NCBI GenBank assembly: GCA_024704765.1
Contig: JAKMXF010000350.1
Span: 108,972 to 172,971 of the forward strand
DNA length: 64,000 nt
Direction of reading: 5' to 3'
DNA from: Oopsacas minuta
Taxonomy: Eukaryota > Animalia > Porifera
Shown here: one piece after another, positions 1 through 64,000 of the stretch
How the letters are laid out: each line of letters starts with the position of its first letter
Position numbering within the stretch: position 1 is the first letter of the stretch
The notes under the pieces: generated by a model
The model's database searches: none
The model's input: the letters and a program-made list of their open reading frames with translations, nothing else
What the model was told of the DNA's origin: nothing
Position numbers and translations under genes: made by a program

Positions 1-131
1 CATTAAATATTTTACATTTTAACACTTTATATAATACTATCATTGACGTTTCTGATAACTAAATAGTAATATGAATATGGACAATCTCACGATTGGGAAT
101 AATATTGTTAAGAGAAATAATAAAATAGGAT

Positions 132-1588
132 TACGCAGTTATGAATAAATAGATTTGCAAACAAACATAAAATAATTTATTAAACTTTATATAACCAATC
201 CTAACTTGTGAACAGAACTGAGAAGACAGGTAGTATAGAAGAATAGTTTAGCATACATATAACGGTTTGTCTTCATACAGTAAACATTGGATTTAACGAC
301 ATCGGCTTTAACGACAAATCGCTTATAACGACTCATTTTGCTTACCCAGAATCTCGCAGCATTATTCTGCACACACCATACCTCGGGTATAACGACCTGT
401 CAGATACGACAAATTGAATTTAACGACATATTTTCTGTGTCTGCTCCATGCAAATCCCATCGGATATTACGACTTTTGGGCTGTCTGTACCGTGGACTTC
501 AGAAAAGTGTACTAATTAGTGAATTATTAAGGATAATAATTGCTTTAATTATATAGCAATTAAAATCTCCCCTGTTTTGAATCAACAGCAACTGGCTTCT
601 TACGAAAAAGTATTTGTAGCATAAACTGCTATGATAGATTTTCCATCTTCTCAATACTGCCATAAATATAATCAAACTTAAGAGCTAAACAGCTGCATAA
701 TCCTCAAGATATTAAACTGACTACAAATTGTGTAGTCTTAAATGTGTGCACAGATCTGTGTATCTCAGGGACTGGAATAAAATCGTTACATCTATAGTGA
801 GTATAGTCTATAGGAAGTAAGGGAAAGATGAGAGGAAAGTTTACTACCCTATTTGTAAANTACGCAGTTATGAATAAATAGATTTGCAAACAAACATAAA
901 ATAATTTATTAAACTTTATATAACCAATCCTAACTTGTGAACAGAACTGAGAAGACAGGTAGTATAGAAGAATAGTTTAGCATACATATAACGGTTTGTC
1001 TTCATACAGTAAACATTGGATTTAACGACATCGGCTTTAACGACAAATCGCTTATAACGACTCATTTTGCTTACCCAGAATCTCGCAGCATTATTCTGCA
1101 CACACCATACCTCGGGTATAACGACCTGTCAGATACGACAAATTGAATTTAACGACATATTTTCTGTGTCTGCTCCATGCAAATCCCATCGGATATTACG
1201 ACTTTTGGGCTGTCTGTACCGTGGACTTCAGAAAAGTGTACTAATTAGTGAATTATTAAGGATAATAATTGCTTTAATTATATAGCAATTAAAATCTCCC
1301 CTGTTTTGAATCAACAGCAACTGGCTTCTTACGAAAAAGTATTTGTAGCATAAACTGCTATGATAGATTTTCCATCTTCTCAATACTGCCATAAATATAA
1401 TCAAACTTAAGAGCTAAACAGCTGCATAATCCTCAAGATATTAAACTGACTACAAATTGTGTAGTCTTAAATGTGTGCACAGATCTGTGTATCTCAGGGA
1501 CTGGAATAAAATCGTTACATCTATAGTGAGTATAGTCTATAGGAAGTAAGGGAAAGATGAGAGGAAAGTTTACTACCCTATTTGTAAA
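132..1588. repeat. Exact 728-bp direct duplication (132-859 and 861-1588) separated by a single N; probable contig-overlap artifact
   Basis: Both copies start tacgcagttatgaat and end ctatttgtaaa; the ORF track gives identical peptides offset by 729 bp; N at 860. Confidence 0.9.
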
Positions 1589-4500
1589 TGACATCTCTAA
1601 ATTAGAACATGTTCGTTACGTCTTCTAAGTTCTAATCACTGTAGCGTTCAATATTCTGTTACCAAAGCGAATATTGAACTAACCTTACCTAATATCAATT
1701 CATATCATACTACATTATAATCTAATTCAACGGTTCAACTTAAATCGTTGAGACGTTACAGCAATTAAAGTACTATTACAATTAACTTAAAATTGCATAT
1801 CGAATTGCCCTTTATGCTACGAAATAATTTTAGGATATCAAAAATCAGATTTTATGCATATCTTGGATATGAAATAAATTTAAATAAACAAGCTTGATGT
1901 ACACTAAATAATAGATCAATAGCTCAATTAACACAATATTAATCTCACATAAAGTAATCCTCCAAGCGGGTAGCGTTAGTCTCTAGCTTTTCCCGTTCAT
2001 TATTCAAGTCTGCTTTGGCAATATTCATCTCATAAGTTTCTAGAGAGGTATGCACTTCCTGTTTACGAACCTCTGCATGAAGGGAATTCTCATCCCTCTT
2101 ATCGTCCATGGTAGTCATTTCCTCTAAAATGGAAAGCGTAGAAATTCACTAAATATTTTGAAAACATAATAGTCCTAGATAGGTCAGTCAGGGGCAGCAA
2201 TATCTTTAAAGAATAAGGTAGGGGCTGAGGGAGGACATAAATACACATCTCTCGTACAGCAATAAAAATCGCATATTATGACTTGGACAGCGAGATCTTG
2301 GTAAATACTATATCAACAGGGAGGGCAGATATGAGAACTGTAGGAATAACAAGATCTTTTGCACCGATAGTAGACGAACAACGTGGATAAAAGTTAATTT
2401 CCAATATTTTATACATAAGGATCAATGATAATAAATCTTCCTTAGAAATAATAAGATGATATATATTGTACAAGTGACTCAGTAGCGGTAAAATTCCAAT
2501 AATCCCATCTATATCCAATTTATCTTGTTTGGCTTTTTATGGTATCTAATTATTGGTAAATAATTATATAATAAATGACACAATTAATACTATCTATATC
2601 TGAGATTAGGTACGAGCTGAGCTAAGGTCAAAAGGTCCGTTGTGTTTATTATCATGAATATTAGCATCTTATGCCAGATGGGGCGTCACTGGAAATTTCT
2701 CCCTCGGGATAGAGGCCGATCTGAGGTCTAAACAAGGCGTGAAAGTTGGTATATCTGGCTCGGACCAAAAGTCAGCTGGGCCAAAATTCCGTGACAACCT
2801 CTGTATAGACTTTCTTCAAGCAGAACTTGGAATTTGGGTATCAAAAAGTCCGTTCCGTTGAGTGAAATAGAGAAGGCTTTGTTCTTTTTGTGATTGTGCC
2901 ATTAAAATTCTTGTAATTTTGTCATTCAAGTGAATATTCTTAGTGACAGGTTGTGGTTTTTCTCTGAGAGTAACAGGCTAGTGCTAGTGAAAGATAATTG
3001 TGGGAATAGGAATTATAGAAGGTTTAAACAACTTAGATCTAATATACTGTAATGCACAGATAATTATTCACGCTGCCACTAACACCAGCCAATAAAATTA
3101 CAAAAGGATTTGACTGAAACATTAAAGCAAGCCAATCCAAATCAAATCAAATCCACAACCTGGCGGTGTCACTGAGAAAAATTATACTCCTGACATTTGC
3201 TTCTAATTATATATTTTCACTTTTATAAAGAGATGCTTTAGTTCCATAGGCACTACAGGTTGAAGCCTTGAAGGTAGATATATTTGAAAATGTGTATTTC
3301 TGATTGCCACCATTAAACATATTGGAACAACAAAGTATATTTAATCGCCATCACTGACTGCTCATTATTTGCAATCATTCTATTCTAGAGTTCTGTTTAT
3401 TTGTGTTTGGTTTTCTTTTCTTTTCTATTTGCTCATTAGCTAATACCGAATATATGTCGTCGAGTGATAGCTATTCTAGTACAAGGGTACATTCTCCAAG
3501 AGTCTGTTGATAATTCAATCACATCTAGTGTATCATATTCAGAAGACTACAGGAGTAACTCACCTCCTCCTGTCGATGCTCCCTATGCTACCATCTCACC
3601 TCTGACATCACTTCCACCTGAACCCACATCTTCCCAGCACCAGTCAGTCCATCTACACCGGGGATATCGGGTGTCTCTTCAGTCTGAATTCGCACATGTG
3701 GGATCGCAATCTCAAGACCTACCCTTCCCGACCTACAAAGCGAGTGGGTCGCCCTCATAAGCGTCTCTACGGTTTCCAACGCTGTTAGCATACCAAGTAC
3801 CACCTTAGAGCCAGACCAAGCAGCAAAGCCCACTCACAAGCCTTGACTATGTCGCTGCTAATTACTCTACAGTAATCTTCCAGAATCGGGAATCAACACC
3901 TAGTAAGCTGTCATCTGGTCCGCAGGTACTACTCAATCATGTGGCAGGGATTCATTCAAGCTGCCCTACAGGAGATAACTCATGGTGTCGTTGGAAAAAC
4001 ACTTCTGGTACTATAGCTGTTCTTTCAACATCTGTCCTAACAGCTAATAGGTCTCATATTAGAATCAGCACTGGTACTTTTGGAATTGATTGATATATTT
4101 TTTGACTTGATTGAAACTTTTGAGCACTGCTATCGCTGTTCTAACGTTCAACGATTGGTAGCTGTCAATAATCGGTATTCTTGACGGACTGGGTCTGTCT
4201 CCTACCTGTAAGGAGTACAATTCTATCCTGAAGAGAGAATATATGTCGGATTATTCCGAAAAGGACACTTTTCCAGAGAAGAAGACGGATGCGATACGTC
4301 GAACAGCACAGAGAAAAGCCTTGTAAAAATCTGAGGGCAGGAGAAACTACAGAGGAGAGGGTTTGTAGCAGAGAGTGTACCATAGGAGAAGAAGCGACTG
4401 GGTAGGGTTCGAGGATGGAGAAGACGGAGTGGTGCAAAGAGGAGAATGAAAGAGCGCAATGTCTCTCCTAATTCGTGCAACAGTTTCGGCGAGTCTGATA

Positions 4501-4959
4501 CCCTGTCCAGCATATTGTTTTGACGAAAATAGTCCCCCGGACCAATTTCGTCAAATTAGATTATTTCGTCAAATTAGATTATTTCGTGGCAGGAAAAACT
4601 AGTCAGGACTTCAGGAGTAATACAGGCATTAGTCATTAAAGATAATGAGTTAGGTGAAATTTTACAAAATGTCCAGCCGACAGACTGGTAGTGCAACACA
4701 GGGTTATGTATGTATTCTTTTCAGGGGGCACGCCTCCCTGACCCCCGTGTAAATGCCACAATGCATCGGAACTGAATGATTTTTGGCTCCTAAGTCGGAT
4801 AAATGTTTCAGGATTTTCATGATTATTCGTCCTCTAATGTACTTCCTGTCCTATCTTCAAATCTTATTGATAGAATTCCTAATAATTACCTTACAATTAC
4901 CTCATGCCTAACTTTTGAAGCGAAATCTGTAGCATCAATTTGAAATATGTTCAAAAAGG

Positions 4960-5680
4960 CACGAAAATATGATTAATCATATGATAAATAATTTAGCTAT
5001 AGATTTGAAAATGTCAAAATTGAAATCTACATACTTGATTACCCCTTACTAGCAGTTAAAACGAATTCTCTAGCATGATTTTGAATAATATGCACAAAGG
5101 TGTGAAATACGATTAATCATATAATAAATAATTTAGCTATATATTTGAAAATGTCAAAATTGAAATCTACATACTTGATTACCCCTTACTAGCAGTTAAA
5201 ACGAATTCTCTAGCATGATTTTGAATAATATGCACAAAGGTGTGAAATACGATTAATCATATAATAAATAATTTAGCTATATATTTGAAAATGTCAAAAT
5301 TGAAATCTACATACTTGATTACCCCTTACTAGCAGTTAAAACGAATTCTCTAGCATGATTTTGAATAATATGCACAAAGGTGTGAAATACGATTAATCAT
5401 ATGATAAATCATTTAGCAATAGATTTGAAAATGTCAAAATTGAAATCTACATACTTGATTACCCCTTACTAGCAGTTAAAACGAATTCTCTAGCATGATT
5501 TTGAATAATATGCACAAAGGTGTGAAATACGATTAATCATATGATAAATAATTTAGCTATATATTTGAAAATGTCAAAATTGAAATCTACATACTTGATT
5601 ACCCCTTACCAGCAGTTAAAACGAAATCTCTAGCATGATTTTGGAATAAAATAGAAAGGTGTGATAACATGATTAATCAC
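4960..5680. repeat. Tandem array of ~140-bp units (~5 copies)
   Basis: gattaatca recurs at 4971, 5111, 5251, 5391, 5531 and 5671; units are nearly identical. Confidence 0.95.
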
Positions 5681-5788
5681 GAAAAGGTGTGATATATTCA
5701 CAAATTCTAACTCGATGTGCAATCTCAGACCTTAAAAGTATTTGTATGTCAATTCTCTGATAAATTCGGCTTTTAGATGATGCTAGAT

Positions 5789-6014
5789 CAGGTTTAGCAG
5801 GTTTAGCCTGTTTAACAGGTTAAGCAGGTTAAGCAGGTTAAACCGGTTTAGCAGGTTTAACCGGTTTAGCAGGTTAAACCGGTTTAGTAGGTTAAACAGG
5901 TTTAGCAGGTTTAGCCTGTTTAACCGGTTTAACAGGTTAAGCCGGTTAAGCAGGTTTAACCGGTTTAGCAGGTTTAGCCTGTTTAACCGGTTTAACAGGT
6001 TTGCCGGTTTTGCA
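5789..6014. repeat. 9-bp minisatellite (GGTTTAGCA / GGTTAAGCA / GGTTTAACC variants)
   Basis: About 25 degenerate 9-mers read directly, containing AACCGGTT palindromes. Confidence 0.9.
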
Positions 6015-6019
6015 GATTG

Positions 6020-6500
6020 GTCGCATTTTTAATTTTCTCATATGTAAATTTATTGTTGTTTTTAAATGTTGAAATCTCGAAATATACTCAGAGACTTGCT
6101 CCCAATGGACATATAGGGGTAATCAAGTACGCTGATTCCGAATTTCGCATTTTCAAGTTTCTCATATGTAAATTTATTGTTGTTTTTATGAATACAAAGT
6201 AAACAAATTTCAAAATTGAAGTAGAATCATACTTTCAACGACTATCCTGGGGTAATCGAGTATGCTGAGTCCGAATATGATATTGTAAACAACATATTGT
6301 GAATATTTGTTTACTTTTAGGTCCATAAAGTAAACAAACTTCAAAATTGTTGTAGAAACATACTTTCAATGGTTATACTGAGGTAATCGTGTATGCTGAG
6401 TCCAAATATGGTATTGTGAACAACATATTGTGAATATTTGTTTACCTTTAGGTACATGAAGTAAACAAATTTCAAATTTTCAGAGTATACTTGTTTTGAC
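6020..6500 (+). repeat. Internally duplicated fragment of a dispersed Helitron-like repeat family
   Basis: catatgtaaatttattgttgtttt...ggggtaatcgagtatgctgagtccgaatatgatatt recurs here and at ~22040-22370, ~32040-32370 and ~43325-43640. Confidence 0.7.
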
Positions 6501-7231
6501 TTAAAGCTAAGAATCGTACTATCAACACATCCATTAGCAACAGTATAGATAACAGGGTTCTTAAGAGTATCCAAAGATAACATATCAGTTTAGCTGTTAT
6601 AGAAATCGTAGTAAATGCTAAAAACGAATACTTGATACTAAGATAGGTTCATCAAATTCGAATTGAATAGTTCCGACATCGTACAAATAAATATCCAGGT
6701 GCATGTCTAGATGAGAAAATACATATAGGCACCCATTTCAGACTTTCGCACTACAGCCATGCAGACGTACGGATATCTCTATATAGGGTATTCACTAAAA
6801 AATAACCATCAAGGGTGCAACAAAATGTCCTGTAATGAGATGTTGGTATCCACATTATAAACACGAATAAATCACATAAATGACTACCGCACAGAACATC
6901 CCAAATATACACATAAATACATAATACAAACATGTATGTATTATGAGTTGCCACTATTGAATGTTCCAATCTGGTTGAAGAAAACCAGTGTCGGAGGCAT
7001 TGTCCCATCCCAATTAGGGAACCCAGTGGAATTTGTCTCCCAATCTCCTGTGGAGTTATATATATATCTAGTCGGTCAAAGATACTGCAGTAGACTTCTC
7101 TCCTTTATACTCATTTTGCGTTTAAGACATATGTATATTAAAATCGTTAGCGCCTCAAAGATTAAGCAGCTCATTGGGCCGTACAAATTCCAGGCGTTAG
7201 AATATAGATTATTCCCAGTGGACCCATAGAT

Positions 7232-7915
7232 CAGTGGTTCTCAAACTGGGGTATGCCAGCACTTTTCCTAGGAGTACGCCGGTGTTTCACCTAATCATAT
7301 ACAAATATTTCGAGTTGCACTCCATTATGTCAACAGACTCAGCACATAGATAGTAATTTCATGCCAAATAATTAATATGTATCAGTTGCAATGGTTTCAT
7401 CACTAATTATTATCACCTTTGAATATTTATTGTTTGAGGTTATGCTAATTAAGGATTCCATTGTCCATAAATATGTGTCAACTCATATTAATTTCAATAT
7501 CACACCCACCCGTGTATCGTATTGTTCTTATAAAATGGAATAAAATGGAAATTGGAAGAGTATTTCTTTGAGACCTTAACTTTATTACCAAATTCATATG
7601 GAATCTGCTAAGAACGGAAATATAATGAAGATTATATCAAATATGGATTTATATCCATACTTAAAGAGGGGACGGGAACTACCACAATGTGTAATATGTT
7701 ATAAGGTGCTATCTGAGGGCTCGATGGAACCAAGTTTTCTAAAACACCATTTAAGCGGGTACCACCAAAATCTTGCAGATAAGGATATAGATTCCTTCAA
7801 GGACCAAGAGGTTGGAGTAAAACGAATCCGTATAGATCACAGAGAACAATTGAGTCAACAGACTCAAGCAGGTCTTCGTGCCTCGCACATGGTGGCTTTG
7901 CGAATCGCTACGTAG
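7232..7915 (+). mobile_element. Truncated hAT (Buster/Charlie, ZBED5-like) transposon: 5' TIR plus BED-finger fragment
   Basis: CAGTGGTTCTCAAAC terminus at 7232; ORF 7598-7915 has PQCVICYKVLSEGSMEPSFLKHHLSGYH (BED zinc finger); no right TIR found. Confidence 0.75.
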
Positions 7916-7986
7916 AGTTATGAAAGGGAAAGTAAAGAAAATGAAATATAGAAAAACACACAAAGATAGAGTTGTATATACGTATA

Positions 7987-8892
7987 TCAAAATAATTGTA
8001 GACAGTTTACAGTATGCTCACACACAACTATAACTCTATCATGATAGTCTACTGTTACTGATGTTGGATGCTCAGAAACTGGAATATTGTGAATTGATTG
8101 GAATTCAGGATTGAAGATAGAAATAGAATTAGAAGCATAATCAGCAATTAGAATGTTGTTAGAATTGTCAATAGAGAATGAGTAGGGATTAAGGACTTGA
8201 TTTCCTGGACCGAGTGAAATTACACTCTTCTGGAGTATGTGGTTATGATTGAATAGATGGATACAAGGATTAGATTCATCTAACACATAAATGTATTCTT
8301 TAGAGAGTTTAACATCAAGAGGGTGTGTGAATGAACCAAATAGTGATTTGAATATGAAATCTTTTGAGAGTATTTGAACTCGATTGTTAGAATAATCACA
8401 AATATAAATATCATCATTAGATTCATTCATTACCATAACACAGGGATTGTAGAATTCGAATTCTCCTTTTCCTGGTTTACCAATTCTAGAAATAAATTCA
8501 CCATCAAGGTTATAATTCAGTATACCGTGGTTATGAGAAATTAGAATCCTACTCATACAAATAAATAAACTTATTGGATAGGACATCTTTCCTTCACCTC
8601 TACTGTCACCAAATTTGAATATATATTTAGCAGTACTGTCGAATACTTTAACACAGTGGTTCAAACAATCTGCTATATAAATATTTCCAGTCATGTTTTC
8701 AACTGTAACAAAAAGTGGACTGTTAAGTTCATCATTTTCTTCTCCTCTCTTACTAGCACATACTAGAGGTTGTATCCTACTTGTGTGATCAATTACAGTT
8801 TTCACTCTCTCTGGTTCAATAGGAGTAGCTGTGGCCATGGTCGCTAAATTTATAGAAAGAGGAAGTATACCTGAAATGAGCTCAGATTGCAT
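7987..8892 (-). CDS. NHL-repeat (six-bladed beta-propeller) protein, 301 aa, single exon
   Basis: Repeated NHL motifs: GNIYIADCLNHCVKVFD, DIYICDYSNNRVQIL, NILIADYASNSISIFN, G.GEFxNP. Confidence 0.85.
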   Translation of the reverse strand: MQSELISGILPLSINLATMATATPIEPERVKTVIDHTSRIQPLVCASKRGEENDELNSPLFVTVENMTGNIYIADCLNHCVKVFDSTAKYIFKFGDSRGEGKMSYPISLFICMSRILISHNHGILNYNLDGEFISRIGKPGKGEFEFYNPCVMVMNESNDDIYICDYSNNRVQILSKDFIFKSLFGSFTHPLDVKLSKEYIYVLDESNPCIHLFNHNHILQKSVISLGPGNQVLNPYSFSIDNSNNILIADYASNSISIFNPEFQSIHNIPVSEHPTSVTVDYHDRVIVVCEHTVNCLQLF

Positions 8893-8907
8893 TGTAGAAT
8901 ACTATAG

Positions 8908-11900
8908 CATAGTGTGCCAAAATCGCCATAATGGAGTATTAGGGTAACCATTACAACTAGGCATGTTTTAGGTGGTCTATATAGTAAATCGACACCGTAA
9001 ATTTCAAAAATTCATTTAAATTTCCGTAGTATTACCACTATTGGGAATATGACGTCATTTCGGTGATTTCATTATATTTAACATTCATGGTTCAATAATA
9101 TTATTTGTGAATTCTATTATTGAATTAATGGTATAAAGTCAAGTTTCCCATTAGAAGGATTATAGCATATATATAACTAACTATTATATAATAAGGAAGC
9201 AGGGGTGTAGTTTTTCCCTTTACTACATATTTGAGGGGATTATACCTTGTGGAAAACTTACTAAATATATAAACTCAATCTCTAATATTCTTTAATTAAT
9301 TATCATTCTCCAACACTATGCTATTATATAAGATATCTTGGGGGCTATTTGGGTCATTTGCACTAGAATTCCTCGTCTTGGTGGATGTAAAACGATTCTG
9401 CACTAATAGGGGATCACGACAACACAGAAGGCGAACTAGAATATCTCGTACATTGTCAGAGAATGATGTTTTCTGGCAAGATTTTCCCGATACCGCCTCA
9501 GGAACATATTACAAGCTTCTAAACATTCTTCTGATAGATTCTGTAATCCCCTGCCATTATTATAGTCTCCAATAATCTTGAAAGAATGGGAAAGTAGCTT
9601 GTGTAAAGAGGAGGTGATGTTCGCCCATGGAAACTGAACTAAGATGTATTCATACGTTTCTTTACATAATTCTTCCATGTTGCTATAATTGATTAAGTTA
9701 CCGCTGTTCACAAGTCGTAACACCACGGATAGATTAGTCTGGATCTTCTATCATAAGGGTTTATCAGATGGATTAATCGAGGAAGTCGCCCATTTTAAAA
9801 AGTTTCGCTGATCCATAAAGCAATCACGTGCAATGTTCCCAGTAGTTGATGTACCACCCTGACTTGAAGGAATATCCACACTGAAACTACACTTCTCTAA
9901 AAGAATTGCTCGAATCTGCAGATAGATGCATTTACTTTGTGATTAGATGGTGACCATACCTTGTGACCCGCATCAAGATGGTATATTAATAACATATACC
10001 ACCGGAATACACATAGGTAGGCATGCAAAGGGGAGGCAGCAATTATATTGATGTCAGAGGTGGGTTTGTGAGTTATACCCAAGCGTTGTTTGGATGGGAG
10101 TTTGAGGAAGTCATCCTCATTAACATCATCAAAGAGCTACCAAGCATCGCTAATTAACCTGTTTATGGGGAATCCAGAACGAATCCAGTCAATGCTTTTA
10201 ATTTCTTCATCAGATGCAGTACATAGATGACAAGAAGCTCCTCCAGCACCATCTAACAGTCCAGCCATTTTGGTGTCAAAGAGAGAACGGACAATATCAA
10301 CTTGCACATGTCCTCCTATTAGGGATAATCTGTTCACCAATATTTGGTCGGTTTGGGGATTGACAATTTTATCCATGATAAAATGAACATTATTATAATC
10401 ATCTTCCAATGTTATCAACGCAACCGGTCTGAAATAAAAGGGGGAGTTAGGAGAATGGTTGTAGAAGACATTCTTTCCAAGTGTATCTGCTATTGATAAT
10501 ATTCTGAATCCAAATAAGATGAAATATTTAGTACTAAAGACAGGGTTATTATTTTGTTGGTTATAGGTGCGATGAGACCCGGAACCATCTAATCCATCTG
10601 ATATCTTAACTGTGAGCGGATATTGTGAAATAGAAATTGGCACTAACGTTGAAATCAAGCGTTCGACTGTAAGCTTTAGTATCGAATGATAGGAGATACA
10701 AGTTCCAATTGAGAAACCTTCAGGATCATGGACTATCTCAATCTCATCAATCAAAGTTATTTCTCTACGATATCTGGAGATAAGCTTATAGGATGGTAAT
10801 TTTACTTGACATTTAAGGACTTTTTAAAATTTTTATATTTGCTCGCTCCAATCTCTAAACAGTCCAACAGAAAGGCAGATTTATCGATTGGCGCTTTGTG
10901 CAAGATTCCACTAAAAGAACCCTTGTTGATGATCTCCTTACACACTTGTGAGGTATCGCGATCGTAAGAATTGTTAGATATTAATTCTAAAGCCAGAGCA
11001 GCTAGTTGTTTAGGCTCGACATTTTCTCTTTCAGCTAAGAAATGAATATTATCTAAAAGAATGCTCAGTCTAGAATTGGAAGTTTGAAGATTGCAATCAA
11101 GTAATTGCTTTCTGGAATCATGGACAATTTCTTCAGAGAAATTTCGACTTTCAGAAATAGAAACTCTACGAAAAGGTTCTAATCCAGGATCGAGTGAAAT
11201 TCTCTTCTTTCTCGGAATGGAAGTTGATAGAGGTGTAGTATATGATGGAAGGTCAAATTCTCCCAAGTCTCAAGATCACTTTTCTTCTGGTAATACTCTC
11301 TGGATGATATAAGGGACTTGAACTTATATAGAATAGTATCATGCTCTTCCTGTAAAATATTATTATCATCAATAAGATACTGCGCAGTGGCTTTAGGGCT
11401 TTTGCCCATTGAAATATAGCTAACATATGCTTCTTTGTTGGTCACAACAGAGGCCATTACTTCACTGGGAGCTATTATTAGATAGAAAAGATTAAAATTA
11501 TTTTCGTACATCATCTAAATTTACAGGAGGGCAAGAATTTATAGAATTTACTTGAATTTCAAAAAAATTCTAAAAATACATTTTCCGATTTTTTGTCCGG
11601 TCCAAGCATTGATGTACTCAAAATATATTTGTGCACCCCGGTGCACGTATGAAATTGGTGTATAATTTCAAAAATGTAAACACTAAGCGATTAACAATAA
11701 ATTATCGTCCTCTTTTGTCACCTGATAGATGCAGCACTCCAAACACTATGTTAAAACTAAAATATTTCCCTCCAGGCCTTTAAAACTAGACAGCCAAACA
11801 AATTTTTTTAAAACATTGATACTAATAATAATTGCATAACTGTTCTAATATACGAAATACGTCAAATTGATGATTAACTACAAACGTTATATAGTATATA

Positions 11901-12045
11901 TTCGGAAGAAAATCGTTGCTAAGGTAGGTATGAGTCATACATACAATCATCAATATTTTCCTACTAATTCGACGATGGAGATTTACAAAACGTAGTTAAA
12001 TTCGTAATTGAAATTTTGCCTAATACGCCATATCGGCACACTGTG
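8908..12045 (-). mobile_element. Full-length RAG1-like / Transib-superfamily DNA transposon (3138 bp) with heptamer-led TIRs and 5-bp TSD
   Basis: TSD TATAG at 8903-8907 and 12046-12050; left end CATAGTGTGCC..., right end (reverse complement) CACAGTGTGCC...; internal RAG1-core-like coding sequence. Confidence 0.9.
9296..11514 (-). pseudogene. RAG1-like (RAG1L/Transib) transposase, ~740 codons, with frameshifts and stops
   Basis: Joined ORFs give KISDGLDGSG (first D), SLFDTKMAGLLDGAGGASCHLC (second D, CxxC), GGTSTTGNIARDCF, LHKLLSH (Zn His pair) and SEECLEACNMFLRRYRENLARK (E). Lesions: frameshifts ~11260, ~10815, ~9915, ~9470; stops 10137-10139 and 9748-9753. Confidence 0.9.
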
Positions 12046-14061
12046 TATAGTAGCCGGAACAGCGTGCAGATTGGGGGATCTGAGTTGAACACATATTCTG
12101 ATGATCTAAATATTAGTGTGTGAAACTTGCAGAGAAGCCGTAGATCAGAAATGTCTATGGTTAGTGTCATTCTAGCATGAGGTAATGGGATTGCCGGTTA
12201 CGAACAGGATGGAGGTTGGGTATCCTGTTGGAACAAATACGAATTCTATCAAATTACTAAGTGTGTGAAACGAGCAAGGGTACTATATATCCATGGTTTG
12301 TGTGATTCTGGTATACAAGAGGGCTACTCATAGGGCGCATGCATTAGTCCAAATTCGTATGTATGTATTAGTCCTAATTTTTGGTGATCGAATGCATGCA
12401 TTCACGGGGAAATTTCGTCGCGAGGAAATATAGTCATTTACTATTGTTGTTTTGAATCTAAAACTCTCAGCAACTCACAGCCTGCTCCAGATCCAACTCG
12501 AATCCAATCTAACACCACACCAGTTATCTAAATAGTCTACTGAAATGCTCATGTTCTCAGCTCAAGCCAATCTAACTAGATAATCCACGAAAATACCAAT
12601 TCTAGCACTTTCCAACGTGAGTTCTAAATACACTCAGCAACTCACAATATAAGATTGAAGAATATCGACGCAAAGGAGGTAAAACTAACGTAAACATCAC
12701 CAAAAAATTTGGACTAATGACGCGACCCCCTACTCATGTAAATAATGAGAATTTAGTACACGAAAAAAGAAAGAATATAGCAATGAGTCAAAATGTTAAA
12801 CGCGGGATTTCTTTGGAAATTAGTGGGGGAAGCAAAGCTCCCCCTACATTACACCCCTCAATTATATACCCCCGACAAATGGTTCTGGGCGGAGAGTTAT
12901 GACGACTGACCAATGTATCCGTCAGGTTTACACATTTTACCAAAATTACAGGACTATACAACTATTCCCAGTAAACCTGGAGCTGGACAATAGCGTACAT
13001 AAAATTACCTTCGACAACATTGAATACATTGTATGGATAGGTCATAGATAGGTGTCCTCAGTACTTTAATACAGGGTCTGGTCATGTATGCAAGCATGTA
13101 ATCCTTGGTAGAGGATTTAGTAACAACTTTGCGATAGTAATATTAACAGAATAATTATAAACTCTATTTATACGCGTTTTGTAACTATCACCTTATATAA
13201 TTTATTATGTCTAAGTAAGACTGATATACAAATTTTGGTATACAAATATTTCATCCAACGAATTATTCTGAACATTTGATCTTTTATTACAGTCTCGATG
13301 TATTTCTCTACTTCAATAGCTTGGCTTCTAGCACAAATTTGTATATTTCAACTTTTCTTATTATCAGGTATTAATTTACTTCATTGTTATACTACCACTA
13401 ATCCGAACTGATTCTACCAATTTCAATTGAGGTTCGGATTAGTAGAAAAGGTCGATATTTATTGTAGTTATATACATACCTACTAACTCCTGGGACTTTC
13501 GAAAAATTCCCTGTACTCCCCAGTTTTGCAATCCATAATTAACAATTTCAAGCTTTTCTTGGGGAAATTAGTACATAAATATTCAAATATTTTCCTGGAT
13601 TCTCTTGTAAAATCCTGGGAAGGTTGGCAAGTTTGCATCTATGAATGTAGGGCCATTTCGTAAAGCATGCGACACTGTGAATAGATTATACTGGAAATTC
13701 CTGTTATACGAAAGTTCTCAAAGATATGGCGTATGCTGATCTTTGACAATCATACTAATTCTTGTAACTTTTGATTTAGCGCCCATCACTTATATATTTT
13801 TATCGTTCAAATTCTCCAATTGGTTAGCTTATAAGAGAGATAATATAGCTAAGACTTGAACAACCTGAAAACCTAACTTTGGGACATTACTCTATGCCAT
13901 TAGATTATTAATCGTGGTTTGTACCCTATAGGCCTCTCAACTATCCAGAATTTGATTTCTCTATTATAAATAGTGTTGATTTTATTTATTTAAGCTCACG
14001 TTTGCCTCTCGCTTGTTGATGCATCATACATTTTATAGTGTATATTCTATTTCTCTTCTAG

Positions 14062-17000
14062 CTACCCTCGATACAGTACATTTACGAATAACGTCAGCTG
14101 GCAGAAAGCACATAGTATCACTAGACACATTATCTTCAGGTGTTAGCCTACTCTGTTCAGTAGAAGCATACACTACCCCTGCTATAACATGGTACTATAA
14201 CAACTCTATTATAGTATCTCCTAACTACACTGACACATCGTCAATTGCTAACAATGGTATCACACAAATACATAATACATTATATGTAATACACACAGGT
14301 GTGTATTACTGTAGAGCAAGTGTAGCACTAGGTTCTATCAGATCTGATGATAACTCTATTGAATTATTTGGTTAGTTTTGTTACTAGTACTTTTATTCTA
14401 GTTTTATTAATTGTATAATTGCTAATTAATTATATAGCATAGTCTCGTGTCCCTCTGGGAATGTATTATATTAATTTATCTGTCTTCTCTAATTGATAAT
14501 GCATACTCCTGACTGGTTTCAAATACATTTACCATTCTAGTCTTGTTAAGATATCGACAGCCCTCAATGGAGTCAGATACCTTAATAATTCTTGTTCACA
14601 TTCTGACATTTGATAAGTGTCTTGAATTTATATCTTTGTATTCGCCGTATTGTTATTTTAATACAATGGAGCTTCCGAACCATGCATGAGTTTTGGAGAG
14701 GTTGTCCCTTCAAGGCGATTCTTTGATATATTATCTATGACGTACATATTTGTAGTTTACAATCTACTCAATACGCATCCTCTCTTTGACAACTGCTTTC
14801 GCTGTATCTGGATTTCGCATTAACCAGAGTAATTCCAATATTGTAGAAACCTTATTTTGTTCAAATAGTTGTTCGTCTTATCCGGAAATTCGTATTAACC
14901 GTGTTCGTATAATTTATAATACTTCATTCATCTGCTCTAGCATTTACACTTTACTACTATATCACTATTTATAGCTCCTCCTGATGTAATTACATTACAA
15001 ACACAGAACCCAACATTAACTATACCACATAGCTGGAGTATTACACTACCTTGTCTGTTTACTTATCAACCCTACTTCTCTATAACTTGGTGGTATAATC
15101 AGAATGTATTGATATCTCACAACAACCGTTATATATCTCATAACGGAAACTTACACATATATCAAGCAAGCACTGACTTTACTGGATTCTATAACTGCAC
15201 TGTAGTTAACAAGTTTACTAATGAATCCTTCTCTGGACCTTCAATCAAGCTATTCGTTAGCAAACGTGAGTTAAATTATTTTACTATTTGAAGAGCATTC
15301 AATGCACTTTATAAACGCGATTAGACACAAAGATTACACCTTTAATATTTATTGGATACCTCATGATATCGATATTATCGACTCTCCGATCTGTCAATTA
15401 TCTGGCTTAGCATCGATTGATTTATACTTACTCTAGGGGTTTGAATATAATACCCAAGAACTAACTACGATAACATTATCGAAATAGAAGTACCGATATT
15501 CCATAGAATCCTGCTATTTCATGAAAACAACCGGTAAAGTAAGCGCATAGAAGAAATCTAGAAATTCATAAGCAAGGGGTCTGTATATTAGTCGTTAGTA
15601 GAATAATTCCAATAGGATTTGTATTAAATATTTTAGCTTAGTAAGAAGTAGAATCTCTTTATAATGAACAAGCTCTTTGACCTTCGGTATAAATATACAA
15701 CCCTGTTTACAATATTTAAGAATTTTATTATAAGTACTCTAAACTTTGTCTAATATCATTATAATTATATAATTATCCATAATCGGGTCTATCTACTGAT
15801 GACTGCATTTATTCAGGTCAAAAGTGTGCCATTTAGCATTATCAAAATATATAGAATTGTTTTAGATATTTACTGTTCTAGTTTATCCCTAGTCCAAATG
15901 TATTAATTACATCGGAAATTAGTGTGTATAGCTGTCATCATGTTGAATTAATCCTAATTTTCCAGTTTGTGAAAAGTTAATTAATTCTTATTTTTTACGC
16001 GAAATATTTTGGCCAAATTGGACTCACAAGATATCTCTGCAAACTATATTATAATTATTATCGGCTCTGGTAATCGGATCACTTTGGGTTTAGCTGATAA
16101 TTAATCGGTGACCCAATAAGCATATGTTACTGAACTTATATGGAGGCCATGCAGTCAGTGCTGTCTTTCGACACGATAAATCTTGAGACGAGTACCTCAA
16201 CTACTAATAAACTGTAGAGAGGAATTTGTGAAAGAGTTTCCCCCTCAAGCGATCTAGCCCGAGTGCTCATTTTTCTAGAATAATAATTTTATAAATGCTG
16301 AAACGAAATTTATTACTCTATCCTTCTCAGTTAATCTTCAAGTCCACAACACAATCTCTCCAATACAACAACCCAGCATTATATACGTATATCCTGACAG
16401 TGTATTTAACCTGGAATATAACAGATACTATGAGCCTCTCTACAATATTACATGGCTGCTTCAAGAACAGAGTAATCAGCGTATGGCTCCTGAGATATCT
16501 AATATAACCATCTCTACTAATTACACAGCTGTTGTGTTTACAGGAGTACAAGAGCAAAGCAGCACTCAAATACAAGTTAAAATTATTTGTGAGTTATTTA
16601 TTTACTATTGTAGTTGCTTCTTTTGTTTACTCCTATTATTCACATAGTCCTTGCGCTTGTTTTACTGCTTCTCATTATCTTAATTCAATATTTTCTCATA
16701 AAGTGTATGTACCCTAGGTCTAGGGCAGTGGAACCTTTTTTCACCATGGACCCCCTATATTCAGCTTTTGGGGTCCACTGATCTCCTGTCATTAACGTTA
16801 GTGCAAACTATGGGGAGTCATAGACTCCTTCTGGGCCGCTAACACCAGTTGAGAACAACTCACACCAGTCATCGTTGCTAGTTTCTGTATATTCCTTCTG
16901 TTACACATAGTGTACCTAAACAACAAACAAATATGAAAATATAATCCTCGAAACTTTGATATTACAAAGCTCCAATACACCCATTTGATAACTCAGTATT

Positions 17001-20000
17001 TGACGTGTACGCACAATATATAGCAGTTATACTATGATAGGATACGAAATTTTACAGTTATTAGTGTACTCTGTTATAATTATCTTGTTCCTTTAATCTT
17101 ATTACTTCTCTCTATTAGCTCCACCAGTCGTCGAGTTAAACTTACCTAACACACGATACATATGTGATAACAATACCATCACTATATCCTGTGACGTAAT
17201 CACTCCTATTCCTCTTACTACTGATGCTAGATGGTACTACAACAGTGAGTTAGTATCCACTGGGTCCTCTCTCCTCCTGTCCTCTCCAGCTGATGAGGGG
17301 TACTATCAGTGCTTAGCTGATAATGATGGAGGCTCTGGATCTGATTTCACTCTACTCAGATATCCTGGTGGTGAGTTTGTCCAAACATATTATACGTGTA
17401 GGTTAACCTCGAAATATGAGATTTTGGCATTGTTAGACTTGTATAAGTCACATTATTATCAAGTATTATATGATTTTGTTAATAATGTTGAGATTTCTCA
17501 TTAAAAATTCGAGAACTACAGTTTTGATGCAAAATATTTATTTCAGAAATTAGCCAAATAGAAGTTACGTCACTAAAAATTGTAGAATGAACGTATAACA
17601 CGTATTATAAATACGTGTTATACGGAATATGTTTTCGTTGAAAGATGTATTAACAACTTAGCTTAATACTTATCTCATTGAGATATTACTTATAAACATT
17701 TATTTAGTTCTGCATATTATCATTACATCTCTCATAGCTCTAGAAATCAACATTACATCCGGTACGAGTATACATGTACCGTTTGGAACTCTTCTCTCTC
17801 TAACTTGTGAAGATATCTATGATACAGTTGAAACGTTTATTTGGACTCACAATCTAATCGTGTTGAGCAATAGTTCTAATCTATATATTCCTTATGTGAC
17901 GTCAGACAGTATAGGAGAATACACGTGTATAGCTTCTATATGTGATAATATGGCTGTTAACGAGTCTACCACACTATCTGTATCTGGTATGTTATATTAG
18001 CAGGCCACTGTTAGAGATATGTTTCTGCTCCACCACCAGCATCTGATTTGGGTACCGCAATAATATTGTCATTATCGTCATTTTTGTCATTATTCCCCAT
18101 TTACTCTATGTAATTTAGCTACAGAGTGTATAAACTAGCTAATAGTACAATTGAGAATACTTTTTCTTCGTCTACCGTACTCTCATATCAAATTTGACTC
18201 ATTTTATTTTTTCTATGAATTACGATTTTCCCGCTGATACGTCACTAAATAATGAGATAATGATGATGACCTGCCCGCCCGCATGTATGCTCAGGTGGAT
18301 CTCATATGGGTTGAAACAAGTTTCTCATAAACAGTGGCCTTATTTACAGATATTACTTAACAAATAATATCAGAGCTTAAGCGCGACGTTTCTGTTCCTT
18401 GCCTGCCTCCCTAATTTTTGTATGTTTGTTTAGCCAAAAATTTAAATATTAATATGGCTGAATATGTAGATAAATTCAATAAGGACGTGTAATTGTGTAT
18501 ATTAGCTAATTGTCATATTCTTAAGAACTATTAGTACCCCATTTTACTATAGCATATCTTAGAAGAAATATAGTCAATACTTTAATACATATTAATATTA
18601 ATTGAATCCTCTAGATCCAATTATCAGACTAATCCAGCTATTAGATTCTCCATCTTCAGTGAATATCAGCTGGCCGTATCACCCCCGAGCTGTGAGGTAC
18701 AAAGTGGAATATCAACGAGCAGAAGAGAGTTGGGAGATTTTAGCAACTACTCAAGAGTTATATATATCTACACAGCTTCAGATTGATATTAGGTTTGTCA
18801 TAGCTCTTAATTAAACCCATTAATTACATTACTAGTAATTATCAAGTGGTTAGGTGTCATCAGTAATTGTTATTAAATATTTGCATCACAAAACTTCTTT
18901 ATATACTCTAGTACGTTTTCCCTTACCAATTTCACTTAATCTAATTGAATATGTTTTACACTTTAGTGTGATATCGCATTATCCCAGTTCATTTTCGAAT
19001 TATCTTCCTATCATATTCTCCGACTTGATAAGTATCAAGTAATCCATGGTTATATTTGCTCTAAGTACTAAGGGATGCTAGAATCGTAGTTCATGCTAAT
19101 ACGTACAAGCTTTTAAAATGTAAACGAAAGAAAGGCGTTTTTATTCCAGATATTTGGTCAAGTTTTATTGAATTTTGTTTACTTTGTTTATAAACATGAT
19201 AAATAGTTAAATAAATAGTTTTATGACTCTCGGAATTGCGAATTCAAATTCTAAATTACATACCATAAATCCTTTCCTTGAGGACAGACAGACAACAATT
19301 GCGATTAATAATGTAGATTTCTCTTTAGCTACACGTTTCGTGTCTCTTACATATTACAAACAGCTGATGGAGAAGAAGAGACTCAATTATTCACTTCAGA
19401 TACAATACAGCTAGGTAATTATAAATACGATCCGCTTCGCTTCTCTCGCTCCGCGGCTTGCGAACACTGTCTTCGCATGTAACTCAGTACTTCGTTCCTC
19501 GAATCTTTTCATGGGAACAACAGTTATTTACGCACAGGTACCCAGAAAGTGTGAATTCGGAATCCGCGTACCAGATTACCCCTGTATAACCATTGAAACC
19601 ATGTTTCTAAGACTATTTAGAAATTTGTTTACCGTAACACAACAATAAGTTTGCGTATGAGAAACTTGAAAATGGGAAATTCAGATTCAGCATATTCGAT
19701 ATGTTTAGTAAAGTTTTTACAATTATGTTTATTTCCTTGGTAAACATGATTTCATATTTGGGACATTAAGTCGTTATGAGGACGAATTTCAATTTGATAA
19801 AACAGAATAATTATCTCTTTGAGTTATCTAATATAGATTCCATTATTTAGATTATACTCCACTAATTACTGTTATATTTCAGTTGTCTTCTACTCAAGTA
19901 TTAATTCGCTGGAATGTAAGTTTAGACATAGCTGTGTCTTAGAGAGATTAAGCCATTATTTCAATTTAATTCAGCTACACTGTAAATAACTAGCTAGCAA

Positions 20001-23000
20001 AATATTCCTATATAACCAAATTCAGCCTAGGAATCTTACAATTTTTTCAATCAATTCTGGACTAGAATGATCAATCAAATTTTGCTGTAAATATACTATT
20101 ATATGAATCTACCTGTTAGTGGGAAGGAGATATAAACAGTTTGAACTCCTTCACTATCCTATACGGACTAGGTGACAGTATATATAACATCAGCCTCCTG
20201 ATTAGTCAACTAGATCTAACTAATGATTATTTTCAAACTGCTATCTCAGATCTTATGGCTAATTCTAATTATTCTTTTCTTATTTACGGAGTTAAAAACC
20301 GCGAGGATATCTGGGACACTCCTTATAGCCCAACAGAATACTTTAGAACTTTACCTAAACGTAAGTTTGGAAAATTTATACTAATTTAGCTTCCTGTTTG
20401 AAATCCTGATTCTGTAAATAAATAAAATTCTAAATGTTGAAATTGGAAAATATATGTGAGTACTTTATTGTAAATAATTAATGGATTGATAAAATATTGT
20501 TATTTGTTGAGGAGATAGAAATCTATAATCCAGGATAAATGATTGACATTATTGTAATACCCAGTAATTACCAGATTTGATTCGGTATTGTTGCAATTAT
20601 TTATTCCTTATGTCCATGGTTATGTTATTAACCTACCCGGCTGGTAAATTCTAGAGAAATTGTTTAACAATGCAGTAGACAAGGGTGGCCTAACCTCCCG
20701 GTGGTCTACCTGTTAAGCAGCTGTGTATACTCTAATATACAGTAAATTCTAGTTATAAACCAAAGTGCTGTGGATATCGGTTTCATTTCTTAATAATAAG
20801 CTGAGTAAAATCAATTACTTTCAAGCTATAGGGGGTATAGAATCACTTCAATATTACAGGAGTTTACTGTATTTTGAATTGCGAATTTTGCGCTTTAATA
20901 ACCTTATTTTAGGATAATTTTGACTGACCAATAAATAATCAATATTCAATCAATATTAATATACTTTACTTATCTAGAGTTGGTTAATCCTCCTGATCAC
21001 TTGAAAGTATTTTATTTCTCACAGACTAACTCAATATCAATATCATACTCATTGCTCTATGTCACACAAGAGTATGGTGAAATACTAGGATACAAAATTA
21101 TTGTACTCATAGTAGACTCTCCATTCGATAGTACATTCTATATACAGAAACCTGATGAAACGTCACGTATTGTATCTCTGACGTCAGGATTCTATCACTA
21201 TATCATACACGTTCTTGCCTTTACAATAGCTGGAGATGGACCTGTATCAGAGCTGTACTTCTCACAACCTAACATCACGACAGGTATTGTGGCCTGTGGT
21301 TGATTGAATTGCTTTGTGTTCAGACCATGGATATATCAGTTTGTATTATTTATTTATTCAATGGTTTATCTGCTTTTTATCTGTACAAACGATTTATATT
21401 CACTGTTACAACCACTTTAATTAAGTCATCTTAATTGGGTAGCGATTCATCGTGATCGGGTTATTTGAATGCAAAGTCAGTAGACGATGAGATGAGTAGA
21501 AAACTATTACTTTGACTACAGAATTTACGTATCAGGAATGTTAATTCGAAAAATTGAAATACAGTCAATTCGGCTTAATCGGGACACATCGGTTCCAGCC
21601 CTTTTGTCCCGATTAAACGGAGTTCTCAATTAACCAGAGATTTTATAATAATGCAATGATGCCAAAATTTTTCTATTTTCAGTCGCAGAGTACCCTAAAG
21701 CAAGTTAACCACTTTATTGTTGAGTAATATCCATCTATAGTAAAGTGTCAACTTTGAAATTTTCAGATCATTTAGTGTCTTCCGTGAATCAATGTTAATA
21801 ATAATCAATAGTAAATAGAATTTGATTTGGCCATATTAATCCTAAATTTGTCCATGTACCAAGCTTATTAGAATTACCAAATCAAAAAGAGAAATTTTCC
21901 CGATTCATCGGTGTCCTAATTAAGCGGAGTTGTCTGTATATTAATTCACCTTCTTATACATGAATTTTAAGAACGTGTAATTTTAATTTGATATTTAATT
22001 GTGCTTGATATTGAGCTATTCCTTACATAAGATACAAAATCTATATTATTAAATCTCAATTGTTATCTGTTTGTTTGTTTGTTTGTTTGTTTGTTTGTCC
22101 GTTGTCAAGGAAAGGATTTACGGTATGCAATTTTAAATTGTCTCATAACTATGTATTTATCGTGTTTATCAAGGAAGTAATAAGAATTCAATAAAACTGC
22201 ACTAAATATATCGAACATGCTGAATCCGATTTCCACACTTTTGGATTAATCATATGAAATTTATTGTTGTTTTTATGAATATAAAGTAAACAAATTTCAA
22301 AATTGAGGTAGAATCATACTTTCAACGACTATCCTGGGGTATTCGAGTATGCTGAGTCCGAATATGATATTAAACAAGGCTTTGGCTAGTTGCTTTGCAA
22401 TGGGCTATGAGCTTCATTATATTATAACGGGTAATACTTGATATACTGTTTCATTTGGCCACTTTTCAATGTGAAATTCGTGTTCAGCTTAAATTGATGC
22501 CCATATATAGCAATTTTGAGCAAGTTTATGTTATCATTCTGAGACTAATTCTACTGCAATTTGTCATCCTTCATCTATCCCACTCAACCATAATTCAACT
22601 ATAGTCTATAATATTTATTAAGTAATTCAACTAAATCAAAACTTTCACTTTATTACTTATCCTTAACTTCAGCTAACTAGACACTGTATAATATTCTGTA
22701 TTAAGATATTGTTTTAGAATTAACTAATAGATAGGTAGTTAGCTATTTGTTATATTATACCCCCTCAAGGCTATATTTCTATTACCTGTAGCATAGAATA
22801 TTATCATTTTCATAGCTTCTTCATATGCTATAATTTCCTTACCCAATTAGGATGAAGTCGTACCATATGATTATTCAATAGGTCAAAGAAATGAATCCTC
22901 CATTACAAACTATCCTAATTTTCTAGAAGCTCATACTGACAAACAACGAATTTGTCTGAGTTTGGCACTTAAGCTAATAAGTTTGATACTTAAGCTAACA

Positions 23001-24921
23001 ATTCATACCACTCGGTTTGATTTGTTATAACTTGACCTTTCATAATATTTAAATCGGTCATCGGTTAGGCCCAGCAGATACCTTTTTGATTCCTCCTGTT
23101 AGTGGGCCCCTTGGACCTCGATATCAATAATAATAATAATTCTTATTTTTGTACTTACTTTAGAAATGACGTCATCATCACCAACTAACTACACACTACA
23201 TCCAGATCCTCTACGACTATATCTTCCTTATGTAATCGCTATACCAACTGCTATATGTCTTACTTGTGTTGTTATTCTGTTTGTGCTGATTGGGAAGTGT
23301 GTTCATATGTATCATCTAAATTCCATTAAAGGTATGTTGTTGTCAAGTTGTAACTGATTATGTACGTTACTGAAAAATAGGGAAATTATCCTCCTACTCC
23401 ATATAGAATATGTAGTAACCATTTTGAAGAAACCAAGAATGAGCTGATAAAGTTTACCAAAAATAAATTCGTCTTATAGCAAATCCGTGAAAAGCAACTT
23501 TTCCGTGTACAATACGTAGAATCGAAGTTTGTATGAGAAATAGTGTGCATAATAGCTAATTCCATAAATCCTTTCCTCGACAATGAACAAACAGACAGAC
23601 TACAATTGCAATTTAATACTATAGGTTCTATCTTCTAATTGTAGTGTTTGTAGTGTTTGTGGATTTTCCTATCTATTTGTATTGTAGAAGAGATTTTTCT
23701 AAGTTGCAAATCCCTATTTTTCATTACATATTGGTAATTCTAATCTTAAGTCAAAATACATGATCTAGTTACCGGATAACTAAGTGAATTTAGTACAGTA
23801 ACTCATTTGGCCATGGTAAATGGTTACTCTTGCAAGGCCTGCAATAAACATCGTGACGAGCGATTTTATATGATAATAAGGGGACCATCCGTGGCTGTCA
23901 AATATCGCGTGACAGTCCCACTTTCGACTGTATCAACTATTCAGGTTTCTATACTGTAATTCTACTTTATTCTCTATAGAAGAAGCTGAGGGAATAAAGA
24001 CTGACAGGTATTATGACTCTCATTCTATGACTGTTAGAAACAAATCAACTGCTAAAGTACAGTTACAAGGGTATGATATCTGTTTTGTGTACACATAATT
24101 TGTCAAGATATTATTATTGAGTTTACAAGTTACAACACTCGGTAGACAGTATCAATAGGGATTACTCTCGTAATAATCAAGTCCGATATAACGAAACTCT
24201 CCTCATGACTAAGTGATCATTTATTTTCTATAGTTTGAAAGAATTACTTTGCATATATAGAATTGAAATCGGGTCCCGAGCACTTGGTGGTCACGTTTGT
24301 GCGGTGTTTTGATTGTAAATAACTATAAATGAGGTATTCAACTATGGCCTATGGGTTGACTATTATTTCGCGTTTTACAATCGCGGGTTACACAAACTCA
24401 TTTATAGATCTAAATTTTTACTGTGTCGAGTATACTTAGTATAAGTTAGATCTAGGGTACTTCCTCCAACTTTTCTTGACTCGTCCATCAACAACAAGAT
24501 TTCCTACTTAGTTATGAGGCATTTTGTTGTAACCAGTTGGTTACTAGTACGTATATCAGGCAGATAGGACATACTATAGTATCCCTCTTTGATTCTTTTA
24601 ATTACATATTCCATTTTCTATAGTGAATATAAATCTCTCGATCCCGAAAAAGCAACTCTAACTATTCCAGGTCGTGAGAGAACACGTGCCTACCAAGTAG
24701 CCACATCTACCCAAGCTACAGAGATTAATATTGTTTCTCACACAAAATTTAAGATTAACTCAACCAATCAACCTCTGCTCGTACCAGACACCGAATCAAT
24801 ATCGCATATCTCTAAACAAAGCTCAATACTACCACTACAAACAGATATTACTACGAACAATCCGTTAGGGTCTGTCAATAGAAACGAGGTCAAGATGTCT
24901 TCACATGAATTTGCTGTTTAG
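14062..24921 (+). CDS. Multi-exon Ig-superfamily / fibronectin type III single-pass membrane receptor (5' end not located)
   Basis: AG/GT-bounded symmetric Ig exons 14062-14370, 14975-15265, 16331-16588, 17119-17370, 17738-17986 (C..W..YxC motifs in four); FN3 exons ~18615-18792, ~20110-20360, 20978-21283; TM exon 23164-23331 (YVIAIPTAICLTCVVILFVLIG); last exon 24624-24921. Small exons may be missed. Confidence 0.75.
21562..21936. mobile_element. pogo/Tigger-like MITE
   Basis: TA|CAGTCAATTCGGCTTAAT ... TTAAGCGGAGTTGTCTG|TA imperfect TIRs with TA flanks. Confidence 0.6.
22040..22370 (+). mobile_element. Non-autonomous Helitron-like (DINE/Lep1-style) repeat, 5' portion
   Basis: A|TCTATATTATTAAATC start, then a (GTTT)n microsatellite and conserved body; homologous copies at ~32040, ~32320 and ~43325. 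No 3' CTRR hairpin end seen. Confidence 0.55.
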
Positions 24922-25462
24922 GTTAAAGCATGTTTCCCTGACTACCACTCTGGTTAGCAAGAATGTAAATATCTTTGTTTGGCTAGTGACGGTTACTGTA
25001 TTGTTTATCCGATTTTCAAATCTCTTCTATTTTACAATTTTAAATATCTCATAGACACAAATTGAATATTATCCTCATTACAAGTTTGTTGTCATATTAA
25101 ATAATTTTAATTCGTTCATGATTACAATATTTTCGGGAGTATGACTTGTGTGTACAGGCAATGCGATGTTTGTGTACAAATATATGGTACGCAGACAGTC
25201 GTCTTGATTGTACACAAACGTCGCACTAGCTTTAACAATTATGATATTTGTGAAATAGTGAGCTAAAATCCACCAAATCACTAATATAACAATATTCTTA
25301 ACTAATTCAATCATAATCCCATCCACCAAGTGGATATCGATTTAAAATACCTAATTTTACGACAGGAGGTAGACAGATATCCAGACAACGTCTATTTATA
25401 TTCAGGAGCAATACTGACACTAATACGTATAAGGGAAAGGCTAGTGCGACGTTTGTGTACAG

Positions 25463-25494
<32 letters not shown>

Positions 25495-26681
25495 TCACAA
25501 ATGTCTCCCTCCGATATTTTCACATTTTTTTTTGATATTATTGGTAAATAGCAACAGATAGATGAAAACTGCTCAAGCGTACAAATGACTACGAAAAAAC
25601 ATAATTCTAATAAAGGTGAGCATTACTCTCTAATTAGAGCCAAAGATGTCTGTTTTCTCTTTCCTGATTTTGATTCTGTTCCTGGAAAACTGTAAATTGT
25701 TCCTTCAGATTTGAAAAATTCGCCTCAAAAGAGCTTATGCGTATTTCGAGCTGTTTCTTCACATCTCTTTCTTGACGGATCTGGTCAGTAAGATAAGCAA
25801 GAGTTCGGTCAATAACTGGTTCTATAATTCAAGTGTAGTAATTTATATCCTCACGACTTGTAATCTTGCTGGCAAGGACTGTCTCCAGGAGTAGAGTGAT
25901 AATATTAAACAATTCGTGATAATCTCAAGAGAAAGATTGGGATTAGGAGAGGCGAAAAAATGTATCAGCTGATAATTTGTGATACATATAGATTCCCTTC
26001 CCTCCTCCTAGACATTTGCAAGAAGTTGTTGATTCTATCTACTGGAAATTATTCATTCAAGAAATTATCAACCGCAATATATTTTAGTTTGACATATTAT
26101 TATCATTTCTTAGTGATGAGCTCTTGATTTGTTACCCAATATTTTGTTTTGAACAGACGTAGCATCATTACTAATGAGTGATAATACATTGAATATACAA
26201 GACTATCATTACATAATTATCTATTCCAACGGGAAAACAATTGCGAACTATCCAGCAATCCAGATTTAGAATTGATCAGAAAAAATTGTATTACTTGAAT
26301 TCCTGCAGGGATTACCCGATTATCATCATGATTCTAGATTAAAGGCTCGTTAGTATTCATTTAATTATTTTTGGTATGTCAGCCATTAATAACACGAGGG
26401 GCATTTGCATATGGGTTTTCTACGTACAAAGCTTAATTTCCAATTCTATCAGTTGGTAATACTGTGCGTACTTGAATCATCGTTTCCTTTCACATGTGAT
26501 AGTGAACTTGTGTTATCATCCTTATTTTGAACTAATCAATTATTATCCTAGCTTATTAATAATTTTATTAATTCTGTATCATATTGTAATAAATTTACTA
26601 GAGAGGTGAATAGGTAGAACTTGACATTATATAAATTGTTGATATACTATCTGTTTGAAATAAATATATCAAAAGCGGTAA

Positions 26682-28232
26682 ATGTCTGGGAGAACAAGTG
26701 AAGCTTCACCGCTCATGGCGAATGAGTTGATCAACGTTGTAGGAAATACAAGAAGGACTCTGAGAAGGAAAAGAATCAAGCTTGCATGCTTTATTTTATC
26801 GTTCTTACTACTTCTTATCGCTTCGCTTGGTTTGATGATAATATCATTCCCGATGGAAGGGATTGTATCCACTAAGGTAGAGGAAATTATTAAGAACGAA
26901 GTGGTGCTACAGGACGGTTCGTTTTCACTTCCAATCTGGACAGATCCACCTGTAAAAATGTATAAAGACTTTTTCATATTCAATTGGACTAATCCCGATA
27001 ATGTAATCAATGGATCTCAAAAGCCAAACTTTAAAATATTAGGACCATACAAGTACCGCGAGTACAGAACTAAGTATATTGATAACAAACACTCTAACAA
27101 ATGTGTAATAAGCTATATACAGCACAAGACTTATGAGTTTGATCCTGAAGCTAGCTTTCCATTAATGAAGAATGATAAAGTATTTGTGCTTAATATCCCT
27201 GTAGCAGCTGCTCCACAGCAAATAAGTAATACTATCGAACGAATAGCTTTAGAAGGAGCAATTAAGGCTACGGGGGCTAAGTTATACAAGGAAATAGAAG
27301 TAGATGATCTCATTTGGGGGTATACTGACACATTCATTGAGTTGTTACAAACCGTAGGAAAGTTTCCAAAAGGAGTAAAATTTCAAATTCAGAAAAATGA
27401 TGACCCTCGTGATTACAACAGTCTCAGTTCTGTAGGTACTGGCAGATGCAATATATCTGACCTGGGGAATTTCCATCAATGGGATGGATTCACTTCTCTT
27501 GACATTTGGAATGATTCTGAGCACAATAAAGTGAAAGGAACTGAGGGATTACTCAACCAACCTCTACTGAAAGAAGGACAGGAGCTATTCATATGGATTG
27601 ACGATATTATGCGCTGGGCTGTCATATACGATACTGGAGAAAGACACACACGTAAGGGACTGCTTACTTGGAGATTTACTAACACTAAAGAATTCTTCTA
27701 CAACGAGACACGGTATCCACCGAATAGAGGCTGGTATCAGAACGCACCTGAAGGCCTATTATACATTGGTAACTCAACAATACCAGCTGGTAATCCTGTG
27801 TGGGGTAGTAACCCTCTGTTCTACCAGGGAGACCCTGGACTTGTCCAGAACGTGTCAGGTGTAACACCTGATCCTTCTAAGTACACGTATGCTGATATAG
27901 AGCCTCTCACAGGAGCTGTAGTGTACGTGCATAGACAGATTCAGATTAATTTCGAGTTACGCCGTGCTGACTATCTCTTCTACAAACATCTCCCAGAGGT
28001 TACATACTTCCCGGTGATGTATGTGGATGAGCATGGTGAGCTCTCTCAAGAACTCTACGATACAATATCACAGAAGTTATTGCTAGCACAGATTGGTTAT
28101 GGTGCTCATTGGGTCTTACTTGTGATAGGAATACTCCTGTTAATACCTACTGTAATCATAGGGTTTTGTATACTCAAGCATATTCAGGTGATAAAGGCTA
28201 TCAAAGTGTATCGTGACATTACATCACCCTGA
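26682..28232 (+). CDS. CD36 / scavenger receptor class B family protein, 516 aa, intronless
   Basis: N- and C-terminal TM helices; CD36 motifs FFIFNWTNPD, GPYKYRE, LIWGYTD, VKGTEG, DIEPLTGA, YFPVMYVDE. Confidence 0.95.
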   Translation: MSGRTSEASPLMANELINVVGNTRRTLRRKRIKLACFILSFLLLLIASLGLMIISFPMEGIVSTKVEEIIKNEVVLQDGSFSLPIWTDPPVKMYKDFFIFNWTNPDNVINGSQKPNFKILGPYKYREYRTKYIDNKHSNKCVISYIQHKTYEFDPEASFPLMKNDKVFVLNIPVAAAPQQISNTIERIALEGAIKATGAKLYKEIEVDDLIWGYTDTFIELLQTVGKFPKGVKFQIQKNDDPRDYNSLSSVGTGRCNISDLGNFHQWDGFTSLDIWNDSEHNKVKGTEGLLNQPLLKEGQELFIWIDDIMRWAVIYDTGERHTRKGLLTWRFTNTKEFFYNETRYPPNRGWYQNAPEGLLYIGNSTIPAGNPVWGSNPLFYQGDPGLVQNVSGVTPDPSKYTYADIEPLTGAVVYVHRQIQINFELRRADYLFYKHLPEVTYFPVMYVDEHGELSQELYDTISQKLLLAQIGYGAHWVLLVIGILLLIPTVIIGFCILKHIQVIKAIKVYRDITSP

Positions 28233-29168
28233 AATTTAATTTTTGTCTCTGTTATACTTCTTTATTGACTGATTCGACTTTAGCCAAACCCTTTTTATCA
28301 GAGTTTTATCATCTTCTGACTGTTGTATGATGTATTATTATTAATGGACTGCTATCTTAAAATGTTCTTATCTGTCATATAATTTTATACAGAGATTTAA
28401 TATACTTACTTTTAACTGATGTTTGTATATTGGTTTGTTCATAGTTTGTGTGTTTGTCCCAGTTTGATATTAAATTGCTGGAGTTATTGTGATAGTTATT
28501 GATATTTGTTACTCTTAAGGCGTTAGGGGTGTTCTAACATTTCGTCACGTAAAATTACACCCTCCCTATGTCACGCTTTTAAAATTACAAAAATATAGGG
28601 TTGTAGCGATTTGCTTCTAATTAGCACCTGCCTCCCCGTAACGATTTAATCCGACTAGGTTTACGTAATCCTTTTATGAAAATACTGCAGTTCTCTCAAA
28701 TTTAATGTTTAAACCAACATTCAGTAGTTTCCACTTAATAGTGTCACTTCATGATCAGATAAACTCCTCCCATAACTCTGAATAAAAGTAATATATTATT
28801 AGAGTATATTAATGCCCGTATTTCCCTGAATTATTTCGTGCAGAAGCATACCCGGTGCTTCTTTAGGAAAATACGATACGTAACGTACTGACATTTTGAG
28901 TAATAAAACTCCACCCTCAGAATAAGAAATTTATCTTTCAACCTTTCGCAAATCCAGGAAAATGACCTTTCCCAACACAGACATTAAGTAGAGATTAAAT
29001 CTTGAATAAGATAGTGATATACGTAGTGAAGTAGAAATTATTTTGAACAAAACTCTTAAATTGGCCAATATACGAAAGCTTAAAGATATGGAGATATCAA
29101 GAGTATGCTATAACGTATAAATGTAGTAAATATGAGAAAATCTATGAAAATCGCTATTCTATACAGGA

Positions 29169-31821
29169 ATGAGAACATTGATTGTATTAACTATTATAAT
29201 ATTTGTATTCCATTACGTGAGATGTTACAGTGAAGATAGTAACGAATTTGCTTGGAGAGAATGGAAACACAAGTTTAATAAGGAATATAAAGATGAGAAC
29301 GAAGAGAGGAAAAGAAGGGAAATTTGGGAGAGAAAAGTTTTAGAAATAAAAGAATTTAATGCTAGAAATCAATCTTTTAAACAAGCAACCAATAAATTTT
29401 CAGACATGGTGAGTGTAATTAACACTGTACTGTAGCTATCGCAGTTAATGACCCGTATGCTATATATAACATTAGATGTATATATGAACAGTTGACTACG
29501 TTTTCTTTGTCAATAGAAACTTTTATATTTGAACTAATTTCCGCTACAGTAGACATTGGATTTAACGATATCAGCTATAGCAACAAATTGTGAATATTTC
29601 GCATATATTGAATTACTTTGAATTTAGCGACACATCGGGCACAGGACCTAGACCTTCTATCCTACCCAAACGAGTGTTGTTCTATCCAATGTTTACTGTT
29701 CACACCTACGCCCAACAAGTAATTTACGCTAGCATGTAACAGATTTTGTTTTCTTTGCTTCCGTGGATATAATGAATACTATTCTTGACTACCAGAAACC
29801 CTGCTAGGTTGCTATACCACAACATTTTAGAAATACAGTGGAACCTGCATAAACCGATACTTGGTCGGATTATACAGGCGAATTTCTATTGTCGAAAGCT
29901 ATTTCATACCAGAAACACTGTCGAATTATAAAGGTCTTCCGGATTATACAGGTGTCCGTTTATTTAGGTTCCATTGTATATCAAACAATATGCCTATGCT
30001 GGCTATGTAACAAAGTAGGTTGATGATTAGAAAGATCCAATAGAGGAAACATTATTTACTCAGTTGAAGCCAACTAGGAATTCGTCCTGGCCCGCTTTTT
30101 TTCACCTTAGTTGACAAGTATGAATTCCGAAATTGTATTCGTAGATTAATTTGTTACAAATTCACGTACTATTCCAGTAATTCAACTAATAACCAATCAT
30201 GTATAATAGAGTACTCAAGAAGTGCTTGAAATCATATCAGGACTCCTACCTGATACAGATATCAACTCCGAATCTTACTACACACCTGCTCTAGATGGTG
30301 TTCATATCCCTGATAGGGTTGATTGGAGAGAGAGAAACGTGGTTACACAAGTCAAAGATCAGGTATTGTGCTCCAGTCTGCTATTTTATTTCCTTTGGGA
30401 ATATTTACGAAATAATATATGTAATATAGAAACGACTAATAACGTCTTGATAATCAAGACGCAATTGAATAATTGATAGAGAACTGTTTTCAGTTATAAG
30501 TGATGTACTTGCAACTACACTAACAAAGTGAACACTTGTATGTGCTAAAGGAAATACAAGGACGTAGCTAGAGTTTAGTGATTGCCCAGGCACTATTAAA
30601 TTGTCCAGGCTAAGCCTAGGTAGGCCTGAGCGTAGATACGCCCCTGGGCAATATATTATGGCCATTGTGGCTTAGTATGTAATAATTCGAATTTTCTTGA
30701 TTTGGGTTGAATCTATAAGGATTCTAAAATACAGTACTCTATTCCAATACTACATAGTTCTACAGTGTATTTTATACGATAGGGTGGCTGTGGATCATGT
30801 TGGGCATTTAGTGCTACTGGGAGCTTAGAAGGACAGTATGCTAAGAAAACTAGTAGTTTAGTTTCATTCTCAGAACAACAGCTGGTTGATTGTTCCAGAG
30901 CTTATGGGAACAAAGGATGTAGTGGAGGTCTTATGAATAATGCTTTCAGGTACTGGGAAAGCTATGGAGCGGAGAGAGAGAGGGATTATTCATATGCTGA
31001 TTGTGTATGTCTTAAAGTAGTCTGATATAGTACAATTAAATGATACAAGTGATTAGCCAGGGAAATAGTTGAAATTATATTTGAAATGGACTGGATCTGA
31101 AAGAACTTTACTGGCGCCGATTAATTTCTCAATTTTGTATGTATTTCATCGCCAAATAGCTCTGACAACCAACCATTATTTCACAATATTAATCTAATCC
31201 ACAAACATTTCAAACCAAACACATGACCAAGGAATTGGTAATTACCACTGATAAAGACAAGTAATTTATTATTCAAAAATTATGTTAGTTTGGTATGAAA
31301 TAAGCAGCGTTTGAATTATACGTATGGCGTATAATTATTACTTTCCTTACGTGTGTGTGTATATCAATACAGATATAATATTGTGAATAATGTTGAATGC
31401 AATTATAATAATATGTCATTACGAAACAAACATATAATCTTATTCCTATCCCAAGGAACTAAACTGTAAATACAAAAGATCTCTTGGCGTCACAAAGATA
31501 AAATCATATATTCAAATACCTCGAGAAGATTGCACCATACTAAGAAGAGCAGTAGCAGAGATAGGCCCGGTATCTGTGGGTATGGATGCACGTCACAGTG
31601 ACTTCAGTTCCTACTCGTATGGCGTCTACAGAAATGACAGATGTTCTTCCACTAAATTGAATCATGGAGTGCTAGTTGTGGGTTATAACATGGAAGGGAA
31701 TGGTTATTGGATTGTTAAGAACAGCTGGGGTAGCAGATGGGGAGAAGCAGGCTATTTCAAAATAGATATGCGAGATAATATGTGTGGGATTTGTACTCTT
31801 GCGTCTTATCCTGTATTGTGA
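29169..31821 (+). CDS. CTSL: Cathepsin L-like papain-family cysteine protease, 4 exons (29169-29408, 30210-30362, 30783-31004, 31456-31821), ~326 aa
   Basis: Signal peptide, I29 propeptide, [36 protein letters not shown]; canonical GT/AG junctions keep the frame. Confidence 0.92.
29836..29976. mobile_element. pogo/Tigger-like MITE in cathepsin intron 1
   Basis: TA|CAGTGGAACCT ... AGGTTCCATTG|TA. Confidence 0.65.
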
Positions 31822-32381
31822 TGGAATATCTGATTTATGTGCTCAGTTTCTTTGTTGCTAAATTTGTTGAATAGGTTATATTACGTATATTATATGAATT
31901 GAGAGCTAGTAGTCTTGTTTTCCTTTAATATTAATAGACTGCTTAGGATTAGGCTACCAGTTAATCGGGTATCCTAGCCAGAAGCAACTATGCAGATGCC
32001 CGACAGTAACCTAATTAAACAAAGTCTACTGTAAATTATTAAATATCAATGATTTCTGTGTGTGTGTGTGTGTCTATTTGTCATTTGTCCAGAATTATTT
32101 GTGGATCCTGAGATGTCGCATAACTATGTATTCATCGTGTTTATTGAGGAAGTCAACATTATTTAATGAACAAAATATATTGAATATGCTGAATCTGATT
32201 TTCACACTTTTAGATTAATCATATGTAAATTTATTGTTTTTATAATATAAAGTAAACAAATTTCCAAAATTGTTGTAGAAACATGCTTTCAATGGTTATA
32301 CTGATGCAATCGAGTAGCATCTATATATTAATAAATCTCAATTGTTGTTTCTCTGTTTGTTTATCCGTTGATTTGTAAATA

Positions 32382-33728
32382 CAGGGTGTCTCAAAAGTCT
32401 TTTCCTCTTATGAATACCACTATAATATAGAATTTCTTAGATAAATTCATCTAATTATTTGCCTATATATTCACCATTAAGTTTTATACATGAATTAATT
32501 CGACTTGGCATCCCATCAACTAAATTCTCAAGTATCGACGGGCTAATCCCATTCCATATATTTTCCAAATATTTTCCGAGCTGTGTTAAATTTGTAGCGG
32601 GCTTTCTCTTGTCTAGCTCTGCTTGCATAATAGACCAAAGATTTTCGATGGGATTTAAATCTGGGGAGTTACTAGGCCAAACACCTTTCTCCCAAAAGCC
32701 AGGTAGATGCTCTGAAAGCCATTTCTGGGTCCTTATGGCTGTATGGGCAGGGGCGCCATCCTGCATGAAAATTGTCTCGGACATCTTTCGACAGATTTTC
32801 CTTTGGGTAAGTGGGGCGCTAGTCTTTCTACGCTTAAAGGTAGGGAGACAACACTTCTCCAGGATTTCATTAATATAGTAGTCAGTATTCACTGAGTGTT
32901 TTGGGGGATGAAGTGTAGTTCTGATAGCCCTGACCGGCTTATCATTCCCCAGACCATCATTTTTGGGGGGTTTTTGACTGATTCAACTGTGGTAATGTTG
33001 TGCGGATTAATGTCCCAAACACGATCATTCTGCCTATTAGTCGGATGGAAAAGCTCAAAAGGGCTTTCATCACTAAAAAGAACTCTTCCCCAATCACGAC
33101 CAGTCCATGTTTTGCGTTCCTGACAGAATTCTAGCCTCTTTACCCCTTTTGTTTTTCAGTCAATTTCGGGTATGAGGTTCTTTTATAGGCTTTCGCTCCG
33201 ATTGTGTCGCGTAAATAACGGTGAATTGTGTCTTTACTAACGCTCACCGACTTAGGCGAGATATATTCCGCAAGATTTCGGGTTGAATTGTAGCGTTTCT
33301 CGATTGATTTTCGAATTATAATTTTCAGAATCCGAGAAAGCTTCGTCGGAAGTCCAGACCGGTGCTTGTCATCAAGCAAATATCCAGCTCTATGCCTTTT
33401 ACACCAGTTCCGAACTGTCCGAATTGTGACTCCAAGAGTATTGGCGACTGTTTTCTATGTTGAACCCGCTTCAATCATGCTAATCGCTCGCTCACGAACA
33501 GCAAATCTCGGTTTCATGACATTCATGTATGAAATTTGTGAGGGTTGAGAAAAAATTACGAAATATAAACAGATTATCAAATAAGGAAATGAAGTATTCA
33601 TTATAGTATTGGACTACTATAGACTAATAATAATAATCTGAAAAATGGTCGGTTAGTAAACAATACTGTTCGATTTATAACGACTTCAATCGAAGTACTG
33701 AGGAGGAAAAAACTTTTGAGACACCCTG
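32382..33728 (-). mobile_element. Complete Tc1/mariner-superfamily transposon (1347 bp) with a degenerate DD37E transposase
   Basis: TIRs CAGGGTGTCTCAAAAGT at both ends, TA TSD (32380-81, 33729-30); transposase fragments FSDES, FMQDGAPAH and SPDLNPIE with stops and frameshifts. Confidence 0.92.
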
Positions 33729-34919
33729 TATATTGCTGATTTGGGTCATACAGGGGTATTTTGGCCTGGCTCGGACTATTTTGAGTCTTGGACAAAATTC
33801 ACACCTATGACGAAATTATTACGTCATTGTTACCGTTTGGATTTTCGAAATATCAGATTATTAGCCATTTAGCATAAAGTAAGTAACTTCTTGCATAGAA
33901 TAGAAACATTTTCTATTTTCCTGCAACCGTGGTGCATGAAAATGTTATTTTTCATGCAAGATTGTTACACAGTAGACCTATGTTGCCTTGTTGTATGGAA
34001 CAATATGCATGCAACAGTTGCATCGTGTATGGTGTGCTTAAGATATCGGAGACATACCAAGTTACTAGGCTGCTAGGCGCTGGACAACTTCTACCGTTAA
34101 TTAAGTAAACGACAACATGTACAGGCGTTTAACTCTAATCTAAGGTAAGCTGATACGATTACAAATTTTCTATTTGAGACACGCAAAGGGGATTCGCCAC
34201 TGATGAAATATCATAAATAAGTATATTAATACGTATATGCAAAGGAATCCAGTAACTCATAATTATTGTGGATAAAACAGAAGACTTATTATGACAAAAC
34301 AGACTATTGTTATTGGATTCCGTATTAATGAATATTATAGTGTATATAAACTGTTTAGGCTCCCGTGTTTCTAAGTAGGCACCTATTTAAATCTACTTTG
34401 TTTGGGTTTGAATATTAATTGATAATAAATAGTTAGCGCGCGTTTATGCTTGATCTTGGACTTGAGATTTTTAATATCTGGTTGTTTCTTGGATTCTGAT
34501 TTTTCAACAATTTTGGTTACTTTTATGGCCGAACGGAACTGAGTTAACAGACACATGCACGTTTTACTTAAATAAATTTTCAATTTGTTCTTATCAACAC
34601 ATTTGGCCTGTAAATGACATAATATTGTAGAATGATGGTGGTCAAGGATTCCTTATAACATTCCACATCAATGGTAATCAATTCTCAATCTTTTAATCCG
34701 TATTTCTTTGAAAAATAAGCGCCGAGGCTGTAAAAGGCTCCCGAAATTGTGAATAAAAATCATCCCTATAGAAGCATTTCTTTGGGCGAAATCTCATTAG
34801 ACTATGTCACATATTAGAACAATTAGTTTACCAAAATTATTTGTATTCACAAAAATTGTAAATTTAGATGAAAAAGTGCACATGAAAAGATATTCAGGAA
34901 AACAATTACCTGATATATA

Positions 34920-35066
34920 GCTCAACTATACTATAGTACAGTTTTTGTGTATTATCTTTCCTATGTTCGAGGAAAGGTCCTTTGTTAGGCCTAATGAAAG
35001 TCATCTTTTTGGAATGAAGGTATGGGTTTTTGTATTACAAAAAACTGTACTATACTATAGTTGAGC
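34920..35066. mobile_element. MITE with ~27-bp TIRs and TA flanks
   Basis: gctcaactatactatagtacagttttt vs aaaaactgtactatactatagttgagc (1 mismatch). Confidence 0.8.
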
Positions 35067-35189
35067 TATACATAAGGAATCTGTCAGGAAAATACGGTAT
35101 TTCTATAAATTTCTGGTTATACTTCCCGAACAGATTTTCTTTTCTAATCGTCATTACTCTAAGGACAACCTTTCGGCTGGATACCTAGT

Positions 35190-36772
35190 TGAACATACTG
35201 CGAGATTTTCCGGTATGAGAATATTTCGTTATATAACGCCTCCAGTCAGTGGAGTTTATTCAATCCAAGTAACATATTATGGATCTGTTGAGTTATGGTT
35301 ATCTCCCGATTCGCTGCCGTCTAATGCTATTGAATATACTAATTCAGAACCTAATCTTTTCATCGGCTCACCCGAAAATTCATCTCTAATACTGATAAGC
35401 CTCCAGTATGCGATTACACTGTATCTCTGGTTGCTGGCAAAAAGCACTACATTGAAATTCTTCATGTCGGCAAAGGAGAAGGTTTGATTGAAGTAAAATG
35501 GAAAGAAAAAAATTTCCCAGAATACATATCTATAGAATCAGACTATATATTTCCGTTTGTACATGACTTCGGTCATGGAGTTTTCCTGAGACATATAGCC
35601 CTCCTACTCTTCCGTTACATGCCCCTAGCCCTGAGCTACTCAAAATACTACATCCTTACGACGAGAGGAATTATCTATTCTACTATTCTAATATGGATAT
35701 AGCAAAAGTTGCTGCTGGTAGTTGGGTGTTTCCATCCTGTCAGTACAAACCTGCCTTTATGGATCAAAAGCCGGAGAAAGGAGTACCAGTCAGTATAGAG
35801 TTACTCAGTACATATCCTCCTGATACTCTATACTCCAATAATGTACACATACTTGTGCGTAACGCAGTCATAAGCACTGAAATTATGAATAAGGTACTGA
35901 CTATATTCATGTGTCACTTGATGTTTTCTAATCCAACGATTATTCTATCTCGTCTCATTAACATGGAGATGTTCAATGACAGTGAGAATGGTGATTTGTT
36001 TCTAGTTGAGGTGCTGATTAAATTTGAGTCTAATCCGCAAGAGGAACTCTTAATTTCAGAATTCGTAGTTCTAGGACACAAGGACGTACCCCCTTCTCTA
36101 CTATGTCATTCTGCTGACATGAAAATGCAAAAAGATACGTTCGTACACTTCCTTGTCACACATAGGAACTTCCCACAGATGATACGAGAATTCGTTCAGA
36201 ACATGGAGCGTGTTTACGATGAGAGTGGAGATGAGAACTTTGGAATAATAATAGTAAACTATGTGACTCCATTGATTAACGTACTGACATTATTACGTCA
36301 GAGCAGACTCAAGCACTGGTCTGTAATAGATTTTCAAGGACCATGGGAGAAGACAGCAGCTATTAACATAGGGATAGACAGTGTTAAGGATCCAAATGAT
36401 ATCATATTCATAACAGATCTCTCTATATACTACCCATCTCATCTCCCCGAAACTATCCGTAAACATACTTTTCAGGGCTTCTCCGGGTTTGCTCCTGTCA
36501 TATTCTATTTCTCGTGTCATTTCAATCTTCTAGTGGATTATTATGGTACATATTCCATCTATGGTTATGGACTGTTTAGTTTGTATAAATCCGACTGGGA
36601 AGTCGTCGGAGGAATGGACTCAACTCGGTTTAAAGGAAAATGGGGCTGGGAAGATAACGATCTTACTGACCGTGTGTTAACTTATGGCTATGCATTGTTC
36701 AGGTTGGTTATAAGAGATTTCTATCATCAGAATCACACCTACTCTGGACTTTGGGACATTAACTCTACCTAA
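35190..36772 (+). pseudogene. B4GALNT3/4-like beta-1,4-GalNAc-transferase (PA14 domain + chondroitin GalNAc-T-like domain), frameshifted in its 5' half
   Basis: GMRIFRYITP..ELWLSPD and KHYIEILH..IEVKW (PA14-like) lie in different frames; intact 359-aa ORF 35693-36772 has IIFITDL, GYGLFSLYKSDWEVVGGMD and KWGWED. Confidence 0.7.
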
Positions 36773-37465
36773 TAATATACGTAGTATTGTATATTTAGGA
36801 ATCATGCTACTATTTTTGATATATTTATGTTTTTTTAAACTTTTTTATGTATATATGTGATGCTATTCCATGAAAGAGTGTACATTTTATTGCTACCGAC
36901 TACCGATATCTAGGGCAACTAGCCCTCAGGACCTTTCTTCGAGAATGGCTACTCAACAGCAAAATTGTAATTACGCTACCAATTCAATAGTTATCACCTT
37001 TGAAATTCTATAAGTGAGATTTGATTGTATGGTTTTTTGCTAGTTATTGTAGCAAGTTTCAGCTATGAATAATAATTAACATTAATAATCTACCACACAA
37101 TTATGAGATAATTTAGATGCTGTTAGTACAATTATTTTGTTGTTGCTTTAATTTAATTTGATAACAATAGCTATTTTGGAGATAATTACAAACTATCAGA
37201 TTTGTAAATTGCCAAGGTAATTTAAGAGATAAAGTGAGACTCCAGATTCGTGAGAGTTACTAATGTTATTAGTACTTACAAAATATAGTCTACATGCAGT
37301 CTTTGCATATTTTCCATGCTAGCATCTCCTAATAGCTAATAGGAGCTAAATTAAACCTTTCCCTATTGTAGAAATATGTACACTATACTACTCGTCACTC
37401 AATTGATATAATTATTACCAATATTTACAACAAGTCAACGCCAATTACTTATTAGACAAATATAT

Positions 37466-40400
37466 TCAAGATCTAAGATTATGAGTCATGTTCATTACTC
37501 CTCTACCGAAATACTCTGCAACAACAGAGAACCCGTCTGAAGTAGCTTGTAGCTGTTTATGAAACTGTTCATTTACATTAACATTCTGTTCTTGCTGTCG
37601 GATGATATCCAAAACCTTCTGATTCTCTTCGTGACACAGAGGACACAGATACTCTCCCTCATCCTCTACACAGGATTGGTGGTAGGAATGCTGACATAGG
37701 AAATGTACAGATGGTGGGAATAGCTTATTATTACAGAGAGAACATTTCGTTATCTGAAATATAGTAGCACTCACTTTAAGATTTTCAATTCGCTGCTGCA
37801 TCTGTCTTGTATCATCTACATACTTCTTAATGTGTTTCTCATCTTCTTGGATCCTCTCCTCTTCTGATTGCAAATGCTTACTGATCAGGTCCTTCACCAG
37901 CTGTAGACTGGTGCTGGGACTCTCACTGAGGATCTGTACCACCACCAGCAGAGGTAGGAGCTTTTGACGCTCTATGTGTTCCAGGACCTGACAATAAAAT
38001 TAAAGTGTAATTAAATATCATTAATCAGTAGATGTAACCTCTAAAGTTATCAATTATTATCCTAAAATGAATTCTGGTAGTAATTATTTATTTCATAATT
38101 ATAATCATATAATATAGAATAATAATAAATTACCACAAGTAAGAATATTACTGGCGAAGTTTGGATTACGTAATTATATTGTTTATTATTTGTTTACTTT
38201 GTATTAATAAAAAACAAGAATTGTACGTATGAGAAACCTGAAATTCATTAATGTTCAATTTTGATCTTTCGTTTGCAAATTTACAAAACTAACATAAGTA
38301 TAGTAATTTCGGGAGAATTTCATGGACTGCAAGCAGGGCTTCATCTAGAGAAGGTAACCCCCGCACGGACAGTTACAAATTAGCAGATTTATCATATGAC
38401 TAATCATACTTCGCATATTTTCAAATCATGTCAGGGATTTCAACTGCTAGTCAGGTGTAATCGAGTATGGAAATTCCAAATTAGAAATTTCAAATCTATA
38501 TCTACATGACTTTTCATATTTAATCATATTTTTTCACACCTTTGGCATATTTTTTAATACGATCCTAGAAATTTCATTCTAACTGCTTGAGGGGGTAATT
38601 GTGTATGTAAATTCCAATTTTGATATTTTCAGATCTATACCTAATATATTTGCTATATATACACGATAATTTACACGAAATAGGCCACATACCTGTGTAA
38701 TGATGTTTTAACGAGGATTTACTGTAATTTATAATATTAGGTAATATTAATATGCAGAAAGAGCAAAGATAAAACCCACTTACCTCTCTTAATTGAGTTT
38801 TGCAGTCAGGCCGACTAGCAAAATAAGTCAGTGCTTTTACCCACAAGCTAGAATCTCTCGTACCATGCTTCTTACAAGTATCAATAACTTGTACATAATT
38901 CTGCTTCTCCATGTGATAGACTACAATCTGTTGGAATAGTTTAGCTTTCTCGTACAAGTAGAGGATACCTGCTCTGAAGTCATGTACCTGGGCTAGCATG
39001 AGGGCGTGGTCGAGATCGTACTTAGCCGCCCTATTCTGTAGAATCTGTAGAATACGTTGTTCTCTCTGATTCAATTCCTCGGGTGTTCCACCTGTGTCTA
39101 GACTGTAGTGACGTAGGTTAAGCTCTAGCAGAGTGTTGTATATAGTAGAGGAAGCATCGGGATTATCCTGATTACATTATATTCAATAATACCGTTACTC
39201 ATTAACAATCCTAAATCTAAAATGTAACATAGCATAAAGAAATTCGGGACGTTCTAGGGGGGGGCGAGCCGCCGAGGGATAGGTAAATCTATAAATCTAT
39301 TATATTAACCCATCAGAATATCTTTGATTAGACGCAAAAATAATTAATCTAGATTCTAGAGTTACTCTGTCACTTATATTTACTACTCATACATACGCTT
39401 ATGTTCCATTATACTCCATATATTTGGAATACCTGAGCTAACTTAAGGGCCTATAAATGTGTAAACAGGACAAGTCCATCCTAGGCGTACTGGGGCAATT
39501 GGCAGAAAACGTATATTTTCAAGTGACATTGGCGTAAATCTTGTGATAATTGTTAAAAAACATGCACCTGTAATTCGGTGAGAAATGGACATAGCTCCAT
39601 GTTTGCGAAGCCGCTTAAAGCTATAAAGGCTCAGCTCGTGTATTGTTTTTCTATGGGAAATGCCCCCAGACTCCCGATGTTGCTCGCTGCACTTGCTCTT
39701 ACCTCCCCCTAGCCCGTTTTATTGTTAAATATTTCTGGATTGCCCAAGAATGACGCCAGTAAAATTAGTAGCCTATACGGCTATACTTAAATACGTACTT
39801 CAAACTAAGCTACGTATGATACATACTGTATATATATACTTGAAAAGTATTAACAAAGATTCATATACAAATTAACTTCGTAGACTGAAAGCTCACAAGA
39901 TCCATTAAGTAAAATTGTACTTGCATATAATACATTAGTTACTTAATACTACCTATGATTAACAATATTGTTTGAGTAAGAGGCTGCATATTGCTATTGA
40001 GGGAGGATTTTGATGAAAATAATTCAAATTCAAGATATTAATTAATTGTCCGAAGCTTATTTGGTCAGATTATAGAGCTCTAGAGTAATAAGTATTAACA
40101 GCACTGTTTATCTTGAATCAATTATTATATTCTTCAACTAATTAGTAGGTTTTTGCGCGTACAAAAGATCTACAAATTAATCTATACTAGAGATGAAATA
40201 CACTTATACGTATGTTCCGCATAGAGATAAATTAGGCAGTAATGGCCACAAGAATTCGAGGTTGGCTCATAGCCCTAACTGGTCCTCTGGCTAAGAACCT
40301 AATAATGATTTTCCTATTTATATTGCTAAACAAACTTATAAATATAACAAACATGTAACATTCCTACCTCCACAATTTCCTCTAAGAATTCCAAGAACAG

Positions 40401-43400
40401 GTTAGGACAGTTAATAAAGATGTGAAGGAATTTTTCGGGATTGCTTTTCCTCATTTTCTGCGGTGCGTCATCAGTAGCAAGCCCTGTACAAATCTTCTTA
40501 ACCAGTAGCGTAGTCTCATGCGGGAGTTCAGCTACTAACTTCTTCCCGTAGATAATCAAATTAGATTCTATCTCACTGAATGATAAACCTTCTATATAGC
40601 GTAATGCATCTTCATAGTCTTTGTTGTCTTCTAACTGAATACGTAGATACCACTCATGTTCATGGAACTGTCTTGCTAAACTCAGTCCTTGCTGGAGGTA
40701 GCCAGCTTGCCTACATACCTGTAAATGAAATAGTATGATTAATACAGTAGACCCTCGTTAATCCGAACAGCACTGTGGCTAGGCGCTGAGAGGGGTGAGC
40801 CCCAAAAAATGTTATAATTAGTTGACGAAAATTCATTTTAGAAATACATACAGTCAAACCTGTTTAATGGCATCTCTGTATAACGGTCACCTGCCCATAG
40901 CGGCCAACTAAAAACAGTTCCCTCCGATTTTCCATTATAATGATCTCTGTATAGCGGCACTTGCTCAACGCTGCCAGCGACCACCATCTTTGGTCCCTTG
41001 CTGGAGCTAAACCTGTCTATAACGGCCACTTTATATGGTGGCATGGCCTCACATAGTTATAGGTCTACATTCGAAAAGTCCCTTTGTCGGACATCAATAA
41101 CTACTTTCCCTACTTTATCTTATATATCGTGATTCATTAAAACAGTATTAAACGAACATCCGAATATTCCTTTTAGTCCTACATAAATCGTACAGTACAC
41201 AAACATGCTACTATGTAATTACCTTGATAGCAGTGACGACATCAAAATTAATTTCCTTGCTGGTAGTAATGAATGTCTCCAGTTTAGTAACATCCTTTAA
41301 CTTAGTATAACAGTTAAGTAACAGTGTAGTGTGGTCAGGGGTAGCTTTAGCATGTTTGTGCAGAGATTCAAGATAGTCAGTTAGGTTATGAGTCCTGTCT
41401 GTGTCTAGATACTTACGTATGACGTAAGAGGGTTCTAGCTTGCCAATAGTTCTCTTATATTGCATCATAGCTCCGTCATAATCTCCCTTCTGGTAGAGAT
41501 GATCTCCATATTGAGTGAATATATCCATTAACCCGTCTGCATACGACTGACTCTCAGCCAGAGAGATAGCTACTGGATACATGTTCTTCTTGAATAATGC
41601 CTGAAGATTGAAAGTATATACTCATATGAACACTTGAATGATTTATCATGTTTTACACATAAAACAAAAATATCAAGGATATTACTTTTGGATATCGGGT
41701 AGAAATTCAATTACATCAAACGCGGCTTCGGCTCTTCGCTCACGATTATCTTGAAGCTTACGCCTCGAGGTATACTGTATTCTCTTTATGACGGACCCTT
41801 CGGGGACATTTTAAAATGGCAGCTAAATTATGTAACATATGATTAATTAAAGTGTGAAAATCTTATTCAGCATAAAGGATACAAAGAGGATCTACATAAC
41901 ACCGCTATAATCCGATAATGTTTCTGATCTGAAATAGGATCTGATAATACCATTTGACCATTTGACCCGTCGGGGATTATTCAGAGTGTACTGTATTTGA
42001 TCATCTTTTAATGATTTCTATTTACTTTCTGAATAAACACGATAAATGGATAATTGCACGACAGAATTTAGAAATTCACTTTCAAACTAGTACACCATAA
42101 CAAACATGAAACAATAGAGATTCGTTAATTATGAAAATGTTCTAACCTGCAATTTACTCTGCATATCAAACTCTTCCAGCCTGACAAGCTTGTGGTCTCG
42201 AGTTACTACAAACAAACATCCCCACTCCCCAACAACATCAACAACACCTCCATGGAATGTCCCAGTAAAAGCAACAAATGAATTCTTAATGTCATATATT
42301 GACAAGTTGACACTCTCTCTCTGTCCCTCACTGGTCATATGCATGAACGCTGATCCTAGAGGCTGTCTATTTGCAGCACTCACCACCACTAGATGACCTC
42401 TGAACCAGCGGAGTAGCTTCTTCTCACCTTCAAATGCTAAGCATTGTCCCTTCTCCTTAGGCGTGTAGAAGTATACAGCCTCATTCCTGCCTACTACGAA
42501 CCTAATAGAACGAGATTATTAATCTTACCAATACTCAGGATTTACCATGGATCAGAGAAAAGTTTATAGATGAATAAATGTGCACAGTTGAAAATAAGTT
42601 GAGAAATACTACAGTAGAACAGCGTTAGTAGGTACACCAGGGATTTTCAAATTGTATGTATTTTAATCGGAATAAATTTAGTACACTAAGTCTGATGGGG
42701 AATAGAAACTGTGCTGGTAAACGGAAGTACTCCGTGTTATCCCTGTTAATACTCACGAGGTTCTACTGTATCTACATAATAACAATTAACAGACGTAAAA
42801 CTCGAATATGTGAAAGCCATTAACAAGATTGTCTAATAATCACGAGTGTATTCAACCTTATAAATACCGGCGTGATATATTACCTGAAATCCTGAGTATG
42901 GTCAGACATAGTTGAACAGTTGAATTTACAGCCTGGAGCATCTAACACACACATAGCATCCTTAGATGTTAGGATGTAGGAGAGGATCTGATCACTCGTG
43001 CTTACATACAGTAAGATGGACTGTCCCAGCTGTTTGAAGCCGAGCCCAGTGATGGGATTGGCCCCTGTGTCTATCACACGCTGCTTGCTACTCCTGTCTT
43101 TTGTTAGGTTACCTCTTATAAGAGTAACAGTCCCCTGGTGACTGCCTACTGCTATCATATTCATGTTCTCATGGGCAGAGAGACAGGAGATAGAGGGCAC
43201 CTCTTTACCTGTGTTGACCCGAATTGTGCGAGCACACACCGGACTGCCTAGCTTGTCTTTCTCAAAATCCCACACCTGACAGGAGAAATATAAATTAATA
43301 TATAATACAAATATTAAGTAATTTATATTATTAAATCTGAATTGGTGTTTGTTTATTTGTTTGTCCGTTGTCAAGGAAAGGATTTAGGGTATGCAATTTT

Positions 43401-46400
43401 GAAATTGTCGCATAACTATGTATTTTATCGTGTTTATCAAGGAAATAAATAAAATTCGAATAAACTTCACTGAATATATCGAACATGCTGAATCCGATTT
43501 TCACACTTTTGCATTAATCATATGTAAATTTATTGTTGTTTTTATGAATATAAAATAAACAAATTTCAAAATTGTGGTAGAAACATGCTTTCAATTGTTA
43601 TACTGAGGTAATCTCGAGTATGCGAAGTCCAAATATGATATTCGGCCAGATAAGCTCAGGACTGTAGCAGATGTTATACGGGTTAGATCAATCGACGGAG
43701 GAATTGTACAGGTAGGCTGTTAATCTAGGGCCTAGGCAGAGTGGATCATGAGACCCATGAAGCCACGACCCATGTTACATTGACCCTTTGAATAACCTGT
43801 CCATAGAATGCTATGACCAAAGACTACTATAATAACGGACTGTAAGCTACCAGCTCGGGTCCTGGAACTTGGGTCCATGTGTTTTCTTGATATCTCCTAA
43901 TCCGCTAAAGTGAGAAAGCTGTAACCATTGTGACTTAATCATGAAGATAACCATAAATGGTCATTTTTAAGGTTACGCAATAAGCTCAAGAGAAATCATA
44001 TCAAAATGTATTACAATGGCATAGTAAGTGGGTCTATACTATGAATAGGATATTCTGATTTCACAATTTCTTCCGCGATTTTCGAATTATAATTGGATAT
44101 CCATAAAAATGTGTCATCCATGGTCCCTACTGTAACTCAAGATGAACCAACTTTATCGCGATAATTTTATATATTTTGTATAAAAATATATGGAGATCAT
44201 TTCATACATTAATTCGGAAAAAAAGCTGCATTATCATAACGTTATACGGACCATTACAAGCTATCAAACAATTACATATTTTACCAAATAAACGCTTACC
44301 AGACAAATATTTTAGCTAATTCTTGACATGTTTAGCGTATAATGATTAATAAATGTTGTACTACAAATGTGTAATACATATAATCGGGGAAAAATTTCCT
44401 TAAACAGGCCCCGTTTAAACCCCTCCGCCGCAAACAACATCCCTAGTCCAAAATTCACAATTTTATGTGCGGTCTTATGTATAGTTGGGTATGAGGAAGA
44501 AAATCTGACTAGAGGAGTCGTTACCTATGTATCCCTATTGTATAATAACACATTTCTCATGTTTAGCTCAAAATTGTAAGCGATATTTTCACATTATCAA
44601 CATAAAGTGGAAAGGTGTAAAACCACATAATTCCAAAAGGATTTTAGGTAGGCAATACTGAGCAACTCCCAATATATCACTTCCCATCCAACAATAATGC
44701 ATTTTTGGAGTCTAACTTTTTCGGATTAGGCAATATCAAGAAAACACATGGACCCAAGTTCCAGGACCCGGAGCTGGCAGCCAACAGTCCTGTATTATAG
44801 TAGTCTATGACCATTTATGATTAAGGCAACGGTGGTCACCAAAAATTATGGACCAGGGATTGATTGAACGGTGGATTAGGGGGGGGCAAAGGAGGCAATT
44901 GCCCCCCACCCTCACATGTTTTCTAGGAATAGGTGTCAAAGGATTATGAATGTGGGATACAGTAATTATAATATACACGTACATTAGAGTAGCGCTTCGC
45001 GGGTTGCGAACGCTTTGTGCTCGCATGGGGCTCGACACTTCGTACCTCGAATTGGTCAAAGCATAAAAGTAACAACAATACGTTGGTGATAAATTCATAT
45101 TTGCAATCAGCATACCCGCTTACCCCAGTCTAACGGTTGCACAGTTTCCAGCAGTTTCCAGCAATTTCGCACAATTTCGCACAGTTTCGCACAGTTTCCA
45201 GCAATTTCGCACATTGCTGGAAACTGTTCCTAAAAATGCATTAAATATTCAAAATTGTTCTCGTAAACATTTATAGACCTTGTTGCTTCCGGCCGCATGC
45301 GGCCTAAAAAGGCGAGTTTGGAACCCCTGGGTTACTCTAACCAAATATTCGGTTTCAACCTTGATTTTAGCACACATTAGAGCTGTTGTTTAGGGTATTT
45401 ATCAGAGAAAGGGGGACGAAAATATTTTAATATGGAACAATCTACTTCAAAGATAGTTGCCCTGGGGGGATAATTTACTTCGGGGTGATAGATTGCTTCG
45501 TGGCAGGTCTTTAGTTTTTCCACCCTAGAGGTTTGGCCTTATAGCATTACAGATTCAACAGGATACGGACTGTTCGGTACTTAGACATTTCGGGACGTGG
45601 ACAATTCGGTAGGTTATTAAGATGTACAGTAGAAACTCGTAAATATTTACTGTTACTGCTAGATTAATGATTTTAATGAGAAATATTGAAACAAAATGAT
45701 ATAAGTAATGATGAGAGTGAGCACTAGTATTAGTATTAGTATTAGTATTAGTATTATGTCTCGTTTAGGCCAATTCTATGTGCCCACTCCACGTATATAC
45801 TCATGGGTAGTTTGTGACAGTATCCGGAGATCAGACTTTTAAGCGCTTCCTCATTAGCTTAATCCTTTTGCCGTTTTGCAGGCTTTTCTCCAGCAATAAA
45901 TTTAGCCTGTTTTACTTCGACAAGTCCTTGCTCTCGCTTCAATGCATTGATGAAACGCCAAATATTGGGATGGTAACCTCCGACGGTAGCATTGTATGAG
46001 TGATGCCAAGCTTCTACTGTGTTAGTAGTTCTCTGAATACCCTGAGGAACTTCGTGGTGATGATTCCACATCTCTATTTGAAAGATGGGCTCCTGATGGG
46101 TACCACCAGGGAGTGTACGTCCTATGTAGGTGAGTTGACGGCGTATGGTACGCTTGAGACTTTCTAACTTTGGTAGCTTAACTGATACACTTTCACTTAT
46201 CATCATGACCGTTTCTCTAATAATGTGATAAGTGCTGTCTTGTGTATGTCGTGCCTTTCTCTTAAGGCCAATCTTTGTTTCCGGCAATTAACTAATTGCA
46301 TATCTGGTGCATGTAGGCGTTGATTAGCTCTCTTCACTATTGTCAACTCATTAGTGTGTAATCTTGCTTTACACTGACATTTTCTCTCACGTTGCCAATG

Positions 46401-46845
46401 AGTTGTATCGCCATAAATCTAATTTTGAACCGAAATGTCTACGTACCGAACTGTCCCGTACCAAAATGTCCACGTACTGAACAGTCCGTATCCCAGATTC
46501 AACATATTCCGTAGCATATATTCTATGAGACATAATAAATATAAGTAGTACCTTTATGAGTGGACTATTTCCCTCCTCATCCTTACCAGCTGATACCAGA
46601 ACATTGTGTTGTTTGAGTTGGTAAAGATTAGTAACACATAGCTCAAAGGCAGGATGCTTAACCAGCTGATAGCGGTTGTTAAGACAGTGCAGATATCCAG
46701 TAGAATCTCCAAACACTATTTGACCACTACCTCCACTGACTGAGGTTATCTCTATGTTTGCTAACTTGTCGAATGAGTGTTGGGAGTCTGGTTCCATCAG
46801 CTGTTCCTTCTCAAATATTTTACATGTCTTCCAAGTGTAAGCCAT
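37466..46845 (-). CDS. VPS11: Vacuolar protein sorting 11 (HOPS/CORVET core), 7 exons: 46552-46845, 42884-43275, 42147-42501, 41223-41600, 40368-40718, 38784-39167, 37466-37987 (~891 aa)
   Basis: YGDHLYQKGDYDGAMMQY, PDHTTLLLNCYTKLKD, C-terminal RING CSLC..HFLCQHSYHQSC..CPLC and FSVVAEYFGRG; all junctions GT/AG and frame-preserving. Confidence 0.95.
42612..42768. mobile_element. pogo/Tigger-like MITE in a VPS11 intron
   Basis: TA|CAGTAGAAC ... GGTTCTACTG|TA. Confidence 0.65.
43325..43640 (+). repeat. Helitron-like dispersed repeat copy
   Basis: Homologous to 22040-22370 (gtttgtccgttgtcaaggaaaggattt...). Confidence 0.7.
43821..44806. mobile_element. Non-autonomous DNA transposon with ~95-bp TIRs and an imperfect 8-bp TSD
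   Basis: agactactataata..gggtcctggaacttgggtccatgtgttttcttgatat is inverted at 44712-44806; flanks ATGACCAA / ATGACCAT. Confidence 0.75.
45561..46493 (-). mobile_element. Internally deleted Mutator-like element (MULE) in VPS11 intron 1
   Basis: TIRs GGATACGGACTGTTC(G/A)GTAC; TSD CAGATTCAACA (45550-60, 46494-504); MULE C-terminal fragment RTTNTVEAWH..HPNIWRFINALKREQ. Confidence 0.9.
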
Positions 46846-48179
46846 CAGCTAATTAACCAACATAAATGCACACGATCAAATGAAGCAAATTTTATTTAGA
46901 AGTGAATCTACAGTAGATTATTATATATTTCTTGGCGATGAATCCTGTAAGTTTCGTCCCCGTACATTCGACGCGCCTGGTAATTATATTCGCCCATCGA
47001 TTGATTAGTTGCAATCTTCAGTATATTATAGCTAATCTAAAGCTAATTATTCCTACATCTTCCAGAGCGCGTGAAAGACCCTTGAACAATAACTGAAACG
47101 TAATGTGTAACCATAATTATACATTAACATGCTAAAACTACACAAAAATTGTGTTATTCCAACTCTGAAATCATTGAAAGTTTGAAACCAAAACAAAGAG
47201 CAAAAGACAACATAATAAAATAATATAATCAAAGTCTCTCACCCTCTTTGATCAAGGAACGAAAAATTGGCGAGAAATTACAGTCCTACATTCATCGGTA
47301 ATTAAGTTATTAGATACATATAGATTTGATGCTCTTCATAATATCAGGGTATAAAAGTGATATTCGCGCTGCTCTACTAATTGTAGCTGTTGATCGGCAG
47401 GGCAGGATCCCACGATCAGCAACACCGTTCACACAGGCCAGATGCATAACGACCCTCGATGTAGCTTTTATGATTTTATCCGAGTTCCAATACCAACGGG
47501 AGTTTTGAGGAAAGAAGTGTCCAATCTTGCTGCGTCAGAATGGACAGCAATGCATGAGGATCGGTTAACCAACCCCAGCCCTCTGCACATCAGGGCTGAG
47601 GTTGGTTAACCGAATTTAGGGCGCGGTTAAAACCTTTTCGATAATGGCCGTTAACAGATTAACCGCAGTAAGCATTCTTTAATACAATCAATGAAGTTAT
47701 GTAACTAAATTGTGATTGTATCAATACATAGCTATTATTTATGCAATCGTATTGCGATTGTAACTAAAAAATATTGAAATATAGTAATACGTACCAAAAT
47801 GTTACATTTCAAAAATACTTAAATAACAGAGTTCGTGTACATATATTTCTTACCTCTTAAAAGCGGAGGAATTATGAATAAATGGTTGGAAATTATGCTA
47901 TTCGGTTAACCGAATATTTCCCTAGCAGTTAATTGGATAGAGCGGCGGTCAACCGGATAACTTAATCCAGCTTTGTGCCATCAAGTACAAGGGCTGTTCA
48001 ATAAATAATGAGATTTTTTTTCATAATTTATATAGTAAACCTATACTTATCATAATTGACGGAGGGAGACAGTTGTGTACAAAGCTAGTGCGACGTTTGT
48101 GTGCGAATATTTTTGAACGTGCCTTTTTGTAAGTGCCTGGAGGGGTGGGTAGATGGCTCACTGGCTTAGTATCACTGTA

Positions 48180-48554
48180 CAGTGGAACCTTTATAAATGG
48201 GGGAGCACGGGATGAGGAAAACCTGACTTGCTCCCCATTCCCAGGTTATAATTTGCATTATGAAGTGTATGTTTTTCAAATTGCCTCGTCTGTTAAGGGT
48301 GTTAATGTAAGTATTACACTTTTGGGATGAGTGTAGGTGTTAAGAATCAACAATTGGATATGAAACAGAGAAAAATAGATATACAAATTTTCACCATCCT
48401 AAGCACCCTTAGATTTTCAGTCAATTTGTGTAGTAATATAAATAAGGATAAAAATAGAGGGAAAATGATCCCCACTTCCCCAATTATAGAGGGTAATTTG
48501 TATGGAAATGAACTAAGATGGTCTAAAATTCCCCAACTTATAGAGGTTCTACTG
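48180..48554. mobile_element. pogo/Tigger-like MITE
   Basis: TA|CAGTGGAACCT ... AGGTTCTACTG|TA. Confidence 0.65.
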
Positions 48555-48799
48555 TATCAGTAATACTTGATAAACTGATCAACGTGATAAGTCATTTATT
48601 TAAATATTGTTGTAAGGATCAATACCTAATACCTAATACCTAATACCTAATACCTAATACCTAATACCTAATACCTATACTACAGAAATAATAATGACGG
48701 TAATACTAATTCTAAAAAATGGAGATGCTAACAATACTGAAAGATTTGATAATTAAAGGGGCACCTTAAAAAGTATTGGTTTTAAGGCAGGTATGAATA

Positions 48800-50050
48800 G
48801 GCCGCCTCGTGTGATAGCTCATTACTAATCCAACTAATGCGAATTCTCTTTCCAGTGATTTTTTAGACTTGGTCGGTGTGCTTGTTTAAGTTCCACGCTT
48901 GATTGTTCTATTTTTAGCGTTTCACAAAACTTCCAAAAGGTAGGATGGTGAGATGCAACCGTTGATGAGAAGGCACGATGGCAAGCTTCTACTGAATTTG
49001 TTGTAGTGTAGGTATCCCATATGCCACCAGATGGTAATTGTTCCACATTGGAATTGGAAATAATGGTGGATGATAAAGATCGTGTTCATCTATTTTTTCC
49101 AACATAGGTGTCTTGAAAATATATATACACTGCTAGTGCTTCAGTAGAAAATTGGGACTTAAGGGTTTCGAATGCTGTAAGAACAAATTGAGGAGGTAAG
49201 TAAGCCAATGTTGGTAACATCCTAACAGTTATTGAGAATTCGGTATTATTAGAATATAATGTCTTCATTCCTGAATCTTGTACGTTTCTATAAACAGTTG
49301 TGAAAGATGGAAAAAACAACCCTTAATGAATGTCCTTGGCCAGATTTCGGTAAATGTTTTTATTGCAGCTCTTTTGAAGTCAACCCACAAATATTGTGGA
49401 TTTGAATCTGGACACAGCTGTTTAATGATCTGCCACATTTTACGATAGTAAAAAGAACTCTTTCCACGCAGTAGTATGTAAATAGATGGCAATAAGTGTC
49501 CATCTCAGAATGGGTAAACTCCAACTAAAGCATGTACTGTATACAGTTGTGCAAATAGGCTAGGAACGACCTCAAACGTGCCATCTACCATCCAAATACT
49601 AGAAAACGAAGAATTTTTTGTTTTCTTCAGTAGCGAACATGATAATTCTATCTATTCCTGGCCCAGAATCATAAGCTAAGAAACTATTTCCACCTAAAGT
49701 TTGGATATTTCCATCACGTGGAGATCAAAAAGATCGGTAGGGTTATTTGGCAGATTGTTTTTAAGCTTTTTTCACGGGGTAGAAGAGTTTTCGCAATTTG
49801 AGAAAGGTTTCCTTTCCTACACTTCTGCAATAATACGGTGAGGATTATCGTGGGATTCTAGAACACGTCTCTTGACGCCAGCACGAAATTTCAGAACTTC
49901 TTCTTTGCCAATCTCTTCCCCATGGCAATGTTGGCCTATAATTTTCAATATAGATGTTACAATTGTGTGAATACGGCCTTTGCAGTTCTTTATTTGACAA
50001 CGCCATTGTTGTTTACCATTTGATTCACGTTGGAAATTGAAAATATAGCC
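48800..50050 (-). mobile_element. Degenerate MULE (FLYWCH + MULE) transposase remnant
   Basis: Fragments WRCQIKNCKGRIH, WMVDGTFEV, VDFKRAAIK..GCFFHLSQ and TTNSVEACH..HPTFWKF in several frames. Confidence 0.8.
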
Positions 50051-50889
50051 ACTGTATGACAGTTTAACCCGCCTTTCGATGATTTTATTAGTTTATAATC
50101 TGAGTTTTCATCAATTGCTTCGGAGGAATTGTCAATTGAAGAGTTAATGTTTTCTTCATGTGGGTCATTCTCAATAAAAAGATAGAGCTATCCATGGCCA
50201 TTGGCATGTCTGGAATGATATTATCCAGATCAACCATTGCATTTTGCAATTCTATTGCATTCTCTCTAACCTCTCTATGTAAGATGTCAGTTTGTTGTTG
50301 CCTACCGTGGCAATAATTGTGGAAATCTGACAACTTCTCCAGTATTTCTACATTATCAATGAATGTGATATCATCTTTCCTGTCCACGTTAGTATTCCTC
50401 AACATTCTTGAAAATCTCCCAAATTTATCAATGCCACCTTTAAATATTGAGTAGTCAATTTGAATCTGTATCCAGTTATGAGACTTGGTGAGGCAAGGGT
50501 TACAAAATATCATTTAGTCCATGCAAAATTTGTTGGAGACCGAGTATAACTTTTCTATTTCGAAAAGGAATAAGAATCGCTATGAGCACCTCCAACGGTT
50601 TTTCCATCAGCTCGGAAATTAGTAGAGTATCATTACAATTTAAAGAATTCGGAAGCGCAATTCATTGAGAAAATCCATTTATTCACCAAAAATAAATGCC
50701 AAGGAATAATTAAGTAATCTATCAAGTAAAATATATTTAAGAATACTAAGTGAAATTGTTATTATTCACTAGCATTGTACTATTATTCCTTATTTATGAA
50801 TTATCACTATTTTATTTGTACACAAAAGTCATACTCCCCATAATTGATTATCAAATGTTTCGATAAATTCTCCCTTTAACTTTATACAT

Positions 50890-52049
50890 CGTTTTCATCG
50901 TTCTGGTAACTTTTCCAGCCCAGTGGTATAGAATTCTTTAGGAGTCCCTTTTTCCCACTGTTTTATTTCGTACTCCAGCCGTTTGAAATCCTCAAATCTC
51001 TTCCCTCGAAAGGGTCTCTTCATCTCTCCAAACTGCCAGTAGTCGCTGGGAGCCAGGTCTGGGCTATACGGAGGATGAGGGAGGCATTCGAATCCTAAGT
51101 CGTCAATTGCAGCCATTGTCTTGGAACTTACATGGGGCCTTGCGTTGTCATGTTGCAGTAATGCGCCACGTGTCAACTTGCCTCGCCTTTCACGTTTAAT
51201 CGCTTGACGCAATTCTTTCAACTCGTCAACGTAATAATCACTGTTTATGGTTGTCTTCTCAGGCAACCAGTCGAGGTGTATAATTCCTTCCCTATCCCAA
51301 AATACTGTTGCCATTCTCTTCCCTGCTGATTTTGCGGCCTTTACCTTGATGGGTACAGGTTCATCACGTCACTTCCACTGCTTCGATTGAGTTTTGCTCT
51401 CTGGTTCATAATAATGAAACCAAGTTTCACCCCCCGTTACTATACGATCCAAAAATTCTTCCTCTGCCTTGTATCTTGAAAGTAATTCTTTGCTAACTCT
51501 GAACCTTTCGCGTTTTTGTTCTTTTTGAAAGAAGTTTTGGGACCCAACGCGCAGTTACCTTCGACATTTCCAGATCTTCAGTGATAATCGAGTGTAGTGT
51601 GGCTTTTGATATACCTACCCTCTCTTCTAACTCTCGCAGGGCTATTCATCTGTCCTCGTCCAAAATAGTTTGGACCCTCTCGATATTACTGCAGGTTTTT
51701 GAGGAAGTCGGACGACCTGGACGAGGGTCATCGTGGAGTTCCTCATCGTCATTATCAAAACGTTCGATCCATCTATATATGGTGGCTTTCGAAGGACATT
51801 CATTACCGAAAATATCCTGCATTTTACGAAGAATGTATGAGCCAGTCTTCCCCCTTTTCCACTTGTACCAAATTATTTGTCGTTTTCTTCTTTGCTAAAA
51901 TCCATTAGTTGAAAAAGGTCGAGTAAAGAGTATATTGCATAGAAGTTAGACAATCAAGTTAGGCTTGTAATCTGATATTAAGCTTAGAGCTGTATTTACT
52001 AGACTATGAATTCGATACATTAGTCTCATTACTTATTGAACAACCCTTG
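50890..52049 (-). mobile_element. mariner (DD34D) element, 3'-truncated and decayed
   Basis: HDNARPH..YSPDLAPSDY in ORF 50895-51314; upstream TGGETW (catalytic D replaced by G); one TIR (rc CAAGGGTTGTTCAATAAGT) ending at 52049 followed by TA. Confidence 0.85.
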
Positions 52050-52506
52050 TAAAATTAGCATTTTATGCAAAGTACAAAATTCGGGTGTGATTTAGAGTCT
52101 AGGTGTCCTTCGTCCCCACTAACGGAGTTCAGCATCCGCGACTTTTTTCAGGCCTACATATATATCGGGGCTTCATTGTCGGCGAGATTTTGATATGATA
52201 TGATTCAAGGTTGGGGTAGTTGATTTTCTTGGGATCGTGAAATTTCACATATATTCTAAGGTGTTAAGTATTAATACTAATTCTAGCGGACACATAAACA
52301 ACCCAATACACAATAGCAAGAAGAAAATTAATAATTCAGATTCAACACTGTCCACAATTCAGATCATATATAACAATAATCACTCGAAAATCATGAACTA
52401 GGTACATATATCACACATGTAATAATTACAATATTTATGTGCATTCAATCAACAATCTGAATATTAAAATATACACTATTCGATTTTGCTGTACAAGTAA
52501 AAAGTA

Positions 52507-53943
52507 CTAAAATGAGGTTGCTATTTTATATATAGCAACTCCACTTCCTATGACTCCACCAACCAGTCCTATCCCTAGAATAATGATATCTTTAACAATC
52601 CATACATAGAATGGCAGGCGATATCTCTTTGCACCCCAGAAGGTGATAATCTCTATGGCTGCAGGGAATATCAGTGCTAGACAGCTGCTACTGAATGCAC
52701 CTATTAGATCTACCAGGAGGTTAATCTTGTCTATTGCGATAGGAATTAGAGCAGTGAATATCACCAAAATTGTACGAATAATAATCTGCAATATTAGCTT
52801 TTTTATTGGCGATTTTATCCGTCGTAGAAAAGGAGGTTCGATTATTTCCATAGGAACATAAAATTGTATTAAGTATGAACTAAATATCCCAAAAATCAAA
52901 TAAAGGATGGCAATAGAGTACAGCACATATATTGGTGACGTGAGTGCCTTTGGGAAGTTAAGTGAGACTACATCAGCAAGATTATCACCAAAAGCAAAGT
53001 ATCCTAACAACCCGAGTATCGCATAAGAGCTGATTATCATTAACATACCTAGCCAAAGAATTGGTTGAAAGAACTTAGGGTTAGCCATTTTATTCTCAAG
53101 CGGTAGTACAGAGCCAATGCCTTCAAACGCGAATATAACATTACCAAAGAATAACGGATAGCTTATTGGAGTTGTAGAGAATGGTTCTACGCCAGGACCT
53201 AGTGCCCCCTGCTCAGCAATTGTGAGAGAAGAGAACACCAGTATTATAGTAATACTGTACAGAATACATATGTTAGCAACGGATGATATGGGAGCTAGGT
53301 ATTTAAGAGTACGGATATAACTAGCGAGAATAAATATAGGAAGAATTGCTAGAATAATTAACCTGTAGTTGATTGGCATTGCACCTGAGTTTTCTATCAG
53401 AAGTATTATATGCTTTGAAATAAATGCTAGATAAGTGCAACAGAACCCAAACTGTGTTAGAAGGAGCATGGCATTGACAAAAATGCGAGCTATCATTCCC
53501 CAGTATCTCTTCTTAAACTTGTAAGCAATAGCCAGCTCTGCTACGTCTGCATAGCTTAGTGCAGGAAGCTGCAACTGGGCACACAAGTGATGACTACAGG
53601 TTACAATTACAGTCATGCAGTGAGTAGCTATTATCCCCATTAATAAAAGTATGGTAGGACCAAATACATAACCAGCATCCTTCATGGCATTAGGCATAGT
53701 CAGTAAACCAATACCGATGTTAGCCTTTAAGATATGCATGAGGGTAGCACCTGGGCCTGTCGCATTGGTCTTTCTTATGGTTGCGTTATTCTCTGAGATA
53801 GTCAAGTAAGCTATTCTTAGAGGTTCCATGTCTACATGTATGCTCTCAAAGAATTCATTCGTCTGGAGGTTAGTATCTGGTCCGAAGTCCTTCTTGTTAA
53901 GTAATAGATTATGTTCCGTCATGTTATCATCATCATCATCCAT
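52507..53943 (-). CDS. SLC36 (proton-coupled amino acid transporter, PAT-like), 478 aa, intronless
   Basis: HILKANIGIGLLTMP, QFGFCCTY, FGNVIFAFEGIGSVLPLENKM, IQFYVP; ~11 TM segments. Confidence 0.93.
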   Translation of the reverse strand: MDDDDDNMTEHNLLLNKKDFGPDTNLQTNEFFESIHVDMEPLRIAYLTISENNATIRKTNATGPGATLMHILKANIGIGLLTMPNAMKDAGYVFGPTILLLMGIIATHCMTVIVTCSHHLCAQLQLPALSYADVAELAIAYKFKKRYWGMIARIFVNAMLLLTQFGFCCTYLAFISKHIILLIENSGAMPINYRLIILAILPIFILASYIRTLKYLAPISSVANICILYSITIILVFSSLTIAEQGALGPGVEPFSTTPISYPLFFGNVIFAFEGIGSVLPLENKMANPKFFQPILWLGMLMIISSYAILGLLGYFAFGDNLADVVSLNFPKALTSPIYVLYSIAILYLIFGIFSSYLIQFYVPMEIIEPPFLRRIKSPIKKLILQIIIRTILVIFTALIPIAIDKINLLVDLIGAFSSSCLALIFPAAIEIITFWGAKRYRLPFYVWIVKDIIILGIGLVGGVIGSGVAIYKIATSF

Positions 53944-55111
53944 TTCTGTGGTAAACTAATAATACAAATAATAGTGTAACAATAAAATGAGATTTGTTGT
54001 AGGAAAGTAGAAATGAGAAAACTCGGTTGAATGATTATTCGGGCTGTCAGCTGGGGTGGGAATAACTGTTGCACAGATTCCATAAAACTAAGTCCTTTTA
54101 AAATATCTTATAGTAATTCATGTCACTATGCCTACTTGATATAGTGGTGTTACTAAAGCAGAATTCACCCTTGATAACGTGTCTTGAAAAATTAAGATGA
54201 TGTAATGCAAGGCTTTTCACAAGTCACTAAGTCAGTAGATTCCTATATCGAGTCATTAATCAAGCAACTCATTACTCGCATGCTTACCCGCTAATGACCA
54301 AAAAATGGGAGAAAGCGAAATGTTTAGTTACTAGCAAAATTTTAGCTTGTACCTTTGATTTCAACTACAGTTATCATCCGTAGTGTCAAGTTCTCGCAAA
54401 ATTAAAAGTTTATTCAATTTTCATTACATTTTCATGCTAACTTCATCTCGAAAGTTCATGCTATCAAAAGTTCTTGCCAAAGTTCAGATTCTTGACATGT
54501 TCCTGCCAAAGCCAAGATCTAAGAACTGGAAATTATTTGAATATTTTCAGCTCTTTTAAGATATAATAGAGTTGTATTCTGTTGTACTTAATGTAAACAC
54601 GTTTCTTAGTAACATATTAGTAAATTCAATATACAAGTGGATCTCCCATTGAGTTTATTTTATTTCTGAGTTCAGGGTACCTCCGGACCAGACTGCCCTG
54701 ATCTCAGAGGTTCTACTATAGTCATTATCTTTGACTATTAGCTAATATTATCATATATAAATACTGCAGTGCAAATCCGAATTCATTGTAGCTTCAAATA
54801 TGTGTTTGACTTCATAAATTCTTATACATGTACTACACAGAGGTCATTGTTGCTACATAAATACAAATACATGCACTACTTGTCTTCCAACTTGGACTCG
54901 GACCTTCTTATAGTAAGTATTTTGTTTACGTACCACATTGAACCAAGTATTAACTTAAATCCAAGGTATTTAGAATAATTAGCTTGTGTTAAAAGGCTAT
55001 AAATATGACTGTTAATCACGCTCCATCGCCTTTGTATCAATACTGTATTATAGGAAATAAACTCTACTTTTCAAAAAGATTTGCTCCAAATCAAGTTAAC
55101 GTAATTAGCTG

Positions 55112-55767
55112 TTGGACATAGGTAGCAAAAGGTATTCATTAATAATCATTTCCATTATTATCTGGAATAATAATGCAAATCCAATTGCCTATTTATCACC
55201 AAGCTTTTCCTATACAGGGACAGGTGTTTACAATGGGAGTGCAGGTGGCATGCCATTTAGTGTTGATTACTATGGACTAACTTTTGACCTTGATGTCGCT
55301 CGCGGCCTAGAATATGTCGATGGATATTATAATGTTGGCCCCGAGAAAGTAAGGTATTTTATATTGACCAGTGTAACAGACGAGACTATTTACGAATTCG
55401 TTAATGGAGAGTGCACAGAGATTCCTACGGCCTCCTAGAACTCGTTGTCACTCTGGTAAAACTATTCTTCAACTGGCAATACCGACGAATATATCTACGC
55501 AAATGATATTATCAGACACACCTATACGTTAGGTAGTATGGACTGCCAATGTATTTTTTCTTAAACCATACAGATTGGAATTTCACGCTTGAAGTTCGGA
55601 TATCGACATATACCAACTCTACTCCTCCATTCTCTACATTCCAATTACCTTCCGAATGCTCTCAATTCACTTGTGCTGCTTGTTACAGCACTGCTACTAT
55701 AGTAGCTATCAGCACATTCCTTCTATTCACTGCTGTCTCTATGCAGATTTTATTCCATATAATGTAA
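55112..55767 (+). pseudogene. Possible ependymin-related secreted/GPI-anchored protein, disrupted
   Basis: Coding-like frame with in-frame TAG (55436-38) and TAA plus a frameshift near 55555; ends ...PPFSTFQLPSEC followed by a hydrophobic C-terminal tail. Family assignment is by resemblance only. Confidence 0.35.
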
Positions 55768-56237
55768 TGATAACTTTCCCATTTTATACTACTATAGGGT
55801 ACATACCAAATGTGTGTCTAAGTTCGCTAGACTGATCCAGTATTGTATTGTGTGATTAAACTAAGTGAATATATTGTCAATAATATCTTAGAGTTCATTA
55901 GGATCAAGGGGTCGATGGATTATCTAAATTAGTTATAAGAACTTGAACATTGACAAATTCCAAATGTTTATCAATAAACTATGGAAGTTGGCACAGGTTA
56001 GTATTTTTTATATTACTTTGCGAGGGATGTTGATACCCGATAGAAATGTCAGTTCTTCAATGCATTGAATACAATTAAAGTTTCAATGTACAGTGGATCT
56101 CGCTTAACATTATACCTCTCTTGCATGAGTGTTTTATGACATTATCCGGGATATCTGGGAATCCACTTCGTATACGTATTATGCATGTACATGTTATGGA
56201 GTAGTGAGAGTATGTACGTGTTCAGAACTAAATCGCA

Positions 56238-57102
56238 ATGTTGCAGACCAAATGCGTTTTCAAGCCAAACGCGTTTGGCCTTTTCTATATTTTCTAATTC
56301 TCATGGATGTCTATTTATTTATGTTTGTGGCTAACCAAATACAATCAACAAAGTGACTCTCCCTAAACGTCGTCATTGTTTAATCTGGCTTACATAATCT
56401 GGCAGTTTGCATTTCTTAGCTTATTTGGTGATGTATTTACTACTGCTAGAGGGAGATAGTCATCAAAATATGACTAATATCCAGGAGCGCAATGCGCTGT
56501 GCGGAACATAACCTTGGATCCCAACATGGCCGGCCCTAACCATGACGTAACCAAATCCTATTCGCCCGATATATTAACAACATTATGTATACAAGGAGCG
56601 ACTCTTTAATTTAGTATACAGTAATAGCTTATTTTATAAAATATGTTATGTCTCTTGACTCTCCTCAGAATAAATTATTCAAGCATATTTCTTATTTTTA
56701 CGCACTACATGAAACAAGTTCAGAGCCCCAAAGTGATGGCCCCTGGTCGTCGACATCTAATGAATTATTCGAATAATATAATTCATTAAACCAAATTTGG
56801 TCAGAGATGCAAGCTGCCAATTTATAATCGCTGATATATCGATATTAAGCAATTCTCTATTCAAGGTTGTAACTCAGTATGTTCAACACTCATCAACCCA
56901 ATCTCGTCCTTCCGTTATGTACATTATGTAAGCCCAGATTAAACAATGAAGAAATTAAGGAAGAGTCACTTTGTTGATTGATTTTGATTAGTCACAAATA
57001 TATATAAATAGACACGCATGAAAATTAGAAAATATAGAAAATGGGGTGGCGGAATTCCTCTGTCCGAACGCGTTTGCCTTGAAAACGTATTTGGCCTGCA
57101 AC
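56238..57102. mobile_element. Old non-autonomous element with diverged ~130-150-bp terminal inverted repeats
   Basis: tgttgcagaccaaatgcgttttcaag..caatcaacaaagtgactct is inverted at ~56950-57102. Confidence 0.6.
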
Positions 57103-57145
57103 AGCAATACATGTAAATACAACTATATGCTAACGAGTTTGTTCA

Positions 57146-57442
57146 ACGAAAAAGAAGTTAGCAACCAATTCAAATTATAAAAATGTGTTCACTTCAATCG
57201 TGTATTTTACCGACTTTCCGTATAGTTAAGAGAAAAAAACTTGTTATTATTCGAAAGTATAGCGTTGGTGGATTACGAAAATGTCATCAGAATTGTAAAT
57301 ATATGTAATGACTTAGCATTGAGGTTTTGAATTTTTCCATCCGAATAAGTTTTTTTCTCTAGCTATACGGAAAGTCGGTAAAATACACGATTGAAGTGAA
57401 CACATTTTTATAATTTGAATTGGTTGCTAACTTCTTTTTCGT
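57146..57442. mobile_element. Mutator-type MITE (297 bp), ~75-bp near-perfect TIRs, 9-bp TSD GTTTGTTCA
   Basis: TSD at 57137-45 and 57443-51; acgaaaaagaagttagcaaccaattc... is inverted at the right end. Confidence 0.88.
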
Positions 57443-57649
57443 GTTTGTTCATACTGTTCACTTATGCACAGTATATTTCCAAGTGTTTTCTTCTAATAAA
57501 TTTCAGCAATTAACCATCAAGCTGGAGTTCACGTTCAATTCTATTATATTATCGGGAAGGATACCAAATCTGCCCACTTTTATTATGACAATAACCGAGT
57601 TTTTAGTACAAGAAGTGATGAAAATGGTTTGGGATTCGAACTTTTTATG

Positions 57650-57705
57650 ATAATAAGCAGTATGATAATAAGCGGTATGATAATAAACGGTATGATAATA
57701 AGCGG
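57650..57705. repeat. 15-bp tandem repeat (GGTATGATAATAAGC-like x~4) inside a pogo-like MITE end
   Basis: Read directly; adjacent to rc TACAGTGGATCCCGC. Confidence 0.75.
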
Positions 57706-58297
57706 GATCCACTGTAGTTACTTCTATTTCGTGGAAAACAAATGAATACCCACCAATTTCGATACTGACAGACTTAGTAGTAGCACATCATATATAACAA
57801 TATACAGTGAAACTTCGTTAATACGAACACGGTTAATTCGAATTTCCGGATAAGACGAACAAATATTCACACAAAATCAGGTCCCTACAATGGTAATTCA
57901 CGCATTTTGACCGTCCGTTGCATTTGTGTTCGTATTAACGAGGTTCCATTGAACGAATAGTTATACATAGTGTAACTTCTGATATAATAATAACTCCGCC
58001 CTGAATACGAAGTTATATAGGTTAAAATAGATGGTACACGTTTCTCAAAAAATATTTGAGAGTTAACACAAATGTGGGAAGTGGAATGTATTAAGATATT
58101 GTATTTCAGGACGCATTCTTTAACTTAACAACTTCCCAGTGTAAGCTAGGCTCTTCCCAATTATTTTCAAATTAATTATGGCACTATCTCTACTTACATT
58201 ATAATACCAGAGCGTTATTTATGAATATCAAGTAAATCGTAAATGAAATCTCAAAATATATGAGACTTACACTGCCCTCAATAGCTATATATGCTTC

Positions 58298-60096
58298 GAA
58301 TTGCGGACAATTCGTCGCGGACAACTCGTCTCGTGGACAATTCGTGGCCGGACAATTCGTCGCGTGGAAAAAGGAAAAAAAATTAAGATAGTAAGCAGTA
58401 AATGGAAATGATACTTATGATACTTAGTATATGATGTAAATATTAAAATTCAAAATTATATGTTATCCCTCGAAGAGATTCGATGGTTTCGCGATTATCA
58501 TATTTGATAACTATGTTATACATCCTTTCTTCACGTTCCACACTCGATTTTGACCGCTGCTTCAAATTTCCTCCTTCCCGCTTTGCATAAATTGCCTCTT
58601 GAAGTGATTGCTCTTTTTGCAAAAATCTTAAGAGTTTTATCAAATCTGGGTGTGGATGACCAATGCCATGGCTAAAAGCATTATGCCAACCTTCAACGCT
58701 ATTATTTGTTCGAAGGATTCGATCCATCAATCTTTGATGCATGTTCCACTCTCTGATAGGAAAAGGTGGCGTCCTACGAGAACCATTTGGTAGCTGTTTT
58801 CCAATATAGTTGTCTTCAAAATATTTTGCAACTGTCTTCCCAGATTGAGGATATTCATGCATCAAGATGTTAAAACAATCAATAACATCGATCTCAGACA
58901 CGAAAGCCAGGCAGGTCAACATCTTCGGCTTCAAAGCTAAATCCCTATCTTGTTGATACGCCGTAGCTAATCCATTAGCTTGAATTCTCCGATAAATGCT
59001 CTGTTTTAAGTGGAAGAAACATCCATAGGCACATGTAAGGAAAGTATTTTCCACTGCATTTATCGCGGCCATTTCGAAATCCACCATTATGGATGTAGGA
59101 TTTAATTCGGACTCTAGTTGGAGCAGTTTAGAGATCATTCTTTCATAGGTCTCCTCAGTCTTAGCCTGAAATAAAGCATAAACACTAGGGAATATATATC
59201 CATCTCTTTATGCATGGATAGTGTAAAGTTGGAAGAAATGTTCTGGAACAACTTTAAATGTGCCGTCACAGTACCAGTTGGTACTTTCTTTAAGTATAGA
59301 TAAAAACTTTGAAGTTCCAAAGAGAATCATTCTGTGATCGTCGCCTTCTCCTGAATCAAATAATAGGAAGCTTTCACCATTGAGTGTAAATTTAACTCTA
59401 TCTGGAATTATTATTTCAGCGCAAGAACTTGGGTTTCCATAAAATTCCTCTTCTCTTACACCTCCTAATAGTTCTCTTAACAGAGTCAAGCGTTGGTAAT
59501 TTGTTAATGGATTCTGCTGTTATTCCTTCTACTGAAGTTGCAAGGAGATTTCGGGTACTTGATTCAGAATTTCGAGCGATTCCTTTGAGGTTCGTATACC
59601 CTCTTAGCATCTCGACACGAGTTATATCAGAACTATGCGAATGCTCACTTGGTATTATTGAAGGATCTGTAGGTTTGACTACTTGATTATTACTTGTGTG
59701 TAGCCTCGCTTTGCAGATTCCGCGCTTTTCACACACCCAGTATTCGATATTGTGAGATTTTCTATTCAAAGTATAAGTAAAACCTTGAATGCTTGCTTTA
59801 TCTTTATTTCTTTCACTCGGAATCCTCTCAATCGAAAACGAAGAAGTTAAGGAAGTAGCCATAGTTTCTTGGTAGTAGTAAGACTTTTTAAATCCCCATT
59901 TTTGACTGATTTTAATACTATTTTGATCATGTTACAATAGACAACATACCAATCAGCTGACAATGCCAAACTTCAAGAGTGGGATATAAACAATTTACTT
60001 TTCACAACTTCAATCAATACTTCTTATGAAATAAAGACTAAATAGCGAAGTCATAAAAAGCGACGACTTGTCCATGCGACGAATTGTCCGTTTACC
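58298..60096 (-). mobile_element. Full-length MULE (1799 bp) with a frameshifted FLYWCH+MULE transposase (59862-58443)
   Basis: 9-bp TSD ATATGCTTC (58289-97, 60097-105); TIR core CGGACAATTCGTCGC; motifs WYCDGTF, QLYTIHA, VDFEMAAINA..GCFFHLKQ, RTNNSVEGWH. Confidence 0.92.
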
Positions 60097-60627
60097 ATAT
60101 GCTTCACAAATTAAGTAATCCGAATTTCACAAGCTAAATACCGTATTTCCCTGAATAAGCACCCAAGCGCTTATCCAGTTATAGAAATCAACGTTATTTC
60201 CAGTTTCGGGTGGAGCTACCCCCCTCGCTTATTCAGGAATACGGTAGCTGGAATAATGTACTTTGAATTTTTGATTCATGGGCATATGCAAAATGTTATG
60301 GTTGGTGAGGCTGTGGCTCTACAATAAGTCTGCTCTCTCCATAGAGACTAATAGAAAAGTGTGTACATGGCCCTGACAATCCTGTCATCAAGGCTACGCC
60401 CCTGTGATGTGATATTCATGCGGGGATATGGTATTATATTGTGTCCTCATATTCTATTCCATGGTCTTGGCTATTCCTACAAATTTATTATTCAGAATCT
60501 CGAAGTGCAGAGCAATCAACGCAATGCTCACCTTGAAACCCAAGCAAATAAGGTTAAATAATACTTAAGATTACCTTAGGCAATTGTAAAAATAACCATC
60601 ACGAGATTAAACAACTATTATATATTA

Positions 60628-62622
60628 TCACGATAACTCAAACATATCCTCTCTGTATGTGACGTCATCAGATACTAAGTGGTTAATCAGCTGATCTCCT
60701 AAATTTTCATCATATTGTTCTGACATGACATTAAGTTGAGTAGCAGTACTATATACTATATTATCAGAGAAGAAATGAGGAGCACAGTCATCATCCCAGT
60801 TCTCTTCACTCGGTATAGTTATGGTATTAGTAGGTGGTAGTACTGGGGGTAAGGGAGTTGGATCGTCTTCAGAGATACACTTGGTTACCTCGATAAGTTC
60901 AGCTTGTTGTGTATCATCAGCTGTATAATCTGTTACTGGAGGAGCTGGTATGAATATATCAGTGTCTATACGGTAGGCTAGAGAAGAGTTAGATGAGTCT
61001 TGTAAACTTAATCTTACCCCTGTCTCTTCGAAGAAATTATGAACATCTTCCTCAGTTACACTGGTACCTCCAAACCCCCAGTAAGGAGAAGTATGTAACA
61101 AATCTCTCTGTAAGTGAGCAGCTAGAGATGGGAAACACCCTGATGTTACTTGAATACACCCACTTACATCCATATACACGAGTGAAGTACTACTCTCTAA
61201 TATACTACTCAGTGCTAGGTTTGAAATCTCCATACACATGCGTGCTGTGAGGGAGTGCAGGTTAATGTGTAATGTAACTAATCCTGTGTCTGTTATTAGG
61301 TTGAGATATGATATGTCTAGTGTGGTGAGTAGAGGACAATTGTTTAGGTGTGAAATACCAATGTCTGTAACAAGGTAACAACCTGGTATCTTGAGGGAGG
61401 AGAGCAGAGGGATATTAACAAGAGTTAGTAAGAATGAATCAGTCAGCTGTAATTGATGAGACAAATCCAGACATTTAAGATTATGTATATTACAAAGCTC
61501 TAATTGAAATGGTAATGACGCTATATTTTCATGTGTCTTGATAGTGCTAGGAAACTGTAGAGATATTAGATTAATACACTGTGATATATCGCGTAGTGAT
61601 TGTGACGTCAGTGAGTAGCAGTGCTCTAGATTGAGTGAGAGTAGAGCGGGACTAGTAGAACAGAGATAACTCACTCCCAGTGGTGATAAGCGTGAACAAC
61701 CGCAAGCATTGAAATGAAGCAGAGATCCGTTAAGCATACGGAGACAGTTACCAGATACTCGCTTACTCTCACTAATATTCAGATAAATCAAATCTCCCTT
61801 TGCCTTAATTATCCACCAAAGGATCTTCTCAGATAATCCTGTACACCCTACAAGTGAGAGATTTCGCAGATTAGTACAACATGAGAAGTACTTCTGTACA
61901 GGTTCCAGTGATAGAGTTATTCCTGATAGATCTAGTGTAGTAAGCTGTGGTGCATAATGTGATATTATCTGGAGAGACCCAGGTGTTAACAACCGCGCGG
62001 ATCCAGATACGTCAAGAGAGAGAAGGGAGGGACCTGTTCTAGATAATAAAATGGCGAGTAGTTCATTCGTTAGTCCAATTGTAGAAGATGTGAATCTCCA
62101 TATACAGAATACATTTTTGAATGAGATAGATTTCTTCAAGTACCAATACTGTCTACATACACTGTGTAGAAATCGACAAGTACTATCCATGCGACATAGA
62201 GCAGAGATGTCAAGCAGAGATAGTATGTGTAGCCAAGCTATTGTTGGAATAGTAGTGACATGATGGTTACTAGTATGAGTGTCAGGATAATACAGAGGTT
62301 CTAGTTGTAATAGTGAGTCATCTGAGCTTACAGATGGTATCTTAGTGCGTTTAGGTAAAGAGAGTTGTATATGTAATGCTCTACCATCCATTGTCAGTTT
62401 TGAATTTCTAGCTAGTGCGAGCCGCATACTCTGATTATCGTAGAATGTAACGATAGCAGTACCGGATGATTCCCGGTTACCTCTAGGCCCCCTCTTTGAA
62501 GGCAATACACAATTCTTTATAGGCCCGAATTTTGCGAATATGTCATGGACTTCTTGATAGCCAGAGGAGAAAGGAACATTAGAAACGAATAATTTGTAGT
62601 TCTTGCTAATTTTAGTGGACAT
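60628..62622 (-). CDS. RRM + F-box + leucine-rich-repeat protein, 664 aa, intronless
   Basis: RRM (KLFVSNVP..GTAIVTF), F-box-like IPTIAWLHILSLLDISALCRMDSTCRFL, FBXL-type LRRs (LxxLDIS/GC..VTD), acidic tail. Confidence 0.88.
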   Translation of the reverse strand: MSTKISKNYKLFVSNVPFSSGYQEVHDIFAKFGPIKNCVLPSKRGPRGNRESSGTAIVTFYDNQSMRLALARNSKLTMDGRALHIQLSLPKRTKIPSVSSDDSLLQLEPLYYPDTHTSNHHVTTIPTIAWLHILSLLDISALCRMDSTCRFLHSVCRQYWYLKKSISFKNVFCIWRFTSSTIGLTNELLAILLSRTGPSLLSLDVSGSARLLTPGSLQIISHYAPQLTTLDLSGITLSLEPVQKYFSCCTNLRNLSLVGCTGLSEKILWWIIKAKGDLIYLNISESKRVSGNCLRMLNGSLLHFNACGCSRLSPLGVSYLCSTSPALLSLNLEHCYSLTSQSLRDISQCINLISLQFPSTIKTHENIASLPFQLELCNIHNLKCLDLSHQLQLTDSFLLTLVNIPLLSSLKIPGCYLVTDIGISHLNNCPLLTTLDISYLNLITDTGLVTLHINLHSLTARMCMEISNLALSSILESSTSLVYMDVSGCIQVTSGCFPSLAAHLQRDLLHTSPYWGFGGTSVTEEDVHNFFEETGVRLSLQDSSNSSLAYRIDTDIFIPAPPVTDYTADDTQQAELIEVTKCISEDDPTPLPPVLPPTNTITIPSEENWDDDCAPHFFSDNIVYSTATQLNVMSEQYDENLGDQLINHLVSDDVTYREDMFELS

Positions 62623-63302
62623 TCTAAATAAATAAACAACCTCAGTATTCTAAGAAATAATTATAGTACTATAGCTATACTAACATTTATAACAACTGAG
62701 CAGACAAACAGAACAGACATGAGAGATAAAGACATCGTTGAGATGGGTAAAACGAATTGATATATGTTACCATTTCGTTATAACTCCTGTTATAAAGGAA
62801 ATGATTCCTTAATTAAGTCTCACAGTAACTTATAGAGATGCCGCCCTCGCTCACTGGTTATCATTGGGTCACACTGTTTCCCGCGGCTCTGACATACCTG
62901 TACCAGCCACTCCAGAATATTTTACTACATAAATTACGGAAATTGATGGTACGCTCGCGCTCTAGAGAATATGAATACGTAATTCCAGGCCAAAATTCTA
63001 GCGTCATTCTCTCCCCTAATTGTTGTTATAGGCTTTTAACACGTATTAGATCAGTTGTAGTGTCAGATTTATTGGATTAGTGTAAACAACCCCAACTTGT
63101 TGCTCCAGTATGACTAGCATAGAGCTACTTGTTCCTAGGGCTTTCAATCCCGAACACTCATCCCCAATCTCGGGATTGAAAGCCCTACGTGTTCCCCAGG
63201 TTATCTGAACGCGTGTTTAACCGTTAATAATTGCTTTCCAGTGTTACCGAATGGGGATTTAGGCACTAAGAGACCCAGGAATTGTGCCGTTCCGATACAA
63301 AA

Positions 63303-64000
63303 CGAGGTGTGCCCATATCACATCTATCCAATAAGATAAAAAGTTTTGAGACATTTTAAGCTAACTGTTTGATTGCAAATTATTTGTATAATTGTAAAGA
63401 TGCAATAGAAATCAAACATTGCTGATATAAAATCAAACTACAAAGGGTATTCATTTAATTCGTAACTCTTAGAATATTTGTATTATATAAGTGAGATAAG
63501 CCTAAATGCTACTATAAATGTTCAAAGTAGTCTCCCTTGTGCTCAACTACAAGCTTTAAACGCTCTATCCACTTGAAAAATGTTTTTTTATACTCTTCTT
63601 GTGGTATGTCTCTGAGGTACCGTTGGATGGCCCTTCCAATTTGCATCCGTTCTCCAAAAACTGTACCTGCTAGGTGCTTTTTGAGCCCATCGAATAGCCA
63701 GAAGTCGCAAGGTGCTAGGTCAGGGCTATAGGGTGGATGTTCCAATTCCTCAAGACCTATAGAAGCAATCTTTTCCTTGACTTCCTTAGATTTGTGCGGT
63801 CTGGCATTATCATGCAAAATTTTGATTCCTCTAAGACCCGTGGCTGGCCGACGTTCAATATAATGTTTTTCGATTTCCGGAAGAACAACTGTTGCATAAA
63901 AGTGCCCGGTAACTGTTTGCCCCTTAGGAGTACAGATTTGGCAGACTGGACCGTGTGCATCGAAAAATATGGTGTACATTACTTTGGTGGCCCAATGATC
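63303..64000 (-). mobile_element. mariner (DD34D) transposase, 3' part; runs off the window
   Basis: ORF 63512-63979: LHDNARPHKS..HPPYSPDLAPCDFWLF..KGDYFE; cgaggtgtgccca near 63303 is a probable TIR start. Confidence 0.85.

Follow-up and report, generated by a model that had tools for sequence, protein, structure and literature searches.

The 3138-bp element that we read directly at positions 8908-12045 of the window (the whole 64-kb stretch analysed, from Oopsacas minuta contig JAKMXF010000350.1) is, judging from its sequence, very probably a Transib superfamily DNA transposon, present as a fixed and decayed copy in this glass sponge. The first-pass annotation had suspected an early-branching animal host, and O. 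minuta, which belongs to Hexactinellida, is one. The element has defined ends, a target-site duplication (TSD), multiple copies in the genome, homology to the Transib/RAG1 transposases and retained catalytic residues. It is an ordinary member of Transib, and its main interest lies at the family level, in the layout of the ends.

The termini read CATAGTGTGCC at 8908-8918 on the plus strand and CACAGTGTGCC at 12045-12035 on the minus strand, and within the 64-kb window the exact 11-mer CAYAGTGTGCC occurs only at these two ends. The features at the borders are as follows.

8903-8907, no strand: TSD copy beside the 3' end of the element, TATAG on the plus strand and CTATA in transposase orientation, identical to 12046-12050
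8908-8943, minus strand: 3' TIR, long form; along the plus strand inwards, heptamer CATAGTG (8908-8914), 16-bp spacer (8915-8930) and 13-bp block ATGGAGTATTAGG (8931-8943)
12019-12045, minus strand: 5' TIR, short form; heptamer CACAGTG (12045-12039), 7-bp spacer (12038-12032) and 13-bp block ATGGCGTATTAGG (12031-12019)
12046-12050, no strand: TSD copy beside the 5' end of the element, TATAG on the plus strand, read directly

By our own calculation, the chance of a 5-bp flank match is about 0.0015 at a GC content of about 0.35. Both junctions were bridged, with 0-1 mismatch, by contigs of four public DNA runs from one sample; the kind of run is unrecorded, and contigs of up to 107 kb indicate DNA. 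The junction contigs had approximately single-copy depth, while the element itself was read at roughly 3-30 times the depth of the single-copy flank. No empty-site joint across 8907/12046 was among the joints listed for these four runs of the one sample, and no further copies or miniature derivatives were found within the 64-kb window.

It could be argued that chance alone produced the TATAG match and the heptamer-like ends, with the true boundaries elsewhere or no discrete element at all: TATAG is AT-rich within an AT-rich genome, and there is one additional near-match to the 11-mer, at 16906. However, the latter site has neither a block motif nor transposase similarity nearby, and we regard it as a chance match. 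Comparison with other copies refutes coincidence and leaves it a negligible probability. Locus L001 of assembly GCA_024704765.1 corresponds to window 3436-16376 with 100% identity, and four more copies of the same family (family 1, L002-L005) show pairwise identities of 93-95.7%. All four begin at the same base as the window copy, the three that keep both ends (L003-L005) also finish at the same base, and the flanks diverge immediately outside. Two of these three carry perfect 5-bp duplications of their own (CCATG in L003, CAGTA in L004), while the flanks of L005, AGCCC and AGGAG, do not match. In related families, L008 and L011 are flanked by perfect duplications (CAACA and GGGCC, respectively), which brings the perfect, differing duplications to four other insertions in three families. 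The flanks of L007 match at 4 of 5 positions, L009 has both ends complete yet flanks without a match, and at L010 (ENA) and L012 element ends were not definable. Because the other copies share the exact termini and two of them carry their own 5-bp duplications, the boundaries and the duplication are real, as first annotated.

The gene between these ends was read in three frames, with the following features.

9296-11457, minus strand: Transib transposase pseudogene of about 720 codons, likely start ATG at 11457 (MASVV...), stop at 9298-9296
10805-11245, minus strand: N-terminal helical NBD-like region, aligning with the RAG1 nonamer-binding and dimerisation domains, outside the crystallised HzTransib construct
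10587-10589, minus strand: first catalytic Asp (LDGSG), equivalent to RAG1 D600; column D56 in alignment A1, nearly invariant; aligns with RAG1 and HzTransib
10275-10277, minus strand: second catalytic Asp (LFDTK), equivalent to RAG1 D708; A1 columns D160 and K162
10230-10232, minus strand: codon of the invariant Cys (A1 column C175) in the CHLC zinc ligands right after the second Asp
9517-9519, minus strand: catalytic Glu (SEECLEACN), equivalent to RAG1 E962; aligned to HzTransib, BbRAG1L and RAG1

The claim that the element encodes a RAG1-core-like transposase was borne out by homology, with the gene broken in many places. It is colinear over element nucleotides 601-2747 with intact proteins of 700-712 aa at 40-46% identity. 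Single pieces matched the solved HzTransib structure 6PQN with E-values of 1.2e-7 and 3.9e-8, against 0.041 for BbRAG1L and 0.016 for Pfam RAG1, the last being a sub-threshold match on the last piece only when the pieces were searched separately. Neither the N-terminal piece (10805-11266) nor piece 9900-10136 gave a meaningful match in PDB phmmer searches. Profiles were needed, single pieces being short and diverged too far, and two family profiles gave 1.9e-19 and 1e-66 for HzTransib, 5e-8 and 4.5e-36 for BbRAG1L, and 4e-5 and 1.8e-23 for RAG1. The nearest ESM Atlas clusters carried RAG1_RNase_H and ZnC2. By alignment, the DDE triad and the ZnC2/ZnH2 ligands are retained; the zinc ligands, including HKLLSH, align to RAG1 C727/C730 and H937/H942. 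The family profile alignment spans mouse RAG1 residues 368-1000. For a model of moderate confidence of the near-identical L004 ORF (pLDDT 65.7), the best 14 PDB matches consisted without exception of RAG1 chains and the isolated NBD 3GNA, at Foldseek E-values of 0.7-3, which faintly hints at an NBD-like fold of the N-terminal region. The GRPR motif of RAG1 is absent from the family, being SRKQL here and RKPL in relatives.

The first-pass annotation had placed the element in the "RAG1L/Transib lineage". That it is a once-mobilised member of the Transib/RAG1 superfamily, as its TSD proves, stood; a RAG1L/ProtoRAG affiliation did not, as the order of profile similarity and the lack of a RAG2-like gene indicate Transib proper. 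We considered whether the element might be a RAGL (ProtoRAG-type) transposon or remnant that once had a RAG2L partner and is closer to vertebrate RAG than Transib is. Its heptamer CACAGTG equals the RSS consensus, the NBD-like N-terminal region lies within the alignment to RAG1 368-1000, vertebrate RAG1 fragments top the ESM Atlas feature search, and a six-bladed NHL propeller gene adjoins the element. However, the 3.1-kb element fits one gene only: it holds a single long broken frame, and its other ORFs, all ≤85 aa, have no Pfam match. No second gene was found between the ends in the four O. minuta families sampled, and the N-terminus is not Cys-rich. The CCGHC (CX2CX3GHX4C) C-terminal clamp is absent from all three frames of the element and from the tails of its close relatives P0182, P0185 and P0192; the distant relatives P0110, P0126 and P0153 do carry the motif, and a variant of it occurs in P0203, P0202 and P0195. 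The NHL gene was rejected as a RAG2 analogue: it lies beyond the TIR and the TSD, it stands in tandem with the transposase gene, both on one strand, whereas RAGL genes lie tail-to-tail, and beside another Transib locus stands a different NHL paralogue, only 30% identical. Finally, HzTransib scores far above BbRAG1L, which in turn scores above RAG1, this order of profile E-values serving as a proxy for placement relative to RAG1 and RAG1L. The RAGL reading is thereby largely refuted and retains a very slim chance. We assign the element to Transib because it has neither a RAG2-like gene nor a CCGHC tail.

As for the state of the copy, we compared the five family-1 copies and located the following breaks.

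11458-12018, minus strand: 5' leader, lacking 76 bp at about 11931 that are present in all four other copies
11246, minus strand: break 1, private 1-bp deletion, frame 0 to 2 (five-copy alignment)
10826-10830, minus strand: break 2, A/T run with 1 base fewer than its counterpart in L003 and L004, frame 2 to 1, common to L002 and L005
10137-10139, minus strand: break 3, in-frame TAG, a Gln codon (CAA) in every other copy (copy alignment)
9922, minus strand: break 4, private 1-bp deletion with adjacent substitutions, frame 1 to 0 (five-copy alignment)
9747-9752, minus strand: break 5, private double stop TGA TAG, where other copies have TTA GAG (copy alignment)
9472, minus strand: break 6, loss of 1 bp from an A run, frame 0 to 2, directly past the catalytic Glu motif

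Public reads show the same two base differences at break 3, and near break 6 about half of the read depth carries an insertion at 9468. In total, the window copy has about 5 frameshifts, three in-frame stops, the 76-bp leader deletion and, in the 3' heptamer, a private change of CAC to CAT. "Complete", as the element was first called, therefore holds for the ends, but not for the gene or for the one heptamer that has lost its essential CAC. The copy can no longer make transposase and is a dead fossil without a function of its own. A domesticated RAG1-like host gene was also considered and is ruled out by the broken frame, the multi-copy element, and the TIRs and TSD.

The copy might still be mobilisable as a non-autonomous, live insertion moved by the transposase of an intact relative. 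The copy keeps its two ends and its two 13-bp blocks, none with more than one change, and related families in this genome have apparently intact Transib genes, namely P0182 (700 aa), P0179 and P0192 (638 aa), the P0192 element having perfect 11/11 ends and a GGGCC duplication. However, position 3 of the 3' heptamer is mutated from CAC to CAT, and Transib ends invariably have CAC, which is also essential to RSSs (PMC1131882). Moreover, none of the intact relatives is a family-1 member: their families, at 40-46% identity, have a differing 13-bp block, for example GGAAATAGG versus CGTATTAGG, and all five family-1 copies sampled are dead. The single-copy depth of the junction contigs and the lack of an empty-site joint among those listed point the same way. 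We consider continued mobility quite improbable, and the CAT-heptamer end is probably uncleavable even with transposase supplied in trans.

The dead window copy is one among many copies and families, and far less remarkable than first thought. The O. minuta annotation contains dozens of such proteins, some automatically named "V(D)J recombination-activating protein" or "DNA-mediated transposase", and 397 homologues were counted in the representative library. In a tree that left out RAG1, RAG1L, HzTransib and Chapaev, the copy, read through with X at each break, grouped with 11 O. minuta proteins in a clade of 100% support.

The ends showed a regular architecture across the four O. minuta Transib families, whose mutual protein identity is 40-46%. 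The consensus heptamer of family 1 is CACAGTG at both ends, the CATAGTG of the window copy being its private mutation. In all four families a 13-bp subterminal block stands 7 bp past the 5' heptamer and 16 bp past the 3' heptamer; the 7+16+13 layout at the 3' end recurs in L003-L005 and in families 2-4. The block sequence varies between families, in step at both ends. Because the spacer asymmetry is constant among families only 40-46% identical while the block varies in step, it provides comparative evidence for functional asymmetry, and the family keeps asymmetric two-part ends that recall the 12/23 rule. We infer that the 13-bp block is read by the NBD-like N-terminal region, and that the 7/16 asymmetry may have a role in pairing unlike ends. 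We tentatively propose, as a possibility we would not yet favour, that in the glass-sponge Transib clade an asymmetric two-signal end, with its block read by an NBD-like N-terminal domain, is obligatory even without RAG2. It is accepted that the RAG1 core and the recombination signal sequences derive from Transib, and the 9-bp spacer asymmetry bears on the origin of the 12/23 rule. If the proposal were true, metazoan Transib transposases would long have paired unlike signals in the manner of that rule, including those of one of the earliest-branching animal lineages, and such pairing would be an innovation linked neither to RAG2 nor to bilaterians. The youngest-looking sponge elements would offer a tractable system for this question.

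The most probable history of the copy is the following. An active source element would have encoded a transposase of about 720 aa, with an RNase-H-fold DDE core and a ZnC2/ZnH2 module in common with RAG1. The enzyme would recognise two-part ends, with CACAGTG at the cleavage site and the 13-bp block 7 bp (5') or 16 bp (3') further in. By homology with HzTransib and RAG, excision would involve nicking and would leave hairpins on the flanking DNA, a course known for HzTransib (as summarised in preprint 10.1101/2023.08.20.553239), and the cut-and-paste chemistry of the sponge Transib would be analogous. The 3'-OH ends would then attack the target with a 5-bp stagger, here at CTATA, and repair of the stagger would give the TATAG duplication. 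Neutral drift since insertion has probably produced the frameshifts, stops, leader deletion and heptamer change.

The element adjoins an NHL-repeat ORF, 10 bp upstream of its first ATG, and the insertion may affect expression of that ORF. The window copy has also produced a spurious gene model, LOD99_9104. In the literature searched we found no description of Transib elements in sponges; the O. minuta genome paper lists Transib only inside the RepeatMasker class "Other (Mirage, P-element, Transib)", which makes up 1.22% of the genome. The bona fide hexactinellid insertions, with proven TSDs and in several diverged families, extend the documented range of the superfamily to Porifera.

We compared the sponge elements with four known systems. 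AanRAGL, reported as a RAGL element of the protist Aureococcus anophagefferens, has paired ends with two conserved elements and 4/13-bp spacers (Tao et al. 2022, PMC9435367). It has in common with the sponge family the 9-bp difference between ends and the 5-bp TSD; its two end elements are unrelated in sequence to the sponge ones, and the comparison is one of layouts that implies no homology of the ends. With amphioxus ProtoRAG (BbRAG1L-RAG2L, PDB 6B40) and other RAGL, the sponge elements share the superfamily, the CAC heptamer, the 5-bp TSD, asymmetric ends (27/31 in ProtoRAG) and a homologous catalytic core (BbRAG1L, 4.5e-36 with the family profile). Unlike them, the sponge family has no RAG2L, CCGHC clamp or RING/zinc N-terminal region, and ProtoRAG is more distant from it in sequence than HzTransib.

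Established Transib features include the 5-bp TSD, CAC heptamers, 12/23-like ends in some families and conserved nonamer-binding-region motifs (PMC1131882). RSS12/RSS23-like ends occur in Drosophila Transib5 and in Anopheles Transib2_AG and TransibN1-N3_AG (Kapitonov & Jurka 2005, PMC1131882). These insect families resemble the sponge elements in that the spacer is short at the 5' end and long at the 3' end, the heptamer is accompanied by another conserved motif, the TSD measures 5 bp, and the transposase, at about 700 aa, has conserved nonamer-binding-region motifs. In the sponge, however, the spacing to the 13-bp block is 7/16, or 12/21 if its last nine bases are counted as the "nonamer", so that the spacers differ by 9 bp and not by 11; the second motif resembles GGAAATAGG and is not A-rich, and conservation extends to the long spacer (AAATGG...).

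Among solved structures, HzTransib of Helicoverpa zea (PDB 6PQN and related entries) is the best relative in sequence, with 1e-66 by profile and 1e-7 to 1e-8 by single pieces. Identity is only about 25-30%, the sponge protein of about 720 aa carries about 165 residues N-terminal to the crystallised start, partly aligning to the RAG1 NBD, and the block stands at unequal distances (7/16) from the heptamer at the two sponge ends. In common, the two have the DDE triad, the zinc ligands, the order of DDBD, pre-RNH, RNH, ZnC2/ZnH2 and C-terminal domains, a single gene, CAC-heptamer ends and a 5-bp TSD.

Direct reading of positions 8700-12300 placed the element, a Transib copy whose transposase gene lies on the minus strand, between two copies of TATAG, with 3138 bp between them.

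Features of the element (window coordinates)
8903-8907 and 12046-12050, both sides of the element, target-site duplication (TSD) TATAG
8908-8918, plus strand, 3' terminus in transposase orientation, starts CATAGTGTGCC
12045-12035, minus strand, 5' terminus, starts CACAGTGTGCC
11457 (ATG) to 9298-9296 (stop), minus strand, transposase reading frame with several frame switches

Within the 64-kb window, exact matches to the 11-mer CAYAGTGTGCC are confined to these two termini, and no other copy of the element was found. A second shared block, ATGG[A/C]GTATTAGG, lies 16 bp past the heptamer at the 8908 end and 7 bp past it at the 12045 end. The calculated chance of a 5-bp flank match at a given site is ~0.0015 at the base composition of the window. 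Four public runs of a single sample gave contigs that bridge both junctions with 0-1 mismatch at about single-copy depth, and no empty-site joint was among the joints listed.

We fetched four further copies of the same family (family 1) via annotated fragments. The five copies are 93-95.7% identical pairwise, in a star-like pattern. The first base is the same in all four further copies, as is the last base in the three having both ends. Perfect duplications flank L003 (CCATG/CCATG) and L004 (CAGTA/CAGTA), and the flanks of L005 (AGCCC/AGGAG) do not match. Differing boundaries, which the first-pass annotation had named as evidence against its TATAG-bounded, heptamer-ended element, were not seen among these copies; direct reading, the shared termini and the other duplications confirm that element. 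Its boundaries and 5-bp duplication are thus real. Public-read depth within the element was ~3-30x that of unique flank, and therefore family 1 has many copies. Other mobile DNA interrupts two of the copies: L003 has a 2-kb insert (2507-4592) that carries a FAM200/ZBED5 RNase-like gene, and L005 has one of 1.3 kb (6000-7329) that carries an HTH_48 (mariner-type) ORF. Tc1/mariner and Harbinger-type DDE genes adjoin several loci.

To classify the element, we compared its gene with known transposases. Element nt 601-2747 are colinear with intact proteins of 700-712 aa (40-46% identity), and a fragment of the frame matches the annotated Oopsacas minuta protein KAI6646912.1. The locus fetched for this protein (GCA_024704765.1, JAKMXF010000350.1) matches window 3436-16376 at 100% identity, and therefore the window is the final 64 kb of JAKMXF010000350.1. 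Single gene pieces matched HzTransib of Helicoverpa zea (6PQN) at 1.2e-7 and 3.9e-8, amphioxus BbRAG1L (6B40) at 0.041 and Pfam RAG1 at 0.016. An exhaustive HMMER search returned 397 homologues. The RNase-H-region profile matched HzTransib, BbRAG1L and RAG1 at 1.9e-19, 5e-8 and ~4e-5, and the full-length family profile at 1e-66, 4.5e-36 and 1.8e-23, respectively. Two Asp and a Glu align with RAG1 D600, D708 and E962, and a CxxC and two His with C727/C730 and H937/H942; ESM Atlas neighbours carry RAG1_RNase_H and RAG1_ZnC2. The profile matches and the aligned catalytic and zinc residues bear out the earlier reading of a RAG1-core-like transposase.

That reading had also placed the element in a "RAG1L/Transib lineage", of which the Transib superfamily stands and RAG1L does not. 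No second gene was found inside the 3138 bp, and the element has neither the C-terminal CX2CX3GHX4C knuckle (CCGHC) of RAG1L-RAG2L transposons (RAGL) nor a Cys-rich transposase N-terminus. On these three absences, and with HzTransib as the best profile match ahead of BbRAG1L and RAG1, we rejected a RAG1L/RAGL identity; by sequence comparison the element is classed as Transib proper.

Defects of the element were called by comparison with the other family-1 copies.

Defects of the element (window coordinates)
~11931, 76-bp leader deletion, private to the element
~11246, 1-bp deletion, private to the element
~10828, A/T run one base short, common to L002 and L005
10139-10137, TAG vs CAA in other copies, private to the element
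~9922, 1-bp deletion, private to the element
9752-9747, TGA TAG vs TTA GAG in other copies, private to the element
~9472, 1-bp loss in an A run, absent from L003, L004 and L005
8908 end, heptamer CAC changed to CAT, private to the element

The differences at 10137/10139 recur in the public reads, in which other copies carry insertions at 9468 and 9918. The transposon had been called complete. Both ends are present, but the gene is broken by frameshifts and stops and the leader has a deletion; given these defects and that of the heptamer, "complete" fits the ends only. The element is an ordinary fossil Transib copy, not an intact one. All five sampled family-1 copies are dead. In L004, the least damaged, a single frame is open for 204 and 463 codons on either side of one stop, and there are also frameshifts near both ends of the gene. 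Pieces of Transib pseudogenes have entered public gene models at window 9436-10376 (LOD99_9104) and in L002 (LOD99_5342). UniRef calls one of these models 'Carbohydrate kinase FGGY C-terminal domain...', a name suggestive of a chimera.

Three further families share the layout of the ends: CACAGTG, 7 bp and a 13-bp block at the 5' end, and CACAGTG, 16 bp and the same block at the 3' end.

Families and their 13-bp blocks
Family 1: ATGGCGTATTAGG
Family 2 (L007, L008 and L006; ~71% DNA identity): ATGGGGAAATAGG
Family 3 (L009 2384-5381, JAKMXF010000017.1, 2998 bp; annotated product 700 aa): ATGTGGAAATAGG
Family 4 (L011 1926-5203, JAKMXF010000088.1, 3278 bp; 638-aa ORF LOD99_15206): CCCTGGAAATTGG at the 5' end, ACCTGGAAGTAGG at the 3' end

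The block varies between families and matches at both ends within each (nearly so in family 4), at constant spacing; the sequence of the long spacer is conserved too (AAATGG/AAATCG...). Taking the last nine block bases alone as a 'nonamer' gives spacers of 12 and 21. A block that changes in step at both ends, at fixed spacing, argues for a recognition site and for a constrained 7/16 asymmetry. The family-3 copy has 7/16 ends and differing flanks (AGTAC vs CCAAG), and its gene has one short intron or frameshift at ~3729-3780. The family-4 copy has perfect 11/11 ends and a perfect GC-rich duplication, GGGCC; with its single ORF, which starts ~75 residues later than in relatives, it is the youngest-looking Transib seen. 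This LOD99_15206 element and the 700-aa LOD99_10084 type are apparently intact natural relatives of the window copy. Seven of eight sampled 5' flanks in families 1 and 2 (window, L002-L004, L006-L008) are C-first and A/G-last in transposase orientation, which hints at a target preference C-N-N-N-R, unlike the GC-rich one reported for insect Transibs, in a sample too small to judge.

On mouse RAG1, the alignment of the family profile starts at residue 368 and takes in the nonamer-binding domain (NBD); the crystallised HzTransib sequence begins ~165 profile positions later. We modeled the natural 188-aa N-terminal ORF of L004 from a 20-row alignment and obtained moderate confidence (pLDDT 65.7; 72-87 for residues 90-140). 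Every one of the 14 best PDB matches was a RAG1 chain or the isolated NBD (3GNA), but at E 0.7-3. This gives moderate support to a predicted NBD-like DNA-binding region, the natural candidate for reading the 13-bp block.

The other long ORFs of the window encode animal proteins (CD36-family, chondroitin GalNAc-transferase-like and amino-acid transporter). A 301-aa NHL-repeat (six-bladed propeller) ORF (7987-8892, minus strand) starts 10 bp from the Transib duplication. At 20-100x the read depth of unique flank, it is part of a large gene family or repeat. The family-3 copy has an NHL neighbour too (L009 1373-2240), only 30% identical and at the opposite end of the element. Window 4915-5679 and 5790-6480 hold a tandem array with a period of ~140 bp (self-matches offset 140, 280, 420 and 560 bp, 87-94% identity) and, beside it, a second repetitive stretch with weaker matches at ~38400, 22300, 43500 and 32200. 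Just beyond the element, 12375-12756 is highly repeated (depth up to 28,000 vs ~100 unique); in public contigs it has many internal joints and continues in alternative ways.

The host had been guessed to be an early-branching animal, and it is the glass sponge Oopsacas minuta. Its annotation holds dozens of proteins related to the transposase, named 'hypothetical protein', 'Dna-mediated transposase' or, in UniRef, 'V(D)J recombination-activating protein'. In a quick maximum-likelihood tree, with the window copy read through and X placed at each break, this copy grouped with 11 O. minuta and 14 ENA proteins at 100% support and formed its own lineage within that clade, the nearest neighbour being 50% identical. 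Two ENA assemblies of similar GC (~0.36), ERZ25069837 (L006) and ERZ25072730 (L010), contain family-2 copies (85-91% identity). The closest full-length relatives also come from these assemblies; they are 712 aa long and their knuckle is a variant, CX2CX3GHX5C. According to the O. minuta genome paper, DNA transposons make up 15.44% of the genome and the RepeatMasker class 'Other (Mirage, P-element, Transib)' 1.22%, the latter given without discussion. In a full-text literature search, no description of Transib elements in sponges (Porifera) was found. More widely, the Transib clade of glass sponges is diverse, and its asymmetric, bipartite end is conserved.

Asymmetric ends such as those of the sponge Transibs are not unprecedented. 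In insects, Kapitonov and Jurka described Transib families whose 5' ends resemble RSS12 and whose 3' ends resemble RSS23 (PMC1131882), and according to a preprint (10.1101/2023.08.20.553239) asymmetric ends, the CCGHC tail and a GRPR/K nonamer-binding domain each occur among Transibs. The AanRAGL spacers of 4/13 differ by 9 bp, the same difference as in the 7/16 of the sponge Transibs (PMC9435367).
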